Sequence record: OL631481.1 | Source of the DNA: Escherichia phage ECML-183-2 | Length of the DNA: 64,000 nt | Direction: 5' to 3' (one strand) | Shown here: piece after piece, positions 1 through 64,000 of the stretch | Layout of the letters: each line of letters begins with the position of its first letter | Position numbering within the stretch: position 1 is the first letter of the stretch | Translations under genes and position numbers: made by a program | Notes under the pieces: generated by a model | The model's input: the letters and a program-made list of their open reading frames with translations, nothing else | Told to the model about the DNA's origin: nothing | Databases searched by the model: none

Positions 1-318
1 TCTCGTAACCTTGTAGAATTCAAATGGTTTTCACCTGAATCATTAGGTTGGAAGAAAGTAGACGATCCTGAAGAACAAAAGAAAATTGATAAAGAATGTC
101 TTGCTAAAGTCGAAGAATGGAAGCATAATAAGGAAAAAGAGACAGGGCAAATTTGGGCTAACATTCATGAATCTCCCAAAGGTGGATGGTTTACAGCCTA
201 TAGTCGGGCAGGTGAACTTGCTGCTTTAGCTGTTACTAAGGCTGGAGAATTTTACAATCTTAACGTTCAGCTTACTGCCGGATATGATGTGGGTAATTCC
301 TGGGCATCCTGTCATTGA
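1..318 (+). CDS. hypothetical protein, 3' fragment (gene starts upstream of window)
   Basis: Frame 1 is open from position 1 to TGA at 316-318; no start codon inside window. Confidence 0.4.
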   Translation, partial: SRNLVEFKWFSPESLGWKKVDDPEEQKKIDKECLAKVEEWKHNKEKETGQIWANIHESPKGGWFTAYSRAGELAALAVTKAGEFYNLNVQLTAGYDVGNSWASCH

Positions 319-367
319 TCTAACATATTGTTTTATAAGGGGCTTCTGCCCCTTTATAGGAGGAGAT

Positions 368-559
368 ATGCATTACGATTTAGATTGTCTTGGTATGCCT
401 TACCTACCAGATGCATTTGAAGGCGAAGAAGAACGTGAATGGGACGATGGGGATATCCGTTGTTGGTCTTGTGGTAAAGATATGTCCTATGAACAACATA
501 TGCACAATGATGGTTTCTGCATACATTGTTATAATGAAATTGATCTGGAGGAAGATTAA
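368..559 (+). CDS. small Cys-rich (zinc-ribbon-like) hypothetical protein
   Basis: ATG at 368 preceded by AGGAGGAG; CxxC...CxxC pairs (CWSCG, CIHCY); ORF-track start at 284 lacks an SD. Confidence 0.5.
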   Translation: MHYDLDCLGMPYLPDAFEGEEEREWDDGDIRCWSCGKDMSYEQHMHNDGFCIHCYNEIDLEED

Positions 560-726
560 TGGGAAATGGTATCATGATTTGCTATAAAATTGTGCGTATT
601 GTCGGAGACGAAGTTACCACTCGGTATTTTATGATAGAATCTCAAGCCGATGAGGTTTACAATGACTGGCTTGAAAAAGGTGGATACGATTTTGTATCTA
701 AAGAAACTTTCCGTTTAGAAGTATAA
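559..726 (+). CDS. small hypothetical protein (55 aa)
   Basis: ATG overlaps upstream stop (TAATG) with GAGGAAGA just upstream; below ORF-track size cutoff. Confidence 0.35.
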   Translation: MGNGIMICYKIVRIVGDEVTTRYFMIESQADEVYNDWLEKGGYDFVSKETFRLEV

Positions 727-736
727 GGAGAAAACA

Positions 737-955
737 ATGCGTAAATTAGTGAGCTTTAATGTTTCAATTCTTGTTGATGAACAAAATGAAGATGTTATTA
801 AAGGTCTTGCAAATAAGATTGCAGGTGGAATGACGGAAGCTGAAGTGTGGGAAGAATGTGCTCGACTTTATGAGGAAGGTGTTATTGAGGTCTTGGGGGA
901 TGAGATTAATATGGACGATGTTGTAAAAGTAACTGTGGAGCGTATCAATGACTAA
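737..955 (+). CDS. hypothetical protein
   Basis: 72 aa ORF, AAGGAGAAAACA-ATG ribosome binding site. Confidence 0.5.
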   Translation: MRKLVSFNVSILVDEQNEDVIKGLANKIAGGMTEAEVWEECARLYEEGVIEVLGDEINMDDVVKVTVERIND

Positions 956-1541
956 ATCAAAACAAATCAATATTGCCAAAGAAATTCTTACCGTATTAAA
1001 GATCGCTGATCCTAATTCTGTCTTGGCTGGCGGTGCTGTTCGTGATTGGCGTATTCTTGATATTGCTGGACGTGATCTGGATTTCTATACATCCCTTCCT
1101 GCACATCGGACTGAAGAACAAGTACAAGGATTAATTGCATCTGCTTTAATGGGAACCAATATTCGTAAACTAGGAAACAAAGAGGCTTCTGACAATTATG
1201 AAGGTGTTACTGGTCTTAAACACGTTTTTGAGTTTGAACGTGATGGTCAGCTTTGCAACCTTATGATTATGGAACCAAGCGTAATGACAACCTTTCTAAA
1301 TGAGTTTGATCTGTCCATCTGCCAGGCTGCATTTGATGGGAAGGATTGTTATTACTCTAAAGATTTTGAAACAACTTTGGAAACAGGGATCTGCTTCTTG
1401 CACAAAGATGTTAGAGAAGATGCCAAACACGTTATTAAAATTGCTACACGTTTCCCATATCTTCGTTTTGTGAAAGAGGTTAAGGTTCCACGTCCACCTC
1501 AAGTAGATACCAGATTGGAAGAAGATGATATTCCTTGGTAA
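948..1541 (+). CDS. Pol-beta superfamily nucleotidyltransferase, CCA-adding-enzyme head-like (GGAVRD...DLD), acidic C-terminal tip EEDDIPW
   Basis: Motif LAGGAVRDWRILDIAGRDLDF matches the class II tRNA nucleotidyltransferase signature; overlaps upstream stop. Confidence 0.5.
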   Translation: MTKSKQINIAKEILTVLKIADPNSVLAGGAVRDWRILDIAGRDLDFYTSLPAHRTEEQVQGLIASALMGTNIRKLGNKEASDNYEGVTGLKHVFEFERDGQLCNLMIMEPSVMTTFLNEFDLSICQAAFDGKDCYYSKDFETTLETGICFLHKDVREDAKHVIKIATRFPYLRFVKEVKVPRPPQVDTRLEEDDIPW

Positions 1542-1548
1542 TTAAAGC

Positions 1549-1578
1549 TTGACAATATTAAACATTTTATGATAGGAT
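1549..1578 (+). promoter_or_regulatory. sigma70-like promoter TTGACA-N18-TAGGAT
   Basis: -35 at 1549-1554, -10 at 1573-1578, immediately upstream of the ORF starting at 1587. Confidence 0.4.
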
Positions 1579-1586
1579 AGCATTCA

Positions 1587-1979
1587 ATGACTGAACGTTC
1601 TAAGATAGCTGTTGAAACTGTTTATGGAAACTACACCAGTTTGACACTAGTTGAGAAAAATGTTGTAGGTCTTGACAACTCTTTTTATTTTCAAATTTTG
1701 GTTATTCAAGGTGGAAACAAGAAGCTAACTGCTCGTGTCGAAACATCTGAAATAATTGAAACCACTGTTACAAACAAAGAATTCATTTCACTGCAAGATA
1801 CAATCCGAAACGTTATAGACGAAGAAGGCAAAGCTGCCACAATTAAACTCGGAGGTTTCCCAGTGCAAATAGTTCATTTTCCTAATGGTGAAATTGGAGT
1901 TGGAATAGGTAAAGGTAAATACCTGTTAGAGCAAGATGATATGGAAAGACTCCGCTCTTTCTGTGCAAAATTAATGTAA
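1587..1979 (+). CDS. hypothetical protein
   Basis: 130 aa ORF downstream of predicted promoter. Confidence 0.55.
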   Translation: MTERSKIAVETVYGNYTSLTLVEKNVVGLDNSFYFQILVIQGGNKKLTARVETSEIIETTVTNKEFISLQDTIRNVIDEEGKAATIKLGGFPVQIVHFPNGEIGVGIGKGKYLLEQDDMERLRSFCAKLM

Positions 1980-1995
1980 TGTAGAGGAGATAATA

Positions 1996-2883
1996 ATGTC
2001 CGTAATTAATACTGAAACTGATCGTAAAGGCAAAACCGTAACTTATGCAACTGGTATCGTAGACTACGTTAAACTGGATAAATTCGCTGAACCTAAAACT
2101 TTTCATTGGGAAGGAAAAACGATTGTTTCAACTCACCGAGCTTCTCTTGTTCTGAAAGAGAAAGGTGCTAAACCAGATGAGAAAGGTGTTTGGATTTCTC
2201 TTGGTGATATTGAACTGAAAGAAGGTTATGAAAACCTGCAAGTCAAAGAAGGTGATAATTGGATCACTATTGAAAAAGGTGTAGAAGTAAGTATTGATAT
2301 TGATCGTGTTGATAATAAAGGCGGTAAAACTTACTACAATACTAAAAAATCTCGTATTACAGTATTGTCTACCGATGGTGTTCAGAAGTCTAACAAATCT
2401 TCTGGCAATAAAGGTTCCAACGATGCTGCTCCTAAACAATCCTATAAAAAACGTGATACTGTAGGTCTGGAAACTGGTCACGCAGTAAATGGTGCACTGG
2501 AACTGATTCGTAATGGTGTTAAAGGCGATGCTTTCGATATCGCTGGGGTTGTTCAATCTGCAACTGTCACGCTGAAATCTGAAATTGCTGAATCTCGTGG
2601 CGTTGATATTAATGATTATGATCTTGGGGCATCTGTTGGTCACGCTATCCTCAATGCTTGTAAAGACCATACCATTAAGACTGTATCTGTAGAAGATCTG
2701 ATTGATTCTGCTCGTAAAGTTCTGGCTCTGTCTGATAAAGTTGCTGCTGCCATTCGTGGTTCCGCAGAACAACCTAAGAAAGAAGAGAAGAAAGAAGTTA
2801 AAAAGCCTGAACCACAACCAGAACCAACTCCAAGTAATCAAGAAGAACCTCCGATGGACTTCGATGATGATATTCCGTTCTGA
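1996..2883 (+). CDS. putative ssDNA-binding protein with E. coli SSB-type C-terminal tip (PMDFDDDIPF)
   Basis: 295 aa; low-complexity acidic linker then terminal DFDDDIPF, identical to the host SSB-Ct motif; GAGGAG RBS. Confidence 0.55.
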   Translation: MSVINTETDRKGKTVTYATGIVDYVKLDKFAEPKTFHWEGKTIVSTHRASLVLKEKGAKPDEKGVWISLGDIELKEGYENLQVKEGDNWITIEKGVEVSIDIDRVDNKGGKTYYNTKKSRITVLSTDGVQKSNKSSGNKGSNDAAPKQSYKKRDTVGLETGHAVNGALELIRNGVKGDAFDIAGVVQSATVTLKSEIAESRGVDINDYDLGASVGHAILNACKDHTIKTVSVEDLIDSARKVLALSDKVAAAIRGSAEQPKKEEKKEVKKPEPQPEPTPSNQEEPPMDFDDDIPF

Positions 2884-2917
2884 TCTTATTGATTTATAAA
2901 GAGTTTTTTATAAAAGA

Positions 2918-2945
2918 AAGGAGCCAAATGGCTCCTTTTCTTATT
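2918..2945. terminator. bidirectional intrinsic terminator between convergent genes
   Basis: Hairpin AAGGAGCC-AAAT-GGCTCCTT flanked by T-runs on both strands. Confidence 0.6.
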
Positions 2946-5613
2946 TATAACCGGAAGGAATGTTGTTATAATCAGAAAGTTTTGTGCAATACCTGAATAG
3001 GTAACTATTAGCTACTCCGCCTAATGTATTTGTTAATGTTGTTCCTGTTCCTGTAAGATTTGTGCATCCACTAAAGAAAGAAGATAATGCTCCACGTTTA
3101 CCACAAACAGTTAACCCTGGGTTGTCATTAAAGATCTTATTAAAATCTGTAAGTCCTAAACAACCTTGGAATGTAGCTGTTAAAGAGGTCACTTTCGTTG
3201 GAATATTATCAAACATTCCTGCTGGAACTTCTGCAAGAGAGGTGCAATCTTTAAAGGTGTAAGAATATCTTGTAACTTTTGATAAATTTTTAAATAAATC
3301 AGAAGGAATAGATGTTAAAGACGTACAACCTTCAAACGTGCTTGACATTGTTGTCATCGAAGGAAATAAAGTATCGCTGAATAATCCTTCAGGGATAGCT
3401 GTCAAACTTGTGCAGCCAGAGAAAATACCACTTATAGACGTTCCGGTGTAAGATGTGTTACTGAAACAATCAGAGGTTATTCGTCTTAAGTTAGCACAAC
3501 CTTTTAAGAATTGTGAGGCTGGGCTTGTAGAATAACTAATCCTGTTGCCGCCCCATAATTCTAAAAGACTTGGGTTTGCTTCCATAGACACTTCCACACT
3601 ATTAACTACTGAAGCACTTGCAAATTCAATAGCCAGTCTATATTCTCCTGCGGGATAACTATCCACTGTAGAGAAAGCTTTGTTTCTAAATATTACTTTA
3701 CTTGAAGGAACTACAACGTCATCCACCTTAACTACAAAGTTAGCTGGTGTAACAGTACCCGATAAAGTTGGGAACGTAATCGCCCCATCTGCCGAGTGGT
3801 TGAAATATCCGTTTAGAACCGTTAAACTACTACTCGGAGATGGAGCTAACTCCTTTCCCGCAACAGCGTTCACCGTTAAATAAGAACTATCAGAAGCGGT
3901 AACAACACCTTGATATGTAGCTGTGCAACCAATTCTACAACCACCATCACCAACACCAGTTATTACACCAGTTGTAGGATCTACTGTAGCAACATTAGGA
4001 TCTGTAGTTGTATACTCAACAACCATACCAGGTAAGCTTGCTGCTCCTGTTGGCGTTATTTCTGCTACCATTGTTTGTGTTGTTCCTACATCCATCGCAG
4101 ATAAGCTAGGAGTGTAAACACTTAATGTTGAAGCATATCCTCCAGAGGTATCTGATAAAGTTGTTCCTTCAGCGTTTAAGGCTGTCATACCCGCATCAAA
4201 ACCACCTTCTGCATGGAAAGTCATTACACCAGTAGACGATATTGTCATGTTTGCAGGGGCAGAAGAAGTGTATTTAATATTGAAAAGTTTACCTCCTTCT
4301 GGGCTAACAGAATGTGTCAACTGTTTAGTTCCACCTACAATACAAATTCCTAAAGAATCTGTAGTTAAGCCTGTTGCCAGAATATCGCCCGTAATCACGG
4401 AGCTTGCTATTGGTGTGAATTTATTATAATTTAGACCACTATTGAATAGATACGAGGCTTTCCCATCTTTCCAAATACCGGAATAATACATATCTCCATT
4501 ATAAACGAAAAAGGTTCCTTGATAACCTAATTGGTTAGTAATATCCATATTCAGCGTATGAACGCTTGTGAGCTTGTTTATATCCCAGGAACCCACTCCT
4601 TCAGGTTTAACTGGTTTTCCCACTTGGAGTGGATCTCCGCTCGCAGAATCATACCCCAAACCTAAGTTTGCAGTGTAGTTCTTACCAATAGCCCACAAGG
4701 AATTATTGATCCCAACGAAAAAAGAGTGGCGGCTTGGTGGAAATTTCCATGTTGAAAAACCTGCTGCAAAGGTGTCCAGTTTAGTGTAGGTTGTTTCTGT
4801 ATTAGATCTAACATATAAGTAGTTTACTGTACCCGCGCCACCGGAGGTATCTCCTACAATTATTGTCTGGGAAACTGTATTGATGTAATCTTTGACATAC
4901 ACTGTTTCAGTAGTGGATATCGTGGCATTGACAAAAGCGGTTGTTGTGTTATTATTACCTGCTAAACCTTTACTGGCTCCACAAACACGCAAGGTTCCCA
5001 CATTGTTGACATAAGAACATTGATTGTAGCCTGCATCAAAAGCAACTGCTGCACTTGTTATCTGACGAGGAGTAGAAACTTCGTTAGTAGTACTTGCACC
5101 TAAACTACCTACTGTGTTTTGACCTGATCCATAAAGAACACCACTATTCATTAACCAGAGAGTATTGTTATATCCTCCCTTAACCTCTTTAAGATTAGCT
5201 AAAGAGATAGTCCCTGTTATTACAGATGGAAAGCTGGTCCAAGTAGTTACACATGCATCCGTACCACCTGCTGCTATAGATCCTACCAACCCTGCTGTCA
5301 ATCCTGAATATTGCCATCCCCCACTGTTAGTTTTAATAACAAAACAACGATCTGCGGTAAACACATCCGCTACTACAGTAGAAGCTAAGTGGAAATTATT
5401 GAATCGTGCACTACGAGTTCCATCTGCAATCTCACCAAAGAGGTTTGCGCCTTGAGTAAACAATCTACCATCATTAAGCAAAATTGCTAAACTACTGTTA
5501 GAATTACCAGCGTTATCTGGGTAATCTAAAGTAATTACTTTTTTAACAATACCTGCTGGCAGAGGAACGACACCAGTGCTGGTCATAATAGTAAATATTG
5601 GAATTGGAAACAT
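2941..5613 (-). CDS. tail fibre / receptor-binding protein with RCC1-like repeats, Ig-like (Big_2-like) domain and BspA-type leucine-rich repeats
   Basis: 890 aa; N-terminal G-rich propeller-like repeats, central Ig-like region, C-terminal repeated CTSLTxIPxxLF units. Confidence 0.55.
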   Translation of the reverse strand: MFPIPIFTIMTSTGVVPLPAGIVKKVITLDYPDNAGNSNSSLAILLNDGRLFTQGANLFGEIADGTRSARFNNFHLASTVVADVFTADRCFVIKTNSGGWQYSGLTAGLVGSIAAGGTDACVTTWTSFPSVITGTISLANLKEVKGGYNNTLWLMNSGVLYGSGQNTVGSLGASTTNEVSTPRQITSAAVAFDAGYNQCSYVNNVGTLRVCGASKGLAGNNNTTTAFVNATISTTETVYVKDYINTVSQTIIVGDTSGGAGTVNYLYVRSNTETTYTKLDTFAAGFSTWKFPPSRHSFFVGINNSLWAIGKNYTANLGLGYDSASGDPLQVGKPVKPEGVGSWDINKLTSVHTLNMDITNQLGYQGTFFVYNGDMYYSGIWKDGKASYLFNSGLNYNKFTPIASSVITGDILATGLTTDSLGICIVGGTKQLTHSVSPEGGKLFNIKYTSSAPANMTISSTGVMTFHAEGGFDAGMTALNAEGTTLSDTSGGYASTLSVYTPSLSAMDVGTTQTMVAEITPTGAASLPGMVVEYTTTDPNVATVDPTTGVITGVGDGGCRIGCTATYQGVVTASDSSYLTVNAVAGKELAPSPSSSLTVLNGYFNHSADGAITFPTLSGTVTPANFVVKVDDVVVPSSKVIFRNKAFSTVDSYPAGEYRLAIEFASASVVNSVEVSMEANPSLLELWGGNRISYSTSPASQFLKGCANLRRITSDCFSNTSYTGTSISGIFSGCTSLTAIPEGLFSDTLFPSMTTMSSTFEGCTSLTSIPSDLFKNLSKVTRYSYTFKDCTSLAEVPAGMFDNIPTKVTSLTATFQGCLGLTDFNKIFNDNPGLTVCGKRGALSSFFSGCTNLTGTGTTLTNTLGGVANSYLFRYCTKLSDYNNIPSGYK

Positions 5614-5621
5614 TTAAACCC

Positions 5622-5651
5622 TCCATAAAAAGAAAGCCCCTTTCGGGGCTT
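5622..5651 (-). terminator. intrinsic terminator
   Basis: Hairpin AAGCCCC-TTTC-GGGGCTT with U-run on the minus-strand transcript, just downstream of gene 5655-7679. Confidence 0.5.
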
Positions 5652-5654
5652 CTG

Positions 5655-7679
5655 TTATCGTGTTACAACAACCATGTCCACGATATTACCCACACCAGGA
5701 TACGTTAATTGCAAAATTGTTACTGCGTTAGCAGTAGTTGCTATTTCTGTATCATTCAGTGCTCCATAAGACGCATCTAGTGTAACCGTGTGTCCCGTTG
5801 TATCTTGAATCAAATAAATCATTGCTGAAAATGCTTTAGGTTTTGTAGATCCAGTGACACCAGGCCATGCTCCAACTGTCAGAGCGTCAGTTACTGTAAC
5901 AACATACATATTGGAAGTTCCAGAAGGAGTCCAAGATGCTCCAGAGTTGGCAGTAGTTGTTTCAAGTTCCATGAAACCTGCTGTAACTCTAGTTGGTGTT
6001 ATAGCTTCTGTAGGATCTGATCCTGATATTTCGATCCAGTTCCCATCAGAACGACCATACGTCAAGCCGTCTTGAGGTGCTTCTGGTATACTAGGAAGAG
6101 TTCCTATAAGTGTCCATGTAGAAGAATCTGTTTTCTTAAACACTGCTCCAGTGGTAGTATTGAAAGCGTAATCATTGATAACACCATCACCTGCGACTGG
6201 ATTAGTTGTTGCTACAAACCACTGTGCGCCGTCCTTACCGTTGGTTCCATCAGTACCGTTGGTTCCGTTTGTTCCAGGATCACCCTTATCTCCTTTATCC
6301 CCTTTTTCACCTTTGTCGCCTTTAATACTTCCCATGTCAACAAAAGATGCTGAATTGGTGTCTTGATCGTAGGTATAGATGTAAAGATTACTAGTGTCTT
6401 CAGTTAAGTAAGCATCACCGTAGTTATTATAAACAGGGAGAGCTTCGCCGTTTGCAACATGACCTTTAGCTGTAATAGATCTACCACCCAAACTACCTAC
6501 ATTGAGCCACGTTTGATTGTCGTCGATCCACACGTAAAGGTCATTTTTTACAATGTAGGCATCACCAACCTCCGCTACAGAAGGTAATTCTGAAACATCT
6601 GACAATTCACCATTTACAGAAAGACCTGCACCAACCGGACCTTGGATACCTTGAACACCCTGTTCACCTTGTGGACCAGGATCTCCCTTATCTCCTTTGT
6701 CACCCTTCTCTCCTTTTAAGGAAGCAACAAAATCTACTTCTGTCCCTTCATTACCAGCATCCAGCCAACTTTGATATGCAGATTTACCTTCATCTCCATC
6801 TGTTCCATCAAGACCGTCTTTACCTGCCTCACCTTGTGGACCTTGAGGACCAACAATATTACCCATGTTGACCCAAGCTGTCCCATTAGAGACATAAAGA
6901 TTACCATCGATAGAGTACGCTTGGCTTACGTTTTCAGAGTTAGGTTGTGGTAAGTTACTTGTAGAAGGCAAATCCCCACGATAATCAAAACCGTTGGCGT
7001 TAACACCAGGTGCTCCCTGTGGCCCTGTAGGACCAACATCACCTTTATCACCTTTTATAGAGGTAAGAAAGTCATAAACAGATCCTGTATTACCATCTGC
7101 CAACCATACCTCATAAGCTGATTTCCCTTCTGGCCCAAGAGAAGAAATAAGTTTCCAAACAGAACCATCCCAAGCGTAAATCACATCACCTACGATATAA
7201 CCATCTCCTGCAATGTTACCTGTAGATGGTAGTTCACTAGTGCTTGCTAATGATCCCTTAATATTAAGTTGAGCACCAGTATCTCCTTTCAAAGAAGCAA
7301 GCCACTGGGCTTCTGTTCCAACAAAACCATTATCAAGTGCGATCTGATAAGCCGATTTACCAGCTTCAGGTATTGCTTCTGACAAATCATCGATCTGTTG
7401 TTGCACTGCCGTAAACTTGGCATTGATAATTGCTATATCATCAGCGGTCCCAACACTTTGCCATGCAAGGGAAGAAATACCACCTGTGGTGGCTGGCGTA
7501 GAGTTTGCTGGAACTACTTTAGGAAAAGTTCCTTTCCATTGGTAATAATTCCCTTCTGCTGCTAACAGCAAAACTTCACGGGAATTACGTAATGTAAAAC
7601 CTGCCTCAAAGCTGCGACGTTTTCGATAAGTAGCTTCTACCAGATCGGCTATCGCACTATTAGGTCTTGTTAAATTCAT
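5655..7679 (-). CDS. collagen-like repeat tail fibre protein
   Basis: 674 aa with several Gly-X-Y runs (GDKGDKGDKGDPGPQGEQG, GEKGDKGDKGDPGTNGTNG). Confidence 0.6.
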   Translation of the reverse strand: MNLTRPNSAIADLVEATYRKRRSFEAGFTLRNSREVLLLAAEGNYYQWKGTFPKVVPANSTPATTGGISSLAWQSVGTADDIAIINAKFTAVQQQIDDLSEAIPEAGKSAYQIALDNGFVGTEAQWLASLKGDTGAQLNIKGSLASTSELPSTGNIAGDGYIVGDVIYAWDGSVWKLISSLGPEGKSAYEVWLADGNTGSVYDFLTSIKGDKGDVGPTGPQGAPGVNANGFDYRGDLPSTSNLPQPNSENVSQAYSIDGNLYVSNGTAWVNMGNIVGPQGPQGEAGKDGLDGTDGDEGKSAYQSWLDAGNEGTEVDFVASLKGEKGDKGDKGDPGPQGEQGVQGIQGPVGAGLSVNGELSDVSELPSVAEVGDAYIVKNDLYVWIDDNQTWLNVGSLGGRSITAKGHVANGEALPVYNNYGDAYLTEDTSNLYIYTYDQDTNSASFVDMGSIKGDKGEKGDKGDKGDPGTNGTNGTDGTNGKDGAQWFVATTNPVAGDGVINDYAFNTTTGAVFKKTDSSTWTLIGTLPSIPEAPQDGLTYGRSDGNWIEISGSDPTEAITPTRVTAGFMELETTTANSGASWTPSGTSNMYVVTVTDALTVGAWPGVTGSTKPKAFSAMIYLIQDTTGHTVTLDASYGALNDTEIATTANAVTILQLTYPGVGNIVDMVVVTR

Positions 7680-7713
7680 TTATCTCTCCTATTATTAGAC
7701 CATTCTATTGGAA

Positions 7714-7740
7714 GAAGAGGGGGAATCCCCCCTCTCTATT
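7714..7740. terminator. GC-rich palindromic hairpin (terminator-like)
   Basis: AGAGGGGG-AAT-CCCCCTCT palindrome between genes 5655-7679 and 7745-10798. Confidence 0.4.
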
Positions 7741-7744
7741 TCCA

Positions 7745-10700
7745 TTAGGTTGTTGGCACATCTACCACTGGTGTTGGGCGAATAACCGCAGTATTACCTA
7801 CAGAAACATTACTAGAATCGTTAGGTATGGTTTTGATTCTAACTCCAGCACTCGTAGGCGTTACAATCGGATCTGCAATGTCTATTTTAACTGGGTTAGT
7901 CCACGTATCATTATCTTGATAAGGTGCACGAGTAATAACTGTGTCCAAATCTGCTCCACCTACACCAGCACCAGGAATACGGATACGTGTTCCTGCTGAC
8001 AGAGGATAGTGATACAACCAAGAAGCGTTTGTTGCTGTCCCATTAGGAGTCAAGTTCTGTGTCAGGAAGGTATCTCCTGCTTGTGTAGCTCGAATACCGA
8101 AAGCTGGGATATCTGGAATGTATGCCCCACTTGTTGTTACAAGGAAGAACGTATTATCCGCTTTGACTATCATATCCCCTTTGTCAAACTCCTTCCCTGT
8201 TGGGAAATGCATCCCATCAATGTTTCGGCTAGGGTTAGGCTCTAAGTAATAAACTTTGCTAGTTGTCCCTACAATAGCTCCAATACCACCTGCGATATTG
8301 GTATACATATTAGCTTCAACATTACAGTTGACACGATGAATATCCGAGTAACGGCAACGGCTCCACTGTGGACGACCAGTAACCATCGTCTTGCCATCTG
8401 GGTAACAGTTTACGTTAACCATCTCAAGAACAGATTTTTCTCTACGGAAGAATCCATCATAAAATGTCCCTGGACCAGATTCAGGTTGACCAACACAATC
8501 AAAGATATTACAGGTGATGTTAGACATTGAAAGCCAAGAAGCTACACCGAACAACTGCAACGCAGCACAACGGATATTCTCAAAGCTGACTCTGTTTTCA
8601 TAACCTGGCCCAGCGGAAACTCCTGCAAAAACACGCCCAGTTTTGGTGTGAATGTTACGAACAGAATAGTTAAAGCATGGGTTTGAAGGTCTGCCCTGTG
8701 CCGGAACTACCGGATTACCCTCTTCGTCCAGAACTGCGTTAGTTCCCCACTCCAAATAAATCATACGGATATTACTTGCAAGTGTGCTACCGTCTGTTTT
8801 AGGCTCTCCATAAACACCATCAATCGTAAAATCTTTACTTCCATACATTACAACTGCGCCAGTTGCCAAACCTGTTCCAACAGATACAGTTTGATCTGGA
8901 TCGCCATGAATGTTTTCGATAGAAATATTACGACCAACTTCTACGTGGACAATCTGACGACAACGTTTTGCAAAAACGTTACGAATTGTAATATTCTTGC
9001 AATATTGATCATCAGGAATTCCGTAACCATATGGTCCTTTACCAGCTACACCAATACCGATACCCCAGTTGGACAGAGGAATAGGAGCGTTAGTCCCATC
9101 GATATTAGACAGGTAAATATTCTCAATCACACAACCATCATCATAATGTTTATTGATGACGTTCAGTTCTATTGCATCACCTTGCATGTCCATGAAGGTA
9201 AGGTTACGGAAGACACCGCGTGTTACTGGTTCCCCTGTTCCTTGTTGAAGGATGCCATATAACCCGTTTTTAAAAGTACAGTTATCAATTTCAAAAGTAC
9301 CTGATATTGGGTTGCCTTGGAATACCAGGCTACCAACTTGACCTGCGCGAGGGGCACCGTCCCACAAACAATCGAACATGCGCACAGCACCACCCCAATA
9401 CATAACACGAGAGTTACGGAAAGTTGTGCCTTCTACTGTAGCATTTTGCACACGATAGTCGCGTTGACCACGGAACACACCCCCACGCAAAGTGATACCT
9501 TGAATATCAAAAGAGCTTGTCGTGAAAGTCATATCGCAACCGTAAGCATCGAGAATCTTGCTTTTCGAAGCTTTTGCTGCTAACAGTGCCGCTTGGAAAG
9601 CTGCTTCTGGTGTGGTATATGTTGTTGTGTTGTTAGCAAATTCTGACAAGTAGACAACATCGAATAAATCGTTGTATGTTCCACCACGAGGGGTTAACAG
9701 TCCTTCTGTATTGGTCAGAACCCATGCATTTGGACCTAATCCACCGCTTGTCTCCAATGTATCGGAGGCCAAAATACTTTTTGGTAAACTTCCAGCCCAA
9801 CGATAACGACCAGCACCACGTCCAATCGTCTGATTTTTAGCTGTCAGAGTTACGTTATTACCAAAGCTTGTAGGCAAATGAACAAACTGTCCACGTTCAA
9901 CAGCTAGTGCAGAAAGATCTACAGATCCCCCAGAATAAGTCATTACTCCAGAAACAGACAAAGATGTTAAAGTTCCTGTGATGTTAGGAGGTAATGTGTA
10001 GGAAGACTGTGCTACTGGATCATACAGAGCTTTAATCCCTGTTAACGATTGACCTGCTATTGCGTAAGCCACCTCATCATCTAACAAACCATATTTACGA
10101 GCAATAGTTTGCAGAGGGACTTTATCCATGCTTTCTGTTAGTTCTTCCGTTTTTGTTTCTAAACTAACAAGACGATTCTCTAGGTTAGGATCTGTATCTG
10201 CTGAAGCTACGATTTTACCAATATAAGCAAAAAGCTTGTTTGGCAGTCCTGTCGCAGGATCGTGTCCCAAAGGTTCAGATAAGATGATCTTACTATCTTC
10301 TATGCGGAAAGCTTCTCCCAGAACCTGAATAACACCATTGATCGTAACAATAGCACTATCAAAGATGTAGGGAGGACTGATTACTGTTTCATAACCAGTT
10401 GCACCAGAATATACCCAAGGGGTGACTTCTGTTGCCAATTGTTCTGTTTTCAGTCCCCACAATACCCAGTTGTTATCTCCTACTGGAGTCCCTTGCATAG
10501 GGATTGGGTTAACCAATGTAGCGTTAGGGGCGTAGTAATAACCGCTCAATACTCCATTCTGGAAATAACGAAGTTGGTTAAAAACTGTTTCGTTTGTGCC
10601 TTGCGCCCAATCTAATGGGCTTTTAAAGAAAAAGTTGTCAACAAGGGCTTTTCTCAGGGTTGGTATCAACCCTGATTCTGTTTCAATACTCTCTGTAGCA

Positions 10701-10798
10701 CTTCCATTAATAACATCATGGAGTTGGTTAGACGAGAAAATAACCAGATCTACGCCCTGTTCAAGAGACGTTGCTGGATATGTTGGGAATGTTGCCAT
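7745..10798 (-). CDS. tailspike-like protein, probable right-handed beta-helix (depolymerase-like) domain
   Basis: 1017 aa; long region of short repetitive beta-strand-like segments rich in N/G/I/V. Confidence 0.5.
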   Translation of the reverse strand: MATFPTYPATSLEQGVDLVIFSSNQLHDVINGSATESIETESGLIPTLRKALVDNFFFKSPLDWAQGTNETVFNQLRYFQNGVLSGYYYAPNATLVNPIPMQGTPVGDNNWVLWGLKTEQLATEVTPWVYSGATGYETVISPPYIFDSAIVTINGVIQVLGEAFRIEDSKIILSEPLGHDPATGLPNKLFAYIGKIVASADTDPNLENRLVSLETKTEELTESMDKVPLQTIARKYGLLDDEVAYAIAGQSLTGIKALYDPVAQSSYTLPPNITGTLTSLSVSGVMTYSGGSVDLSALAVERGQFVHLPTSFGNNVTLTAKNQTIGRGAGRYRWAGSLPKSILASDTLETSGGLGPNAWVLTNTEGLLTPRGGTYNDLFDVVYLSEFANNTTTYTTPEAAFQAALLAAKASKSKILDAYGCDMTFTTSSFDIQGITLRGGVFRGQRDYRVQNATVEGTTFRNSRVMYWGGAVRMFDCLWDGAPRAGQVGSLVFQGNPISGTFEIDNCTFKNGLYGILQQGTGEPVTRGVFRNLTFMDMQGDAIELNVINKHYDDGCVIENIYLSNIDGTNAPIPLSNWGIGIGVAGKGPYGYGIPDDQYCKNITIRNVFAKRCRQIVHVEVGRNISIENIHGDPDQTVSVGTGLATGAVVMYGSKDFTIDGVYGEPKTDGSTLASNIRMIYLEWGTNAVLDEEGNPVVPAQGRPSNPCFNYSVRNIHTKTGRVFAGVSAGPGYENRVSFENIRCAALQLFGVASWLSMSNITCNIFDCVGQPESGPGTFYDGFFRREKSVLEMVNVNCYPDGKTMVTGRPQWSRCRYSDIHRVNCNVEANMYTNIAGGIGAIVGTTSKVYYLEPNPSRNIDGMHFPTGKEFDKGDMIVKADNTFFLVTTSGAYIPDIPAFGIRATQAGDTFLTQNLTPNGTATNASWLYHYPLSAGTRIRIPGAGVGGADLDTVITRAPYQDNDTWTNPVKIDIADPIVTPTSAGVRIKTIPNDSSNVSVGNTAVIRPTPVVDVPTT

Positions 10799-10801
10799 TA
10801 A

Positions 10802-11137
10802 TTACCCCTTATTCTGTGTACGTTTAACTATGTCATCTAGCATCATTTGAATAGTCGCATTCTTGAGGTCCATAATCTTTTCAATTTTTTGCTCAAGAGT
10901 GTTATTATTTGCCATTAATGTAGAGTTAATTTGATTTAGCATCTGGGTAAGTTCGGCTTTAGTTGCATAAGTTGATTCAACAAAGACCAACTTCTTCTCT
11001 AGCTCTCGACTTTTCTCCTCCATTTCCTCAAGATCAGAGCCGAATTTATCCATTTTTTGTTTGAAAAAGAACCAGATGACTCCGATTAAAGGGATGATTG
11101 CATCCTTGGCAAGTCCCCATGCTTCTTGAAATTCCAT
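10802..11137 (-). CDS. small membrane-anchored coiled-coil protein
   Basis: N-terminal hydrophobic helix (IIPLIGVIWFFF) followed by charged heptad-like region. Confidence 0.45.
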   Translation of the reverse strand: MEFQEAWGLAKDAIIPLIGVIWFFFKQKMDKFGSDLEEMEEKSRELEKKLVFVESTYATKAELTQMLNQINSTLMANNNTLEQKIEKIMDLKNATIQMMLDDIVKRTQNKG

Positions 11138-11147
11138 ACTGTATCCC

Positions 11148-11687
11148 TTACTGAGTAGGTCTATCGGGCCATTGAATGTTGTTCAAGTCTTTCAGATCTA
11201 ACAAAACTAAAGATGCTCGATATAACTTAACAGCTTTTAACCATTTTTCTTGTTCCTCTGACAAACCTTGTAACTCTTGCAAATCTGTCAAAGCACCTAT
11301 TTGGTTTCCAGCCCACGTCAATTCTGTCTCTAGTGTAGTATCCACATCTTCTTGCGTCCAAGTATTATGTTTTTCAAAAGTTGTTCCATTATATCTCCAT
11401 TGTCTTGGGTATTCAGCCATACCTTTTGGAACGTTATCTGTAACAACAACACGCATATTGTGGGGGAATAATCCTACTGCATCTTCCCCTACACCTAAGA
11501 CTAAGTTATCAGTATTTAAACTAACAAAATATGCATCAGGATACTTAGCATCTAACTCTTTCGATAAATCATACCAATCCCTGCCAGAGGAATCTCTTAA
11601 AAATCCTACCCCTAAACCAATTAAAAAGAGCGTCTCTTCATTAGGTTCTGGAGTATATAGTTCAAAACCATCGTAAACAATATTCAT
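11148..11687 (-). CDS. hypothetical protein (possible tail fibre assembly protein by position)
   Basis: 179 aa ORF immediately downstream of a tail fibre gene. Confidence 0.45.
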   Translation of the reverse strand: MNIVYDGFELYTPEPNEETLFLIGLGVGFLRDSSGRDWYDLSKELDAKYPDAYFVSLNTDNLVLGVGEDAVGLFPHNMRVVVTDNVPKGMAEYPRQWRYNGTTFEKHNTWTQEDVDTTLETELTWAGNQIGALTDLQELQGLSEEQEKWLKAVKLYRASLVLLDLKDLNNIQWPDRPTQ

Positions 11688-11702
11688 TATTTATTCTCCT
11701 AC

Positions 11703-12734
11703 TTAGTAGCTTACTGTTACCCATCTACCATTTACATAGTACTGCAATGGACCAGACCAATAAGAAGCACCACGAAGTTCTTTCTTATCACCGAAAGCCC
11801 AACCAGTCATAACGTGACCAGCATAGTAAGGGGATTCTGATACACCTAACTGAATACGTCCATTAATACGAACTGCCGTTACACGTGCATTCACTTGACT
11901 TTGAAGCGAGTTTATTTGACTTTGTAAGCTGTTTTGCAAATTATCAATACGAGAATTTAAATTGCTATTAACATTATTCAAATTATTTTGAACGCTGTTA
12001 ATGTTTGTTTGTAATGTATTTTGAAGAGAGCTTAAACGAGAGTTCAAATAATCTAAGCGGACCAAAGCATTTCCGTTTGAAGTATCTTGTCCACTATTCG
12101 ATCTTGGATTGTCAATTAGAACATAACCAGCATCATATAAACGAACGCCAGCCGCAACGCCACCTGTGCTAGGATTTCTACGATAGATGTAAAGCTGGCC
12201 TCCGGTTTGATACTCAGCAGAAATCTCACCATTTGTTTGTCCTGCAAAGTTTTTGAAGAACAGGGTTGCAGGATCTGTTGTGGAAGTGCCATTAACATAA
12301 ACATCGCCACCATAAATAGCACCACCCGCATCACGTTTTACCAACACATTTGGTGTTACTGTTGAACTAGTAGCATCTGTAATGTTTGCTGACAAGTGAT
12401 TATGACTGTTATCTTGAACTTGGATAGATAAAGTAACTTCTTTATTACCGTTCCAAGTAGCCTCACCAGTAGCATCACCTGCCATTGTAATCTTAGTTCC
12501 AACTAAAGGCAAGTAGGTATTAGGTAAAGTTGGAAGAAAGTCATCCACCAAATAGCGAATCCATAAACCGATATTATTAAGAATCCAGTTCATTTCTTCG
12601 CAAGTCATGATTTGACCATAATCCATACCAACTGTGCGGATGGTTTCTTTAGGTCTAATTTTGTTTGTGTTTAAAGTTCCTGGGAGCGTTACAGTTTGTG
12701 TAGCCCAGTCAGGATAATATATTGGCTTCGCCAT
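11703..12734 (-). CDS. tail fibre protein
   Basis: 343 aa; Asn/Ser/Gln-rich repeat segment (NNVNSNLNSRIDNLQNSLQSQINSLQSQVN) typical of fibre shafts. Confidence 0.5.
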   Translation of the reverse strand: MAKPIYYPDWATQTVTLPGTLNTNKIRPKETIRTVGMDYGQIMTCEEMNWILNNIGLWIRYLVDDFLPTLPNTYLPLVGTKITMAGDATGEATWNGNKEVTLSIQVQDNSHNHLSANITDATSSTVTPNVLVKRDAGGAIYGGDVYVNGTSTTDPATLFFKNFAGQTNGEISAEYQTGGQLYIYRRNPSTGGVAAGVRLYDAGYVLIDNPRSNSGQDTSNGNALVRLDYLNSRLSSLQNTLQTNINSVQNNLNNVNSNLNSRIDNLQNSLQSQINSLQSQVNARVTAVRINGRIQLGVSESPYYAGHVMTGWAFGDKKELRGASYWSGPLQYYVNGRWVTVSY

Positions 12735-12743
12735 TTAAACTCC

Positions 12744-13373
12744 TTAATCTATTTGCTTGAGAAGCGTACACATGCGTCCTGTTTCATCCCCAGTAGATTC
12801 CATGTACAGGGAACCTAAACCACCAATACCATGAGGCGGTTTGGTAGCATAATAAGAACTAAAACCAAAAGCTGATCCTGCTTTTGCTCCAAGACGGTAG
12901 CTACTAATAATAGGGAAAACACTTAGCAACTGCTCTAAAGCTTGATCAGATTGAAGACACAGGTTGTAGAAAAACACATCAAAGGTTTTATTCAAACCTA
13001 CGTAAGTATTAAGCGTTTCACGCTCTGTTCCTGTGAAACGGGCGAAGATATCAATTATGTCACCACGAGTCCCCGATGAGGCTACGCGGTAAGCCCTGAT
13101 TTTTAATATTGTTCTATACTCTTCATCATCAGAGCCATTACGTTCGATCCCCATTTCTTCCCCTAGAATATCTAGGTATTTGCCTGTGGCTGTAGAGATC
13201 AAGCGGTGTTTAGCAAGATAGATCATTGCCTGATCTATCTTTTGCTTTTCACTGGATACGATGTAGAGGAGCTTGACAATGTTAGGAGAAGATTTAAAAT
13301 CTTCAATCAGAAGGTTTTTAACATCTTCATTGATACTGGCCCAAGTTGTTACATGGTCAACACTCACTGCCAT
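12744..13373 (-). CDS. baseplate/tail protein (P2 gpI-like by position)
   Basis: 209 aa, between baseplate J-like and fibre genes. Confidence 0.4.
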   Translation of the reverse strand: MAVSVDHVTTWASINEDVKNLLIEDFKSSPNIVKLLYIVSSEKQKIDQAMIYLAKHRLISTATGKYLDILGEEMGIERNGSDDEEYRTILKIRAYRVASSGTRGDIIDIFARFTGTERETLNTYVGLNKTFDVFFYNLCLQSDQALEQLLSVFPIISSYRLGAKAGSAFGFSSYYATKPPHGIGGLGSLYMESTGDETGRMCTLLKQID

Positions 13374-13375
13374 TT

Positions 13376-14863
13376 TTACACTCCATACTCGTAAGAAATG
13401 TTATCAAGGTCAAAAGAAGGGACAACATTATAAGCAGGAACTATATTATTCTCTGTATATTTACTGTCATCCTCAGTATTAAGTTTAACATAAACACGAA
13501 GAGAAGTCAAGCGTCCAAAAGCAAGTGCTGCATAAATAACACCTTTGATTTGATCGTTCGTTACTGAAGAACCTAACTCAAAGTAAGCTTGCAGGTTTTG
13601 TAAAGCTTCTACGATGTTTTGTTTTTCTGTTCCACTTAAAGTTGTTCCGTTGACAGTTTGATACACAAGTTTTACGGAATACATAGCAGAAGCACCAGGA
13701 GAGAAGCGAATAATTTCTTGTCCTCCATCTTCTGTTGTAACTGTTATGTTAGTTGTTCCGTGTGTCAAAGTGTTGATTGGTTTTGTTTTATAGATAACAT
13801 TTGCAATTTCTTCTGCACTGCCACCATAAACTATAGTCTGGAAAGTCATAGCCGGAGCATGTTCTTGATCATGTAACGTAGGGTTATCATAAATCTTCAC
13901 CTTAGTAACACCATCTGTGAGTAGCAGAGCTTTCACAATAGCTGCTCGTGTCCCTGCGTTAGCTTCATCAACGTTGTCATTGAAACGAGAGCGGAATTCT
14001 GCGTCTGTCTCAACATCCCGACCAGGAGAAAATGAATAGAAGTTACCACTGTCAAGATAACCTGTAAAGGTAGAAGATATCCCTGTAATAGACTCCACAC
14101 CAACAGGATTGTATCCTTTCTCTGCTGCAACTACCGGAATCTCACTCCACTTGGTTCCAACCGGAACACTAGCATAAAATTTAATGGGAGTTACCAGTCC
14201 CACTGGAGTATCACTGGTTAAAGAAGTAAAACCAACTGATAAGTTACCTGAATCAGAAAATACAAGACTACGATCAGCTTCTGTTAAATTCGCCTTGATA
14301 AAAGTTTCAAGATCGGTTATAAATGTAGAAGAACCAGGTGCAAGTGTTTTACTGTTTAGTCCTCCATCCACCGCACTTTGTGCATAAAAAGTAATATTTG
14401 GAACACCTGTAGCAGTTGCATTAGCACGAGAGATTTGATAAGCTGCAATCTTAGCATTCAACATAGTTGGTGTGCTAACATAGTAGTTCATATCACTATC
14501 AGAGTTGAAGTAAATATCCGTGCCTAACTCATAAGTCCAAGCTGCTTTGTTATTACTCTTAACATAGGCATAACCTGTACTTGCTGCTGCCCCTGCTCGA
14601 TAGAAACCGCGTTTAGAAAAGATTTCGTCAAGATAAATACCTTCAGCACCATCCAGTGTTTGAGTATTATAAACACCTTGCATACCTTCCCACAATGTGT
14701 AATCTGTGTATGCAATTATTCTAAACAGTTGTCCGATCACAGTATCTTCCGAAGTGGCTGCATCTGCACCAAATGTGTTTTTTACTGCTGTCATATAATT
14801 GTTTAGAACATCGTCAAAAGTCGGGATTACAAATCCCGCATCTGTCAAACCATATTCATCCAT
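13376..14863 (-). CDS. baseplate J-like wedge protein
   Basis: 495 aa; position and size relative to fibre genes. Confidence 0.45.
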   Translation of the reverse strand: MDEYGLTDAGFVIPTFDDVLNNYMTAVKNTFGADAATSEDTVIGQLFRIIAYTDYTLWEGMQGVYNTQTLDGAEGIYLDEIFSKRGFYRAGAAASTGYAYVKSNNKAAWTYELGTDIYFNSDSDMNYYVSTPTMLNAKIAAYQISRANATATGVPNITFYAQSAVDGGLNSKTLAPGSSTFITDLETFIKANLTEADRSLVFSDSGNLSVGFTSLTSDTPVGLVTPIKFYASVPVGTKWSEIPVVAAEKGYNPVGVESITGISSTFTGYLDSGNFYSFSPGRDVETDAEFRSRFNDNVDEANAGTRAAIVKALLLTDGVTKVKIYDNPTLHDQEHAPAMTFQTIVYGGSAEEIANVIYKTKPINTLTHGTTNITVTTEDGGQEIIRFSPGASAMYSVKLVYQTVNGTTLSGTEKQNIVEALQNLQAYFELGSSVTNDQIKGVIYAALAFGRLTSLRVYVKLNTEDDSKYTENNIVPAYNVVPSFDLDNISYEYGV

Positions 14864-15105
14864 TAGTCATCCTCTTTGGTAGATTGTGATCTGCCCCAAC
14901 GTAAATCAATAAGATTTTTCATGAGGCGAGAAGGGGTTATCATGAAAACAAAAGCCCAACCCATCCATTCAGGAATTTCTTTTTCTATTCCTAAAAAGAT
15001 AAACATGCCTGTCATGGTTAGCATTCCCAGTGCGTTCCACACTTTAGTAGAACTGATTTTGTTGTTTGGATAAGTACAAAACATTCCGATTAAAAACTTT
15101 CTCAT
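14863..15105 (-). CDS. small membrane protein (two predicted TM helices; holin-like)
   Basis: 80 aa with two hydrophobic segments and charged C-terminus. Confidence 0.4.
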   Translation of the reverse strand: MRKFLIGMFCTYPNNKISSTKVWNALGMLTMTGMFIFLGIEKEIPEWMGWAFVFMITPSRLMKNLIDLRWGRSQSTKEDD

Positions 15106-15413
15106 GGTACGTTCTCATTACTTTTTAAATCACGAGATACATCTAATTCCCCAAGGTCTACAGAACCCGCTGAATGCACAAGTACAGCAGCAGCACTAAG
15201 ACTAATGGCAGTAGTACCTGGGGCAATATCAGTAGGTAGGGAGTAAGCTCTTTGAGTCTCCTTATCATAAATAACTTTATACCCACCTAAATCTACACCA
15301 ACCGAAAAGTAAACAATTTCGGATTGCTTAACCCTAAAATGGCAAGCTACTGCTTGCTTATTGGTTAATATTCCAGTGGAGCCTTTACCGCCTTGTGAGA
15401 ACATTTCGTTCAT
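15102..15413 (-). CDS. hypothetical protein
   Basis: 103 aa ORF, start overlaps downstream gene. Confidence 0.45.
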   Translation of the reverse strand: MNEMFSQGGKGSTGILTNKQAVACHFRVKQSEIVYFSVGVDLGGYKVIYDKETQRAYSLPTDIAPGTTAISLSAAAVLVHSAGSVDLGELDVSRDLKSNENVP

Positions 15414-15429
15414 AACAACCTCTTTGTTT

Positions 15430-15454
15430 TTCTAAAAACCCCTCAGAAGAGGGG
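15430..15454 (-). terminator. intrinsic terminator
   Basis: CCCCTC-AGAA-GAGGGG hairpin followed by U-run on minus transcript. Confidence 0.5.
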
Positions 15455-15485
15455 TGCTTATCAATAGTACAAGCAGTTGGCGATT

Positions 15486-15767
15486 TCAACAGTCAATGCT
15501 AGTTGTTGTGTAAGGAGACACTAACTTCGTGTTAACGTGACACTGTTCGAAAGCAACACATGCAGCGGCATACAGTGCATCTATTGCAGGCAACGGAAAC
15601 ATCGATAGTGCACAGGCGTCACGAAATGCAGTCAAATCGGGTTTATTCCCTGTGACTTTAACGGCAGCATCGGGCTTCAGGTAAAAACCAGCACTCCACC
15701 CATCACCACGTACTTCAAGAATGGCAACGCCAACCGCTGTAAATTTTTCAAATTTCATATTAAACAT
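15486..15767 (-). CDS. hypothetical protein
   Basis: 93 aa ORF. Confidence 0.45.
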   Translation of the reverse strand: MFNMKFEKFTAVGVAILEVRGDGWSAGFYLKPDAAVKVTGNKPDLTAFRDACALSMFPLPAIDALYAAACVAFEQCHVNTKLVSPYTTTSIDC

Positions 15768-15929
15768 TCTCCATAGATTCGTTGTTATGGGTAGAATTTT
15801 TTCGATCTAACTCTGTCTGTAATGCGTTCATAGCCGCTGTAAAGGCAGGAACTTCCTGCCCGGTTAAATTAACTCTCAGCATAAACTGCATGATATTTTG
15901 AATAGTTTGCTTATCCATGATTATTCCTA

Positions 15930-17318
15930 TTAAGTTGGGCCAATAAGACCGTGTGTGATCAGAGCATCAGATAATTTTTTTACATATCTGGCCAATTCTA
16001 CCAGCGTCATTGTTTCGGTATTTTTGACCGTGCCATCCGCTGTTCCACTTAGCTGGAAAATTCCAGTTTGTCTGACTGAAAGAACTTTAGTGCTGTTTAT
16101 AGATATGTTCATATTTCTGAAGTTAAATGCACCTGTCGCATCTTCGTAACCAATCCACTTCGTTACTCCGGCGACCGGACCCCAGTAAATCCTATGGTCT
16201 ATATCTAAGTTTATTGCATTACTTTCTTGAAATCTCGCACCAAGAGTGTTCAGACCATATGTGAAGTTGATTCCAGTTCCGTCAGCCCGTGGACCAAGTT
16301 TTATTCCTCCATAACGATGAAGGTTAGACACTGACCCTTCGATTTTCAGCTGTTGAGTATCTTCCAAATAAGCATTTTTCCAATCTCCGGAAGGGAGCAC
16401 ACCACCCCTTCTAAGCCTCATGCCTATCCACCAGCCAGACTCTCCTACTGGACGGTTTGAGCCATCTCCAACGTCAATTCCAATACCACAAGCTGAACCA
16501 CCGTCCGCAGTAGTAACGATAAGACCTCGATAAGGCCCCTCCCCTGTGGGAAGGTTTTCCGGATGAGGCTGAGATGAGAATGAATTCACCAGATTTAATT
16601 CACATCCGACTAACTGAGAAGAGCGCACTCCAGAGCCATCGTTACCATTCCCTGCCTGACCCCAAAGACCCCAAACCCTCCCGTTTCGTCCTATAGCTTT
16701 ACCAGAACCATGTACGCCTATAGCGTCAACTGATTTTCCGGAGGTTAATACATCACCAGCCGAAGATCTTACATAGCCCGAGACACCAATCCCAAAGGCT
16801 GACGCCTCCGGTTCAAGGGTTATCGTTCCCTGCATAGCAACATCAAACCATTTTGTGCCCCCCTCTTCCCTTTTCATCTTGGAGGTTTTTTCTGCCCAGA
16901 TTAATGGGTAAGGGTTTTCGGCTCCGGCTCCTGGTAAACCGCGCTTTAATTTGAACCCACCAGAATAGTTCCTAAACGAAGGATATATATTAAACGTTGC
17001 ATCAACGGTATTGGGCCAATACCCTTCTGGGACAAGGTAGGTAAGGCCCGTGTTGTTCGCGGCAGTAATAGCTACCGTATTGGATTCGGAATCCCCTTTG
17101 GCTCCGCCAGCGAACCCACCCCACGTAATTGGTTTTGGAATATCACCAATAAGACCAGCCCCACCTGAATCTTTCAACTGGGTGGCTAAAACCACCCCAG
17201 TGTCAGTAAGAAAGTTGGAAACTGTGCTTTTAACAGTCTTATCAGGTTGATCTAAAACCAAGTAATCTGAACCATTAACTTTTGATGTTTCGGGTAAATT
17301 AGTAATTGTAGTTGACAT
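15930..17318 (-). CDS. tail/baseplate structural protein
   Basis: 462 aa Gly-rich ORF within the tail module. Confidence 0.45.
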   Translation of the reverse strand: MSTTITNLPETSKVNGSDYLVLDQPDKTVKSTVSNFLTDTGVVLATQLKDSGGAGLIGDIPKPITWGGFAGGAKGDSESNTVAITAANNTGLTYLVPEGYWPNTVDATFNIYPSFRNYSGGFKLKRGLPGAGAENPYPLIWAEKTSKMKREEGGTKWFDVAMQGTITLEPEASAFGIGVSGYVRSSAGDVLTSGKSVDAIGVHGSGKAIGRNGRVWGLWGQAGNGNDGSGVRSSQLVGCELNLVNSFSSQPHPENLPTGEGPYRGLIVTTADGGSACGIGIDVGDGSNRPVGESGWWIGMRLRRGGVLPSGDWKNAYLEDTQQLKIEGSVSNLHRYGGIKLGPRADGTGINFTYGLNTLGARFQESNAINLDIDHRIYWGPVAGVTKWIGYEDATGAFNFRNMNISINSTKVLSVRQTGIFQLSGTADGTVKNTETMTLVELARYVKKLSDALITHGLIGPT

Positions 17319-17326
17319 TTTTACTC

Positions 17327-19480
17327 CTATATATAAAATTTTTGTGTTGTTACTAAATCTTCTCCAGATTTAGTGGCTAATGTAATTCCACTTATGGTGG
17401 CGATCTCAACATTTACCTGTTTAAGAGTGATATCCTGTAAATAAACGTTCAAAGGCACGTTACCCATATAGAAAACTTGGGATTGAGAATTAACTACCGT
17501 GATAGAATCATGCATTATTTGAGGATAGGCCCATATATATTGTGTAAGTCCGTCAAACTTATTGGCGTTCAACACTATGTTACCTATAATCATCTTCCAA
17601 AGATATGTGCGGTAGTTTGATTTAGGATCAAAGCCATACAAAGGTGCAAGAGTAGCATCTGGAACAAAACCTGAAAGGTAGTGAATATCAGAATATTCAA
17701 AACCTAATTTTTCATGTGGTATGGTAATTGCATCGAATGCTTTCATCATTTTACCTTCCAGAAGCCAGTCGTAACACTCTGAACAGTAAAAATCAAAAGT
17801 TTCAGGAATGTAGTAATCAGACGGAAAGTTAACTTTCTCCATCAAACCGTTGCCGATAATTGATGGCAAGAACGGAAGCAATGTTACCTTGGCTCCTGGA
17901 TAAGTTGCTCTAGTATCTGTTGCAAACTTTGTAACTCTTAATCCTAGTTTACGAGACAAAAATGCATAGTATTCGTCAAACGGCGTTCCTGTTTTATAAT
18001 TATCTATTGTTCCTGCATCTTGTGCAAATAAACCTGTTTCTGTGTTGAATGCCAGTTTGGTAGTGTAATCATATATGCAAGGCATTTTACTTGCTGTATT
18101 ATACCACCACCAAGGCTCACCAATTTGAATGACAACTGGAATATTATTAGCTTGCGAAATAGATGCTATTTTATTAATAACATTTTGCAAATATTCCATA
18201 CCTTCGTCAATAGTTGGAGACAACACATAACTAGGAGGTTTATACCCTGTTGCTGCAAGAGCATCGTTCCAATCATGCTGGACCCATTCTACAGGACAAA
18301 CTGTGCTCATCAATTCAAAACTTAAAGAGTTCATTATTGTGTAGCCCTTCTCGTTTGCTATAGAATGGAAGCTGTTAAGCCAAGCTTCTGTAGCCGGATT
18401 CAGGAAAACAGATTTATTTAAAGCCCAAGATGTTCCATTCCATGAGAACTCATAATAGTGAGACATTCCGTTATAATGGTTAATCATCCCACGATAACCT
18501 AGTGCATATGTATTATAAATAACTCTCTCTGGAGTCAGGTTATACATATCATCATAAGATGTGCACATGCGAATATCATGTTCAGGCTGGACAAGGTTGC
18601 TGACTTTCATCATACTGTAACCAGAGGTAGGTTCAAGAAGAGTGAAAGTAAACCAAGCCTCTTGACTGTCAATAGGTACAACCTCTTCTATTTCTTCATA
18701 CCTTGCTGTAATCAAAGAGAAGAAAATATTATCTACAGCACTCATATCTAAAGGAATATCATTATTAGGGCCAGAAAAGATATTACCAAAATCTAACTTG
18801 ATTGTAGCTGTTTTACCATCTTCTGAAATATCTGAAGCGTAGAATCCTAAACTGACATAATGAACACTTTTATCCAGGAGAGTTACAGTCAAAGTCGGCA
18901 CCAAAGGTTCTTCTTTAAAACCTGGCATGTTTTGACTAATTTCCATTTTAAACCAAAGTTTCTCTGAACTTAAATCTGTGTGGGGTAAATACCCAACACC
19001 TTTATGGTCATATTTGTCAACTGTGCTCCAGATAACCCCTGCCAAACCTGCTGTTGTTCTGTTTACAAATCTTGCAGTAAAAGAGTCTCCATGAGATACA
19101 ATAGAACAACTTTCCGTTGCTTGAGAATCTATTGTCCAATACATAGGAGAGAACATTTTAACGTCTTTTGTAGTCCAAGTTATTGGAGTGGTATTTTCTT
19201 GGATAGTAGTTATAATACAATTGATGGTTGTTTCAACCATCATGTTATTTTGACTAATCCCTGAAACTTGGAGGGAGAAGTTAAGATCTATTGAGTTCTT
19301 TGGTCGTTCAAATACTTCAACCACAATGGTAGCAGAATCAGCATCATCAGGGAACACAAGTGTTCCCGATTTTGCAATATAATCTCTACCAGCGACTGCT
19401 GTTCCATCAACAGTCGTGTAGTTAAATGAACTCGCATTTACTCTCTTGTCTCGCGTGACAGTAAATATAGCTTGTTTCAT
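17327..19480 (-). CDS. tail-associated structural protein
   Basis: 717 aa ORF within the tail module. Confidence 0.45.
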   Translation of the reverse strand: MKQAIFTVTRDKRVNASSFNYTTVDGTAVAGRDYIAKSGTLVFPDDADSATIVVEVFERPKNSIDLNFSLQVSGISQNNMMVETTINCIITTIQENTTPITWTTKDVKMFSPMYWTIDSQATESCSIVSHGDSFTARFVNRTTAGLAGVIWSTVDKYDHKGVGYLPHTDLSSEKLWFKMEISQNMPGFKEEPLVPTLTVTLLDKSVHYVSLGFYASDISEDGKTATIKLDFGNIFSGPNNDIPLDMSAVDNIFFSLITARYEEIEEVVPIDSQEAWFTFTLLEPTSGYSMMKVSNLVQPEHDIRMCTSYDDMYNLTPERVIYNTYALGYRGMINHYNGMSHYYEFSWNGTSWALNKSVFLNPATEAWLNSFHSIANEKGYTIMNSLSFELMSTVCPVEWVQHDWNDALAATGYKPPSYVLSPTIDEGMEYLQNVINKIASISQANNIPVVIQIGEPWWWYNTASKMPCIYDYTTKLAFNTETGLFAQDAGTIDNYKTGTPFDEYYAFLSRKLGLRVTKFATDTRATYPGAKVTLLPFLPSIIGNGLMEKVNFPSDYYIPETFDFYCSECYDWLLEGKMMKAFDAITIPHEKLGFEYSDIHYLSGFVPDATLAPLYGFDPKSNYRTYLWKMIIGNIVLNANKFDGLTQYIWAYPQIMHDSITVVNSQSQVFYMGNVPLNVYLQDITLKQVNVEIATISGITLATKSGEDLVTTQKFYI

Positions 19481-19488
19481 TTTACCCC

Positions 19489-22365
19489 TTACTCGGTAAC
19501 GTCCACACTAATGTTTGCCATTGTCAAAACAGTAAGTGCAGGAATATTGCTCGAATCCAAAACAGGCAATGCATTTTGGGGATTAAGTTTTTTGTATAAG
19601 GCATACAACCCAAAACCACGTAACAACTCTCCGGCGTGGAAGCCAAAGAAGACTCCGTTATCACTGTCTGGTCTAGGGGCAGCACTCCAACAACCATTCA
19701 TAACGTGATTAGGACCAAGAACAATATAATTTTCCTGAATAAGTTCAAAACAGCGATCTGCTACTATTTTAATGTTAGGAATTTCTGAATCATATCCAGC
19801 CATCCCCATTATAGCACATCCCGCCATAAAGAGCGCAGACATGTGACTTGTAAAGTCATCTACAGGCGCAGCCACTTCTCCATCGGGATAAAATATTGTT
19901 GGTGTTCTTCCTTCGTTGTTGTCTTGGAACCACTTCAGATAGTTGATCCAGTTTTTACAAACTGTTAAAAGTTTTTCAGGAACTTCTGCTCCTCGTTGTT
20001 TCAGTTCGTATACTGTATGACACGCACAGAAGAATGCTCGTGCTTCATAACCATCCCAAGCTTTATCGTTCCAATGATACATTGTGAACTCATTCTTGTT
20101 TCCGTATTTATGAGCATCCCAACGATCCCAAACATAAGCTTGTGCCATTGGCCCAGGCATCACAGGGGCAAACTTATTATAAAACCACATTTGTGAATCA
20201 TATAAAAAGTCTATACTGTTGTTCATACGAACCCAGTCAATATCTCTCCCTTTAAAACAATATAAGGATGGGTATTGATAACCTGGGTAAGGAATACCAC
20301 GCCAACCGTCATATAATGCTGTGTTAGGATCACTAATATTGGAAAATGGAATGATTCCTGGAGTATAATTCAAACTGTCAAGTTTATAGTCCAGTATTGT
20401 ACAATCTCCAAGTTTTGCTGTATAAGGATTTTCAGATGAAACTGTAACCCTGAAATACATTGTGTAATCATCACCAGCGGCTGAAGAATACAAAGATGGG
20501 ATATCGTTAACACAATAAAAATCGATTGCCCCTGTCAAGCCATTTGCAGGTTCAGAATCCAATGCAATGTTGATCTGATCAACAGCAGTCAGGTTTATTG
20601 ACGAAGGTTTTGTCTCTGTGTCGTTATGATTGGGTTGCCAAGTGCTTAATTTGAAATCAGCAGGACTTAAAGCTTTAGTAACCCATGCAGAATTTGTTTT
20701 TTCTAACATGGCCCACCATCTCCAACCTGCGGAATCCGTAATAGTGATGTTAAAATCATCTGCATATGAACGATATGTAATAGATTTTAAATTGGCTGTT
20801 TTAGTTGGTGTTAACCAAAACCCAACAGTAAAACCACCATCTGAATCCATATTAGCAGAAACTATCTGATCACTATTTGTCCCAGCAATACCAGTTGCAT
20901 ATTTATATTGTATCACAGTATTGCTTCCCCAGTCAACAATAATTCTGGGTTCAGCAATAATATATACACCACCTCCAGGAGGTTCGGTGCGCATAAAACT
21001 AGATAAAGGTATATCCATCTTAGTCATATTAGCTGCACCAAGAGGTAAGCCACAACGATATGTCACTGTGTCTGTTTCACTCTTAGTCTTGCTTAATTCT
21101 AACTCTGGACGGAAAAGAACACCTTCCCCTGCATCATCTACACCTTGAAACTCAATACGCAGTTTTGAATTCTGATCCACTCTGAACCAAACTGCCTGTT
21201 GTTCTAGAGTTGTTTGTGCTGCAACATCTTGGCGAATTACTGTGTATCCTAATTCATCACGAGAATATTTAGGTATTGCTGTAGATGGGTATGAGTAATC
21301 ATACGAGATACCATCTGTAAAAGGAATTATTGCTGTCGTAGATCTACGGAAGAATTTATCAAACATATCGATGTTTGAGTAGTCTTGACACAACAATAAA
21401 GAAGATTGCCAGCAAAGCCAGTATTTTCTCTCTCCTGTGATCTGATACATCAAGTAGTTTGCATCACACCACCACGTTTCAGCATCGGAAGCATTATCTT
21501 GATAGCCTAACTCTACCGGAACGTTTACAGGACGGTTATGCCACATTTCATTACGCTTAAGCAGATATCCACCGTGTTCTACAGGATTGCATGTAGCGTA
21601 GTTGAATTTATAGTCCCCGTTCACAGAAGCATTTTTAAGTTGCACTGTTCCATATTCTGCAAAGCTATGACCAGTAGATAAAATGTTACCATCCCAATCA
21701 ACTTTACGTCCTAGACGGTCTATAATCCATTCAACGTCCCACTGATCTCCATATTCTTTCCAGTTGGTTGAACCATCTGGGTTAGTTGCATAAACTGTTG
21801 CGTTAACGGAGTTCCAACCAAGATTGCCATTGAAAGCAAACCAAGCTTTATCTAAGTATTCCCCCCAATGCGGTGCACCTTTAGGAATAACAGTCCTTCC
21901 GTTAATCCAAGTCATCATGCTACCTTTGAACCCGCCGTGCGTAGGATACCCATCATCTGTGAGAGGGTAATGTGCTAAACGTGGTTCTTTACCATTGATG
22001 ATCCAGTTGGGACGATATTTAGCTGGAGGATCAGGAATAGGTTGGCCCCCGAAGAAGTGATCTATGTAGGCTTGCCAATACTTCTCGGCAGATTCAAGAT
22101 ATTTTTTATCCCCTGTAGCCAAATATGCATAAGCAAAACCAGTGATAAGCACAGATTGACCTTCGGTAGTAGCGTCACCGTTTGGTTGCCCTTCCTGCGC
22201 TGTCCAGTTAATAAAGTGTCTGTTGTTCGCCAATACGTTTTGTGGGTTGATAATGTAATGCTGAACCGTAGGATCTATGGTAAGCCCAGTATTTCTTTCC
22301 AAAAACTGAACCAACCCTTCAATCAACTGAAACGTGTTGTCAATATTGTGCTTAACTTTTGACAT
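19489..22365 (-). CDS. large tail/baseplate protein with glycoside-hydrolase-like N-terminal region
   Basis: 958 aa; N-terminal segment resembles alpha/alpha-barrel glycosidases (GFAYAYLATGDKKYLESAEKYW). Confidence 0.45.
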   Translation of the reverse strand: MSKVKHNIDNTFQLIEGLVQFLERNTGLTIDPTVQHYIINPQNVLANNRHFINWTAQEGQPNGDATTEGQSVLITGFAYAYLATGDKKYLESAEKYWQAYIDHFFGGQPIPDPPAKYRPNWIINGKEPRLAHYPLTDDGYPTHGGFKGSMMTWINGRTVIPKGAPHWGEYLDKAWFAFNGNLGWNSVNATVYATNPDGSTNWKEYGDQWDVEWIIDRLGRKVDWDGNILSTGHSFAEYGTVQLKNASVNGDYKFNYATCNPVEHGGYLLKRNEMWHNRPVNVPVELGYQDNASDAETWWCDANYLMYQITGERKYWLCWQSSLLLCQDYSNIDMFDKFFRRSTTAIIPFTDGISYDYSYPSTAIPKYSRDELGYTVIRQDVAAQTTLEQQAVWFRVDQNSKLRIEFQGVDDAGEGVLFRPELELSKTKSETDTVTYRCGLPLGAANMTKMDIPLSSFMRTEPPGGGVYIIAEPRIIVDWGSNTVIQYKYATGIAGTNSDQIVSANMDSDGGFTVGFWLTPTKTANLKSITYRSYADDFNITITDSAGWRWWAMLEKTNSAWVTKALSPADFKLSTWQPNHNDTETKPSSINLTAVDQINIALDSEPANGLTGAIDFYCVNDIPSLYSSAAGDDYTMYFRVTVSSENPYTAKLGDCTILDYKLDSLNYTPGIIPFSNISDPNTALYDGWRGIPYPGYQYPSLYCFKGRDIDWVRMNNSIDFLYDSQMWFYNKFAPVMPGPMAQAYVWDRWDAHKYGNKNEFTMYHWNDKAWDGYEARAFFCACHTVYELKQRGAEVPEKLLTVCKNWINYLKWFQDNNEGRTPTIFYPDGEVAAPVDDFTSHMSALFMAGCAIMGMAGYDSEIPNIKIVADRCFELIQENYIVLGPNHVMNGCWSAAPRPDSDNGVFFGFHAGELLRGFGLYALYKKLNPQNALPVLDSSNIPALTVLTMANISVDVTE

Positions 22366-22838
22366 TAAATAACTCCTGCTAAAACTAAACTACCTGTCCA
22401 AGTTGCTCCATTATCATAACTGATAAACTCAAAAGTGTCTGTTGCACCTTGACGATAACTCAAAACTGGGGAACGACCAAAACTCCATTTTACAGAAGAA
22501 GGCCATACGACTTTATTTGCACCACTTCCTTGACGCAAAGCTAAAGTAAAGTTTAAAACTGCATTTGTTGCTACTGGAATATTAGTAAAACTAATTGTGC
22601 ACGTTGCAGAAGATAAAGTTGCTGAAAAATATTCTGCCGAACTAATATCTAATGCCAAGGTGCTAGTTACTGTTCCCCGTGCATTCAGACGGTTTCTAGT
22701 TACCCCTGCACCACTCAACAACACTTTCAAAGAAGTTTTCTTTGTTATTCCAGCCTGATCTGTTACAAAGAAATCTGTATCAGACACAGAGGTTGTTTGT
22801 GTAAGATCAGAAATTTTGATCGTAGTTAAATCTGCCAT
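22365..22838 (-). CDS. baseplate/tail hypothetical protein
   Basis: 157 aa; stop-start coupled with neighbours. Confidence 0.45.
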   Translation of the reverse strand: MADLTTIKISDLTQTTSVSDTDFFVTDQAGITKKTSLKVLLSGAGVTRNRLNARGTVTSTLALDISSAEYFSATLSSATCTISFTNIPVATNAVLNFTLALRQGSGANKVVWPSSVKWSFGRSPVLSYRQGATDTFEFISYDNGATWTGSLVLAGVI

Positions 22839-23464
22839 TACTCTTCTACTCCTGTGATAGCTGTTATACCGAAATTATTGTTTGTAGCTAATGCATCACC
22901 TTTTTCGTTAACCATGATTCTTTCCACTGCTGACTCTGTAGACCATTCATTCCACCAAGTAGAGTAGGTATCACGTGGCAAACCAACAAAGTTGATAAAG
23001 CGATAAAGTCTATTCGAATTCTCAACAATACTGTAAGCTTCACAAATGATCGCTGCATTGTCTTCACCAGCTTCAGGGTAAATAAACTCTTCAGAAGGTT
23101 GAGTATTGAATATAGATGTTACTGTATCTGCTCCAACTGTGACCATAACTGTCATTGAGTAATAACGTTGATCCATGTCATAAGCAGATTTATAACTGTT
23201 TATTGTATCTATGTAAACGTTTTTGGCAATCTCTGCTAAAAATATTCTGTCTACAATATCTTTCTTTCTAGCAACACCAATAATCTCTTGTAAGTAAGGA
23301 ACACCGAAGTTAGTATTTAAAAACCACTCCCCACGATACGTGTTCAGAGTTATCCCAAGAGTTTGTGCTGCGATTTCTGTTCTGGTTGTAGTGAGGACCA
23401 AATCCCCATCATCCATGATGAGGTCGTTGTTTGGTCCAAGTTTTAAGTCAAAAGGGATTCCCAT
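22838..23464 (-). CDS. baseplate protein
   Basis: 208 aa; position next to the spike gene. Confidence 0.45.
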   Translation of the reverse strand: MGIPFDLKLGPNNDLIMDDGDLVLTTTRTEIAAQTLGITLNTYRGEWFLNTNFGVPYLQEIIGVARKKDIVDRIFLAEIAKNVYIDTINSYKSAYDMDQRYYSMTVMVTVGADTVTSIFNTQPSEEFIYPEAGEDNAAIICEAYSIVENSNRLYRFINFVGLPRDTYSTWWNEWSTESAVERIMVNEKGDALATNNNFGITAITGVEE

Positions 23465-23465
23465 G

Positions 23466-24200
23466 TTAGGCTCCTGTTGGTTTTAAGGACTCGGCACTTG
23501 AGCTACCGCTCTGAATGTTACGAACCGTGTGCGTGTGAGTATGGAATCCGATGCCATTACCATCTGTCATCAAACCGTTCTGATCTATTTTAAGACCATT
23601 GATATCTGCCACGCCGCCTTTGAAAGTTAAATTACCACCTTTTAGATCCAAAGTCCCTGTGCCATCTGTAATAGTAATACCGGAGGTAGTAATATCTATT
23701 TTCATCCCTTGACTATTCCATATTGAAATATTACCTGTAGGGTCGAAAGAAGCGTACGTGTTTTTGTTATTAGAAATAACTACCTTTTCAGAATCTACAG
23801 CTTCTGTTGAATCTGTTCCTGTAGCTATTTTGGGAATAAAACAAATAGGATATAATCCACAAGGCTGCATAAAAGTGGATGATGAAGAGGTTTCTCCACT
23901 AGTTTGCAGTGCATTAGAAGGATCTCTTTCAGAAAATATAACAGTTCCTAAATCGCCAGCTTTAATAGGGAATGAGATTCTTCCTGTCCCACCACCATTA
24001 ACCATAAAAGGAACATCTTCAAAAGTAGGGTAATCTATTTCATCTTCGCTAGATCGTGTGTTTTTAACAATAGATTCTAAGGTGACAGTCTTAGCACCAT
24101 AATTAACGCCAGTCACACGGACTGGCAAGGCTGTATGGACTTCTGCTAATTGTTCTGTCATTAAGCCACGCATTGCTGTGACAAAATTTAATGCGTCCAT
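23466..24200 (-). CDS. baseplate central spike-like protein
   Basis: 244 aa; Gly-rich repetitive C-terminal half ending in HTHTHT. Confidence 0.45.
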   Translation of the reverse strand: MDALNFVTAMRGLMTEQLAEVHTALPVRVTGVNYGAKTVTLESIVKNTRSSEDEIDYPTFEDVPFMVNGGGTGRISFPIKAGDLGTVIFSERDPSNALQTSGETSSSSTFMQPCGLYPICFIPKIATGTDSTEAVDSEKVVISNNKNTYASFDPTGNISIWNSQGMKIDITTSGITITDGTGTLDLKGGNLTFKGGVADINGLKIDQNGLMTDGNGIGFHTHTHTVRNIQSGSSSAESLKPTGA

Positions 24201-25210
24201 TATTTCTCCTTAGTCATTATTTCAGACACGGATACACACTCCACCTCAGTAACCCACTCTTTACCCTCTTTATCACCATTGTGAGAAACAGAAACAACTT
24301 TAAATGGACCATCATAATCTCGGCTTTTTAACCAGATTGTTTTCTCTGGTAATATTGCACCATTCATTTGGCACTTGAATTTAACACCGTCTGTAGGTTT
24401 CTTTGCCTTCTTAGAGGACTTGGTAACTTTTTTAGTAGGTTTTATATCGTTGTGGAATGGTTCTGGACTTCCTATCAAACCAGTTTCAGGACTAATATAG
24501 GCGCTACGTGCACTAGACATTTGTGAACGAGGAGTGACATAAACAGATCCATCTTGTATTGACACATTGTGATCAATACTTTTACAAATATGTTCTAGGT
24601 AATGTGAAGTGTTTCCACACATAGCTGTTGCTGAAGATAAGGTTTGATCATTATCTACGTGTATATTACCTTCTGTAGTTCCTAAATCCTTTACCAAATC
24701 TGTAACAACACGTTTGATTTTAGTTCCTTTTGGATAACTGCGGCTTGTTCTTGCTTCTGCAATGTTAATACCGCCATCCAAACAGTGTAAAGTGGTTTTC
24801 CTGTCTACCGAGTCAAAAGTATCACTAACCCACTGGATAGTTCCTTTGAAGACCATAACCAACTCTTCACCTTCGTATCCTACCGCTAAAGCAACAGCCA
24901 AGTTATTTCGGATACCACGGTTTATATAGTTAACAGTATCATCCGAAAGGTTATAAACTACAATCTCTGCTTGGTTAGGATCTTTGTTATTATCTTTCTT
25001 AATGCTGAAGGTTATTTGATGGTCTTGCAACAAATACAAATTAGAAGAGGATTTTTCTGTTGTCCCTAACTTGGTATCCAAATCTACCGTAGATTTAAAT
25101 GCCGAGTTCTTAGTTCTCTTCTGTATTGTGTTTGTGGCAGAACCAATTAATAATTTGTATGCCCTGTTTAAATTAGGGGCAGGAGCTTTTGTATACTCTC
25201 TTTCTGCCAT
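24200..25210 (-). CDS. baseplate hub-like protein
   Basis: 336 aa; position between tape measure side and spike. Confidence 0.4.
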   Translation of the reverse strand: MAEREYTKAPAPNLNRAYKLLIGSATNTIQKRTKNSAFKSTVDLDTKLGTTEKSSSNLYLLQDHQITFSIKKDNNKDPNQAEIVVYNLSDDTVNYINRGIRNNLAVALAVGYEGEELVMVFKGTIQWVSDTFDSVDRKTTLHCLDGGINIAEARTSRSYPKGTKIKRVVTDLVKDLGTTEGNIHVDNDQTLSSATAMCGNTSHYLEHICKSIDHNVSIQDGSVYVTPRSQMSSARSAYISPETGLIGSPEPFHNDIKPTKKVTKSSKKAKKPTDGVKFKCQMNGAILPEKTIWLKSRDYDGPFKVVSVSHNGDKEGKEWVTEVECVSVSEIMTKEK

Positions 25211-25219
25211 ATTATCTCC

Positions 25220-25633
25220 TTACGCCTGATTAGGTTTGTTATCAATATAAACCAATACAAAACGTTTATCTCGACCTGTAGTTGTATATCCAGGACGACC
25301 ATTAATCTTAACTGTATCTACTATATATAATTGACCATCTGGCACACTTTCAAGATATTTATAAGGTTTAAGAAGATCTAAACCATTTGTAACTTTGAAA
25401 CTTATACTTGGATCATCTCCAGATAATCCAATCTGACATTGCCAAGACTCGTCCCTAGTGTTCCACCTTAAACGAATGTCATAATCAACTCCATCCAATG
25501 TAACTGTATATGTTTGATCAGGATACTCTTCAGTTTTCAGATACCATGCAAAATAAGTAGAATGGTCCTCTAGATAAACTGCACTGTAGCCTGTATTACT
25601 TGTAGACCTTGTTGTTTTAGAATAAGTTGTCAC
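25220..25633 (-). CDS. tail hypothetical protein
   Basis: 137 aa ORF. Confidence 0.45.
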   Translation of the reverse strand: MTTYSKTTRSTSNTGYSAVYLEDHSTYFAWYLKTEEYPDQTYTVTLDGVDYDIRLRWNTRDESWQCQIGLSGDDPSISFKVTNGLDLLKPYKYLESVPDGQLYIVDTVKINGRPGYTTTGRDKRFVLVYIDNKPNQA

Positions 25634-25635
25634 TA

Positions 25636-26337
25636 TTAACCTCCGTTGTTTGTTGGGGTATTAGTAGCTTCAGCAGTTCTTACTGTAATATCTGACTTAG
25701 GACCATTCGAAGCAACTTGACCTTTCACATCACCACCAGTTGACTTATTTGGTGCTGTTTTTACAGCAATAGCGTTAGTAGTGGCCTTAGAAACGAGACG
25801 GATTTGTTCAAACTCTAAATCAAATTGCATAGCAAATTCAGATTTATAATCATACGAATAACCTTTGAGAATAACATTTTCAAAAGTTCTGTGTTCTGTC
25901 AAAAGAACTATCGGTTGTCTTGACTCAAATATTTGATCTAGATACTCTATTGCTTGAGAAATCCTAGCACCATTTACACCTGCACTGTATAATTGATCTC
26001 GCATAAGCCGAATTGGTGTTTCGGTAATTATACCTGAAAGTTTAAATCTGTTGTTTTTTATTTGAACGTGGTCACTTACATCCGATCCTGATTCTACTGG
26101 AAAACTTGTAACATCTGCCTCACGAGTTACACCTATTTCAGGGACTGAATCGAAAGTAATTGCTTTAAAGTTTTGAATGTATTGATCACTTGAACTATTA
26201 TAAACACTTGCTAAAATGCAGAAACCATTATCACCCTTTACAGTAGATGCCGAGGTATTTTTATTCTCGGTAGAGTTGATTTCCTGTTCTGCCTTATAGA
26301 CGGCTCTCACCGACTGTTGTGGAGTCATTGCTGCCAT
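25636..26337 (-). CDS. tail hypothetical protein
   Basis: 233 aa ORF downstream of tape measure gene. Confidence 0.45.
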   Translation of the reverse strand: MAAMTPQQSVRAVYKAEQEINSTENKNTSASTVKGDNGFCILASVYNSSSDQYIQNFKAITFDSVPEIGVTREADVTSFPVESGSDVSDHVQIKNNRFKLSGIITETPIRLMRDQLYSAGVNGARISQAIEYLDQIFESRQPIVLLTEHRTFENVILKGYSYDYKSEFAMQFDLEFEQIRLVSKATTNAIAVKTAPNKSTGGDVKGQVASNGPKSDITVRTAEATNTPTNNGG

Positions 26338-26396
26338 GATAACCTCGTAGTAATGATAATGCCAAAAGGAAGATGCAAGATCTTCCCATATTGATT

Positions 26397-26426
26397 ATTG
26401 TAACACATATAGAAACTTCGTGTCAA
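26397..26426 (-). promoter_or_regulatory. sigma70-like promoter TTGACA-N18-TACAAT
   Basis: Minus-strand -35 at 26421-26426 and -10 at 26397-26402, upstream of gene 25636-26337. Confidence 0.4.
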
Positions 26427-26432
26427 GGGAAA

Positions 26433-26456
26433 CGAAAAAACCCCGCCGAAGCGAGG
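26433..26456 (-). terminator. intrinsic terminator downstream of tape measure gene
   Basis: CCTCGC-TTCG-GCGGGG hairpin plus U6 on minus transcript. Confidence 0.5.
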
Positions 26457-26463
26457 TATTTTA

Positions 26464-28452
26464 TTAACCACCAGTGTTAGATTGTCCGCTTAGAGTTGAA
26501 AGAGACAAACGTTGAAAAATGCTATTTCCGCTATTTTGAATTCTTGCATCAAGAATATTTCCAAACTCTGAAGAAGGGCTGATCGTAACTTTGATAAGAT
26601 CACTTGGTATTGCTACCGTATTCTCAACAACAGGTTGATTACGAGCCAAACTTACGTTAGGTGTATAGGCTGATTCACGTAAATCTTCAAGAGGATTACC
26701 AAATCCAAAAGCACGTGTCCTTGTTTGTTCTCCTCTCCACATACGACCAATGTCTTGTGTATCAATACCTGTTAAATTGTACAACCAATCTGCTACAGGA
26801 TTGCTGTCTCCACTTTGCGTTGCCTCGTATGCTTTTTGTGCCATAGATTTATTAGGATCTGTGTTGTCTCCGAATGTATCTGGGAATGTTTCTTTAAGCC
26901 AATTGGTAAAAGATCCGAAACCATCTCCCAATTCTTTAGCAAAACCTCCTAATTGAACTGTTGTCTTACCGAGTTCTTCACCTAAATCTTTGGCAAACTG
27001 ATCTAGCACTTTAACGTTATCCAACCAAGAATCATCTTTAGGTAAGGCTTTCACAAAACCCTCTAAGAAGTGGTTCTGCATACCTTGACCTACAAGCTGA
27101 ACTGTTGCAGCAAAACGAGTAAACTCTTTAGAAGCATCTATTTGTTCTTGAGTTAATGTTGCACCTGTTCTTTGAAGCATTTTCAATACTTCATTATACC
27201 CTTCGCCGTTTTTACTAAACATACGTTGGTAGTGCATAAGGTCATCACCAAGGTTTTCAAGAAGTCGCCCGATTTGAGCAGAGTTCATACCTCGACGCTC
27301 ACCTTCATTAACAGTAGCCTGAATAAAAGCTAAAGGATCGTTCTGTAAAGGTTTAAGCTGTTCTGGATTCCATCCAAACAAGTTCATAATGTCATTTATG
27401 CCATTATCACCGCCTTTCCACTTCCCTTCTTTCTCATTCCACTTTGCAGCTAAAACGGTATTACCAAGACGTTCACGAACGTCTTTAATATTATCTATTG
27501 ATTTAATAATATTTGCAGAGTCTACACCGTTCTGTTCACCCCAAGCTGTCATTGCCAAAATAGCGTTGGCGTTTGTCTGAACGTTTTCAGCACCACGGCT
27601 TACAAGTTTAATTCTTTCGTTAGTATTCATCAACGTGTTACCAACTACAGAACCACCTGCAAACAGACCAGCACCTATCAAAGAGGATGCAATCATACGT
27701 GGATTAAGACCTGCTGCACCCTCTTTTAATTGTCCGTATCGACGATCACGATCACGTTTTTGTTGAGCTAATTCACGCTTACGGTTGCGTTCTATATCTC
27801 TAAGTTCACGATTTCGCATACGTATACGCATTTTAGCTTCTGCTTCTAGCTCTCTACGAATACGGCGACGACCGCGAACCTCGTCTTCTATTTCAGCATT
27901 CTTTTCACGATGAGATCTGCGTAAAGCATCCAACTGGTGAGCAAGAGCTTGGTTCATACGTTGAAGAGTTATTTCACCCTTTTTGTATTGCTCTACAGCT
28001 TTACCCATAACGTCTCTAGCTTCTTGCATAGCACCAGGACTTGCTTTACTAAATGCTCTTGCTCGGTAGTTAAAGTTCTGTAAACGAAGATTACCTAAGT
28101 CTTCCCTACGTGCTGCTGCTTTAGCTTCTCGTTCAGCCGCTTTACGAGCTTTTTCTTCTTCTCTACCTTGTGGGGTTTTAGGAGTTCTAGGTCTACCAGA
28201 ACCACCTACAGGAGCACCCGCTCCAGCGGGAGTAGGTGCTCGCATAGGTTTTTGGCTTTGAGTTTGAGCTTTCTTAAGTTCACGCTCAATCTCTTTCATT
28301 TGTTGTCTAAACTTGGTCATGTTCATCGTGGGTTGCATTTTATTTGCAAACTTCTGAACACTCAACACGGCATCTTTTGCTTCCTTGAGACTGTTCTTGT
28401 CCACCTTAAACGTAACCACGTTACTAATTCTGGAGGCGTTAATTTCTAACAA
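26464..28452 (-). CDS. tail tape measure protein
   Basis: 662 aa; long Arg/Glu/Lys-rich helical region; position after chaperone genes. Confidence 0.6.
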   Translation of the reverse strand: MLEINASRISNVVTFKVDKNSLKEAKDAVLSVQKFANKMQPTMNMTKFRQQMKEIERELKKAQTQSQKPMRAPTPAGAGAPVGGSGRPRTPKTPQGREEEKARKAAEREAKAAARREDLGNLRLQNFNYRARAFSKASPGAMQEARDVMGKAVEQYKKGEITLQRMNQALAHQLDALRRSHREKNAEIEDEVRGRRRIRRELEAEAKMRIRMRNRELRDIERNRKRELAQQKRDRDRRYGQLKEGAAGLNPRMIASSLIGAGLFAGGSVVGNTLMNTNERIKLVSRGAENVQTNANAILAMTAWGEQNGVDSANIIKSIDNIKDVRERLGNTVLAAKWNEKEGKWKGGDNGINDIMNLFGWNPEQLKPLQNDPLAFIQATVNEGERRGMNSAQIGRLLENLGDDLMHYQRMFSKNGEGYNEVLKMLQRTGATLTQEQIDASKEFTRFAATVQLVGQGMQNHFLEGFVKALPKDDSWLDNVKVLDQFAKDLGEELGKTTVQLGGFAKELGDGFGSFTNWLKETFPDTFGDNTDPNKSMAQKAYEATQSGDSNPVADWLYNLTGIDTQDIGRMWRGEQTRTRAFGFGNPLEDLRESAYTPNVSLARNQPVVENTVAIPSDLIKVTISPSSEFGNILDARIQNSGNSIFQRLSLSTLSGQSNTGG

Positions 28453-28472
28453 AGTATGTTCCTCGTGTTGGA

Positions 28473-29221
28473 TTAAACAAGTTTCTTAAACAAATCTGAC
28501 ATTTTATTTGTCTGGTTTTGATGTTTTCTCTTTATTGAAGTGTCTTTAACATACATGGCTTCAACATACTCTTCGTATGTTAAATACTCATATAGTTTTA
28601 AAAGATAATCTACACCGTAGTTATCTAATGTTTTCAGTGTTTCCGAGGTATCTTTAACGACTTTGCAAAGAATAACCTCATACCACTTCAAAGTAAGGGT
28701 TTTCGTTGCTGTGTCGATAGCATGTTCAATCGCAGGTGTTAATTTGCTGCTAAACTCGTCATCGCCTGAAGCTGTGTGAACAGTTTTCCGAAACCTCGTT
28801 TGAAAAAAGGGCCGTAGTTTACCTCCAGAACTTTAGCAGTAAGATCTAACACTAGTTCTGGGTGAGCCATAAATAATTCATCAAAATTTTCTGCAACGTT
28901 ATAACCGTCTTGGGTATAAACCTCATCTAAAATTTTACGCAAAAAGACAGTTAAATTCTTTTCTTCCAAACCTGCAAAAAGTTGGATCAGTGCCATAGCA
29001 ATACGTGACTCAAGGTCTTCGTCTGCGGACATTGTTGCTGTGCTATACATAGTCATAGGAACAACCAGAACACTACCCAATTCTGGAATCCTGTCAAACA
29101 CTTTAGATGGACTCCACTTCATAATACGGAAAGTAACAGATCTGTTTCCATCTAACGGAATCTCAACTACTTCTTCTGGTCGAGCATATTTTTGAATTGT
29201 GTTATCTTGTTCTTGTGACAT
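28473..29221 (-). CDS. tail assembly chaperone, -1 frameshifted extended isoform (gpGT-like)
   Basis: T TTT TTC heptamer (plus coords 28802-28808) in frame GGC CCT TTT TTC; the -1 frame is open from there to stop at 28473. Confidence 0.5.
28739..29221 (-). CDS. tail assembly chaperone (gpG-like, zero-frame product)
   Basis: 160 aa ORF between tube and tape measure genes; contains slippery heptamer near its 3' end. Confidence 0.55.
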   Translation of the reverse strand: MSQEQDNTIQKYARPEEVVEIPLDGNRSVTFRIMKWSPSKVFDRIPELGSVLVVPMTMYSTATMSADEDLESRIAMALIQLFAGLEEKNLTVFLRKILDEVYTQDGYNVAENFDELFMAHPELVLDLTAKVLEVNYGPFFKRGFGKLFTQLQAMTSLAAN

Positions 29222-29236
29222 ATTTTCCTCTCTAAT

Positions 29237-29260
29237 GATAAAAAGGGCATTTCTGCCCTT
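29237..29260 (-). terminator. terminator/attenuator between tube and chaperone genes
   Basis: AGGGCA-GAAA-TGCCCT hairpin plus U-run on minus transcript. Confidence 0.45.
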
Positions 29261-29266
29261 TATTTA

Positions 29267-29746
29267 TTATTGAATTGTCAGAGCAGAGATTGAGTTAAGG
29301 GTGCTCAAACCTACACCAACTTCATTACGCAGAAGGCTTGCATCTTTAAGACCAATAACCCATTGGTTCTCTGTAATCATTTCGCCAATAGTATCTTCAG
29401 GCTGACTTTGAATCCATCCAATCGTGCTAATGTAATAGCCACGTGGGTCTTCCAAGTAAACACTGAATGCTACTTGACGAGTAGAATACATTGTTTGTGC
29501 ATATGTTGCAAGTACTTCGTTAGCTGGAGATGTGCGTTGCAAAGACATTGTGAGTGTTCCCAAACGGTTACGACTCAAAGCTAATGAAACGTCCCCATCA
29601 GTCCCTGAATAAGGGTTGATAATATCGTTAGATTTAGCAATAACGATTTTAGTATCAGCCGCAAAACCCCACGGTTCCCAACCACCTAATGAAAGGATAA
29701 CTTGAGATGGGTCGTAGGCCATTACGCCAGTAAGCATTTTATCCAT
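29267..29746 (-). CDS. tail tube protein
   Basis: 159 aa ORF immediately downstream of sheath gene. Confidence 0.55.
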   Translation of the reverse strand: MDKMLTGVMAYDPSQVILSLGGWEPWGFAADTKIVIAKSNDIINPYSGTDGDVSLALSRNRLGTLTMSLQRTSPANEVLATYAQTMYSTRQVAFSVYLEDPRGYYISTIGWIQSQPEDTIGEMITENQWVIGLKDASLLRNEVGVGLSTLNSISALTIQ

Positions 29747-29792
29747 TATAGATCCTCTTTATTTTGATAACGGGGGCTTAACCCCCGCCGTA

Positions 29793-31166
29793 TTAGTTTG
29801 CAGTACGGTTAGTCAGGACGTTGACCTGAACTTTAACGTAATGGAAGAAGCCAGCGTAAACATATTCAATCTTCATCCCATCAACCAGACGAGCATTGAT
29901 TTGCGCATCGGTCATATCGGCACGAGAAGGAATATAAACAATAGGTTTCAGATCGACACGCAAACCAGTCTCTTCAGAAGTAACAACTTCATTAGCGATG
30001 GAACCGTTGAGGATACCTACTTGGATCGGGTTAGCCAGAACAGCTTGTCGAATCAAAGCTAGACCATTTGAAGTAGCACGAACACCACCACCCAGCATAG
30101 ACTGTTGTTTAAACAGTGTAAACAGTGATTCTTCTGTGCGAGCTTTAAACCACAAAGCATGAACAACATAGTCAACAAAGAAACCGCTAACCATCAATCC
30201 ATCACGATAGAACAGAGTTCCATGCTCTTTACGATAGATGTTACCGTTCTGTTGAACAATATTGTTTTCCGAAGTCTGATCCAGTTTCTCGATCTCTACA
30301 CCTACCAGTGTTTTACCGTGAAGGGTAGTTAAACCAGGTTGACGAGAACAGATAGCACCAACAACTGCTGCTTCTGGGAATACAGAATCTGCATCGGTCA
30401 TCCACAATGCAAAGCAAGTGTTATTATAACCGAGATCATTCAGTCGTTCCAGAACGTTATCTTCTGCTTTCGTTTTAATTCCAGGTTCAGAGCTAGAGAA
30501 GAAGTAAACTTTATCATTCTCTTCTACCCATGCAGCCAAAGCTAGAACATCTTCTGTTTCATGGGAATCTGAAAGGGTCCAGAACCAGCTACTATCAATA
30601 TCATGCAGAGCAGCGATATCTTCCGTAATAGCATTAGCATAGACAGTTTCTTGAGTGAAACCTGTGCTGTCAATAGAACCAAACTTACCTTCTACTGGAG
30701 TGAAAGTCATTGCAGCGCCGTTGTTAGCTACTGTAAACAGTGGGCCATAAACAAGGTCTGCATTGATCATTTCAGTCAGACCAACTACAATCTCTTGTGC
30801 AGTTGCAGTGTCATCAGCAATGAATTTAAATTCTTTTTTCTTGGTACCATTTTTGATGGTAATTGTGTAAGTTGCACTATCTTCTACGATTGGAGTTAGA
30901 GTAAAGTTTGTAACTTCACGCTTACCAACCATAACTTGATCTGGTGGGAACAAACCGTTAAACAGTTTGACTGCCATAATATACGCTGGATCATTTAATC
31001 CATAACCTGCTTCCAAAAGTGCATCGGAAGAAGAGTAATATTGAATCGCTTCGCCAGTTACGTTCTGACCTGTAAGGATCAGGGGAATATCGAACTGGGT
31101 TTCACGAATTGATGTAGCACCATACAGTAAAGTTACGGTTGCTACCTTTTCACGAAAAGTTGCCAT
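29793..31166 (-). CDS. tail sheath protein
   Basis: 457 aa; size and position upstream of tube, chaperone and tape measure genes. Confidence 0.6.
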   Translation of the reverse strand: MATFREKVATVTLLYGATSIRETQFDIPLILTGQNVTGEAIQYYSSSDALLEAGYGLNDPAYIMAVKLFNGLFPPDQVMVGKREVTNFTLTPIVEDSATYTITIKNGTKKKEFKFIADDTATAQEIVVGLTEMINADLVYGPLFTVANNGAAMTFTPVEGKFGSIDSTGFTQETVYANAITEDIAALHDIDSSWFWTLSDSHETEDVLALAAWVEENDKVYFFSSSEPGIKTKAEDNVLERLNDLGYNNTCFALWMTDADSVFPEAAVVGAICSRQPGLTTLHGKTLVGVEIEKLDQTSENNIVQQNGNIYRKEHGTLFYRDGLMVSGFFVDYVVHALWFKARTEESLFTLFKQQSMLGGGVRATSNGLALIRQAVLANPIQVGILNGSIANEVVTSEETGLRVDLKPIVYIPSRADMTDAQINARLVDGMKIEYVYAGFFHYVKVQVNVLTNRTAN

Positions 31167-31200
31167 TTATGCTCCTGTTAGAAACTTAATTCCAATGAGT

Positions 31201-31860
31201 TTATTCGGTAGGGTTGTTAAATAATGATCCATTTTGATTAACTGACGAGTATTCGCCTGGAACCAAAGTAATTGCATAAACCCTGTTTAGAATTAAATCT
31301 AAAGGGATAGGATCATTGTAACTATCTCTGAATGAACGGATGTGCATGTTGATTGCTTCTATTGGTGTAGTAGCAATATCTTCAATACTCATACGAGTGT
31401 TGAACGTCATAACCATACGCGCTCTTAATTCAGTCTTATCTCCGTCTACAATTGTATTGGCTTGAGCTATATTGGAGGCTCCTAAAAAACCAAGACCTTT
31501 AGAATAGAGATGTTTGTATTTTAATTCCTCTGCACCACGGAGAGCAGCCAGAACATAGCTCATCAAAGTGGTAGGTCTTCCACGATAGGCTACAAGTTCA
31601 ATCTCGTAGGTATTATCCATCTCGTAGGAATACATATCATTTTGAATAGAGCTTCGGTAAGACCAACCTCCAGAATCGCTGGAAGTGATAATACGTAGTG
31701 CTAGGTAAGGAGTATCCGGTTTAATGAATGGCTTATCCATAACATAGACTGGCAACCCCACTAATTCTTGAAGGAAGCCACCTATATTTAAGTAGATGGC
31801 ATTTTCGTATGCTTCTATTTGTTGGTAAATATTAGCCAAAGTTTCCTCCTTCTGTTCCAT
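31201..31860 (-). CDS. hypothetical neck/tail protein
   Basis: 219 aa ORF between head and sheath genes. Confidence 0.45.
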   Translation of the reverse strand: MEQKEETLANIYQQIEAYENAIYLNIGGFLQELVGLPVYVMDKPFIKPDTPYLALRIITSSDSGGWSYRSSIQNDMYSYEMDNTYEIELVAYRGRPTTLMSYVLAALRGAEELKYKHLYSKGLGFLGASNIAQANTIVDGDKTELRARMVMTFNTRMSIEDIATTPIEAINMHIRSFRDSYNDPIPLDLILNRVYAITLVPGEYSSVNQNGSLFNNPTE

Positions 31861-32281
31861 AAGACCAGGAGTTGTTTTGATCGTCTAATATCGCAACACA
31901 GTGATGATGGACTAAGAAAGATGTTCTGGTCCAATCTTTAAGGGAATAAACAGAATACCATTTACCATCTATCAATATCTGATCTGATAACTGTTCTGTT
32001 CCTTGTTGTAACCCCTTCATTTCTGTTTTAGTCCAGAAACTATATTGAGCCTTAGATCTGTAACCTTCAGGTAGTGCATTCAGTGTTTTACCAGATATCG
32101 GTTGTAAGCTTGCCGCTTCAATAGTAAATGGTTCATATTCTACACTACTTTCTAAGTTAGCAATAACTGAACCAACTGCCTCTTTGTAGACTCGTCTACG
32201 ACCTTGGTATTCAGTTAGATCAAGGAGAGTAAATTGATCTAGTAACACTTGTATCTCCTTTTTAGTATACATCAAAAACAA
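31832..32281 (-). CDS. hypothetical neck/tail protein
   Basis: 149 aa ORF. Confidence 0.45.
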   Translation of the reverse strand: MFLMYTKKEIQVLLDQFTLLDLTEYQGRRRVYKEAVGSVIANLESSVEYEPFTIEAASLQPISGKTLNALPEGYRSKAQYSFWTKTEMKGLQQGTEQLSDQILIDGKWYSVYSLKDWTRTSFLVHHHCVAILDDQNNSWSYGTEGGNFG

Positions 32282-32293
32282 AGTTTATGCAAG

Positions 32294-32782
32294 TTATTTT
32301 TTAGACTTGCTTTTTGTGATTTTTGTTTCGATTGCATTTATCATATATGCCGTATCTATTAAGATATGATTAGAATAGTTGCCTTTATCTTGTCGTATCT
32401 TAATTGTCACAGGAGATAAAGGACGATAACGTTGCATTGCAATCGCTTGAGCTATTCCTTCTCTAGAGGCTCTCGCTATAGGCTCAAAAACAGCCAACCC
32501 AACATTGTTCATTAGGTAATTTGCAAAAACCTGCTTCATCTTTTTAGCGATATTGTTCTGTGAGATAACAGCACCATCTGTTATAAAAGGGCGAGCAGGT
32601 ATGTTGTTTGTTTCATTACCATATTGTTGAATAGCTGCTATTGCAGGAATAGTGAGATCTGATTCAGGATGCCTTTTGTTTGTTAAAAAACCAGCTTCGA
32701 TTTGAACTTGTTCAAGGTCCATCATCTTTTTGATAATGGTTTCCCAATCTGTATCGTCACCTGGTAAGATCTCACTTTCCAT
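32294..32782 (-). CDS. hypothetical head-tail joining protein
   Basis: 162 aa ORF. Confidence 0.45.
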   Translation of the reverse strand: MESEILPGDDTDWETIIKKMMDLEQVQIEAGFLTNKRHPESDLTIPAIAAIQQYGNETNNIPARPFITDGAVISQNNIAKKMKQVFANYLMNNVGLAVFEPIARASREGIAQAIAMQRYRPLSPVTIKIRQDKGNYSNHILIDTAYMINAIETKITKSKSKK

Positions 32783-33330
32783 TATTTGTCCCTACGATAA
32801 AAAGAAACAGGTCCGTAATTTCGCAAATAATTAACGTTGCGGGTATTACGATCAACACTTGCAACATTACCAAGACCATTCACAGAGTTAGGATCGCTGT
32901 TTACTCGATCAATCTCACGAGCATCCACACCGCCAATAAGAACTTTACTGGTTGCTCCTCGTCCTGCCGTGCACCCAGGAATGACCATAAGACCATTTAA
33001 ATAGTTATGATAGATATCTTCCCACGGAGACTTATAAGTTACTTGACCGTTGTTAAATTTAACTTCAACTTCGACTTCACCCATCTTTTCTCTGCGGGAC
33101 ATAGCTCCTCCTGTTTGAGTACTGTTGTTAAGAACATCGTTGTTCCATAGATACTCTAAAACAGAAATCAAGCTGTTCCACAATACTGCACACTTATCCT
33201 TATCTTCATTCCCTATGATATCAATCCAAGTTTGGATGATCTGAATCAGCATTGCATCTGGCAATACTTCTTGAGAAGGGTTATAAACAAGAATTCGGAT
33301 CAGTGGTGCCAACTCTACCGCATTCAGCAT
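32782..33330 (-). CDS. hypothetical head-tail joining protein
   Basis: 182 aa ORF, stop-start coupled. Confidence 0.45.
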   Translation of the reverse strand: MLNAVELAPLIRILVYNPSQEVLPDAMLIQIIQTWIDIIGNEDKDKCAVLWNSLISVLEYLWNNDVLNNSTQTGGAMSRREKMGEVEVEVKFNNGQVTYKSPWEDIYHNYLNGLMVIPGCTAGRGATSKVLIGGVDAREIDRVNSDPNSVNGLGNVASVDRNTRNVNYLRNYGPVSFYRRDK

Positions 33331-33339
33331 AAGCCCACC

Positions 33340-33684
33340 TTATTTTTTACGAAGGGAACGTTTTTTAGCTGGAGTGTCTACCGCTTCTACTTTTAAAACT
33401 TCTTCTTTGATTTTTACAGGTGCATAGTCTTCGTAACTTACAAGATAGTAACCCATGTGTTCTTCACTTGCAAAAGGATGCACAAGAATACCTGTTTCTT
33501 CTCTCAAACGCGTGAGGAAGTGAATGAAGTTTCCACCTAATGCAATACGACCATCTTTCAGATAGAAAGACATTGGTGGCGCAGATACTAATGTTTTATC
33601 AGCATCGATCAGTGGTGAAAGCGATTCGAAATCACGAATCATTTCGTGATAACTAAAGTAACGTTTCAATTCTGGGTTTGACAT
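33340..33684 (-). CDS. hypothetical head completion protein (start revised to internal ATG)
   Basis: ATG at 33684 has a GAGGAG RBS; the ORF-track start at 33738 lies inside the upstream terminator hairpin. Confidence 0.45.
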   Translation of the reverse strand: MSNPELKRYFSYHEMIRDFESLSPLIDADKTLVSAPPMSFYLKDGRIALGGNFIHFLTRLREETGILVHPFASEEHMGYYLVSYEDYAPVKIKEEVLKVEAVDTPAKKRSLRKK

Positions 33685-33715
33685 ATCAATCTCCTCGTTG
33701 TAAACTCTTATTGTA

Positions 33716-33750
33716 AACAGAAAAGGCTCGCCCATCACGGACGAGCCTCT
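33716..33750 (-). terminator. intrinsic terminator downstream of major capsid gene
   Basis: AGGCTCG...CGAGCCT 7-bp stem followed by UUUCUGUUU on minus transcript. Confidence 0.5.
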
Positions 33751-33768
33751 AATCTTAACAGAGTTCTA

Positions 33769-34770
33769 TTAAGCCGTAGTCAGTTTAACTACCAGTTCTG
33801 GACGGGTGTTAACTGCGAGCAGCGAGAATTCAGACTGAAGCTGAATAGTGCGGTGCTGGCTGATCATGAAGGTATACAGTTCACGAGCCTGGGTGTTAGC
33901 CAGTTCTGGAGTATCCGCAGGAGCGTAGTGCGCCTGGAACATACCTTCGATACCCATAGGCAGAACATATGCTTCACCAGCAGGAATGTTACCGTGGATA
34001 TCTTCAATGTAAGTTACACCGTTCCATTCGAACACCTGAACATCCATGTTACCGCTAAGGCGGTCACGCAGAAGGTTAGGAGTTCCCTGGAAATACTGAT
34101 ACGCCTGGCGAACAAATGGAGAGTTAACCAGAGATGCGAAAAATTCACGAGAACACAGAGCTACGATACGGGTAGCGGTAGAGCCATCTTGTTTAGTATC
34201 GATGATGTAAGCACGAGCTTCTTGTTCGATAGTGGCTGCTGGAGAAACAGTGGTAGAAGCAAAGTCTACAGCAACAGATTTCTGGGTAGCACCCCATTCG
34301 GTATACCAGTTGTATGCAGAGTTAGCTGCACCACCTACGCCGTTATAGGCACGACCCATAACTGCTTCTGCAAAGATTTTCTCTTTGGTTTTTGCTACGT
34401 CACGCAGAATCTGGGACATATAACGGTTAACAACTTCAGCGTCTGTGCGCAGAGAGTCATTGATTCCTGCCATTGCAAAGCTACGGAAAGATTGAATATC
34501 TTGAGCTTTGATGTTTTTATCCAGAGGGAAGAACGGAATGCGGAACGCTTTCAGTTCTGGATTTTTCATGGTCAGGAAGTTACGCTCACCACCACGCTCA
34601 CGAGCGGAGATCAGAGCATCTTCAGCTTTTTCTTTACCGATTTCAATAGCGGTAGTTGAATGATAGTCAACACTGAACAGATTCAGGCTGGCAATCAGTG
34701 TATCAGGGGAATCCTGAAGTTCGATCATAGGGCTGAAATCTACAACCTGATCTAAAATTACTGCTGGCAT
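33769..34770 (-). CDS. major capsid protein (lambda gpE-like)
   Basis: 333 aa; gene order scaffold-decoration-capsid; segment NTQARELYTF recalled as similar to lambda E. Confidence 0.6.
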   Translation of the reverse strand: MPAVILDQVVDFSPMIELQDSPDTLIASLNLFSVDYHSTTAIEIGKEKAEDALISARERGGERNFLTMKNPELKAFRIPFFPLDKNIKAQDIQSFRSFAMAGINDSLRTDAEVVNRYMSQILRDVAKTKEKIFAEAVMGRAYNGVGGAANSAYNWYTEWGATQKSVAVDFASTTVSPAATIEQEARAYIIDTKQDGSTATRIVALCSREFFASLVNSPFVRQAYQYFQGTPNLLRDRLSGNMDVQVFEWNGVTYIEDIHGNIPAGEAYVLPMGIEGMFQAHYAPADTPELANTQARELYTFMISQHRTIQLQSEFSLLAVNTRPELVVKLTTA

Positions 34771-34791
34771 TATATTAATCTCCTATTAAAA

Positions 34792-35190
34792 TTAAGAAGT
34801 GAAAACGACTTTTTCGGTCAGTTTCAGATCATGTGTTTCCAGTGCTGCTACGCCAGCGTCATCTACCAGGGAGCCATCTTTGTAGTATACTGCAAAGCGG
34901 TTCAGAGTAAGATCACGTACGCCAACAACTGCGGTGAAAGTGTCACCTACTGCTACATCGTCAATACCGAACAGAGCATCAGTCCAAATCAGAACTTTAG
35001 CAGCATCGGCAGCTTCAGCTTTAGCAGCTTCAGTGTTGTCAGCTTTCAGGATAGAACCAATTTTCATGGTTGCTGTTTTAACCAGGTTAACTTCACGTAC
35101 ACAGTGTCCAAGGTCAGAGCTAAACACTCCACCCAGAACCAGGTGTCCGAATTCCTGGCGAGAGTTAGATAAAGTAATTCCTTTAGCCAT
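34792..35190 (-). CDS. head decoration protein (lambda gpD-like)
   Basis: 132 aa Ala/Val/Asp-rich ORF immediately upstream of capsid gene. Confidence 0.5.
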   Translation of the reverse strand: MAKGITLSNSRQEFGHLVLGGVFSSDLGHCVREVNLVKTATMKIGSILKADNTEAAKAEAADAAKVLIWTDALFGIDDVAVGDTFTAVVGVRDLTLNRFAVYYKDGSLVDDAGVAALETHDLKLTEKVVFTS

Positions 35191-35209
35191 TTAATTTAAT
35201 CTCCTAAGA

Positions 35210-36325
35210 TTATTGTTTCTGGGCTTTTTTAAGTTCAGCAGCTTTCTGACTAATCAGTTCAGAAGAAGATTTAGCTACAGGTTGAGTATTGATCACATCA
35301 ACACCACGTTCTGTTCCAAATTCTTTCTTAACTGCGTCCACTTCTGCACGTGCTTTTTCGAATGCTTTGACGATAGTTTCAGCGATATCTTTATTGTCTA
35401 CCAGATATTTAACGAGAGCTTCAACTTTGTCTTCTTCTACGAAAGAATAGGATTTAACAACAGTTGTATATTCTTCTTCGATACGAGCTTGTTCAGCTTT
35501 ACGAAGTTCTTCTGCTTCCTGTTCTGCCTTAGCGATTTTTTCCTGTGCTTCAAGTTCTGCGGCTGCACGTGCATCTGCGGCTGCTTTTTCTACAGCTTCA
35601 GCGATCTGTGCTTTCATCAGTTCTTGGAATTCAGCAGATTTCAGGAATTCTTCTTTGTTGATATTTTCCAAAGGGGTTTCTCCTTTATTGATTCCAGTTG
35701 TGTTTGCAGATTTATCACCTGCGGGGTTAGCCTCTGCATCCACAGAGTTTGTATTAGCTTTAGCGTGAGCTTTCACTAAATAATCTTTAACTTGACTTTG
35801 TTTCAAGGAACTCTTAACGAGATTACTCAAAGCATCGTCTAAAACGTCCTCAAAGAAATCAATGGAGATCATTACATCACCATCAACAACTTGATAATCA
35901 GTAACACGAACAACAGGTTTAGCAACCTCTTCAACTTCAACATTCAGTCCGTCAACTTTAAAGCCAACAGAGAACATACCGTTATCTGAACAGAAAATTG
36001 CAACGTTCGCATCGAAGTCAGCATCAATAACGTAAACCCAATCCCAACCAGCTTCAAATTTTTCACGCACTTTTTCAGAAATGCGATCCATCACTTGTTG
36101 AATATAGCTTTTACGTAACTCTGTAACATCTTCTCCCATTTTAGTGAGAGCTTCTAACTTTTCAAAAGTTATGTCTGGAGATCCGTCTGACTTAAATAAA
36201 AGGGGGGTATTATAACCAGATGCCGCTCCACCTTGAAAATCAAAAGTGTAAGCAATATGAGCACCTAGTGACTCTTCCGTAGCTTTTCCTGAAAAGTCTA
36301 CGTTAGTTAAATATGTATTTGCCAC
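35210..36325 (-). CDS. scaffolding protein (possibly protease-scaffold fusion)
   Basis: 371 aa; C-terminal Ala/Glu/Lys-rich coiled-coil region. Confidence 0.45.
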   Translation of the reverse strand: MANTYLTNVDFSGKATEESLGAHIAYTFDFQGGAASGYNTPLLFKSDGSPDITFEKLEALTKMGEDVTELRKSYIQQVMDRISEKVREKFEAGWDWVYVIDADFDANVAIFCSDNGMFSVGFKVDGLNVEVEEVAKPVVRVTDYQVVDGDVMISIDFFEDVLDDALSNLVKSSLKQSQVKDYLVKAHAKANTNSVDAEANPAGDKSANTTGINKGETPLENINKEEFLKSAEFQELMKAQIAEAVEKAAADARAAAELEAQEKIAKAEQEAEELRKAEQARIEEEYTTVVKSYSFVEEDKVEALVKYLVDNKDIAETIVKAFEKARAEVDAVKKEFGTERGVDVINTQPVAKSSSELISQKAAELKKAQKQ

Positions 36326-36327
36326 GA

Positions 36328-36807
36328 TTAGTCCTTCTTGACTTTAACGCCCATTGCGCCTATACTCAAACCTTTAAGAACGCCGTCTTTACGAGCTTGA
36401 TATAATTCAGGGTCGTTGAATTGGATTTTAACGAGGGGAGTTCCTTCCACAACGAGTTCGTCACCAATGTAACAATCGACTTCATTTACCCAAGCTTTAA
36501 TTGGAGAAAACTTATCGGTGTTCTTCATGTGACCAAGATTACCACTAATGTTGGTAATATTCTCATTGAAGTTGTCAACCATCTTCCTGATTTCCAAATC
36601 AGACATGCGCTCTCCGTGGAGATCGTCTTCTTCAGGTGGACAATACAAGACCTCAATAACCTGCATCTTTTCTTCATCAAATTTATTTTGTTTGACTAGA
36701 GTTTCAGGTTTTTGAGATGGTATAGAATCTTGTTGGGATTCAGAATTCTCTTTAAAACCAGCGAAGGTTTTGAAGAGTTCCCACAGTGTATCTTTATTGA
36801 GTTCCAT
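36328..36807 (-). CDS. head morphogenesis protein
   Basis: 159 aa ORF between portal and scaffold. Confidence 0.4.
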   Translation of the reverse strand: MELNKDTLWELFKTFAGFKENSESQQDSIPSQKPETLVKQNKFDEEKMQVIEVLYCPPEEDDLHGERMSDLEIRKMVDNFNENITNISGNLGHMKNTDKFSPIKAWVNEVDCYIGDELVVEGTPLVKIQFNDPELYQARKDGVLKGLSIGAMGVKVKKD

Positions 36808-36843
36808 TTGAAACCTCTTAAAAACAGATATCCCATAAATCTT

Positions 36844-36872
36844 AGTCTACAGGATATTTGTTGTTTTGTCAA
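36844..36872 (-). promoter_or_regulatory. sigma70-like promoter TTGACA-N17-TAGACT with AT-rich UP-like element
   Basis: Minus-strand -35 at 36867-36872, -10 at 36844-36849, AT-rich tract 36873-36900. Confidence 0.45.
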
Positions 36873-36900
36873 TAGAAAAATTAAAAAATATTAAATATTT

Positions 36901-38466
36901 TTAATTCGACAGGTTTTGTGCTGAAGGATCTAAAGCAGAAACAGTATCAGACGTTCCAGTTCCCGCTGTAGCTAAACCATCTCCTGATCGTGAAGTTTTG
37001 TCAGGCATATAGTTATCCATGAATTCAAAGAATTTCTCTTTATTGGCAACAATATCGTCAGGGATGCGATATTCAAAACCAATTTTTTCAAGGAACTCGT
37101 TAATAACTTCTGGGGTTAAAGGTATTGCACCAGAGGCTACCAACTGCTGAATAGCTTTAGCATTTACTTCAATATCAGGATCACCCATTTCACCACTGAC
37201 AAACTTAGGCATATCTTCATCAGAAAGGAAGATATTGTTTAGTCGTAGTGTTTGAGGGATCAGTTGAGAGTTTATAGCTTCTACAACAATATCTACATCT
37301 CGCTCAATAAAATGAGACAATAGTGTTTGTTTGTTGTCAGAAAGCGCAAAACTTCCTGCATCACCATCACCCATAATCAACACACCCGCACCAAAGCGGT
37401 TATAAATATCTAGCTTGCGTTGTTTGATTAGTGCTTGAGTGTCAAACTGTTTACCCGTGCCATCAACACCTTGGAATACAAGATCGTATTGACGCATCAC
37501 TGTGCCTTCATAAACGTCTGAAGGCAATACCATGTAGGCTTGCTCACCAGAGTGCAGGTTAGCGATGTTGGCTTGGAGAACTCGAAGAGATTGTGCTTCA
37601 TCCCCAGCAGGATCTAAAGATGCCCTGTTTAGAATGTCACTTGGAACCTTAAGAACTGGCATACCGCCTAAATCTTTAGATACCCCAATAACCTCAAATT
37701 CCTGAATAAGAGATTTTTCACGCCAGCTACGATATACAGCTAAAAGCGGACTAACTCCTAGTGGGTTATTCTCTGTAATGTTACTACCAACAAATAAAAC
37801 TTTACTGAAAGGAATTTCTTTAATACCAGTTTCTAAAGTTGTATTACCTGGAGCTAACATCGTATTGGTGATATTCTGGTTAACAGATAGAATAGAACGT
37901 CCGTCTGCCGAATATGTAAAAGGTTGAGCCATGTGAAGAGTGTCTTGTGGTCTAAAAGCCAGTTTGGTCAATCGCCAATACCCAAAGTAAGGACTTTTAG
38001 GATCTTCATCCAACTCATAAACTTTCTCTGCGAATGCAAAACCATATTGCTTATATGTCAAAAGTGATCTAACATATTGACGTAGAGGGGCTTGCATATT
38101 GCGTAACATGTAATCAATAAACTTAGCAGCTTTTCTTGACTTTGCCGAGTTTACATTGTATTTTATCTTGAAATCAAAGAATGCTCTATCTACAAAGATA
38201 TATGTAGCGTCAAGAGCAGTAGCTACATCAGGGTCTTCACCCATCTCTTTAAAAGTGCGAATACATTCTGGGAAACGAGTCTCATAAGGTTGCATGAAAT
38301 TCGTAAATGCTTTGATTGAGTTTAATCCGATCGTTCCTATTTCAGGTGACAGGAGTAACGTTTTCTCTTTCTCTGCCTCTTTTGTTGGAGAGAGAGCAGC
38401 TTTATTTGCAGCACCTTTGTCCCAGTATTCTGACTTTTTAGTGTACGTTCTTTTTCCTGTTGACAC
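36901..38466 (-). CDS. portal protein
   Basis: 521 aa directly downstream of large terminase; GTG start with GGAGGA RBS. Confidence 0.6.
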   Translation of the reverse strand: MSTGKRTYTKKSEYWDKGAANKAALSPTKEAEKEKTLLLSPEIGTIGLNSIKAFTNFMQPYETRFPECIRTFKEMGEDPDVATALDATYIFVDRAFFDFKIKYNVNSAKSRKAAKFIDYMLRNMQAPLRQYVRSLLTYKQYGFAFAEKVYELDEDPKSPYFGYWRLTKLAFRPQDTLHMAQPFTYSADGRSILSVNQNITNTMLAPGNTTLETGIKEIPFSKVLFVGSNITENNPLGVSPLLAVYRSWREKSLIQEFEVIGVSKDLGGMPVLKVPSDILNRASLDPAGDEAQSLRVLQANIANLHSGEQAYMVLPSDVYEGTVMRQYDLVFQGVDGTGKQFDTQALIKQRKLDIYNRFGAGVLIMGDGDAGSFALSDNKQTLLSHFIERDVDIVVEAINSQLIPQTLRLNNIFLSDEDMPKFVSGEMGDPDIEVNAKAIQQLVASGAIPLTPEVINEFLEKIGFEYRIPDDIVANKEKFFEFMDNYMPDKTSRSGDGLATAGTGTSDTVSALDPSAQNLSN

Positions 38467-44888: not shown

Positions 44889-44925
44889 CTCCTCACTTCT
44901 AGTTTAGCACGAAGGATATCTTAAG

Positions 44926-45111
44926 TCAACTAGGAATAATTTTATCCTTTTTGGTTTCATAACCAGTCCAATCTAAATCCTCCCAGCCTTCATCATCGTC
45001 TAACACATTGTCATCATCATAAGATGCAATGTTATAAATAGAACGTGGATTACAAGACATACAATCTTTAATAGGCACATGATGCCATTTGCACGGATTC
45101 TCACTAATCAT
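44926..45111 (-). CDS. small hypothetical protein
   Basis: 61 aa; GGAGGTG RBS; acidic C-terminal half. Confidence 0.45.
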   Translation of the reverse strand: MISENPCKWHHVPIKDCMSCNPRSIYNIASYDDDNVLDDDEGWEDLDWTGYETKKDKIIPS

Positions 45112-45590
45112 TGCACACCTCCATTCTTGTTAAGATGTTTCGTACTGTACTTCATACTGATCTATAGATCAAGTATTATTTATAATAATTTATTATTTTA
45201 TTTTTAATTGATAGAAGTTGATCTGTACGTACCAGTTCTGATACACTGTACCTGTTTGTTAGATCTAATAATTATTTATTATTAATATTTAATAATTATT
45301 AATCTAGTACGGAGTACAGTACTTGAGTACAGAGTACTACATCAACAACCTAAAACCTTAACTCGCTGCGCTCGTTAATAGATTTCTAGGGTAGCATACT
45401 TCGAAGACAAAAGTCAAGAGTTTTATTAAAATTATTTTCTGTGTGCAAAAACCTTGCTTAAACAGGTAGCAATAGTATAGTCTATAACATAAGCTTCATA
45501 AGAAGCTCGTAGAGCAAGTTAACTTACTAGGTAAGGTGATTTACATCTTATATATAAAAAGTGCGTCAGAGACGCGTTTAGGAGGCTAGA
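45112..45590. promoter_or_regulatory. AT-rich divergent control region with GTAC-containing iterated motifs and AT-rich inverted repeat
   Basis: Ten GTAC cores within about 200 bp including AGTACGGAGTACAGTACTTGAGTACAGAGTAC; imperfect inverted repeat about 45260-45310. Confidence 0.4.
45454..45481 (+). promoter_or_regulatory. sigma70-like promoter TTGCTT-N16-TATAGT
   Basis: Plus-strand hexamers upstream of first early ORF (45591). Confidence 0.3.
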
Positions 45591-45914
45591 ATGAGATTTA
45601 CAAGACAAGAGGTGGTTGTGCTGGACGAAGCAATGACAATGATCGTCTTTTACTACGAGGATATCTTCTGTGCAGCATATCATTTAAATGACATTCAGAT
45701 TGAATGGCAGCAGATAGCATTCTTGTTGGACAAGAGTAATCATTTAGATGGCTTTGAGTATTTGGAATGGGATGGTGCAAAGGAAGTTAAAATTGTAGGG
45801 TTAAATCACGATCAGATTGTTGACATGCAATGTAAGTTGTGTCATTATCAGTTCTCAAACAAAGTCAAACTCGAAAGGCAATTGGAGGTGGTTAAAGATG
45901 ATAGCACTAATTAG
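45591..45914 (+). CDS. hypothetical early protein
   Basis: 107 aa; AGGAGG RBS. Confidence 0.55.
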   Translation: MRFTRQEVVVLDEAMTMIVFYYEDIFCAAYHLNDIQIEWQQIAFLLDKSNHLDGFEYLEWDGAKEVKIVGLNHDQIVDMQCKLCHYQFSNKVKLERQLEVVKDDSTN

Positions 45915-46014
45915 TGAGAATCCAGTCCTTGCAACAATTGTTCTGATTTTTGCCTTATGTGTGGTTCACGATATTCTGGTAAGCTATTTTGACAATAAAG
46001 GAGGTAAGAAATGA
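45898..46014 (+). CDS. small membrane protein (38 aa, one TM helix)
   Basis: ATG at 45898 after GGAGGTG; hydrophobic core VLATIVLIFALCVV; overlaps upstream stop. Confidence 0.35.
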   Translation: MIALISENPVLATIVLIFALCVVHDILVSYFDNKGGKK

Positions 46015-46205
46015 AAGACGTTATTCAAATGGTATTCCGTGTAACTCTAGATGGTATACACGTTGTTAAAGGCACACAGAACTACACAGAAGCGAAAGAA
46101 CACTTCTTAGAGTGGATTGATACACTGAAGACACAAGATGTGTCCTACAGCCGTGTTACGCTTACTGGCGACCATACCCCAATCATGGAGTACGTAAAGA
46201 AATGA
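46011..46205 (+). CDS. hypothetical early protein
   Basis: 64 aa; start overlaps upstream stop. Confidence 0.5.
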   Translation: MKDVIQMVFRVTLDGIHVVKGTQNYTEAKEHFLEWIDTLKTQDVSYSRVTLTGDHTPIMEYVKK

Positions 46206-46441
46206 GCAACTATCCAATTACAGGCGTAACCTATTCTTGTGTAGCAAAAGGTGGTTTATATACGGTAGTGGAATTTCCAAAACCTGCCGGAATATCTAAA
46301 GTGTTTGATCCTGTGGTTATCTATGAAGATCTTAGAACAGGTCAACGTTACTGGAGATTTGTGAATGACTTTTTAGATCGTATGGAGGTAGTAAGTGGCG
46401 AAAACACCGAAGAAGTTATCAAAGCCAAAGAACGTTACTAA
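46202..46441 (+). CDS. hypothetical early protein
   Basis: 79 aa; ATGA overlap. Confidence 0.5.
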   Translation: MSNYPITGVTYSCVAKGGLYTVVEFPKPAGISKVFDPVVIYEDLRTGQRYWRFVNDFLDRMEVVSGENTEEVIKAKERY

Positions 46442-46748
46442 GAAACAGAAAAACGAGGTTCTCAAAGTAGCCAAATCAGTTCCTAAGAAAGATAAATTTG
46501 ATACGGAGGCATTCGTCTTTGACACACCAATCGAGAAGATTGAAGAAGCGTTGCAACGTCTTGAGGAGCAGGAGGCAGATCCAATGGCTGAACCACTCAC
46601 GGCAGACCAAATTTATTGGTGGGGAATATGGACTTTGCAACTACCAGAAGCAAAACGAAGAGGAATGACTTCAGTTCCTACTTGTGCAAAAGAAGCGGCT
46701 GTGTTAGGTTTGTATGAGAAATCTAAAAAGAGGAGCAAAAAGAAATGA
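46395..46748 (+). CDS. Lys-rich hypothetical protein (GTG start)
   Basis: GTG at 46395 preceded by GGAGGT; overlaps upstream gene by 47 nt; alternative internal ATG at 46584. Confidence 0.4.
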   Translation: MAKTPKKLSKPKNVTKKQKNEVLKVAKSVPKKDKFDTEAFVFDTPIEKIEEALQRLEEQEADPMAEPLTADQIYWWGIWTLQLPEAKRRGMTSVPTCAKEAAVLGLYEKSKKRSKKK

Positions 46749-47026
46749 TCAAGACTTTCCTGAAGTGTGTAAAAGCAACAGATAATGAGTGGTACTCTGG
46801 ATTATTCACGGCTGGCAAGAAATACGAGATCCTCAACGGGACAGGCAAGAAGTTTTCTCTCGTTGTAAACGATGAAGGTACGAAGCAAATGGTATTTGCT
46901 GAAAGTTCTGTTTATGGTATTTTTGAAGTAGTGCAAGAAGGCTCTCCAATGATTCTGGAGTATCATGGCACTAATAAACCATATACTGCTATGGATGTTA
47001 TCAACAACAAGAGGAATGCAAAATGA
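46745..47026 (+). CDS. hypothetical early protein
   Basis: 93 aa; ATGA overlap. Confidence 0.5.
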   Translation: MIKTFLKCVKATDNEWYSGLFTAGKKYEILNGTGKKFSLVVNDEGTKQMVFAESSVYGIFEVVQEGSPMILEYHGTNKPYTAMDVINNKRNAK

Positions 47027-47205
47027 TTTTACTCTATTCAGGTAAGGCGAAATACATGCAAGGTGTTAAACGCGTAGAGGTTACTAAGACAGTAACAATC
47101 GGAAAATCCTTTATAGTCTATTATTTCATTATTAATGGGAAGGAGTATGTTGTAGCAAAGACCTTGGTTGATAATGGTAAAACGTGGAAAGTGGAGGCAC
47201 TATGA
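47023..47205 (+). CDS. hypothetical early protein
   Basis: 60 aa; ATGA overlap. Confidence 0.45.
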   Translation: MILLYSGKAKYMQGVKRVEVTKTVTIGKSFIVYYFIINGKEYVVAKTLVDNGKTWKVEAL

Positions 47206-47408
47206 TCCCTGTAGCTGGGTGGGTGGTATTGGCAACACTCAATGGGAATGTTACTGTGGAGACTAAAACCATCTTCAAAGCACCAGAAGATTGCTATAAC
47301 TCTTTGGTAACTTGGCCTCATGATACGGATGATAAGGCAGAGTATCAGTGTTTTTACATTGAGGGTAATCCTGTAGAATTTGAGGTTAAAGTGAAGGAGG
47401 AAAAATGA
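47202..47408 (+). CDS. hypothetical early protein (start revised)
   Basis: ATG at 47202 after GGAGG, overlapping upstream TGA. Confidence 0.45.
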   Translation: MIPVAGWVVLATLNGNVTVETKTIFKAPEDCYNSLVTWPHDTDDKAEYQCFYIEGNPVEFEVKVKEEK

Positions 47409-47875
47409 GAATTAAAGTAACTAAAGCTTACGATGATAACCCGAAGTTTATCTCTTTGAATAAGAGTTATGGTGTAGAAAACGGCGATGAGTTCGAGGTT
47501 ATCGATCTTTTTGAAGACCACGGTTATATTGTCAAAGCCCCAATCACAGAGCAGGCTATTATCATCTTACGCACAGAGGCTGTTGAGGTAGGTTCTGATG
47601 AGCCTCAATATGACAGCCCATACATGACAGAGTGGATCGTAGCTGTGGATGTTGGAGGTATGGTTTCTGTACTGAAAGCTCCTAATCTCCATCCTGGTTT
47701 TACAGAGAACGGTAAGACAGCTTTGGATTATGGGTTGCCAGAAGATGTTGAGAATACACCGCCAGGTATGTACCGTTGGATTTGCTCTTTCCATGAAGAG
47801 AAGGATTGGGAATCAGGGCTTGTAGATGATTGGCATTTTGAAGTGGAGAGTTCTTTTTTAATCATGCCAGCTTAG
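47405..47875 (+). CDS. hypothetical early protein
   Basis: 156 aa. Confidence 0.5.
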   Translation: MRIKVTKAYDDNPKFISLNKSYGVENGDEFEVIDLFEDHGYIVKAPITEQAIIILRTEAVEVGSDEPQYDSPYMTEWIVAVDVGGMVSVLKAPNLHPGFTENGKTALDYGLPEDVENTPPGMYRWICSFHEEKDWESGLVDDWHFEVESSFLIMPA

Positions 47876-47885
47876 AGGAGGTTAT

Positions 47886-48230
47886 ATGAAAGTTTGGATA
47901 GATGATATGCGGAACCCAGCCGACTATGGACAGGAAGATGCAATTTGGTTTAAAACGTCACAAGAAGCTATGGCTTTTCTCAATGATCCTGCTAAACTGT
48001 ATCGAAGAGTAACCGAGTGGTCTTTTGACAATGATTTAGGTATGGAGTCAGACCAAGATGGGTATGATGTTTTCCTGTACCTGGAAGAACTTCTGGCGTT
48101 TGGTAAACCTTGCTTTGGTTCACCCACCATTTTCGTGCATACTTCTAATCCCGCCGCTGGGGATAAATTCATGCTTGCAAAAGAATCCATGCTGCGTTAT
48201 GGTATTAAAATGATTCGTGTGCACTATTAA
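47886..48230 (+). CDS. hypothetical early protein
   Basis: 114 aa; GAGGAGG RBS. Confidence 0.5.
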   Translation: MKVWIDDMRNPADYGQEDAIWFKTSQEAMAFLNDPAKLYRRVTEWSFDNDLGMESDQDGYDVFLYLEELLAFGKPCFGSPTIFVHTSNPAAGDKFMLAKESMLRYGIKMIRVHY

Positions 48231-48239
48231 GGAGAGAAC

Positions 48240-48383
48240 ATGCATCATTCGGTTTGGTCGGAACAAGAAGAGGACGAAGGTTACTTTATCTACCGAGAAG
48301 AAGAGGATTGGCCCGACACAAGTAATGATCTTTTACTTCCAGATACTAGTTTTATCGAGGATAACTTAAGAGAGGAGGATTAG
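48240..48383 (+). CDS. small acidic hypothetical protein (47 aa)
   Basis: ATG after AAGGAGAG; below ORF-track cutoff. Confidence 0.3.
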   Translation: MHHSVWSEQEEDEGYFIYREEEDWPDTSNDLLLPDTSFIEDNLREED

Positions 48384-48389
48384 GAAACA

Positions 48390-48746
48390 ATGAGTGGTAT
48401 TGAAAACAATATTTGTTACCAACCTCTTACCTGGATTGGTGAGGGTCATTATGCGCAACGTGTTATCGTCTGTGCTGCGAATAAGTATATTTTGAATAAT
48501 GGTGAAGAGTTAATTATTCCTTGTGTTCGACATGCAAATCCTGTACTATATGCACAGTTAAGCGTGTTGAAAGAAGCAGGTGTAATCAACAAAACTTTGT
48601 GCACACCAGATAATCAAGGCTTTATCGATCAGTATTACAATTGGTGGAGTCGTGCGGATGCTTACGTCATCGCGGAAAATGCTGACCAGATCGACCATGA
48701 GCGTAATGGTCACGACCATGAATTATTTAGCGAGGGATTATACTAA
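48390..48746 (+). CDS. hypothetical early protein
   Basis: 118 aa; GAGGAGGA RBS. Confidence 0.5.
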   Translation: MSGIENNICYQPLTWIGEGHYAQRVIVCAANKYILNNGEELIIPCVRHANPVLYAQLSVLKEAGVINKTLCTPDNQGFIDQYYNWWSRADAYVIAENADQIDHERNGHDHELFSEGLY

Positions 48747-49297
48747 TGTTTATTACAAGCGATTTGCATTTTATGCATAAACGTATTCGAGAGTTTGCTC
48801 CTGAATATCGTCCGTGGGAAGATATGGACCACATGACAGAAGCCTTGATCGAAGCATGGAACAAATGTGCTACTACTCCTGGTGTTAAGATGTGGCATTT
48901 GGGCGACTTCTGTTTCGGAACTGAAGAAGATACCCGTAAAATTGCTTCCCGTCTCCAAGGAGATATCACCTACTGTGTTGGGAACCATGACTACAGCAAA
49001 CACCGAGAAGTGCTTGCAGAGTATGGAGAAGTGGTGTATTATGACGAAGTGAAATATCAGAAGCTGTTCTTCGTCTTAAGCCATTACCCTATGGCCTCCT
49101 GGAATAAACAAGGTCGTGGATCAATCATGCTACACGGGCATTCCCACGGATCTTTCCCTGATGAAGCTTATGGTAAAATGTTAGATGTGGGTTGGGATGC
49201 ACACGGAAAAATCTTGCATTTTGATGAGATAATTTCTATGATGAGTAAACGAGATATCGTGACTGTAGACCATCACAAAATAATCAAAGGAGAGTAA
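48746..49297 (+). CDS. calcineurin-like metallophosphoesterase
   Basis: Motifs D-x-H (SDLHF), GD (HLGDF), GNHD (VGNHDY), GHSHG in canonical order. Confidence 0.6.
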   Translation: MFITSDLHFMHKRIREFAPEYRPWEDMDHMTEALIEAWNKCATTPGVKMWHLGDFCFGTEEDTRKIASRLQGDITYCVGNHDYSKHREVLAEYGEVVYYDEVKYQKLFFVLSHYPMASWNKQGRGSIMLHGHSHGSFPDEAYGKMLDVGWDAHGKILHFDEIISMMSKRDIVTVDHHKIIKGE

Positions 49298-49298
49298 T

Positions 49299-50231
49299 GT
49301 GACTAAATTTAATTGCGACGATTTGGTTGAAAAAGGTTTAGTTCATAAGAAAACATATAAAGAAGGAGAGTATTCTGGTCTATCTGTTCTTAAGTATAAG
49401 AACAAAGTTTTCTGGGATAACTTATGGAGCATTGATTCTCGTCTTCTAGAATGTCGCGGAATCGTTGTTGATGCTGATGACAATGTTGTTATTTGGCCTT
49501 TCACTAAGATTTTTAATCGTTTTGAGAATGGCACAGATCTACCAGCGGATGAACTTGTAGATGTGGTTCGTAAAGTAAATGGTTTTATGGCCTCTGTAGG
49601 TGTATATAAAGGTCAACTTATTGTATCGACAACAGGAAGCCTTGAATCAGATTTTGCAAGTATTGCAAAGAATCATATTGTTTCAGAGTGTGATGACATA
49701 GAACATTTCATCAAATGGACAGAGAGTGCAAAAGCAACTTTCCTTTTTGAAATCTGCGATCCTTCTGATCCGCATATTGTCGAAGAAGAACCAGGTGCAT
49801 ACTTAATTGGTGCCAGAATTCAAAATCCTGATGGGACAAGTTTTATGTTACCTGAAGGTGCTCTTGATGGAATTGCTTCTGTCACCAAATTTAAGCGTCC
49901 TGAAGTTCATTCGATGGTTAAGTTTTCAGATGTTGTTGAAATGTCTAAACATTGTAAACACGAAGGGTTTGTAGTTCGTGAAACAAACTATCCGTTCAAC
50001 TTGCTTTTAAAAATTAAATCACCACACTATCTTACTAAGAAGTTTCTTATGCGTGGTGGAGATAAAAAGTGGGATCTGATTTGGGATAATCCAAAAAATG
50101 CCAAACAAATTGTTGACGAAGAATATTACGCTTTGTTAGAATGGATTCGAAATAATTTTACGAAGACTCAATGGGCTGCTTTAAATCAGCAAGAGCGACG
50201 TGAAAAAATCGAAAACTTCTTTGGGGGATAA
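49299..50231 (+). CDS. rnlA: RNA ligase 1-like (T4 RnlA-like) covalent nucleotidyltransferase
   Basis: Motif I KVNG, motif IV EGFVVRE, motif V LLLKIK; N-terminal LLECRGIVVD resembles T4 Rnl1 ALECRGIMFE from memory. Confidence 0.6.
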   Translation: MTKFNCDDLVEKGLVHKKTYKEGEYSGLSVLKYKNKVFWDNLWSIDSRLLECRGIVVDADDNVVIWPFTKIFNRFENGTDLPADELVDVVRKVNGFMASVGVYKGQLIVSTTGSLESDFASIAKNHIVSECDDIEHFIKWTESAKATFLFEICDPSDPHIVEEEPGAYLIGARIQNPDGTSFMLPEGALDGIASVTKFKRPEVHSMVKFSDVVEMSKHCKHEGFVVRETNYPFNLLLKIKSPHYLTKKFLMRGGDKKWDLIWDNPKNAKQIVDEEYYALLEWIRNNFTKTQWAALNQQERREKIENFFGG

Positions 50232-50636
50232 ATGAAACAACTTATCATTTTACGTGGCGTTTCAGGTGCTGGTAAATCTACGGTAGCAGAAATTATTTCT
50301 GAAGGTTATTGGCCTATCTGTGAGGCAGATCAATATCATTACACAGAAAGTGGTGTTTACGATTGGAAGCCAGAAAATGTAGGTAAAGCACACGCATGGT
50401 GTCAGAGTATTGTTCGTGATGCTATGAAATCTGATCTTAAAAAGATTATTGTTTCTAACACTTCAACCACAGAGAAAGAACTTAAACCTTATTTAACTCT
50501 TGCTGAAGAGTTTGGTTATCAAGTTATCTCTTTAGTTGTTGAAAATAGACACGGTAACGATTCAATTCACGAGGTTCCACAACATATTCGTGATCAACAA
50601 GAGAAACGTCTTCGTGGTTCACTTAAACTTCAATAA
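50232..50636 (+). CDS. pnk: polynucleotide 5'-kinase (T4 Pnk kinase-domain-like, no phosphatase domain)
   Basis: MKQLIILRGVSGAGKSTVA closely parallels T4 Pnk MKKIILTIGCPGSGKSTWA from memory; only 134 aa. Confidence 0.65.
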   Translation: MKQLIILRGVSGAGKSTVAEIISEGYWPICEADQYHYTESGVYDWKPENVGKAHAWCQSIVRDAMKSDLKKIIVSNTSTTEKELKPYLTLAEEFGYQVISLVVENRHGNDSIHEVPQHIRDQQEKRLRGSLKLQ

Positions 50637-50645
50637 GGAGAGATA

Positions 50646-50972
50646 ATGCAAATTTATACAGATGATCGTAAATATGAGACAATTTTAGACGAAGATACTG
50701 GACGAATTACCGTTCTCCGTCACGGTGAAGAGTGGCGTGATGAAACTGGGGATAACTATATCTTATCTCTGATTCATCTTATTGAACAAATGCGTGATGA
50801 TTACGCTGAACTGCATTATGAAAATGAGGCGAATAAAGTAAAATTTGAAAATGAATTAGAAGAGAAAGAATCAGAAATGGTATATCTAAAAGAAGAGATC
50901 TCCCGTTTGGAGGAAGAGATTGATGCTCTTCAGGAAGAGATTTACGAACTCAACAACGAACTGAACTCTTAA
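50646..50972 (+). CDS. coiled-coil hypothetical protein
   Basis: 108 aa; Glu/Leu-rich heptad segment. Confidence 0.5.
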   Translation: MQIYTDDRKYETILDEDTGRITVLRHGEEWRDETGDNYILSLIHLIEQMRDDYAELHYENEANKVKFENELEEKESEMVYLKEEISRLEEEIDALQEEIYELNNELNS

Positions 50973-50981
50973 GGAGAGATT

Positions 50982-51173
50982 ATGAAAAAAGATATCGTTG
51001 TTGTTGGTTGGCTGACTTGCCCTTGTGGTAGTAATGACATAACTGTAAACACAGAGGGTGATAAAAATTATTTATTCTACGGTGATAAAATCACTTGCAA
51101 TACCTGCGGACGTGTTGGTATTATAGAAACCGATGATTGCTGCGTTTTTGAATCTTGGGATGAAGATGAATGA
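50982..51173 (+). CDS. zinc-ribbon-like hypothetical protein
   Basis: 63 aa; CPCG...CNTCG Cys pairs. Confidence 0.45.
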   Translation: MKKDIVVVGWLTCPCGSNDITVNTEGDKNYLFYGDKITCNTCGRVGIIETDDCCVFESWDEDE

Positions 51174-51391
51174 GTACTGCATTTTATGTTCGTAGCGGGG
51201 ACGAGGATTTTCTAGCTACTTTTGATGACGGTGATCTTGAAGATATGTATGAAGATATGCTTGACTATGCCAAAGGGCAAGGTTTCACAAGCATTGATTA
51301 TATGTTGGCAACATCTACAACGTTACTCGACGCAGATTTGGATGAAGTGTGTAACAGATTGAAAATTTCAGTTTTTAAATGGGAGGACTAA
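51170..51391 (+). CDS. acidic hypothetical protein
   Basis: 73 aa; ATGA overlap. Confidence 0.45.
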   Translation: MSTAFYVRSGDEDFLATFDDGDLEDMYEDMLDYAKGQGFTSIDYMLATSTTLLDADLDEVCNRLKISVFKWED

Positions 51392-52506
51392 TGCAACAAA
51401 CAAATCAAACGCTGTATGGTAAAGATTCAAAAGGAAAACTTAAACAGTGGACAGTGTATACAGATGGTGCAGTTGTTACTGTAGCTCATGGAAGGGTAGG
51501 TGGAAAAATCACAGAAAAATCTTATACAGCAGAAGCAAAAAACATTGGTCGTTCCAATGAAACAACACCGGAAGAACAAGCTGAACTTGAAGCTTTTGCC
51601 AAATGGACAAAACAGTTAAAGAATGGCTATTATAAAACAAAAGAAGAAGCTGAAAACCATGTTCCTTCCACACCAATGAAATGCCAGGATTATAAAGATT
51701 ATCCTGAAAAGGTTGTGTTCCCTGGTTATGCACAATACAAACTGAACGGGTTACGTTCTATGATTAACATGAAAGGGGAGTGTTTATCAAAAGCTGGGGA
51801 AGTGTATAACCTACCACCTCATTGGAAAGGTATTCCAAACTTTATTAGTGAAGTTGTTGGTCATCCTCTTGATGGTGAAGTGTTTGCTGGGTTAGGTGTC
51901 CTTAGTCTGCAACAAATTAACAGTGCTTGGAAGAAGCATAATGCAAATACACCTTTGCTGAATTATTACGTATACGATATTCCAGTTCCAGGCCTACCGT
52001 TTGAAAAACGTGTTGATGCTCTTGCTGCTCTTAAGGCAGTAGTTGAAGATTATGGTCTTGACGAGCTTATTTGTGTAGTTCATACAGAGTATATTGAAAA
52101 CCAAGAACAGTTTGATGCTTTCTATGAAAAAGCTTTACTTGAGAAAGCTGAAGGTGTAGTATATCGTAATGCTCACGGAGTTTACGAATTTGATAAACGT
52201 TCTTATGACGTTATTAAACGTAAGCCTCGCCACACCCTTGAAGTTAAAGTAACACATTCAAAAAGTGATAAAAATGGCGATGGAGTGTTGACAGGTGAGA
52301 TGGAAAATGGTAAAGTAGTCGAATTCTTAATGCGTAAAGATGCTCATGAGACTATCAATTATCGTAAAGCAGAGAATGCTTCTACCTTGATTAATCAGTT
52401 CGTTGAAATAGAGTATGAAGAATTTTCAGATGAAGGTATTCCAACAAAACCTGTTGGTGTTCGTATTCGAGAAATGATCCCAGGCACTTGGGAACCAGCA
52501 GAATAA
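51391..52506 (+). CDS. ATP-dependent ligase-family nucleotidyltransferase (probable DNA ligase)
   Basis: Motif I KLNGLR, motif IV EGVVYRN, motif V DVIKRK; ATG at 51391 overlaps upstream TAA (TAATG). Confidence 0.5.
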   Translation: MQQTNQTLYGKDSKGKLKQWTVYTDGAVVTVAHGRVGGKITEKSYTAEAKNIGRSNETTPEEQAELEAFAKWTKQLKNGYYKTKEEAENHVPSTPMKCQDYKDYPEKVVFPGYAQYKLNGLRSMINMKGECLSKAGEVYNLPPHWKGIPNFISEVVGHPLDGEVFAGLGVLSLQQINSAWKKHNANTPLLNYYVYDIPVPGLPFEKRVDALAALKAVVEDYGLDELICVVHTEYIENQEQFDAFYEKALLEKAEGVVYRNAHGVYEFDKRSYDVIKRKPRHTLEVKVTHSKSDKNGDGVLTGEMENGKVVEFLMRKDAHETINYRKAENASTLINQFVEIEYEEFSDEGIPTKPVGVRIREMIPGTWEPAE

Positions 52507-52515
52507 GGAGGAAAA

Positions 52516-52710
52516 ATGTTCTTAGCCATTTTAATCGTTTTCAGTGTGCTTTCTTTTTATTGTATGAATGCTTCTGAAAACTTTCCTAAGAATTCAAAGA
52601 AAAGAACCGTATGTGTTGCGATTGATTCATGTATGTCTGGAGTTGGGTATGCGGTAGTTTCTTGTTTCTTAGCTTATCATTGTGCAAAATACCTGGAGGC
52701 ATTTTTATGA
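52516..52710 (+). CDS. small membrane protein
   Basis: 64 aa; two hydrophobic segments; AAGGAGGA RBS. Confidence 0.45.
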   Translation: MFLAILIVFSVLSFYCMNASENFPKNSKKRTVCVAIDSCMSGVGYAVVSCFLAYHCAKYLEAFL

Positions 52711-52889
52711 TAATTTTAGCAACAATTCTTATGATGTTGATAGCAATTGCTATTATAATTCTGGCATCTTTTCCGGCGGATAAATGGTATTTCAATATTC
52801 CACGTATGCTTGTTTTCGGTTTCGCAGGGATTTACATGGGTGAGTCTGTAGCAAATATTAGCAACTTTCTAGAAAGCTATTTTAAATAA
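52707..52889 (+). CDS. small membrane protein (start revised)
   Basis: ATG at 52707 after GGAGGC; two hydrophobic helices. Confidence 0.45.
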   Translation: MIILATILMMLIAIAIIILASFPADKWYFNIPRMLVFGFAGIYMGESVANISNFLESYFK

Positions 52890-52898
52890 GGAGTTATA

Positions 52899-53624
52899 AT
52901 GATCGAGAATTTTTTTAAAGATATTAAATTCGATACTGAATTTTTCAAAAATGCAGCAAAGCACGTGATTGATTGGAATGCCAAAGCACGAGGTGGTGAA
53001 CAACCGGAATTCACTCAAGAGCTATTTATGTCCCAAATCGGGTTCGTTCGTGAAGAGCTTAAAGAGTATGAAACAGCCGCGAAAGTAAACGATCATGTAG
53101 AACTCTTGGATGCAGCAGCGGATATTTTTGTAGTATCCAGTTATCTGACCTACATGTTCTTTGGTGAAGAACATACGATGAATTTCTTGGACTATGCTGT
53201 AGGCGATGTTTTTACTCCAACTGTGTATACTGATTTTGATGCTTTGGAACAAACATTTACAGAGCCAGTTCAAATGGCACTAATGGCTGCTGGTATTATG
53301 CGTATGTCTCGTGACACTCTAATCCGTTCAAAATATCCAGAAAAGAAAGTTATTAAAGAGGTATTGAAAAGTAATGATTCCAAGTATCCAACTAAACAAC
53401 AGTTGCTGAAAACTTGGAAAACTTCGGATATCGATTCAGCCATTGCACAAGAATGCGCTGCAATTGAAGAACGAAATGCCAATCGTCCAGAAGGGGCATA
53501 CACTGGTGTTCATGCTGTTTATAATGAAAAACAGAAAGTGTATGTGTTCTTTGATGATAAAGGTAAGATCATGAAACCATCGACCTTTGTCAAACCTAAT
53601 ATTGCAGGTATTATTAATAAGTAA
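52899..53624 (+). CDS. MazG-like nucleotide pyrophosphohydrolase domain protein
   Basis: REELKEYETAAKVNDHVELLDAAADIFV resembles the all-alpha NTP-PPase EExxE...D signature. Confidence 0.45.
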   Translation: MIENFFKDIKFDTEFFKNAAKHVIDWNAKARGGEQPEFTQELFMSQIGFVREELKEYETAAKVNDHVELLDAAADIFVVSSYLTYMFFGEEHTMNFLDYAVGDVFTPTVYTDFDALEQTFTEPVQMALMAAGIMRMSRDTLIRSKYPEKKVIKEVLKSNDSKYPTKQQLLKTWKTSDIDSAIAQECAAIEERNANRPEGAYTGVHAVYNEKQKVYVFFDDKGKIMKPSTFVKPNIAGIINK

Positions 53625-53680
53625 TGTTGTAAGCCGCCCTTTATGGGCGGTAATGTGAGATGTATTAAATAGGAGGAAAC

Positions 53681-54559
53681 ATGTTTGTAAAATCTTTTAA
53701 ATCCGCTCTGCCTATGGTTGTTGGTGACAATGCTTCTGTAGCATCCCTTAACAGCATTACAGATATTCCTCTGGAATTTGTAACAGCAGAAGGCTCCCAG
53801 TCACACACTATCGGTCTTGTTCGTTTCGAAGATGACTCTAAATTTGTAAAAGAGTTTTCAGATCTTGAACTGCTTAATGTAGGTCAATCTGTGAAGAAGG
53901 TAGATAAAAAGAAAGTTAAACGTATTCTGAATGAACGTCTAGAAGAAATGCGTCAGGACATGGAGAGCGAAGGTAAAGAGTTTTATGTCGATAAAGAAGT
54001 AGTCAAAGCAATGAAAGAAGATATTGAATTTGCACTATTGCCTGAAACAGAACCTGAAGATTTCTTTAACTATGTTGTCTTGGATAAAACTACGAATCTT
54101 CTTTATGTTCTTAATGGAAGTAAAAAGGTTGCAGAAGAGATTACTTCTTTCCTCCGTTCCGTCCTGGGGACTTTCCCTTCGGTAGGTTTTAGTGTGCACG
54201 AAGAAGCTATTGTAAAAGGTTTTGGTGAATTGCTGGAGAATCACGAAGCAGATCGTATTACTCTCGGAAATTATATCAAAATGGAGGATAGCGAGGGCGT
54301 TGTTGTTTGGAGTAAAGAATCTCTATACGAGTCTAAAGCTGTAGAACTAAAAGAAGATGGTAAAGATGTTGTTGCAATCGGTCTTGAATATGACGGTGTT
54401 GTAGATTTTGTAGTGGATAAAGAGTTTAAACTTTCTAAACTACGTTTTCCGAAATATTTTGCAGACGAAGAAGGTAGTATTGAAGCTTCAGTCCTTCTGT
54501 GCTTCAATGAGATTCGAGGTCTGATGGAAGATTTAACCAAAGCAACAATCCTTAAATAA
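53681..54559 (+). CDS. RdgC-like recombination-associated protein
   Basis: 292 aa; central segment VVLDKTTNLLYVLNGSKKVAEEITSFLRSVLGTFP parallels E. coli RdgC from memory. Confidence 0.5.
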   Translation: MFVKSFKSALPMVVGDNASVASLNSITDIPLEFVTAEGSQSHTIGLVRFEDDSKFVKEFSDLELLNVGQSVKKVDKKKVKRILNERLEEMRQDMESEGKEFYVDKEVVKAMKEDIEFALLPETEPEDFFNYVVLDKTTNLLYVLNGSKKVAEEITSFLRSVLGTFPSVGFSVHEEAIVKGFGELLENHEADRITLGNYIKMEDSEGVVVWSKESLYESKAVELKEDGKDVVAIGLEYDGVVDFVVDKEFKLSKLRFPKYFADEEGSIEASVLLCFNEIRGLMEDLTKATILK

Positions 54560-54563
54560 GTTC

Positions 54564-54592
54564 TTGACTTGCGGGATTAGTTATGATATTAT
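54564..54592 (+). promoter_or_regulatory. sigma70-like promoter TTGACT-N17-TATTAT
   Basis: -35 at 54564-54569, -10 at 54587-54592. Confidence 0.45.
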
Positions 54593-54621
54593 GCCTACCT
54601 ACTTAATGAGGTAGGCTTTTT
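54593..54621 (+). terminator. terminator-like hairpin abutting the promoter -10
   Basis: GCCTACC-loop-GGTAGGC followed by T5; predicted start site falls inside the hairpin. Confidence 0.4.
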
Positions 54622-54631
54622 AGGAGGCGTT

Positions 54632-54841
54632 ATGAAAAAGATTCTGACAGTCGTTCTTTTAGCTTTTAGTTTCACAGTAGCAGCAGGTCAAATTACTTTA
54701 ATCTTGTCTGATTCTGAAGTTAATGGCAACACAAAATATTGCTACTATTCTAACGCTAACCAAGATGAAGTTATAGCAATCCCGAAAAGTCGTCAATGTC
54801 CGTATACTAAAACATTCTCAACAGAGGATGACGATGAATAA
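54632..54841 (+). CDS. small secreted hypothetical protein
   Basis: 69 aa; N-terminal signal-peptide-like MKKILTVVLLAFSFTVAAG; AGGAGG RBS. Confidence 0.5.
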   Translation: MKKILTVVLLAFSFTVAAGQITLILSDSEVNGNTKYCYYSNANQDEVIAIPKSRQCPYTKTFSTEDDDE

Positions 54842-54853
54842 TTAGGGGGAAAT

Positions 54854-55972
54854 ATTAGCGGTTATATTTTAATTAAACCTGAAGATCTTCATTTATATGT
54901 CAACGAAGAAACAGTAGCTGCAATTGATTATGATCAGATCGCTTTCCAAGCAGCGTCTGCATTAGAGAAAAGAACAATCATTGCCAAGCACATCCCTTCA
55001 GGTGCTCAAAAGGAATTTAAAAATAAGACAGAGTTTTGGGGTAAAAGTAAGACTAAAATTGGAGGTTGGCTAGGAGATACAAATGCAGAAAGAGCCTCCA
55101 AAAACAAACGTCCCTTCACAAAGGAAGAGTTCGAAATTATTGATAAGCAATACCCGCCAGAAGATATCGGACACACCTTCCAAGCAGCTAAAACAAAAGT
55201 CTTAGGTATTCTAAAACATCTACGTTTAGAAAAATATTGCGGAGTTATTGGCGTAGGAAAAACTTTCAGACACGCCTTCAAAATGCCTGTAGAATATAAG
55301 TCTGAACGATTAGATATCAAACCACTTCAGCTTTCAGAAACCAAAGATTATCTTGTGGAGTTCCACAATGGTGATGTTGTTACTGTAATAGAGGCTGACG
55401 ATGAGTTAGAGAAGTATGGTTTCCAAGGTTATAAAGATTATAAAAGGACGGGTAAATTTTCTTATATTGTAGTGTCTATAGATAAAGATAGTTTACATAC
55501 TCCTAGTATCCTTTTTAATTTCTACAAAGAGGATGGAGTATTTAAAAATCCAGATATAATTCTTATTGACGAGTCTATTGGCGACATATGGATCGTAGAT
55601 AAAGGTAAAAAGAAAGAAGTTAAAGGTTGGGGAAGTTATTGGTTAGCCTATCAGATGCTAATGGGAGATAAAACAGATAGTATCCGACCTTATCAAGATT
55701 TTGATATTAAGTTTGGAGATATTACTTGTTTTAATCTTCTCTCAGCTTGTAAAACTCAAGCAGAGCTTTTCCAAACAGTTAAAGATACTTACTACTCGTG
55801 GTTCCCAGATGGTGTTAATTTTACTTCTTGGGATGGAGAAGAAGTCCATATGACAACAGACGAATGGATAGAAACAATTTTCCAGTTGGTATACATGAAA
55901 CGCTGGGATAATGACGATACAACATTTGAGAGTATGCTTCAGTCATACATCTCACAACAGGAGGCAGAGTGA
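54854..55972 (+). CDS. rnh: 5'-3' exonuclease / RNase H (FEN family, T4 rnh-like); start codon uncertain
   Basis: Motifs AAIDYDQIAF, VIEADDE, LMGDKTDSI; frame open from 54842 with no ATG/GTG/TTG before 55283; candidate AUU at 54854 after AGGGGGA. Confidence 0.5.
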   Translation: MSGYILIKPEDLHLYVNEETVAAIDYDQIAFQAASALEKRTIIAKHIPSGAQKEFKNKTEFWGKSKTKIGGWLGDTNAERASKNKRPFTKEEFEIIDKQYPPEDIGHTFQAAKTKVLGILKHLRLEKYCGVIGVGKTFRHAFKMPVEYKSERLDIKPLQLSETKDYLVEFHNGDVVTVIEADDELEKYGFQGYKDYKRTGKFSYIVVSIDKDSLHTPSILFNFYKEDGVFKNPDIILIDESIGDIWIVDKGKKKEVKGWGSYWLAYQMLMGDKTDSIRPYQDFDIKFGDITCFNLLSACKTQAELFQTVKDTYYSWFPDGVNFTSWDGEEVHMTTDEWIETIFQLVYMKRWDNDDTTFESMLQSYISQQEAE

Positions 55973-56928
55973 GCAGATTAACAGAAGAGCAGAAAGCAGA
56001 TATCCTTAGTATGAGTGCAGAGGGTATGTCTTCTCGCAATATTGCAGCAATTGTTTTAGGTAGTCCAACAAGAAAAAGCACAGTAAATGATTTCCTTGCA
56101 CGTTTCGGTGCAAGTAAACAAGAGCCAGTTAAAAAGAAACAACCAGTTATTAAAATTATTGATGTTGAAACTGCACCAGAGATTGCATATACTTTCCGTC
56201 GATTCAAAGCCTTCATTTCTCCAGACCAGGTAATTCGTAGGGGTTATTTGTTATCTTACTCTTCTGCTGATTTGTATACTGGTGAAGTGGAAGGTAAGAA
56301 CTTGTCTTCTTATCCTCTTTTTGATATTGATCATACAGATGATTGGGAGCTTTGCCAAGATCTTTGGAACCTTCTGAATGAGGCAGATGTAGTTGTGGCA
56401 CACAACGGGTATAAGTTTGACCGTGCATACATTAACCAACGATTTGCATATCACGATATGGCTCCTCCTTCTAATTATGTAGTTGTTGATACATTGAAGG
56501 CAGCTAAGAAACAATTTGCACTTCCTTCCAACTCCCTTAAAGAAATGGGAGCATATTTCGAAACAGAAAGTGAAAAACTGGATAACGAGGGGTTCCCTTT
56601 ATGGAAAGCATGTTGTGAAGGTGATCGTGATGCTTTTGAACGTATGCAGATTTACAATGATGGCGATGTTGTTTCACTCCGTGATTTGTATATGAAAATC
56701 CTTCCGTGGATTCCACAGCATCCTAACTTATCCGCTTATTACCCAGATGAGAAAGTCCGTTGTTCTCGTTGCGGCAGTGATCATGTTCACGTTGTTACTG
56801 GTAAGCAATACCACACTGCGGTAAGTTCTTTCGATATCATTCGTTGTGAATCTTGTGGAGGTTTGTCACGTAGTAGAGCAAACACCAGATCCAAAGATAA
56901 ACGAGCAGCAACTATTATTGGAATCTAA
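55969..56928 (+). CDS. DnaQ-like 3'-5' exonuclease with N-terminal HTH and C-terminal zinc finger
   Basis: Exo motifs IIDVETAP, VVAHNGYKFD, YNDGDVVSLRDLY; HTH-like SSRNIAAIV; CSRCGS...CESCGG. Confidence 0.55.
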   Translation: MSRLTEEQKADILSMSAEGMSSRNIAAIVLGSPTRKSTVNDFLARFGASKQEPVKKKQPVIKIIDVETAPEIAYTFRRFKAFISPDQVIRRGYLLSYSSADLYTGEVEGKNLSSYPLFDIDHTDDWELCQDLWNLLNEADVVVAHNGYKFDRAYINQRFAYHDMAPPSNYVVVDTLKAAKKQFALPSNSLKEMGAYFETESEKLDNEGFPLWKACCEGDRDAFERMQIYNDGDVVSLRDLYMKILPWIPQHPNLSAYYPDEKVRCSRCGSDHVHVVTGKQYHTAVSSFDIIRCESCGGLSRSRANTRSKDKRAATIIGI

Positions 56929-56934
56929 TAATCA

Positions 56935-56958
56935 GGGAGCTTATTGCTCCCTTTTTTA
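56935..56958 (+). terminator. intrinsic terminator
   Basis: GGGAGC-TTATT-GCTCCC hairpin followed by T6. Confidence 0.6.
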
Positions 56959-56987
56959 TTGACAAAAATTTGATATTAGTGTATACT
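56959..56987 (+). promoter_or_regulatory. sigma70-like promoter TTGACA-N17-TATACT
   Basis: Consensus -35 at 56959-56964 and -10 at 56982-56987 directly after terminator. Confidence 0.5.
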
Positions 56988-57014
56988 CTGCTAACCACAA
57001 TAAAAGGAGGAAAT

Positions 57015-57242
57015 ATGAGCATTACATTAACAGGTAACGAAATTTTCGAACTGTTTGAAATGTTAGGTTTGAACTATACCATCGAGAAAGACCCAGATTT
57101 ACTTGACGTTAAAATAACAATTCAAGAAGATACAGCAATCTACAATGATGATGGTGATGTTATCTATCAAGGTAGGGTAGCTTATTATACAGATTACCCA
57201 GAAGAAGGCGCAGTAGGAATTCAGGAGGAAAATTATGTCTAA
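57015..57242 (+). CDS. hypothetical protein (start revised)
   Basis: ATG at 57015 after AAAGGAGGAAAT; ORF-track start at 56970 overlaps the promoter. Confidence 0.5.
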   Translation: MSITLTGNEIFELFEMLGLNYTIEKDPDLLDVKITIQEDTAIYNDDGDVIYQGRVAYYTDYPEEGAVGIQEENYV

Positions 57243-57636
57243 TGCTTTTGATAATCAGGTTGACGGTGATCACTACACAAAAATGGCAATGCAACCTATC
57301 GAACTAACTTATTTGGTTGGTGGCACACCTTGTTTTTGCAAATTGGCAAAATACGCAACACGTATTAAAGGTGAACGTCAGATTAACCTAGATAAAGCTA
57401 TTCATTGTATTGAACTAGAAAGAACCCTTATGCAAAATAACACGTATATGGTTCGTGAAAATTATCCATCTATGACAAATGCAGCTAAACATGATCAAGC
57501 TATGCTTCTTATTGATTTCTTCACAAAAGATCCTTTAATCCGAGTGGCACTGAAACACATGTATAACTCTTCTTATGTAGATGCAGTTGAAGCTATTAAA
57601 CAACTTAAGGAACGTATTAGTGGCGAGCAATACTAA
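57235..57636 (+). CDS. hypothetical protein
   Basis: 133 aa; GGAGGA RBS; 8-nt overlap with upstream gene. Confidence 0.5.
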   Translation: MSNAFDNQVDGDHYTKMAMQPIELTYLVGGTPCFCKLAKYATRIKGERQINLDKAIHCIELERTLMQNNTYMVRENYPSMTNAAKHDQAMLLIDFFTKDPLIRVALKHMYNSSYVDAVEAIKQLKERISGEQY

Positions 57637-57726
57637 ACAATATGGAGCAGGAGAAGTTTATAAAATATTCAACCGAAAAGGTGATAAACTTTTACTAACT
57701 TTGACTATTCCAGAAACAATGTGCAA

Positions 57727-57754
57727 GGCGGGGTTAGACCGCCTTTTGTTTTTT
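57727..57754 (+). terminator. intrinsic terminator
   Basis: GGCGG-loop-CCGCC hairpin followed by TTTTGTTTTTT. Confidence 0.55.
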
Positions 57755-57803
57755 AAACACAATATCCCACCAGGGGAATATACAGCTAAAAAGGTGAGCA
57801 ATA

Positions 57804-58379
57804 TTGGCAGGTGAACCAAAAATAATGTGGGGTGAAGGAACACCCTGGAAAACACAAGCGGAATTTTATACTTATCTTAGGGGATGTTTTAGAAAAGCAT
57901 GGATGAGACACCCTAATAAAATTAAGGTTATCAATGCAAGGCGTTTTAAAGTTGATCGCGTAGATAAAGACGGCAATGTAATGCTAGATAAGAAAACTGG
58001 AAAACCAAAACAAGTTTGGAATTGTGAGTGCGAAATATGTGGACATAGAGGAGGAATGAAAGACTTCCAAGTGGATCATATTCACGCAGCAAAACAACTT
58101 CAATGTTTTGATGATATTCCTCTTTTTGTTTTCCGTTTGATCTATGTGAAAGAAGAAGATTTGCGAATGGTTTGTAAATTGTGCAACTCTATTCTTGCTT
58201 ATGCAGACAAGCAAGGCATATCTTTTGAAGAAGCAAAAGCTGAAAAAGAAGCGATAGCTTTGTGTAGAGCTAAGAAAGATAAAGCATGGCTGAAGAAGCG
58301 TAAAATAGAACCTGAAAGCACAGTAGCAAAACGCCGTAAACAAATAGTCAAAATCCTATTGCAGGAAATTGAAAGTTAG
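57804..58379 (+). CDS. HNH endonuclease (free-standing homing-endonuclease-like)
   Basis: CECEICGH...QVDHIHAAK...CKLCNS His-Me finger pattern; start codon (TTG 57804 or ATG 57825) uncertain. Confidence 0.55.
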   Translation: MAGEPKIMWGEGTPWKTQAEFYTYLRGCFRKAWMRHPNKIKVINARRFKVDRVDKDGNVMLDKKTGKPKQVWNCECEICGHRGGMKDFQVDHIHAAKQLQCFDDIPLFVFRLIYVKEEDLRMVCKLCNSILAYADKQGISFEEAKAEKEAIALCRAKKDKAWLKKRKIEPESTVAKRRKQIVKILLQEIES

Positions 58380-58396
58380 TATAAGATAACTATACT
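58369..58396 (+). promoter_or_regulatory. sigma70-like promoter TTGAAA-N16-TATACT
   Basis: Hexamers overlapping 3' end of HNH gene, upstream of 58416. Confidence 0.35.
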
Positions 58397-58415
58397 AAAA
58401 GAGAGAGGAGGTTTT

Positions 58416-59024
58416 ATGCAGATAGTATGTGATTGGGATTTAGTTGTGGCTCCGTTAGATGTTGCTTGGTTAGAATGGTTGAATAAGATTAGTGGCCTTG
58501 GTGTTAAAATCGACACATTCACAAAAAATGCAGATTATGATCTTACCAACTATTTTCCTGGTTTCAGGGAAGAGTTCAACATAGATCCTTACGGATTTCT
58601 GGATAATCCTCATCTCTACGATACTATGGGTTTTGTTCCAGGTATGCCAGATTTCTTAAAGTATGTTTCAAGGAAAGGTAGCAATCTTTTGATCGCGAGT
58701 GTGACAAAAGGTGGTCACTTAAGTTCTAAACATAAACATGTTTTAAGAACATTAGATACGATTGATTTTAGCAAAGGGTCTGGTAACGGCTTTTTTGCTA
58801 CGAAAGAAAAATACTTATTACCTTGTGATATAGCAATAGATGACAGGGCTGATAACCTATTATATTTTCCAGATGAAGTAGTTAAAATATATTTTAATAC
58901 ACCTTATAAAGATAACCATCTAGAAGAACTAAAGAAAAAACCAAATGTTGTGATCACAGGTTTAGAAGATCAGTGGCTAACATGTTTGGATGTTTTTAAC
59001 ACTTTGAACAATTTTAAAAACTAA
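58416..59024 (+). CDS. HAD-superfamily phosphatase (5'-nucleotidase-like or Pnk-phosphatase-like)
   Basis: N-terminal DxD (VCDWDL) and C-terminal AIDDR motif. Confidence 0.4.
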   Translation: MQIVCDWDLVVAPLDVAWLEWLNKISGLGVKIDTFTKNADYDLTNYFPGFREEFNIDPYGFLDNPHLYDTMGFVPGMPDFLKYVSRKGSNLLIASVTKGGHLSSKHKHVLRTLDTIDFSKGSGNGFFATKEKYLLPCDIAIDDRADNLLYFPDEVVKIYFNTPYKDNHLEELKKKPNVVITGLEDQWLTCLDVFNTLNNFKN

Positions 59025-59033
59025 GGAGAAAAA

Positions 59034-60032
59034 ATGACAAAACAGATTTCGGCTAGTATTATTGCACATTCCATCACTGAAGACGGAAAAGAGATTGTAA
59101 CTTTCGAACTTGAATATCCACGTATTATTCATTCAGAACTGATGACTCACCGCCTGTTCAGTCGTAACGCTGCTTCTAGCCGTGCTATACCTGTTAAAAC
59201 ACTGATCGAAATGGTGCGAAATCAGCCTGCTCGTCCTTATCGTTTTGGGGCTAACCAACCTGGTATGCAGGATAAAGGTGTTGATCATGACGCGCTTATT
59301 GATGCAGGTTATACTGCTCAAGAGTGGTGGGATCTTGCCGCGCTTAGTGCAGCACGTTTCGCAGAAGAATTCTCTTTGGCAGGGTACCACAAACAAGTTG
59401 CAAACCGTCTTCTGGAACCTTTCCAACGAATTAAAACAGTTCTGACAGCAACAGAATATGAAAATTTCTGGTGGCTACGTGATGACAAAGAAGCCGATCC
59501 TACTATCGAAGCTTTGGCTAAAGAGATGCACAGAGAGTATGAAGGATCTACACCAGAAGTGCTGAAACCAGGGCAATGGCACACACCTTATGTAGACCAT
59601 TTCTATGATAATATTGGCACAGAAGGTGACGATCATTTTGTTTTTGGTGGATACTACGTTCAAGATGAATCTGGAGAAGTTGTTGTGCTTACTTTGGAAG
59701 AAGCCAAAGCTATTTCAGCTTCGTGTTGTGCACAGGTTAGCTATCGTCGTTTAAATGCAACTAAAGATAAAGCTTTAGATATCTATGGTCGTTTGCTAAC
59801 TGGGCGCAAGGTTCATGCTTCTCCGTTTGAACATCAAGCCACCCCAATGCAAGAAACATGCGAACAATATGGAGAGAACTGTTTTGAAGATTTGTTTATC
59901 AATGCTCCTTGGGATTTTAACTCTTGGGAACCAGGTATTACCCATGTAGATCGTAATGGTAAGTTTTGGTCTGGCAATTTCAAAGGTTGGATTCAACATC
60001 GTCAACTTTTAACAAATCATACTAAATGGTGA
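59034..60032 (+). CDS. thyX: flavin-dependent thymidylate synthase ThyX
   Basis: ELMTHRLFSRNAASSRAIP fits the ThyX RHR-x7-S-x-R signature (first R replaced by T). Confidence 0.65.
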   Translation: MTKQISASIIAHSITEDGKEIVTFELEYPRIIHSELMTHRLFSRNAASSRAIPVKTLIEMVRNQPARPYRFGANQPGMQDKGVDHDALIDAGYTAQEWWDLAALSAARFAEEFSLAGYHKQVANRLLEPFQRIKTVLTATEYENFWWLRDDKEADPTIEALAKEMHREYEGSTPEVLKPGQWHTPYVDHFYDNIGTEGDDHFVFGGYYVQDESGEVVVLTLEEAKAISASCCAQVSYRRLNATKDKALDIYGRLLTGRKVHASPFEHQATPMQETCEQYGENCFEDLFINAPWDFNSWEPGITHVDRNGKFWSGNFKGWIQHRQLLTNHTKW

Positions 60033-60048
60033 TCTGTTTAAATAGTTA

Positions 60049-60076
60049 TTGACTTTAGTATTAGTTTTAGTATAAT
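60049..60076 (+). promoter_or_regulatory. sigma70-like promoter TTGACT-N16-TATAAT
   Basis: Near-consensus hexamers; upstream context AATAGTTATTGAC resembles the tRNA-cluster promoter motif. Confidence 0.5.
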
Positions 60077-60130
60077 ATAGCACAATACTGGGAGGAGGTG
60101 AGTCCTCCCATTCAAAATGAAGGAGAAAAT

Positions 60131-60541
60131 ATGTCATTAGTAAATACTACAACTTGGGCTACCGTAAGCATGTCTACTGTAATGTCTACCCCTATCTGGA
60201 AACTAGAATCAAATAAACACAATGGTAATATCCCACACGAGAAACAAAATGCTGTTATTAGAGCATCGCTTGTAATGCTGGGTATGGCTGAAGATTCACA
60301 CTATTCTGTTGAGCGTAATGTGAATATCCGAAGCAATAACGATAAGCGAGTAGTGTTTGCAAATACAACGCTTTTCACTTTCCCTGTTTCACCTAATTGT
60401 GGTTTTAAACGAATCTACCAAGAAAATGATATTTTTCATTTTGGTGATGAAGAATTTACAGGTTGGGGTGCGTCACATATTAAGATGGATGATTTCGGTA
60501 ACTCTTATGATCCTGCGAAAGCAGATGATACTAATCAATGA
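60131..60541 (+). CDS. hypothetical protein (start revised)
   Basis: ATG at 60131 after GAAGGAGAAAAT; ORF-track GTG start at 60098 sits directly on an SD-like hairpin. Confidence 0.45.
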   Translation: MSLVNTTTWATVSMSTVMSTPIWKLESNKHNGNIPHEKQNAVIRASLVMLGMAEDSHYSVERNVNIRSNNDKRVVFANTTLFTFPVSPNCGFKRIYQENDIFHFGDEEFTGWGASHIKMDDFGNSYDPAKADDTNQ

Positions 60542-60792
60542 GAGGGACAATGACTGATAATAAATATGAAGGCTGTGAAATCGAAGTCTATTTTGATGAA
60601 ACTGTTGGTTGTAATGTAACTGTAATTCTAGACACTTCAAAACGTTTATCTCCTAAAAGACAAGAAGCAGACCGTCGAGCAAAAGCAAAAGGGTTTGATG
60701 ACATAACTCATTTTGAAGGTTTTCTATATGCTAATGGACTTTTTAATGAAATGAAGTTCGGTTATGATGTAGATGTTTTGAATATGCATTAA
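60538..60792 (+). CDS. hypothetical protein
   Basis: 84 aa; ATGA overlap. Confidence 0.45.
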   Translation: MRGTMTDNKYEGCEIEVYFDETVGCNVTVILDTSKRLSPKRQEADRRAKAKGFDDITHFEGFLYANGLFNEMKFGYDVDVLNMH

Positions 60793-60808
60793 TAATAGGG
60801 AGGAGAAG

Positions 60809-63052
60809 TTGATTCGTTTTGTAACTAAATCTAACGGTAAGACAGAGGAGTTTAATCCAGAAAAACTTCGCAAGTGGTCTGAATTTGCAGCAGGTAAACT
60901 AAACTGGTCTGAAATTGAATTAGAAGCTGTGAAGCGGTGTTATGACGGTGTGTCTACACGTGATCTGCATAAAGCAATGATTGCAGCGTGTATTGACAAG
61001 AAAACACAAGCTTACAGTGATATGGCAGGAAGGCTTCTTCTGGGTATGATTTACAAACAGGCTCATGGGGGATACCACAGTATCCCTTCACTGAATACCT
61101 TTTATCATGATATGGTAGAACGTGGACATTGGGCTAAAATGGATTATACTGATGAAGAGATCAAAGAAATCGGTAAGATTGTAAAACATAATAAAAACCT
61201 AACTTATGGTTATTCTGTTTTACGCCAAATGGTAGATAAATATCTTATTCGAGATGCGGTGAACGATGTAGTACATGAGTCGCCACAGTTTCTTTTCATT
61301 GGTATTGCAATGAAGGTTATGGAGATCCAACCAAAAGAACGCCGTATAGAAGATATTAAAAAACTTTATACTTATGTTAGTGATCTTAAGATTAATCTGC
61401 CATCACCATATCTGACAACTCTACGAACTCCAATCAAAGGAAGTGCGTCTTGTTGTTTATTCCGTGCGGATGATACGGCAGAATCTTTAGCTATTGCTAA
61501 TTACTTAGCTCACGAATATACGTTGAATAACGCAGGTATTGGTGTTAATCTTCAAACTCGTGCCACAGGTCAAGGTGTTAAGAACAATCGTATTATTCAT
61601 GGTGGTCTTCTTCCGTATCTGAAATGGATGGAAGATAGTGTTGGAGCTTCGAAGCAAGCAAGCCGTGGAGGTAGTGCTACAGTTACCTTTACCATACTTG
61701 AACCAGACTTCGACGATCTGATTCGACTGAAGAATCCAACAACACCTATAGATAAACGAGTAGACAAACTAGATTATTCTATTGTTGTTAACCGTTCGTT
61801 CTTGCGTCGAGCAGCAAAAAACGAAGATTGGATGTTAGTTAGTTGTGATGATGCTCCTGAACTTTATGAAGCTTTGTATAAAAGTGAAGAAGAGTTTGAT
61901 GCAGTTTATGACAAAGTAAGCCGTCGTCGCATTAAGAAAAAATTTGTTAAGGCTCGTGATCTTCTGACAGAGATTATTGTTCAACGTGCAGAAACAGGAC
62001 GTATTTACATGTTCTTTGCTGACAACGTTAACAACCATACACCTTTCCTGGATACGGTGTATCAATCAAACCTGTGTCAAGAGATCTTCTTACCAACTAA
62101 AGCTTTCCACAGTATGCCGGATCTCTTTACTGGTGAGAATACAGAAGATCAAGAATTGGCTTTATGCTTCTTATCTTCTATTGTTGCTGGTCGTGTCTTA
62201 CCTGAAGAATATGAGGATGTTGCATACTACACTGTATTGACAATTGACAACGTTATTGAAACAATGGATTATCCATTTAAACATAACGAAATAACTGCTA
62301 AAGCACGTAGATCTATTGGTGTAGGCATTACAAACTTAGCGCATTACTTGGCAAGTAATTTTGTAAATTATTCAGATGCTTATGCTAAAAAATTAATGCA
62401 TGAACTTGCAGAACGTCATTACTTTTGGTTGGCAAAAGCCTCTCTGCGTCTGGCTAAGGAAAAAGGTAATGCGGAATGGATCGATAAAACCAAATGGCCT
62501 CAAGGTTGGCTACCAATTGACACTTATGCTAAAACAGTAGATAGTATCGGTAATTTTGATCTTAAAATGGACTGGGAAGGCTTACGTGCTGAAATCATTG
62601 AACAAGGTGGTATCCGTAACAGTGTCTTGGCTGCTATTGCACCTAATGAGTCCAGCAGTTTGGTAAGCAATACTACTAACTCTCTGTACCCTGTTCGTGA
62701 TACTATTATGTATAAACAAAGTCAGAAAGGTAGCGTATTATTTATTGTTCCAGACTACGAAAAACTGAAAATGTTCTACCAATCCGCCTGGGATACTCCG
62801 GCTAAAGACCTTGCAGAAATGTATGGTATCTTTACCAAGTTTACAGACCAAGGAATTTCTTGTGATTCTTGGTTAGATTATTCTAAATTGGTAGGGGGAC
62901 GTTTATCAGTTAAAGAAGAGATGAAATTTATTTTGAACTTTGCTAGACTGGGTGGTAAGTCATTGTATTACCTTAATAGTAGAACAAAATCAGCAGATTC
63001 TTTAGCACAAGAAGATTCTGAAGACGAAGGGTGTAGTGCCTGTAAAATGTAG
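60809..63052 (+). CDS. nrdA: ribonucleoside-diphosphate reductase large subunit (class Ia NrdA)
   Basis: N-terminal ATP-cone; active-site SNLCQEIFLP; GGIRNSVLAAIAPNESSS; C-terminal CSACKM; TTG start after GGGAGGAG. Confidence 0.8.
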   Translation: MIRFVTKSNGKTEEFNPEKLRKWSEFAAGKLNWSEIELEAVKRCYDGVSTRDLHKAMIAACIDKKTQAYSDMAGRLLLGMIYKQAHGGYHSIPSLNTFYHDMVERGHWAKMDYTDEEIKEIGKIVKHNKNLTYGYSVLRQMVDKYLIRDAVNDVVHESPQFLFIGIAMKVMEIQPKERRIEDIKKLYTYVSDLKINLPSPYLTTLRTPIKGSASCCLFRADDTAESLAIANYLAHEYTLNNAGIGVNLQTRATGQGVKNNRIIHGGLLPYLKWMEDSVGASKQASRGGSATVTFTILEPDFDDLIRLKNPTTPIDKRVDKLDYSIVVNRSFLRRAAKNEDWMLVSCDDAPELYEALYKSEEEFDAVYDKVSRRRIKKKFVKARDLLTEIIVQRAETGRIYMFFADNVNNHTPFLDTVYQSNLCQEIFLPTKAFHSMPDLFTGENTEDQELALCFLSSIVAGRVLPEEYEDVAYYTVLTIDNVIETMDYPFKHNEITAKARRSIGVGITNLAHYLASNFVNYSDAYAKKLMHELAERHYFWLAKASLRLAKEKGNAEWIDKTKWPQGWLPIDTYAKTVDSIGNFDLKMDWEGLRAEIIEQGGIRNSVLAAIAPNESSSLVSNTTNSLYPVRDTIMYKQSQKGSVLFIVPDYEKLKMFYQSAWDTPAKDLAEMYGIFTKFTDQGISCDSWLDYSKLVGGRLSVKEEMKFILNFARLGGKSLYYLNSRTKSADSLAQEDSEDEGCSACKM

Positions 63053-63063
63053 TAGGAGAACAG

Positions 63064-63720
63064 ATGAAGAAGGGTAAACGTAAAGTTACCGTTCTCACAG
63101 AGAGGGGAGAAATCCCCTTGATTGTGGATGTTGAACGTAGATTGTGGGAAGGTGGTGTTATCAATGGAAAAAGGGTTAATACATTCATAGATCCTTCCTA
63201 TGCAGCTTGGAAAGGCATGTTTAATCGTGCATATAGTATGGAAAACATTAGACCAGGTTATAAAGATGTTACCGTGTGTGATGCTTGGTTCACCTTTTCA
63301 AACTTTGATAACTGGTATCAAGAACATAACGTGGAAGGCTTTGTTTTAGATAAAGATCTTGTTCTTGAAGGAAATACTGTTTACTGTCCTGAATATTGTA
63401 GGTTTGTTCCTCCTTACATAAATACACTCTTAAGTTATGCTAAGAGGTATGAAAGAAAATACTTACTAGGAGCACATGTTAGGAAAGATGGTAAGATTTA
63501 TGCCAAAGCTTCTGGGAGCAAAGGTAAGCATTTAGGTTACTTCGCTACAGAGGAAGAGGCACACTTCGCTTGGCTAAAGGATAAAGCTAAGTCAATCAGG
63601 GAAACAGCGGATCGTTACAAAGAGGAAGAACATTTTTATCCAGAGGTGTACAACACTCTTGTAAACAAGGCGGATTTCTATTGGCACCTGGCGGAAACAA
63701 AAACAGTATTTCGAGGCTAA
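63064..63720 (+). CDS. homing-endonuclease-like protein with AP2-type DNA-binding domain
   Basis: KGKHLGYFATEEEAHFAW matches AP2 domains of phage HNH-AP2 endonucleases; sits immediately after nrdA. Confidence 0.45.
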   Translation: MKKGKRKVTVLTERGEIPLIVDVERRLWEGGVINGKRVNTFIDPSYAAWKGMFNRAYSMENIRPGYKDVTVCDAWFTFSNFDNWYQEHNVEGFVLDKDLVLEGNTVYCPEYCRFVPPYINTLLSYAKRYERKYLLGAHVRKDGKIYAKASGSKGKHLGYFATEEEAHFAWLKDKAKSIRETADRYKEEEHFYPEVYNTLVNKADFYWHLAETKTVFRG

Positions 63721-63725
63721 ATATA

Positions 63726-63747
63726 AAGGGGCTTCGGCCCCTTTTTT
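63726..63747 (+). terminator. intrinsic terminator
   Basis: AAGGGGC-TTCG-GCCCCTT hairpin followed by T6. Confidence 0.6.
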
Positions 63748-63761
63748 ATTGAGGAGAGATT

Positions 63762-64000
63762 ATGAGCACACTTATAGTTTTACCTGGAGTAACCCCAATC
63801 TACCGTCCTGGGTTTAAGCCTTTGTTGATTCCCCCTGAAGATTTTACCCCTGTTTGGTGTCACCATTATCTCGGCGGACTTCAAATAGCTAATATCCAGA
63901 TTTGGGAATCTTTTTATCCAGAAGCTACGGCTTACGCAATAACAAGGGCAAGAAGTGAAGAAACAGTGACTGTTATACTCGGTAGAAGCGTATGGCAAGC
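63762..64000 (+). CDS. hypothetical protein, 5' fragment (runs off window end)
   Basis: ATG at 63762 after GAGGAGAG; frame open to window end; N-terminus does not resemble NrdB. Confidence 0.4.
   Translation, partial: MSTLIVLPGVTPIYRPGFKPLLIPPEDFTPVWCHHYLGGLQIANIQIWESFYPEATAYAITRARSEETVTVILGRSVWQ

Follow-up and report, generated by a model that had tools for sequence, protein, structure and literature searches.

The phAPEC8-group E. coli phage ECML-183-2 carries adjacent genes for a metallophosphoesterase (MPE), a T4-Rnl1-like ligase and a small Pnk-like kinase, whose products, as judged from the sequence, very probably mend cut RNA, for example tRNA. An RNA end-healing and end-sealing set paralleling T4 Pnkp and Rnl1 had been proposed in a preliminary description of this DNA, and after testing it is the best-supported explanation. 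We assign a probability of roughly 0.7 to the reading that the genes represent a counterpart of the T4 Pnkp + Rnl1 pathway that is made up of several, non-orthologous proteins. Its observed basis includes family membership and the intact catalytic residues, i.e. those of the ligase, the P-loop and Asp33 of the kinase, and the metal site of the MPE. Furthermore, the linkage of the genes is kept through many rearrangements, and the kinase is found fused to Rnl1-type ligases and RNA-end phosphoesterases.

Organization of the locus

The analyzed window comprises 64,000 nucleotides of the record OL631481.1 (Table 1). The previously delimited three-ORF cassette was confirmed, all on the plus strand, and the assignments of its products to an MPE, an Rnl1-like ligase and a Pnk-like kinase proved right by Pfam, PHROG and profile matches. 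The phage is a Phapecoctavirus. Its ORFs are real genes and not chance ORFs, because more than 50 genomes of this genus match the region with 98% identity and the cassette proteins have hundreds to thousands of homologues; at least 80% of the region is covered in 112 phage records. The sequence reveals a very compact arrangement. The MPE start codon shares 1 nt with the TAA of the upstream gene (TAATG) and has GAGGGA 8 nt upstream, the ligase GTG is located 1 nt past the MPE stop and is preceded by AAGGAGAG, and the ligase TAA directly abuts the kinase ATG, which is preceded by GGGGGA. Equally tight packing is found across the whole plus-strand block from about 45.8 to 54.6 kb, i.e. the cassette genes are not special in this regard. 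The block otherwise contains genes of DNA and nucleotide metabolism, while the structural genes are situated away from the cassette on the other strand. The best sigma-70-like site at the head of the block is a consensus match only, and the scan for such sites gave overall no enrichment over shuffles (38 found versus 32.3 expected). At the probable block end, a terminator-like hairpin corresponds in position to a terminator annotated in phage Schickermooser.

Table 1. Features of the cassette and its surroundings in the analyzed window.
Feature	Position	Strand	Characteristics
tRNA cluster of the phage, divergently oriented	42146..44132	-	10 ARAGORN calls + weaker Rfam hit at 43351-43435
Sigma-70-like site, best at head of block	45820..45848	+	TTGACA-17-CATTAT with TG; consensus match only
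cREC (cyclic-phosphate processing receiver-like) domain protein	47886..48230	+	114 aa; Pfam PF20274 cREC_REC 3.9e-17 (63 bits versus cut-off 27)
118-aa protein, T4 arn.3-related	48390..48746	+	phrog_839 2.4e-46; stop overlaps MPE start
Metallophosphoesterase (MPE)	48746..49297	+	183 aa, ATG start
Rnl1-family RNA ligase	49299..50231	+	310 aa, GTG start
Pnk-like kinase	50232..50636	+	134 aa, ATG start
ATP-dependent DNA ligase, outside the RNA module	51379..52506	+	Pfam DNA_ligase_A_M 4.3e-9; phrog_114 2.2e-74
MazG-type nucleoside triphosphate pyrophosphohydrolase	52899..53624	+	Pfam PRA-PH 2.7e-6; phrog_671 7.5e-29
Terminator-like hairpin, probable block end	54593..54616	+	8-bp GC-rich stem, then T run

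The description as a cassette of three ORFs holds insofar as all three are real; the conserved neighbourhood, however, also includes the cREC and MazG genes, which had both been missed. The cREC protein is predicted to open 2',3'-cyclic phosphates and shows 58% identity to the product of the cREC gene adjoining the ligase in an rV5-like phage. In relatives from Klebsiella and Salmonella phages the cREC gene is located between ligase and kinase, the position that a 114-aa ORF takes in phage Mydo. MazG is homologous to the sirtuin-adjoining gene of the rV5-like phage, is also present in Mydo and L009-L012, and represents a recurrent member of a published phage neighbourhood (PMC9503650). The 118-aa protein is a doubtful member of the module. 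It had no match in Pfam, NCBIfam or PDB and adjoined the kinase in none of 80 IMG/VR loci; its homologues were found in 1526 phage records, T-even phages among them, under labels such as 'anti-restriction nuclease', 'arn.3' and 'putative tRNA processing enzyme'. The DNA ligase gene shows that, besides the Rnl1-like enzyme, a separate DNA ligase is encoded by the phage itself.

Two statements on the surroundings had to be revised. The HAD protein at 58416-59024, noted before as a separate HAD phosphatase, is an NT5C-type 5'-nucleotidase of nucleotide metabolism instead of a spare RNA phosphatase, and adjoins the genes for ThyX and ribonucleotide reductase. Moreover, the module does not sit beside the tRNA cluster as had been written, since the cluster is on the opposite strand and 4.6 kb away from the MPE start. 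Unusual tRNAs are among those encoded in the cluster.

The three enzymes

The ligase matched Pfam RNA_lig_T4_1 with 1.1e-15 (58.6 bits versus a cut-off of 28.3) and phrog_562 with 1.4e-70, and its profile matched T4 Rnl1 (2c5u) with 7.7e-11. Its adenylyltransferase domain is followed by a short helical domain at the C terminus. The residues R54, K75, F77, K99, G102, E159, E227, G228, K240 and K242 of T4 Rnl1 correspond to R53, K70, F72, K92, G95, E151, E222, G223, K238 and K240; nine of these ten equivalents of essential residues are invariant in 30 homologues, at least 90% of which also have F72. The profile searches and structure prediction that had been suggested as a check agree with the assignment, since the AF2 model (pLDDT 91) retrieved with Foldseek the fungal Trl1 ligase domain and T4 Rnl1 on top (approximately 1e-12 to 1e-13), while DNA ligases appeared at 1e-5 or weaker. 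Rnl3, Rnl2, Rnl5 and DNA ligases scored progressively worse than Trl1 and T4 Rnl1.

In PHROG and GenBank the ligase bears the label 'RNA ligase and tail fiber protein attachment catalyst'. Hence, it could be thought to act in morphogenesis, like T4 gp63 in tail-fibre attachment, or in the phage's own RNA processing such as tRNA maturation, instead of counter-defence; the tRNA cluster a few kb from the cassette, which is found here and in rV5-like phages, and the unusual nature of some of its tRNAs would be in line with the latter. We consider such a role very improbable. The tail-fibre label is inherited from T4 gp63. The ligase reached only 25 bits with the NCBI T4 RnlA equivalog (cut-off 242), and its gene is part of an early nucleotide-metabolism block distant from the structural genes. 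Moreover, its conserved partners are end-healing enzymes, and none of the tRNA genes was assigned an intron by ARAGORN at default settings.

The kinase is proposed from its sequence as a candidate 5'-OH polynucleotide kinase. It was matched by AAA_33 (2e-9), phrog_2071 (1.4e-57) and phrog_505 'polynucleotide kinase' (6e-9), and phrog_8238, which bears the label 'RNA ligase', matched the kinase at its N terminus. The solved structures closest to the kinase all belong to RNA-repair polynucleotide kinases, namely the Pnkp1 kinase (4xrp, 2.2e-7), T4 Pnk (8.8e-5) and CthPnk (4.2e-4). The resemblance to the T4 Pnk kinase domain noted in the preliminary description is supported by hhalign with 97.5% probability over 130 columns, end to end, and a phosphatase domain is indeed absent from the 134-aa protein. 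Among the homologues, G12, G14 and K15 of the P-loop as well as D33 are invariant, the lid segment contains a single invariant Arg (R106), and the position of the essential Arg38 of T4 Pnk is taken by the variable His36.

The MPE is, by its sequence, a binuclear metallophosphoesterase of the uncharacterized AQ_1665/COG4186 family. It was found with Pfam Metallophos (3.1e-5, above cut-off) and phrog_547 'phosphoesterase' (6.5e-56), and its metal-binding motifs (D6, H8, D54, N80, H81, H113, H132, H134) are all invariant in 31 homologues. The only close solved relative is 1xm7 (AQ_1665, 6.6e-22), which is also the best Foldseek match of the AF2 model (pLDDT 95.6). A phosphatase of the type seen in bacterial Pnkp had been proposed; only the superfamily is shared. 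Lambda phosphatase ranks 31st (E 0.011) and the Pnkp phosphatase is not among the top 50 matches. We propose the MPE as a candidate 3'-end healing enzyme that removes 2',3'-cyclic or 2'/3' phosphates.

Gene linkage and kinase fusions

Gene linkage was surveyed in 80 independent kinase-anchored IMG/VR loci with a radius of 6 kb. The MPE is by far the commonest neighbour of the kinase; it was found in 55 of the 80 loci, in each case on the strand of the kinase, and the family ranking after it in 15. The gap between the two genes is at most 100 bp in 15 loci, and their linkage occurs in 28 of 46 kinase clusters (70% identity) with at least nine gene orders. An RNA ligase accompanies the kinase in 47 loci; in 21 of the 80 loci neither MPE nor RNA ligase was found within 6 kb. 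Other neighbours that recur are RNA ligases of a second family (PF09414, 20 loci), cREC and Nudix genes, and PRPP-synthetase-like and NAMPT genes as a pair. The arrangement is MPE-ligase-kinase in Aeromonas phage 2L372X; MPE, three genes and ligase-kinase in a Pakpunavirus; and MPE, two genes, ligase, the 114-aa ORF, kinase, one small gene and Sir2 in Mydo, while in the rV5-like phage kinase-MPE is divergent from the ligase. Distant members of the MPE family are encoded near RNA ligase and RtcB in Listeria phage P100, near PNK and a nucleotidyltransferase in a Bacillus phage, and near PseT and tRNA genes in a Stenotrophomonas phage; an annotated RNA-repair gene was absent in three of six such distant contexts.

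Among the best 150 representatives of 569 clusters of kinase homologues (E<=1e-30), the longer proteins represent fusions, i.e. ligase-kinase (P0467, P0388), kinase-ligase (P0424, L082:574-1872), HD phosphohydrolase-kinase (P0402, P0439, P0475) and kinase-CNPase (P0447). No fusion of the kinase with a DNA ligase was present in this set.

These data also bear on the possibility that kinase and MPE clean 5'-OH/3'-phosphate nicks or breaks in DNA for the nearby ATP-dependent DNA ligase, the Rnl1-like enzyme being incidental. Comparable systems would be PNKP of eukaryotes or the ligase-associated MPE/PdeM systems of bacteria. The DNA ligase gene is situated 740 bp downstream, and in Aeromonas 2L372X, Mydo and L009-L012 a DNA ligase gene likewise comes after that of the kinase. 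The remainder of the block serves DNA and nucleotide metabolism, the MPE weakly matches the ligase-associated DNA-damage endonuclease PdeM (E 0.0034) and has Mre11 and the P. putida nuclease MPE among its fold neighbours, and T4 Pnkp is active on DNA as well as on RNA. Nevertheless, we regard DNA-end processing as decidedly unlikely, given that a DNA ligase was found with the kinase in no more than 12 of the 80 loci, far behind MPE and RNA ligase, that the fusion partners are Rnl1-type RNA ligases and a 2',3'-cyclic phosphodiesterase, and that cREC and PF09414 RNA ligases recur as neighbours.

Alternatively, the genes could form a co-located anti-defence or nucleotide-metabolism island without a common pathway, in which the MPE would break down signalling nucleotides or NAD/ADP-ribose derivatives, the kinase on small-molecule nucleotides or nucleosides, and only the ligase on RNA. 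The PRPP-synthetase-like + NAMPT pairs, Nudix, macro, sirtuin and MazG genes found nearby elsewhere fit into this picture, as do the replaced Arg38 of the kinase and the much wider distribution of the MPE family (approximately 1409 phage records versus 624 for the kinase), which exceeds that of the ligase family as well. Iyer et al. call the kinase only 'a nucleotide kinase' and suggest ADPr>P as possible substrate of the phosphoesterases (PMC9503650). However, the alignment of the kinase with polynucleotide kinases is full-length, whereas nucleoside kinases share the P-loop only; the kinase is covalently fused to RNA ligases in both orders, and its adjacency to the MPE, with overlapping or abutting ORFs, persists through many rearrangements. 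An island of unconnected functions is hence unlikely.

Comparison with known RNA-repair systems

The probable end-healing and sealing module shares with the PrrC-countering T4 Pnkp (PseT) and Rnl1 (gp63) the chemical logic of healing the 3' end, phosphorylating the 5' end and sealing; the ligase belongs to the same Pfam family with all essential residues kept, and the kinase aligns with the Pnk kinase domain. In contrast to T4 Pnkp, the kinase is without the HAD (DxDxT) phosphatase domain, in whose place a separate binuclear metallophosphoesterase and cREC are found. The ligase represents a distinct subfamily with approximately 19% identity to T4 Rnl1, and its C-terminal helical domain has about 65 aa compared to about 120 aa.

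The closest precedent is the predicted phage RNA-repair neighbourhood 'type 2' of Iyer, Burroughs, Anantharaman and Aravind (2022), with Escherichia phage V5 and Proteus phage Mydo as prototypes (PMC9503650). Ligase, cREC, kinase, MazG and MPE are homologous to genes of rV5-like phages and Mydo, and the synteny with Mydo extends to the downstream DNA ligase. Unlike in 'type 2', cREC is located upstream of the MPE and not between ligase and kinase, the MPE is the commonest and not an occasional partner in kinase-anchored loci, and no sirtuin homologue was found within the window, leaving the proposed NAD-dependent 2'-phosphate removal step without a candidate enzyme here. Pseudomonas phage Adele (Pakpunavirus), for which tRNA repair was proposed in 2025, encodes homologues of both the kinase and the Rnl1-like ligase; the former, too, is a kinase-only protein, and its missing 3'-phosphatase domain was remarked on, but the phosphoesterase is not named as the missing partner (PMC12846349). 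In contrast, the genomes of Pakpunaviruses also encode, away from these genes, a Pnkp-like protein of full length and another RNA ligase.

Clostridium thermocellum Pnkp/Hen1 and Capnocytophaga Pnkp1-Rnl-Hen1 likewise combine an ATP-dependent RNA ligase with a P-loop 5' kinase and a binuclear metallophosphoesterase, and the Pnkp1 kinase is the best solved match of the phage kinase. However, the phage proteins are separate and not fused, the MPE does not belong to the lambda-phosphatase-like clade, the ligase is of the Rnl1 and not the Pnkp type, and a Hen1 methyltransferase is missing. The fungal and plant Trl1 unites ligase, kinase and cyclic phosphodiesterase domains, a set that is recreated by the kinase-ligase or kinase-2H/CNPase fusions of other phages, and Trl1 ligase domains are the top structural matches of the ligase model. 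Trl1 leaves a 2'-phosphate at the junction and Tpt1 is needed, whereas here the MPE is expected to leave a plain 3'-OH; no 2H domain was found in the window.

Proposed function

The finding of a probable, real RNA end-healing and sealing module is solid but not new. At least one public GenBank record already annotates the genes as putative phosphoesterase, RNA ligase and polynucleotide kinase, and an RNA-repair function of such a neighbourhood has been independently predicted (PMC9503650, PMC7824862, PMC12846349), including the reading of the neighbourhood in rV5 and Mydo as RNA repair by Iyer et al. 2022 (PMC9503650).

In the proposed mechanism, tRNA or another RNA would be cut by a host ribonuclease that needs no metal, for example an anticodon nuclease or HEPN-type effector, with a 2',3'-cyclic phosphate and a 5'-OH left behind. 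The cyclic phosphate would be opened by cREC and/or MPE, the division of labour between the two being conjectural like the substrates of the module enzymes, and the MPE would then strip the phosphate to yield a 3'-OH. The Pnk-like kinase would phosphorylate the 5'-OH, and the ligase would self-adenylylate on Lys92, pass the AMP to the 5'-phosphate and seal the break. The tRNA-nicking retron Eco2 still restricts Stephanstirmvirinae and Vequintavirinae, and the HEPN retron Kva2 still restricts Vequintavirinae. Any protection is thus not general, because related phage groups stay sensitive to at least these two tRNA-cleaving retron systems. The biological purpose of the module may be to counter RNA-cleaving defence of the host.

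Gene organization of the module

Three neighbouring genes of phage ECML-183-2, which encode a metallophosphoesterase, an Rnl1-like ligase and a kinase, most likely belong to a module for the healing and sealing of RNA ends; we assign a probability of about 70% to this reading. The same core interpretation in the preliminary description is probably right, while its statements on the family of the phosphoesterase, on a HAD protein and on the extent of the module need correction. The three ORFs were recovered exactly by ORF calling, and reading the sequence at each junction revealed that they are packed as tightly as had been claimed. The ATG of the phosphoesterase gene has one base in common with the stop codon of the upstream gene (TAATG), the GTG of the ligase gene is found 1 base beyond the TAA of the phosphoesterase gene, and the ATG of the kinase gene directly abuts the ligase TAA, with a purine-rich Shine-Dalgarno-like run 5' of each of the three starts. 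However, equally tight packing is observed throughout the plus strand block from a promoter-like site to a terminator-like hairpin; hence, the three genes do not represent a separate operon. A promoter scan returned 38 sites compared to 32.3 expected and was uninformative apart from the promoter-like site at the head of the block.

Features in and around the probable RNA-repair module of phage ECML-183-2
Feature	Coordinates	Strand	Remarks
tRNA-Asn(GUU)	43256-43341	-	86 nt
tRNA-like gene	43351-43435	-	eleventh tRNA-like gene
Promoter-like site	45820-45848	+	head of plus strand block
cREC protein	47886-48230	+	PF20274, 3.9e-17
118-aa protein	48390-48746	+	stop overlaps phosphoesterase start
Phosphoesterase	48746-49297	+	183 aa
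Ligase	49299-50231	+	310 aa, GTG start
Kinase	50232-50636	+	134 aa
63-aa ORF	50982-51173	+	probable zinc ribbon
ATP-dependent DNA ligase	51379-52506	+	separate from Rnl1-like enzyme
MazG-type pyrophosphohydrolase	52899-53624	+	recurrent neighbourhood member
Terminator-like hairpin	54593-54616	+	end of plus strand block
HNH endonuclease	57804-58379	+	phrog_1985, 7.3e-66
NT5C-type nucleotidase (HAD)	58416-59024		beside ThyX and ribonucleotide reductase

The phage is a Phapecoctavirus (Stephanstirmvirinae), an E. coli myovirus of the phAPEC8 type. The segment 48300-51000 displays 98-98.7% identity to dozens of genomes in the databases, and at least 80% of its length is covered by 112 phage records. 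Several near-identical records carry the name "Campylobacter phage" (B15, D1, C11 and others) or "Acinetobacter phage" and yet share 98% identity with E. coli Phapecoctavirus or Vequintavirus genomes, so that these host labels look doubtful.

The cassette had initially been limited to three ORFs, which missed the gene for a protein with the cyclic-phosphate processing receiver-like domain (cREC) as well as the MazG gene. The identification of the cREC gene in ECML-183-2 is a modest addition of the present analysis. In Klebsiella and Salmonella phage relatives the cREC gene is situated between ligase and kinase, and Proteus phage Mydo has a 114-aa ORF at this position. In ESCO5 and SophiaRose (L092:187-531 and L004:3112-3462 in our set of compared loci), the cREC gene bears the annotation "putative RNA ligase and tail attachment protein", which looks to have been transferred in error from the adjoining ligase. 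The HAD protein at the downstream end of the table had been put forward as a separate phosphatase; it is a nucleotidase of nucleotide metabolism and was rejected as a spare RNA 3'-phosphatase. The HNH endonuclease, possibly a homing endonuclease, is encoded inside the same nucleotide-metabolism block.

The tRNA cluster of the phage, which had been placed beside the module, is found 4.6 kb from the phosphoesterase start and on the opposite strand. Genes for tRNAs are again loosely associated in rV5-like and Stenotrophomonas phages. A role in tRNA maturation, or alternatively in morphogenesis, scores lower than the RNA end-healing and sealing module. Within the cluster, the tRNA-Asn gene is drawn by ARAGORN with a long variable arm resembling type II, which is unusual for an Asn tRNA. 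The adjacent tRNA-like gene was not called by ARAGORN at default settings, matches the Rfam tRNA model with 39 bits and was read at a relaxed ARAGORN threshold as tRNA-Tyr(GUA) of 84 nt with three acceptor-stem mismatches; this gene is possibly degenerate. Colicin E5-type nucleases attack Asn and Tyr tRNAs with GUN anticodons; a link of these two genes to the repair module is speculative.

The ligase

The ligase was assigned to Pfam RNA_lig_T4_1 (PF09511) with 58.6 bits at a cut-off of 28.3 and to phrog_562 (1.4e-70), whereas it reached only 25.2 bits with the NCBIfam equivalog model of T4 RnlA (TIGR02308), far below the cut-off of 242. Judged from its sequence, it belongs to the Rnl1 family without being equivalent to T4 RnlA at the ortholog level. 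Searching the PDB with the single sequence gave no match; a profile was needed, and the profile of 30 homologues retrieved T4 Rnl1 (2c5u, 9do4) at about 8e-11 over residues 48-238. The nucleotidyltransferase motifs I, III, IV and V (K92-x-x-G95, E151, E222-G223 and K238-x-K240) are invariant among these 30 homologues, the lysine of the motif I KxxG being the adenylylated residue. Rnl1-specific residues before motif I are likewise retained: R53 and K70 are invariant, F72 is present in at least 90% of the homologues, and their segments align with LECRG and PMEKFFN of T4. All ten counterparts of the T4 Rnl1 residues that we take to be essential are conserved, nine of them invariantly.

Counterparts in the ligase of the T4 Rnl1 residues taken to be essential
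T4 Rnl1	Ligase
R54	R53
K75	K70
F77	F72
K99	K92
G102	G95
E159	E151
E227	E222
G228	G223
K240	K238
K242	K240

The AlphaFold model (pLDDT 91.3) is in agreement with this assignment. Foldseek placed the fungal Trl1 ligase domain and T4 Rnl1 closest (E 3.5e-13 to 1e-11), followed with progressively worse values by archaeal Rnl3 (about 1e-10), T4 Rnl2 (about 1e-7), Naegleria Rnl5 and DNA ligases (1e-5 or weaker). The C-terminal domain of T4 Rnl1 (residues ~255-374) confers tRNA specificity. The model of the phage enzyme ends in six helices (residues 242-307, ~65 aa), roughly half the size of the T4 domain. Within the limits of sequence and structure comparison, motifs, fold and the presence of a separate DNA ligase gene rule out that the protein itself is a DNA ligase, an outcome which the preliminary description had named as one that would speak against its reading. 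Pfam, the T4 Rnl1 profile match, residues and fold hence agree with the Rnl1-like ligase proposed before, and the protein is very probably an RNA ligase.

The kinase

With its own sequence, the kinase matched AAA_33, phrog_2071 ("ATPase") and, more weakly, phrog_505 ("polynucleotide kinase"), and a PDB search with the single sequence returned P-loop matches only. The necessary profile, built from 29 homologues, ranked polynucleotide kinases of RNA repair first among solved structures, namely the Capnocytophaga Pnkp1 kinase (4xrp, 2.2e-7), T4 Pnk (8.8e-5) and Clostridium thermocellum Pnk (4.2e-4). In hhalign, the T4 Pnk kinase domain was aligned over 130 columns with a probability of 97.5% and an E value of 7.4e-12. 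The P-loop GxxGxGK(S/T) reads G9-V-S-G-A-G-K15-S16-T with invariant G12, G14 and K15. The general base of Pnk is a catalytic aspartate, D35 in T4 and D38 in the Clostridium enzyme; the invariant D33 pairs with T4 D35 in the HMMER as well as the hhalign alignment. T4 R38 contacts the acceptor nucleotide, and its counterpart is His36, a position that is variable (H, F or gap) among the homologues. The lid contains a single invariant arginine, R106, which is aligned with T4 R122 in a loop alignment with a 7-residue gap, the position of R126 is not occupied by arginine, and invariant H107 and H113 are found near R106.

The C-terminal HAD/DxDxT 3'-phosphatase domain of T4 Pnkp is absent, since the protein stops at residue 134, and the next ORF encodes an unrelated coiled-coil protein. 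Profile, hhalign and ORF end therefore bear out the notion of a 134-aa protein resembling the T4 Pnk kinase domain without the HAD phosphatase. His36 in place of T4 Arg38 and the lone lid arginine R106 indicate that it is a distinct kinase-only subfamily rather than a truncated T4 Pnkp. The protein is likely a 5'-OH polynucleotide kinase.

The kinase family comprises 569 representatives (50% identity clusters) at E<=1e-30, most of them stand-alone proteins of 130-150 aa. Fusions were surveyed among the long proteins of the best 150 representatives. An Rnl1-type ligase precedes the kinase in P0467 and P0388, the reverse order is found in P0424 and also in an ORF of another phage locus (L082:574-1872), an HD phosphohydrolase precedes the kinase in P0402, P0439 and P0475, and in P0447 kinase domains are joined to a CNPase-type 2',3'-cyclic phosphodiesterase. 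No fusion of phosphoesterase and kinase occurs among these best 150 representatives, the long ones being ligase, HD or CNPase fusions. The fusions, whose documentation is a modest addition, connect the kinase family with RNA ligation as well as with phosphoesterases of RNA 3' ends, a pattern that would be predicted for a polynucleotide 5'-kinase in RNA repair. It might be considered that the enzymes heal DNA ends for the neighbouring DNA ligase, a reading that scores lower than RNA end-healing and sealing.

The phosphoesterase

The binuclear-metal motifs (DxH, GD, GNH, H, GH, GHxH) are invariant in 31 phosphoesterase homologues, corresponding to D6/H8, G53/D54, G79/N80/H81, H113, G131/H132 and H134. 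Among solved structures, the profile retrieved only Aquifex AQ_1665 (1xm7, 6.6e-22), a structural-genomics protein of unknown function and the only close solved relative. The confident model (pLDDT 95.6) was also closest to AQ_1665, followed by MJ0936, Mre11, LpxH and the P. putida nuclease MPE in Foldseek, with lambda phosphatase at rank 31 (E 0.011) and the Pnkp phosphatase not within the top 50 matches. Profile and Foldseek ranks rule out a phosphatase of the Pnkp/lambda-phosphatase type. Hence, the comparison with bacterial Pnkp made in the preliminary description applies at the level of the superfamily, whose binuclear metallophosphoesterase motifs are shared, but not at that of the clade.

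The hydrolysed substrate is not deducible from the fold alone. Gene context slightly favours the assumption that the enzyme heals RNA 3' ends. The contexts of distant family members provide a mixed picture: they are found near RNA-repair genes in Listeria phage P100 (RNA ligase, RtcB), near PNK and nucleotidyltransferase genes in a Bacillus phage, and near PseT and tRNA genes in a Stenotrophomonas phage, whereas members in Staphylococcus, Enterococcus and Streptomyces phages have no annotated RNA-repair gene nearby.

Conservation of the gene neighbourhood

When each protein was compared by tblastn with 50,697 phage records, the kinase was found in 624, the ligase in 725 and the phosphoesterase in 1409 records. 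In groups with all three proteins the counts per host genus are nearly equal (kinase/ligase/phosphoesterase 197/198/210 for Escherichia, 173/177/181 for Pseudomonas, 36/36/39 for Klebsiella and 24/24/26 for Acinetobacter). Annotated examples show that the linkage survives rearrangement. Aeromonas phage 2L372X has the order phosphoesterase-ligase-kinase with overlapping ORFs, a Pakpunavirus has the phosphoesterase, three genes and then ligase-kinase, and in an rV5-like phage kinase-phosphoesterase on one strand are divergent from ligase-cREC-sirtuin-MazG on the other.

As an independent sample, six-frame ORFs of 80 kinase-anchored IMG/VR viral loci (up to 6 kb per side) were searched with profiles. 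The phosphoesterase was present in 55 of the 80 loci, always on the strand of the kinase and in 15 of them with a gap of at most 100 bp; by a rough reckoning, chance alone would put a single gene of a 100-150 kb genome inside a locus of this kind in about 10% of cases. It is by far the commonest neighbour, the next family occurring in 15 loci. An Rnl1-like ligase was found in 30, a PF09414 RNA ligase in 20 and either one in 47 of the 80 loci, while cREC was found in 16. After clustering of the kinases at 70% identity, the phosphoesterase neighbour was kept in 28 of 46 clusters, and at least nine different gene orders were observed; since the loci are not phylogenetically independent, this linkage represents an indication rather than a test. 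Counting against it, neither phosphoesterase nor RNA ligase was within reach in 21 of the 80 loci. It is a modest addition of this analysis that the AQ_1665-type phosphoesterase is the principal conserved partner of the kinase and not an occasional one.

Nudix, PRPP-synthetase-like and NAMPT-like genes occur in 12-14 of the 80 loci each. That the enzymes are unrelated anti-defence or nucleotide enzymes which merely share a location scores lower than the RNA end-healing and sealing module. Ribose-phosphate-pyrophosphokinase-like and NAMPT/NAPRT-like genes recur beside kinase and phosphoesterase in a Pakpunavirus, a Bacillus phage and Mydo (L003, L007 and L088) as well as in IMG/VR loci; this pair resembles phage NAD+ reconstitution genes, and its recurrence suggests a shared anti-defence island. 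The data do not support the 118-aa ORF upstream of the phosphoesterase as a core component: it is absent from all 80 loci and has no Pfam, NCBIfam or PDB match. It belongs to an arn.3-like family of unknown function with 1526 phage records, T-even phages included, in which the labels "anti-restriction nuclease", "arn.3" and "putative tRNA processing enzyme" are found.

Relation to published systems

The finding is not new in kind; the locus is a sirtuin-less member of a published class of predicted phage RNA-repair neighbourhoods. The type 2 neighbourhood of Iyer et al. [quoted passage not shown] All five genes are present here within 47886-53624 and are homologous or syntenic with the rV5-like and Mydo loci. 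However, the distinct sirtuin at the centre of the published neighbourhood is absent from the 64-kb window: tblastn with an rV5-like sirtuin gave a best E value of 1.1, and Pfam scans of the ORFs between kinase and MazG detected none. Apart from the missing sirtuin and the upstream position of cREC, the locus is syntenic with Mydo. The position of the Mydo sirtuin, between kinase and DNA ligase, is taken by the 63-aa ORF, which has two CxC/CxxC pairs (CPCG...CNTCG) and was without match in family searches. SophiaRose has two genes annotated as "Sir2-like", of which only SOPHIAROSE_86 has a sirtuin-like N-terminal motif (GAGLSAESGIPTFR); SOPHIAROSE_87 (L004:1615-2328) was rejected as a sirtuin, because it is a homologue of the MazG protein of the window (30% identity, E 4e-10).

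Similar assignments exist in database records. The three genes are annotated as "putative phosphoesterase or phosphohydrolase", "putative RNA ligase" and "putative polynucleotide kinase" in phage Schickermooser, and the ligase as "RNA ligase / RNA repair" in phage Paula. In 2025, tRNA repair was proposed for the homologous kinase and ligases of Pakpunavirus Adele, with the remark that the kinase is without a 3'-phosphatase domain (PMC12846349), and a jumbo-phage survey of the group of Iyer et al. noted that the phosphatase step is in some cases provided by calcineurin-like domains (PMC7824862). Our literature search found no paper on the RNA ligase of Phapecoctavirus and no biochemical or genetic test of the cassette proteins or their homologues.

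Possible function in phage biology

The missing sirtuin points to a phosphoesterase step that yields a plain 3'-OH here, perhaps after cREC has opened the cyclic phosphate. Such an end would fit an Rnl1-type ligase, which, as known from T4 Rnl1, needs no 2'-phosphate. A more tentative and wider possibility, to which we give somewhat less than even odds, is that the kinase-only Pnk and the AQ_1665/COG4186 phosphoesterase form an obligate RNA end-healing pair, a "split Pnkp", that originated independently of T4 Pnkp (HAD) and bacterial Pnkp (lambda-phosphatase-like), is distributed over hundreds of phage lineages and cooperates with any RNA ligase that a given phage encodes. If so, a first function could be assigned to the AQ_1665 family. 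For the phAPEC8 version, which has no sirtuin, it would mean that the phosphoesterase, once cREC has opened the cyclic phosphate, takes the place of the NAD-dependent 2'-phosphate removal proposed for rV5 and Mydo (PMC9503650).

The purpose of the module is, somewhat more likely than not, counter-defence against RNA-cleaving host systems. Phages of both the Stephanstirmvirinae and the Vequintavirinae remain sensitive to the retron Eco2, which nicks the acceptor stem of tRNA, and the Vequintavirinae are also sensitive to the HEPN retron Kva2; hence, any protection should be specific to particular lesions.

Defences that cleave tRNA are numerous and include PrrC, RloC, PARIS, retrons, Cas13, OLD and HEPN effectors, among others, and we know of no phage counter-measure beyond T4 Pnkp/Rnl1 that has been studied biochemically. 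The idea of RNA repair by such loci is already in the literature, and the value of the present locus is that of a well-documented, directly testable example and not of a discovery. Carriers of the module are several large phage groups in therapeutic use, namely Phapecoctavirus, Vequintavirinae, Pakpunavirus and myoviruses of Klebsiella, Acinetobacter, Aeromonas and Vibrio. If the module mends cleaved tRNA, it would help to explain the host range of these phages, would reveal what cREC and a so far uncharacterised family of phosphoesterases do, and would represent a compact RNA repair kit of three or four enzymes.

Follow-up and report, generated by a model that had tools for sequence, protein, structure and literature searches.

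Organization of the locus

The DNA analyzed here is a stretch of 64,000 nucleotides from Escherichia phage ECML-183-2 (sequence record OL631481.1), which is referred to below as the window. All features described in this section lie on its plus strand. The gene of interest is an intact open reading frame of 372 codons at 54854..55972, with its TGA stop at 55970-55972, for which we predict a product related to the 5'-3' exonuclease encoded by gene 6 of phage T7 and having the fold of the flap endonucleases (FEN). It is the middle member of a three-gene unit. The first member, at 54632..54841, is an ORF of 69 aa that has an ATG start, the sequence AGGAGG at 54622-54627, a hydrophobic N-terminus and a TAA stop at 54839-54841, the latter falling 12 nt before the AUU triplet that we take up below. 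This small ORF matches PHROG 4641 (function unknown) with an E of 7e-27, and the signal peptide that had been attributed to it gains indirect support from the SignalP signal-peptide annotation of its phi92 orthologue, gp086. The third member, at 55969..56928, encodes 319 aa and belongs to the RNase_H_2 / DNA-polymerase-exonuclease type; it has an AGGAGG of its own and a GTG start that overlaps the exonuclease stop (GTGA). A candidate promoter stands upstream of the unit at 54564..54592 (TTGACT-17 nt-TATTAT with TG before the -10); it is a consensus match only, found by a consensus scan and agreeing with the sigma-70 pattern at 10/12 positions. A terminator-like element, consisting of a G+C-rich hairpin of 8 pairs and then TTTTT, lies at 54593..54616 between an RdgC-like gene and the small ORF, and a second terminator-like hairpin with a T-run (56934..56952) closes the unit.

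A reading frame that lacks a canonical start codon

The first ATG of the exonuclease frame is at 55283..55285 and corresponds to codon 144. An earlier note on this DNA had reported that the frame is open for 147 codons upstream of that ATG (54842-55282), that none of these codons is ATG, GTG or TTG, and that the stretch follows directly, in the same frame, behind the TAA of the 69-aa ORF. A frame scan and a check of the coordinates bore out all of these observations; in terms of the 372-aa CDS, canonical start codons are lacking from codons 1-143 as well as from the four codons before them. The sequence AGGGGGA (54844-54850) and the in-frame ATT at 54854..54856 were likewise located where the note had placed them. 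The ATT is the proposed start codon, based on the annotation of a close relative and on the conserved position of the triplet in other phages, and the putative Shine-Dalgarno element, AGGGGG at 54844..54849, ends 4 nt before it and has one G-U in its pairing with the anti-Shine-Dalgarno sequence. A 4-nt spacer is near the lower limit of functional lengths.

In the long ORFs of the window, 4.4% of the in-frame codons are canonical start codons, from which the probability that a given stretch of 147 codons is free of them is P = 0.0013. The coding sequence of the window as a whole should contain roughly one such run by chance, and the run is therefore unremarkable on its own. The point of interest is that this particular run is the 5' end of the exonuclease gene and is homologous and conserved among relatives; no other real gene in the window has a long leader devoid of start codons. 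Two other long ORFs that lack start codons, at 8687-9262 and 33682-34659, were set aside as antisense shadows of long minus-strand genes.

The predicted exonuclease

The N-terminal 143 codons (54854..55282) encode strand beta-1, the residues Asp25 and Asp27 and an insertion that is conserved in the family and absent from T7 gp6. Homology to these codons extends from end to end in 900 phage records, out of ~1,200 in which a homologue of the gene occurs, and they are under purifying selection: over these codons, pN is 0.25 and pS is 0.79 in the comparison with phi92, and dN/dS is 0.09 in the comparison with phiWec179. Synonymous sites are saturated, so that dN/dS is given for some pairs only and raw proportions for the others. 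The motifs named in the earlier note were all found in frame. IDYDQ occupies codons 24-28 (54923-54937), with the Asp25-Tyr26-Asp27 codons at 54926..54934; EADD, which includes the invariant carboxylates Glu180, Asp182 and Asp183, is at 55391..55402; and the H3TH-type GDxxD motif is present as GDKTD (Gly271, Asp272 and Asp275; 55664..55678), which aligns with GDKADNIPG of PDB entry 9l56. To these can be added an invariant DKD (Asp210, Lys211 and Asp212) at 55481..55489. The residues that are invariant in 37 homologues are D25, E180, D182, D183, D210, D212, D272, D275, R139, Y148 and K149. The proposal that the enzyme needs its N-terminal motif is strengthened by the invariance of Asp25 and by the alignment of this region with the N-terminus of the T7 gene 6 exonuclease.

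The predicted structure (pLDDT 95) has a PIN-like alpha/beta fold and a helical H3TH region and resembles solved FENs. The N-terminal 143 residues are integral to the PIN-like fold, and D25 falls at the end of the strand formed by residues 16-25 in the model, which is where FEN enzymes require a metal-site carboxylate. Direct searches with the protein against Pfam (E up to 10) and NCBIfam, and by phmmer against the PDB, returned no match, so membership in the family rests on profiles, on the fold and on the relationship to T7 gp6. PF02739 matches 10/31 homologues, with E no better than 1.7e-6; a family profile searched against the PDB recovers the 5'-3' exonuclease 9l56 (E 8e-4) and Taq polymerase (0.019); PHROG 107 is matched over residues 10-367 with an E of 1.3e-55; and hhalign aligns residues 11-281 with residues 11-208 of T7 gp6 at a probability of 95.4% and an E of 2e-8. 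Together, these profiles and the structure model predict a product of the T7 gene 6 type, a 5'-3' exonuclease / flap endonuclease.

The T7 gene 6 exonuclease is the closest characterized relative that we found. Common to the two proteins are the N-terminal Asp motif, with the Asp25 motif aligned to MDGDW of T7 gp6, and the elements FRH...YK.NR, E.DD, DKD and GD.TD. They differ in length, since the annotated CDS of T7 gene 6 is 300 aa as compared to 372 aa here, and in the conserved insertion after helix 1 (~residues 40-110), which T7 gp6 lacks. The start of T7 gene 6 is ATG. The canonical second Asp of the FEN enzymes (FD motif) is not conserved in the clade, where GVIGVG occupies its position in the exonuclease, and distant homologues appear to keep it. 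Identity to T5 D15, T4 RNase H, E. coli ExoIX and the FenA / Pol I 5' nuclease family (PF02739) is only 12-20%. The label "FEN-family RNase H" that the gene had first been given holds for the FEN fold and is less apt in its second part: the T7 gene 6 exonuclease is a closer relative of the protein than T4 RNase H is, and the protein itself passes no Pfam threshold. "RNase H" is in any case only a family nickname.

The start region in relatives of the phage

When orthologues were compared, as had been recommended in the earlier note, the homologous start codon in 31 distinct relatives was ATT in 11, ATC in 10, ATA in 6, CTG in 2 and TTG in 2, and neither ATG nor GTG was seen at this position in any of the 31. 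The minimum pairwise identity among these sequences, computed for the first 27 of the 31 only, is ~44%. The position of the start signals is conserved along with their character: in every clade locus examined but L029, which has AGGAG, the start is preceded at a distance of 4-5 nt by AGGAGG or AGGGGG. Four lineages (L014, L033, L034 and L037) have an in-frame TAA immediately before the ATC, so that in these the ORF opens exactly at ATC. Three other loci (L027-L029) have an ATG a few codons downstream, yet the residues upstream of that ATG are conserved at the protein level and the Shine-Dalgarno sequence is placed before ATT or ATA rather than before the ATG. Closer to home, 64 phage genomes, each sequenced independently, show the arrangement found in the window at 95-100% identity. 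E. coli K-12 is a host for several phages of the clade, some of them from the BASEL collection.

Outside the clade the start codons are canonical. At the aligned position in the Vequintavirinae, Certrevirus and its relatives have ATG and the rV5-like phages have TTG, and the annotated starts in other outgroups are ATG in PAK_P5, ATG in a Felix O1-like phage and GTG in ICP1. We also scanned IMG/VR for patterns consisting of a Shine-Dalgarno sequence, a start codon and the first codons of the gene. Patterns with ATG, GTG or TTG identified 36 loci and 0 homologues, and patterns with ATH identified 10 loci, 6/10 of which encode homologues; these are small numbers. A neighbour-joining tree implies ~8 start-codon changes inside the clade, and by our own estimate the probability that none of ~8 changes would bring G to the third position is ~0.06 at equal rates, a figure that is only suggestive of selection against AUG at the start position.

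Annotation in the databases

In one GenBank/RefSeq record the ATT start is already annotated. Phage ESCO13 (KX552041.2 / NC_047770), whose gene has 99.6% DNA identity to the one described here and whose protein differs by one residue, is listed with a "putative exonuclease" (YP_009786567.1) for which the CDS begins at the same ATT and is accompanied by a ribosome-binding-site feature; the unusual start goes unmentioned in the ESCO13 genome announcement. Our search of the literature found no paper on the start codon of this exonuclease gene or on its conservation across the clade, and it turned up no proteomic or ribosome-profiling results for these phages. Almost all other records of the genus carry a 229-aa version that begins at the ATG, and the phi92 annotation, which bears the remark "No RBS identified", begins at a GTG inside the gene. 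As a consequence, most records of phAPEC8-like and phi92-like phages present a fragment of 229-348 aa from which the first catalytic aspartate is missing, and functional predictions, protein clusters and structure models derived from these fragment entries are wrong for the exonuclease. An enzyme of 229 aa would be expected to have no activity.

Proposed initiation at AUU and alternatives to it

We consider it very probable that the locus contains one intact, 372-residue exonuclease gene of the T7 gene 6 type that is initiated at the AUU at 54854, and that a weak start of this kind has been maintained clade-wide. The strong Shine-Dalgarno sequence AGGGGG (54844-54849) would position ribosomes, which would start four bases farther on at the AUU, decoded by initiator fMet-tRNA as a near-cognate of AUG. 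The resulting protein would begin with Met-Ser-Gly-Tyr-Ile-Leu-Ile-Lys, and the ATG at 55283 would specify an internal methionine. The use of AUU in vivo is what we infer from the sequence, and non-AUG initiation behind AGGGGGA, one of the options raised in the earlier note, is supported by the clade-wide pairing of a Shine-Dalgarno sequence with a weak codon, by the canonical outgroups and by the ESCO13 annotation. The window encodes 10 tRNAs, and two of these were considered as possible contributors and dismissed. The tRNA-Ile(GAU) is an ordinary elongator and not an initiator for AUH codons, and the tRNA-Met(CAU), which has initiator-like features, has kept its CAU anticodon and is widespread in unrelated phages.

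Other readings of the locus place the start elsewhere, or dispense with it. It is very unlikely that the only product is the 229-aa protein initiated at ATG 55283, with the upstream 147 codons serving as an untranslated leader. Gene callers do choose this ATG in most records, and the 229-aa version occurs on 385 contigs, including that of phAPEC8; however, the leader is conserved as protein across the 900 records, with the invariant Asp25, it can be aligned with the T7 gp6 N-terminus, its pN is well below its pS and it is integral to the predicted PIN-like fold. In relatives, moreover, the called starts are scattered over internal ATG, GTG and TTG codons, with product lengths from 229 to 369 aa, a scatter typical of a true start that has been missed. 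A fusion of the exonuclease with the 69-aa signal-peptide ORF, through stop readthrough or a frameshift, is barely conceivable. The two ORFs share a frame in the window and in 17/26 relatives, and two entries in the protein databases, P0005 (444 aa) and P0091 (379 aa), have the appearance of fusions. The first of these proved to be an artefact, in that the contig has TAG where the protein has Q and the locus does not translate to the protein, and the second, judged from its protein sequence only, looks like the same kind of gene-calling artefact. The conserved frame and single intervening stop that would be expected of readthrough or frameshifting are not seen among the relatives, where the frames differ in 9/26 (including phi92 and phiWec179) and where four lineages interpose a second in-frame TAA right before the start; a secretion signal on a DNA nuclease would also make no functional sense. 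The in-frame TAA to which the earlier note had drawn attention is thus incidental. Its further suggestion of a recently split gene, together with the related notions that the gene is decaying or has lost its ATG through sequencing error, is just as improbable as the fusion. The missing start codon is all that favors it, and against it stand the recurrence of the arrangement in the 64 closely related genomes and in all of the more distant clade members (31 distinct sequences sampled), the intact ORF and its high-confidence fold. Fusion and splitting are both rejected on the grounds that the upstream ORF and the exonuclease occupy different frames in so many relatives and that the N-terminal part of the exonuclease is under purifying selection.

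Termination-reinitiation is a different matter, in that it shares the start codon and the product with de novo initiation and differs only in the source of the ribosomes. Ribosomes finishing the 69-aa ORF at its UAA would be repositioned by the Shine-Dalgarno sequence and would restart at the AUU 12 nt on, so that translation of the small ORF, and not the supply of free 30S subunits, would drive synthesis of the exonuclease. We regard this as possible, although not the likelier course, and reinitiation may be a contributor. The upstream ORF ends 8-20 nt before the start in every clade locus that could be scored, and in many clade loci the UAG that ends it also belongs to the Shine-Dalgarno sequence (UAGGAGG). 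When closely spaced cistrons, the infC-type junction UAA-GGU-AUU among them, were placed in E. coli reporters, reinitiation accounted for about the same share as de novo initiation (PMC3592434). On the other hand, phage genomes are compact and their cistrons as a rule lie close together, also in the ATG-start outgroups, so that the spacing does not discriminate; the full 6-nt Shine-Dalgarno sequence suggests independent recruitment of ribosomes; the upstream gene in one locus (L027) is a different one, a methyltransferase; and the start region is not sequestered by structure, as the RNA around it shows no significant folding (fold z-score -0.54). The same z-score leaves unsupported a model in which coupling occurs through the opening of a hairpin. 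Because the upstream ORF always ends so near the start, the sequence is equally compatible with reinitiation and with de novo initiation.

Comparison with infC and pcnB

Initiation at AUU, whichever ribosomes carry it out, would place the exonuclease gene beside a very small group of bacterial genes. In E. coli, non-canonical starts have been confirmed for infC and pcnB only, and both are AUU (Hecht et al., bioRxiv 10.1101/063800; PMC3592434). An internal AUU start has also been attributed to T4 gene 26. The exonuclease gene resembles this class in having no canonical start before the residues that it needs, a Shine-Dalgarno sequence at a functional distance and a conserved start position. Like infC, which encodes IF3 and has the junction UAA-GGU-AUU (PMC3592434), it has its AUU close behind the stop of the preceding cistron; unlike infC, which is autoregulated through the discrimination exercised by IF3, it encodes a nuclease, and no feedback loop is expected. 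With pcnB, which encodes poly(A) polymerase I and whose near-cognate AUU keeps the level of that enzyme low, it shares the codon. In other bacterial phyla the pcnB start alternates among AUG, GUG and UUG (Hecht et al., bioRxiv 10.1101/063800), whereas in the phage gene, which has a perfect 6-nt Shine-Dalgarno sequence, the weak codon class has been kept in 31 distinct sequences, down to ~44% identity among the first 27. Hecht et al. (bioRxiv 10.1101/063800) report AUA, AUC, AUU and CUG as the four near-cognates at which E. coli initiates with 1-2% of the AUG level. Weak initiation thus appears to have been maintained, and the near-cognate start of the exonuclease gene should reach only a few percent of the efficiency of an AUG. 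Near-cognate initiation is reportedly sensitive to temperature, to nutrient state and, in vitro, to ppGpp.

Biological implications

The most likely reason for the maintenance of a weak start codon throughout this Stephanstirmvirinae-related clade would be that it keeps synthesis of the nuclease low. Discrimination by IF3 against initiation at such codons has been described (PMC9723500), and initiation of the exonuclease should be sensitive to IF3, as it is in E. coli pcnB and infC. We infer that low or IF3-sensitive expression is a selected property. A more far-reaching idea, by analogy with these genes, is that the near-cognate start is a regulatory device through which the initiation-fidelity state of the host times or doses a potentially self-damaging exonuclease; the basis for it is the discrimination of IF3 against AUU, AUC, AUA and CUG behind a perfect Shine-Dalgarno sequence, and we offer it as a speculation that is rather doubtful at present. 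If it were true, the phages would possess a viral counterpart of infC-type control that has been conserved over a whole phage subfamily. The interchange of AUU, AUC, AUA and CUG at one site, with AUG and GUG absent from the 31 sequences, amounts to a natural experiment, and its pattern suggests that weak initiation itself can be a conserved trait.

The open reading frame upstream of the ATG at 55283

The window is a segment of a Phapecoctavirus genome. Over 54400-56200 it shares 99.6% identity with Escherichia phage ESCO13, and 64 phage records match this stretch at 95-100% identity. As the earlier note had described, the frame containing the ATG at 55283 stays open from 54842 on, directly 3' of the TAA (54839-54841) of a small ORF in the same frame, and contains no ATG, GTG or TTG in the 147 codons between the two; the AGGGGGA (54844-54850) and in-frame ATT (54854) to which it drew attention are likewise present. 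For any one given stretch, a start-free run this long has a probability of 0.0013, but about one is expected by chance in the whole coding sequence of the window, so the run alone is no proof and the encoded content decides. The window has only two further long ORFs without a start codon, and both were rejected as antisense shadows of long minus-strand genes.

The encoded exonuclease

Translation from 54854 to 55972 (+) yields a 372-aa protein that has no direct match in Pfam, NCBIfam or PDB sequences. It matches PHROG 107 "exonuclease" (E 1e-55, residues 10-367, numbered from the ATT), and homologues over its full length occur in 900 phage records. A family profile matches the solved 5'-3' exonuclease 9l56 (E 8e-4) and Taq polymerase, PF02739 matches 10 of 31 homologues, and an AlphaFold2 model has very high confidence (pLDDT 95.4, pTM 0.89). 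The closest characterised relative is the T7 gene 6 exonuclease (hhalign probability 95.4%), with residues 11-281 aligned to T7 gene 6 residues 11-208 and AIDYDQIAFQAASALE aligned to VMDGDWLVFQAMSAAE. In alignments of 31 and 37 homologues, D25, R139, Y148, K149, E180, D182, D183, D210, K211, D212, Q267, D272 and D275 are invariant. The protein is thus a member of the FEN/5'-3' exonuclease fold and a T7 gene 6-type phage exonuclease. Together, the invariant residues, family matches, model and T7 alignment identify the start-less part as the true N-terminal end of the nuclease domain, with its first conserved aspartate; the invariance of D25 supports the earlier proposal that a functional flap endonuclease should need the N-terminal motif. 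This part is under purifying selection: 79% of synonymous and 25% of non-synonymous sites differ from phi92, and dN/dS against phiWec179 is 0.09.

A conserved insertion of ~60-70 aa (residues ~38-110, 54965-55180; pattern EKRxIxAxHKxSGxxKEFKNKTEFWG...GGWL...FEI) separates the first helix of the PIN-like core from its second strand; T7 gp6 lacks it, but it is found in almost all homologues, including those of Pseudomonas, Vibrio and Acinetobacter phages. At residues 128-134 (55235-55255, YCGVIGVG), the clade of Stephanstirmvirinae-related phages has glycine at the canonical position of the second FEN aspartate ("FD" before FRH), where some distant homologues have D or E (VFDGE, CLDHG); this suggests that the clade's enzymes have fewer metal ligands.

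The start codon among relatives

The DNA at the homologous position was compared in isolates and metagenomic relatives. All clade members share one architecture, namely a Shine-Dalgarno sequence (AGGAGG or AGGGGG; AGGAG at one locus), a spacer of 4-5 nt, and a codon preceding a conserved (S)G(Y/F) N-terminus. The window, phi92, Citrobacter phage Tr1 and others have ATT as this codon; phiWec179, Klebsiella phage phi1_175008 and many metagenomic lineages have ATC, six lineages have ATA, and CTG and TTG occur in two lineages each. The comparison with orthologues that the earlier note had proposed as a search for an ATG or a fused ORF turned up neither ATG nor GTG at this codon in any of the 31 distinct sequences, which form one clade on a neighbour-joining tree and whose first 27 have a minimum pairwise identity of 44%. 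Outgroups use canonical starts as judged from aligned positions (ATG in Certrevirus and relatives, TTG in rV5-like phages) or annotated ones (ATG in PAK_P5 and a Felix O1-like phage, GTG in ICP1). In four lineages an in-frame TAA lies directly 5' of the ATC, which makes this codon the very first of the ORF. In three others an ATG occurs nine codons downstream, but the residues upstream of it are still conserved and the Shine-Dalgarno sequence precedes an ATT or ATA.

Several host labels look doubtful, or a matter of enrichment-culture contamination: Campylobacter phage B15, Acinetobacter phage vB_AbaM_ABPW7 and Klebsiella phage ZCKP1 are 99% identical to E. coli phapecoctaviruses, and Pseudomonas phage PsgM04F has a phiWec179-like genome.

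Gene callers place the start at scattered internal ATG, GTG or TTG codons, giving products of 229 to 369 aa, which is how a missed non-canonical start appears. One GenBank/RefSeq entry, that of ESCO13, already gives the CDS the ATT start, with a hand-added ribosome-binding-site feature; the ESCO13 genome announcement is silent on it, and our literature search found no publication describing the start codon or its conservation across the clade.

Genomic setting

The exonuclease gene sits in a compact unit on the plus strand. A good sigma-70-like promoter match (54564-54592; TTGACT, 17 nt, TATTAT with TG) is followed by a terminator-like, G+C-rich hairpin with a T-run (54593-54616), the 69-aa small ORF (54632-54841), the exonuclease gene, an RNase_H_2-type gene with its own AGGAGG, whose GTG start overlaps the exonuclease stop (GTGA, 55969-55972), and a terminator-like hairpin (56934-56952) that ends the unit. 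The promoter match runs straight into the first hairpin, an odd arrangement, within the 72-nt gap between an RdgC-like gene and the small ORF. The GTGA overlap is kept in several relatives (loci L024-L026 and L057), and a gap of 45-180 nt takes its place in loci L027-L029.

About 10 kb upstream lies a cluster of 10 tRNA genes (42146-44132, -; Met x2, Ile, Pro, Gln, Gly, Thr, Asn, Ser, Arg), none of which offers a special decoding route. One tRNA-Met(CAU) (42146-42224, -) has initiator-like features (A1-C72 mismatch, A11:U24, TTCAAAT T-loop) and shares acceptor positions 2-6, GCGGG, with E. coli tRNAfMet; the three G-C pairs typical of an initiator anticodon stem are missing. Phages of many groups carry similar tRNAs (312 records), one of them annotated as tRNA-fMet.

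Initiation and its alternatives

The best-supported mechanism, judged from comparative sequence data, is initiation at AUU 54854, directed by the Shine-Dalgarno sequence with initiator tRNA, whose product would begin Met-Ser-Gly-Tyr. The earlier suggestion of this AUU agrees with the Shine-Dalgarno sequence and weak codon found at the same position in all clade members, and its use in vivo is a strong inference. Reinitiation after the small ORF, which would leave start codon and product unchanged, seems the less likely main source of ribosomes. Sequence does not separate it from de novo initiation. Wherever an upstream ORF is present, its end lies 8-20 nt ahead of the start, but the ATG-start outgroups show such close spacing too. 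RNA structure around the start was not significant.

A 229-aa product from the ATG would be missing the invariant Asp25 along with part of the fold, and conservation of the leader as protein contradicts it. Fusion with the small ORF by readthrough or frameshifting is excluded by the varying frame of the upstream ORF (0 in 17 loci, other in 9) and by extra stop codons before the exonuclease start. Of two database proteins resembling such fusions, considered alongside locus L022 (Logan SRR30397360, 2001-3335), P0005 (444 aa) was rejected as a natural fusion; its contig has TAG where the protein shows Q, the gene call having taken TAG for glutamine. P0091 (379 aa), judged by its sequence, seems to be a similar artefact, and it also appears to require a contig whose Shine-Dalgarno G-run is longer by one G. 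The recently split gene that the earlier note had allowed for, like a sequencing error, is excluded because 64 close genomes, and every more distant member of the clade that was sampled, have an identical architecture.

A weak start that may be maintained

AUU, AUC, AUA and CUG, the non-canonical codons at the clade start site, are exactly the four near-cognates reported to initiate at 1-2% of AUG in E. coli (Hecht et al., bioRxiv 10.1101/063800). Initiation at AUU is proven for infC and pcnB (Hecht et al., bioRxiv 10.1101/063800; PMC3592434), and the exonuclease start, in this rare class used by few bacterial genes, is nearer to pcnB (limited expression) than to infC (feedback). The four codons have interchanged ~8 times on the tree and never with AUG or GUG, which suggests that the weak start is a maintained property of the gene; the statistical support is modest (probability ~0.06 for third-position changes under equal rates, by our estimate). 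The likely consequence would be low, probably IF3-sensitive, synthesis of a nuclease potentially harmful to the phage's own replicating DNA. Besides its practical value for annotation, the finding raises a directly testable question, that is, whether a weak start codon is itself selected in a phage.

Follow-up and report, generated by a model that had tools for sequence, protein, structure and literature searches.

A probable free-standing homing endonuclease gene of the IPA-HNH family between nrdA and its terminator in Phapecoctavirus phages

Results

Genes and signals downstream of nrdA

The DNA analyzed here is a stretch of 64,000 nucleotides from Escherichia phage ECML-183-2 (sequence record OL631481.1), which we refer to as the window. 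Over the region under study, identity to phAPEC8-like E. coli phages (Phapecoctavirus, subfamily Stephanstirmvirinae) amounts to 95-98%, and the best-matching relative is phage vB_Ec-G1, with 97.7% identity over 4 kb. An earlier note on this DNA had reported an ORF of 218 amino acids directly after nrdA. The ORF is indeed present, and the distance between the nrdA stop codon and its ATG is 11 bp. RefSeq records of relatives label the corresponding gene “HNH endonuclease”, and the record of phage phi92 labels its own copy “potential transcription factor”. The features of the region are listed in Table 1.

Table 1. Features at the 3' end of nrdA and in the gene that follows it; positions are those of the window. 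AF2, AlphaFold2.
Feature	Position	Strand	Remarks
Promoter-like site TTGACT-16-TATAAT, 11/12	60049..60076	+	Consensus match only; best score in 60000-64000
nrdA, class Ia ribonucleotide reductase large subunit, intact, 747 aa	60809..63052	+	Pfam, phrog_84
Last 33 bp of nrdA, …EDEGCSACKM*	63020..63052	+	Accompanies the endonuclease gene
Ribosome-binding site AGGAG	63054..63058	+	5 nt before the ATG of the endonuclease gene; read from sequence
Homing endonuclease gene (IPA-HNH family), free-standing, 218 aa	63064..63720	+	ATG start; phrog_953 2.6e-57
N-terminal four-stranded beta region, residues 1-42	63064..63189	+	AF2 strands 6-12, 15-21, 28-33, 36-42
Nuclease-like domain, residues 43-128; two helices, then ββα (β94-96, β113-115, α117-122)	63190..63447	+	
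LDKD motif (L95 D96 K97 D98), end of beta-1	63346..63357	+	D-H position of HNH enzymes
Tyr107, inter-strand loop, candidate PacI-like catalytic tyrosine	63382..63384	+	Invariant in 139 sequences
Asn120, first turn of helix 117-122, candidate metal ligand	63421..63423	+	Invariant in 139 sequences
AP2/ERF-type DNA-binding domain, strands 137-160 and helix 163-186	63460..63621	+	Contains the motif of the earlier note
Intrinsic terminator hairpin, AAAGGGGCTTCGGCCCCTTT and T-run	63725..63744	+	Sole terminator-like site in 60000-64000
Small conserved hypothetical gene, start only; leaves the window	63762..64000	+	phrog_17458

The terminator hairpin is located directly 3' of the endonuclease ORF. In genomes lacking the homing endonuclease gene (HEG), the same hairpin is present immediately 3' of the nrdA stop codon, where it serves as the nrdA terminator. 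Being inserted between the nrdA stop codon and this terminator, the gene is expected to be transcribed together with nrdA, and its translation would start from its own AGGAG. The promoter-like site is found upstream of a block that consists of two hypothetical genes, nrdA and the HEG. The GC content of the endonuclease gene (0.39) does not differ from that of the genome (0.39), and no paralogues of the gene were found within the 64-kb window. Among five intact alleles, including pairs with dS >1, dN/dS ranges from 0.05 to 0.13; the ORF is genuinely a gene, and purifying selection acts on it.

The nrd locus is not disrupted

NrdA matches the Pfam families Ribonuc_red_lgC (1.8e-97; barrel), Ribonuc_red_lgN (3.3e-11; all-alpha) and ATP-cone (1.2e-4), and it matches phrog_84 with an E-value of 1.5e-269; the CxxC tail at its C-terminus is retained. 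It had been noted earlier that the ORF following the 218-aa ORF does not look like NrdB, and this observation is correct: the ORF starting at 63762 belongs to phrog_17458, which its orthologues in ESCO5 and phAPEC8 match with an E-value of 4e-62, and it encodes 112 aa in relatives. This small gene occurs or is missing independently of the HEG, and is present in phAPEC8, which lacks the HEG; it is located outside the endonuclease cassette.

In phages vB_Ec-G1 and ESCO5, which have the arrangement of the window, the gene order is nrdA, “HNH endonuclease”, the 112-aa hypothetical gene and nrdB, and nrdB starts about 340 bp past the start of the 112-aa ORF. Judging from these relatives, nrdB probably starts just beyond the edge of the window, which itself ends earlier. 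The suggestion in the earlier note of a disrupted or rearranged nrd locus therefore does not hold, as nrdA is intact, with its CxxC motif, and nrdB follows closely in relatives. The locus is without disruption; a selfish gene occupies the spacer, and neither of the ribonucleotide reductase (RNR) genes is damaged. Selfish genes in the nrd spacer are common in lytic phages, and nothing is amiss with the nrd operon. The possibility raised in the same note that nrdB follows immediately downstream, with the ORF conserved as a non-nuclease accessory gene, is borne out by relatives as far as nrdB is concerned; the ORF itself is sporadic and mobile, and is not a conserved accessory gene.

The gene belongs to the IPA-HNH family

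When searched as a single sequence against Pfam and NCBIfam, the ORF did not match any family above threshold. Its N-terminal part matches phage protein families annotated as “HNH endonuclease”, namely phrog_953 (2.6e-57) and phrog_374 (3.9e-41). The number of relatives, counted as representatives of clusters at 50% identity, is 9,136 at E<=1e-3 and 5,306 at E<=1e-10, and tblastn detected 2,550 places in 1,496 phage records. The commonest hosts among the tblastn matches are Vibrio (including the phage ICP1), Pseudomonas and, for barbaviruses, Rheinheimera. ICP1 is matched over residues 48-201 with 32% identity, at two places per genome and with E-values of 4e-15 to 6e-15; the best of these matches is the gene located immediately downstream of the DNA polymerase gene, for which the record does not give a gp number.

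The IPA-HNH family has been defined by a divergent N-terminal HNH-like domain, missed by the Pfam model HNH_3, in combination with a C-terminal AP2 domain (Barth, Dunham & Seed 2023, PMC10448857). Its representatives in ICP1 are gp59, gp115-116 and gp209, and 18% of the members adjoin RNR genes (PMC10448857). The 218-aa ORF is a member of this family of homing endonuclease genes. It has the same two-domain core as the ICP1 proteins, in which an HNH-like N-terminal domain undetected by HNH_3 is followed by AP2, and it is likewise a free-standing gene beside an essential gene, RNR genes being among the commonest neighbors of the family. It differs from the ICP1 proteins in the extra N-terminal β region formed by residues 1-42, and in lacking the first cysteine that is usual in the family (RAY instead of RCY). 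The gene of the window does not appear in those supplementary gene lists of Barth et al. that are available as text (PMC10448857). Among the papers listed by a full-text search on Phapecoctavirus and homing endonucleases, none treated this gene in its title or abstract, and no cleavage activity is reported for any IPA-HNH protein in the literature that we examined.

A C-terminal AP2 domain

The AP2-type motif recognized in the earlier note, KGKHLGYFATEEEAHFAW, corresponds to residues 153-170 (63520-63573). As a single sequence, the protein stays below every Pfam threshold for AP2. A profile built from 139 family sequences matches solved plant AP2/ERF domains with E-values from 1.6e-6 to 9e-3, among them those of WRI1 (1.6e-6), ERF096 (1e-3) and AtERF1 (2e-3), and 21 of the 139 family members match Pfam AP2 individually. 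The AlphaFold2 model has three strands (137-160) packed on a helix (163-186). These results confirm, at the profile level, a C-terminal DNA-binding domain of the AP2 type, in agreement with the motif first noticed.

A nuclease-like domain lacking the canonical histidine

The structure predicted by AlphaFold2 has a pLDDT of 93.6 when the whole protein is modeled and of 92.4 when the domain is modeled by itself. The ββα unit given in Table 1 is a prediction that was obtained in two independent AlphaFold2 models, with pLDDT >90. The beta region that precedes the nuclease-like domain is conserved only in the closest relatives (P0001-P0008 of the alignment); as modeled, it is possibly an extra DNA-contact module.

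Six residues are invariant in the 139 sequences (R55, W75, K97, D98, Y107 and N120), and L95, D96, P109 and C112 are nearly so, with L95 and D96 being present in at least 90% of the sequences. A catalytic histidine was not found: in the alignment of the 139 sequences, no histidine position is invariant or close to it. Neither the ORF (at E<=0.1) nor any of the 139 members (at E<=0.01) matches Pfam HNH or HNH_3. Alignment with hhalign of the profile of the family's N-terminal domain against a 120-sequence I-HmuI/HNH_3 profile gave a probability of 0.5% and an E-value of 0.12, over an irrelevant stretch of 15 residues; the published HHsearch link of IPA-HNH to canonical HNH (PMC10448857) was not reproduced with these alignments. 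The nuclease domain is thus not a canonical HNH domain. The resemblance of the N-terminal region to phage HNH-AP2 endonucleases that had been proposed from the sequence consequently stands in part: the matches to phrog families labeled “HNH endonuclease” bear it out, and the missing Pfam HNH match, the absence of similarity to the I-HmuI profile and the lack of a conserved histidine speak against it. By eye, we see a likeness between “YCRFVPPYIN” and I-HmuI “NLRWVTQKIN”, and between “LDKD” and “DHKD” minus its histidine; this is our own reading of the sequences.

The restriction enzyme PacI is a His-Me finger nuclease without the catalytic histidine, in which a tyrosine in the inter-strand loop is used instead and Asp and Asn bind the metal (PMC5714182, PMC4081073). 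His-Me fingers with neither the histidine nor a substitute are inactive DNA binders (PMC5714182). The protein of the window resembles PacI (PDB 3M7K/3LDY; His-Me finger group 20, Jablonska et al. 2017) in that the histidine is missing, and its invariant Tyr107, also in the inter-strand loop, would be the equivalent of the PacI tyrosine, with Asp96/98 and Asn120 as the equivalents of its metal ligands. The position of Tyr107 in the modeled loop suggests a mechanism of the PacI type. Several differences are evident. PacI is a homodimeric enzyme with an 8-bp recognition site and has no AP2 domain, whereas the protein of the window does have one. Moreover, the two Cys4 zinc sites of PacI are missing: the nuclease-like domain contains only Cys72, Cys108 and Cys112, and about three cysteine positions are conserved family-wide. 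Profile searches of PDB sequences, carried out with the nuclease domain and with the 37-residue ββα core, did not retrieve PacI, and returned only chance matches, for example to deoxycytidine kinase and an SH3b domain; similarity to PacI at the level of sequence was thus not detected.

Empty, occupied and decayed alleles of the insertion site

A base-level alignment of the junction in seven genomes, to which the junctions of further genomes were added, distinguished empty, occupied, remnant and scar alleles. The empty sites of phAPEC8 (at 42659-42739 of that genome), Mt1B1_P17 and ABPW7 read …GATGGTGGTTGTGAAGCTTGCAARATGTGA TGAAACT AGGGGCTTCGGCCCC; ukendt and tuntematon are other relatives that lack the HEG. 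The occupied sites, which are those of the window, vB_Ec-G1, ESCO5 and nieznany, read …GAAGACGAAGGGTGTAGTGCCTGTAAAATGTAG TAGGAGAACAG ATG…TAA, followed by a 6-nt spacer and the same AGGGGCTTCGGCCCC hairpin; the spacer is ATATAA in the window and nieznany, and CAATAC in ESCO5 and vB_Ec-G1. Phage ZCKP1 carries a deletion remnant, which retains 33 nt from the start of the gene and roughly 140 nt from its end, and DE16 carries a scar, in which about the first 18 nt are kept, the ATG is changed to GTG and the sequence is fused to the terminator. The AGGAG site is still present in both the remnant and the scar. A census of the junction in 50,697 phage records yielded 49 records with an empty and 22 with an occupied junction, the latter including ZCKP1 and DE16, with duplicates between GenBank and RefSeq counted.

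Comparison with individual genomes delimits what has moved. Between the window and ABPW7, which lacks the HEG, there is one mismatch in 62573-63019, and mismatches are dense from 63020 onward, giving a sharp breakpoint at 63019/63020. With VEcB, a phage of the genus Justusliebigvirus, the flanking genes are 70-80% identical, the last 33 bp of nrdA are 100% identical and the HEG is 97.3% identical. With ESCO5, which belongs to the same genus as the phage of the window, the flanking genes are 95-99% identical, the last 33 bp of nrdA are again 100% identical, and the HEG is 82% identical. The cassette that is 97-100% identical to that of VEcB consists of the 33-bp nrdA tail, the gene and the terminator. 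These data support the conclusion that many near-identical phages have an empty site and that the cassette has moved between genera. The suggestion of the earlier note that the ORF is an insertion resembling a homing endonuclease gene is thereby strengthened, as near-identical phages differ in whether the site is filled, and as the cassette is shared across genera. Taken together, the data show the classical signatures of a homing endonuclease gene, namely those of invasion, of horizontal transfer that took along a short co-converted flank, and of decay.

The nrdA tail that accompanies the gene

The tail EDEGCSACKM was present in all eight fetched genomes that contain the HEG, a remnant or a scar, and the three fetched Phapecoctavirus genomes with an empty site end in …DGGCEACKM*; tail type and HEG status thus go together in 11 of 11 genomes. 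NrdA function should be unaffected by the exchange, because both types of tail keep the CxxC motif. In VEcB the tail is 100% identical to that of the window, although nrdA just upstream is only 77% identical. In arall, a Justusliebigvirus phage without the HEG, the EDEG-type tail is native and is combined with an empty site, …ATGTAA TGAAACT AGGGGGC. As the tail occurs at this empty site, co-conversion of a donor flank explains it better, and the best reading of the sequences compared is that the 33 bp were brought into Phapecoctavirus in this way. A role of the HEG-linked tail as a recoding that confers immunity was considered and downgraded, because HEG-less arall has the same tail.

Discussion

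A homing endonuclease gene in the spacer downstream of nrdA

The explanation we favor, at a probability of about 80%, is that a free-standing IPA-HNH homing endonuclease gene, represented by the ORF, has entered a Phapecoctavirus genome between the stop codon of nrdA and its terminator. During a mixed infection, the protein would bind the empty allele via its AP2 domain and perhaps also via its N-terminal β region, and it would cut this allele near the junction of the nrdA stop codon and the terminator. Recombinational repair off the endonuclease-carrying genome would then copy a short piece of donor flank along with the gene. Empty sites of both genera share the conserved motif ATGTRA-TGAAACT-AGGGGC, which the insertion disrupts. 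Judged from the sequence differences between alleles, our best guess is that the junction of stop codon, TGAAACT and terminator is the target.

Catalysis could proceed by a one-metal ββα mechanism that does without the usual histidine. Asp96 or Asp98, plus Asn120, would hold the metal, and the invariant Tyr107, aided by Lys97, would take the role of the tyrosine of PacI. We propose only tentatively, and with the odds somewhat against it, that the IPA-HNH family as a whole is a histidine-less, PacI-type “Tyr-metal finger” nuclease in which Tyr107 acts with Lys97, Asp96/98 and Asn120.

Other explanations of the gene and its distribution have to be weighed against a homing endonuclease gene. The protein might be a domesticated DNA-binding regulator, for instance of nrd or neighboring genes, that has lost its nuclease activity and whose ββα unit serves only to bind DNA, as in the MH1 domain of SMAD. 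No catalytic histidine is present anywhere in the family, and His-Me fingers in which the histidine is missing and not replaced are inactive DNA binders (PMC5714182); the phi92 copy is annotated as a potential transcription factor, and strong purifying selection would suit any functional protein. We nevertheless consider a regulator unlikely, since its absence from two thirds of near-identical genomes would be unexpected, as would its decay by deletion or a jump across genera with a short donor flank. In addition, the invariant Tyr, Asp, Lys and Asn are kept, in what would be the arrangement of an active site of the PacI type, and many phages hold several copies of the family beside essential genes, with 2,550 places spread over 1,496 records.

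An inactive relic of a homing endonuclease, kept by its linkage to nrdA and nrdB and spread by ordinary homologous recombination between co-infecting phages, is a quite improbable alternative. Loss of the gene is tolerated, as the remnant and scar alleles demonstrate, and Phapecoctavirus genomes are mosaic around the site anyway, with nrdA polymorphisms further upstream that are not linked to the gene. Against a relic, dN/dS values of 0.05-0.13 even at dS >1 point to long-term selection on the protein, and a cassette with 97% identity amid flanks with 70-80% identity, with a breakpoint 33 bp from the gene, would be hard to produce by undirected recombination. That the ORF arose by chance or is an artefact of annotation, for which only the lack of a Pfam match of the single sequence could speak, is refuted by its thousands of homologues, the confident fold prediction, the strong purifying selection and its own ribosome-binding site.

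Comparison with other homing endonucleases

MobE of phage T4 and Hef of phage U5 are proven free-standing homing endonucleases encoded between nrdA and nrdB (PMC2790892, PMC2988022). The gene of the window shares their niche, as it too lies in the nrdA-nrdB spacer of a lytic phage of E. coli, and the resemblance is positional, not ancestral. By analogy with MobE and Hef, the HEG-less allele would be expected to be cleaved here and flanking nrd sequence to be co-converted. The nuclease folds differ: MobE is a canonical HNH enzyme and Hef is Vsr-like (EDxHD) (PMC3239194), and neither is homologous to the protein of the window. U5 Hef had been considered as an experimentally proven relative and was rejected on account of this placement of Hef-type enzymes in a Vsr-like family (PMC3239194). 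Furthermore, MobE and Hef cut within nrdB, whereas the allele differences described above point to the junction of the nrdA stop codon and the terminator, and the activity of MobE and Hef is proven, whereas that of the window's protein is predicted from sequence.

HNH-AP2 homing endonucleases of cyanobacteria, ciliates and phages were described by Magnani et al. (2004), as cited in PMC10448857 and PMC5714182. These enzymes and I-HmuI (PDB 1U3E) likewise combine an endonuclease domain with a following AP2 domain and are encoded by selfish phage genes. They have a canonical HNH_3 domain with a D-H pair, whereas the family of the window has LDKD and shows no similarity to the I-HmuI profile.

The IPA-HNH family comprises >9,000 clusters at 50% identity and is without a Pfam model. 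If its nucleases were of the PacI type, a catalytic variant recorded so far in a single restriction enzyme and a few genes of giant viruses would rank among the commonest homing nucleases of phages. The well-sampled E. coli phages compared here provide a natural series of alleles, with empty sites, two diverged occupied alleles, a remnant, a scar and transfer across genera, and this series in near-isogenic phages constitutes a convenient E. coli system for studying IPA-HNH homing and the histidine-less site. “PacI-like” free-standing HNH genes have also been noted, by HHpred, in lactococcal phages (PMC12724721).

Decayed copies and a probable divergent allele of the endonuclease gene

Two relatives, Klebsiella phage ZCKP1 and phage DE16, contain unannotated sequences at the nrdA site that are decay products of the endonuclease gene (see table). 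The ZCKP1 remnant, which has an internal deletion, retains the initial 33 nt and roughly the final 140 nt of the gene. The DE16 scar is far shorter, and a mutation has put GTG in place of the endonuclease start codon. A more divergent endonuclease allele is probably present at the nrdA site of Escherichia phage MRostami-2023b (OQ031492.1, 35784-37186), as the stretch separating its two matched pieces is as long as an occupied site, with the query aligned over 50% only.

Features in the window and in loci from relatives
Feature	Location	Strand	Remarks
Second gene annotated "HNH endonuclease"	window 57804-58379	+	phrog_1985, 7e-66
Nucleotide-metabolism gene cluster	window 58416-60032		5' of nrdA
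phrog_17458 gene	window 63762-64000 (continues past window end); L002 7766-8104; L001 7091-7429		112 aa, function unknown; 3' of endonuclease gene
arall EDEGCSACKM-type nrdA tail and site	L012 1800-1890		Justusliebigvirus
ZCKP1 endonuclease remnant	L005 ~2465-2640		internal deletion
DE16 endonuclease scar	L006 ~2954-3000		~18 nt left

Origin of the nrdA tail

In the genomes of arall, cardinal and phiWec187, the occupied-junction query matched solely over the part encoding its EDEGCSACKM-type nrdA tail. The site was read in one of these three, arall, where the sequence at the junction is that of an empty site. Because arall combines this tail with an empty site, the sequence comparison shows the tail to be native to Justusliebigvirus, and not a product of the endonuclease gene.

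Genes flanking the nrdA site

The phrog_17458 gene constitutes a second presence/absence polymorphism of the nrdA-nrdB spacer, independent of the endonuclease gene. The window phage, vB_Ec-G1, ESCO5, phAPEC8 and ZCKP1 carry it, with a homologue also present in arall; the spacers of nieznany, DE16, Mt1B1_P17, ABPW7, VEcB and phi92 are without it. Similar ribosome-binding-site-like sequences are present at both of its edges (GAGGAGAGATT… and …GGAGGATTT).

Upstream of nrdA, the second gene annotated as an HNH endonuclease gives weak Pfam signals for HNH and Endonuclease VII (0.03-0.04). It was found in all three relatives with annotation over the region (phAPEC8, ESCO5 and nieznany), whereas the nrdA-linked endonuclease gene is not present in all of them. 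In the adjoining cluster, one gene product is an NT5C-like 5'-nucleotidase (Pfam, 9.4e-6); another is a thymidylate synthase of the ThyX type, whose match to phrog_85 is strong but whose match to Pfam Thy1 is only partial (4.6e-8, profile positions 59-190).

Over the nrdA stretch compared, Acinetobacter phage ABPW7 (OP562383.1) and Campylobacter phage B15 (MG065650.1) are >99% identical to the window phage, a Phapecoctavirus of E. coli, and ZCKP1 (MH252123.1) is ~94-97% identical. The host labels of these three records appear doubtful.
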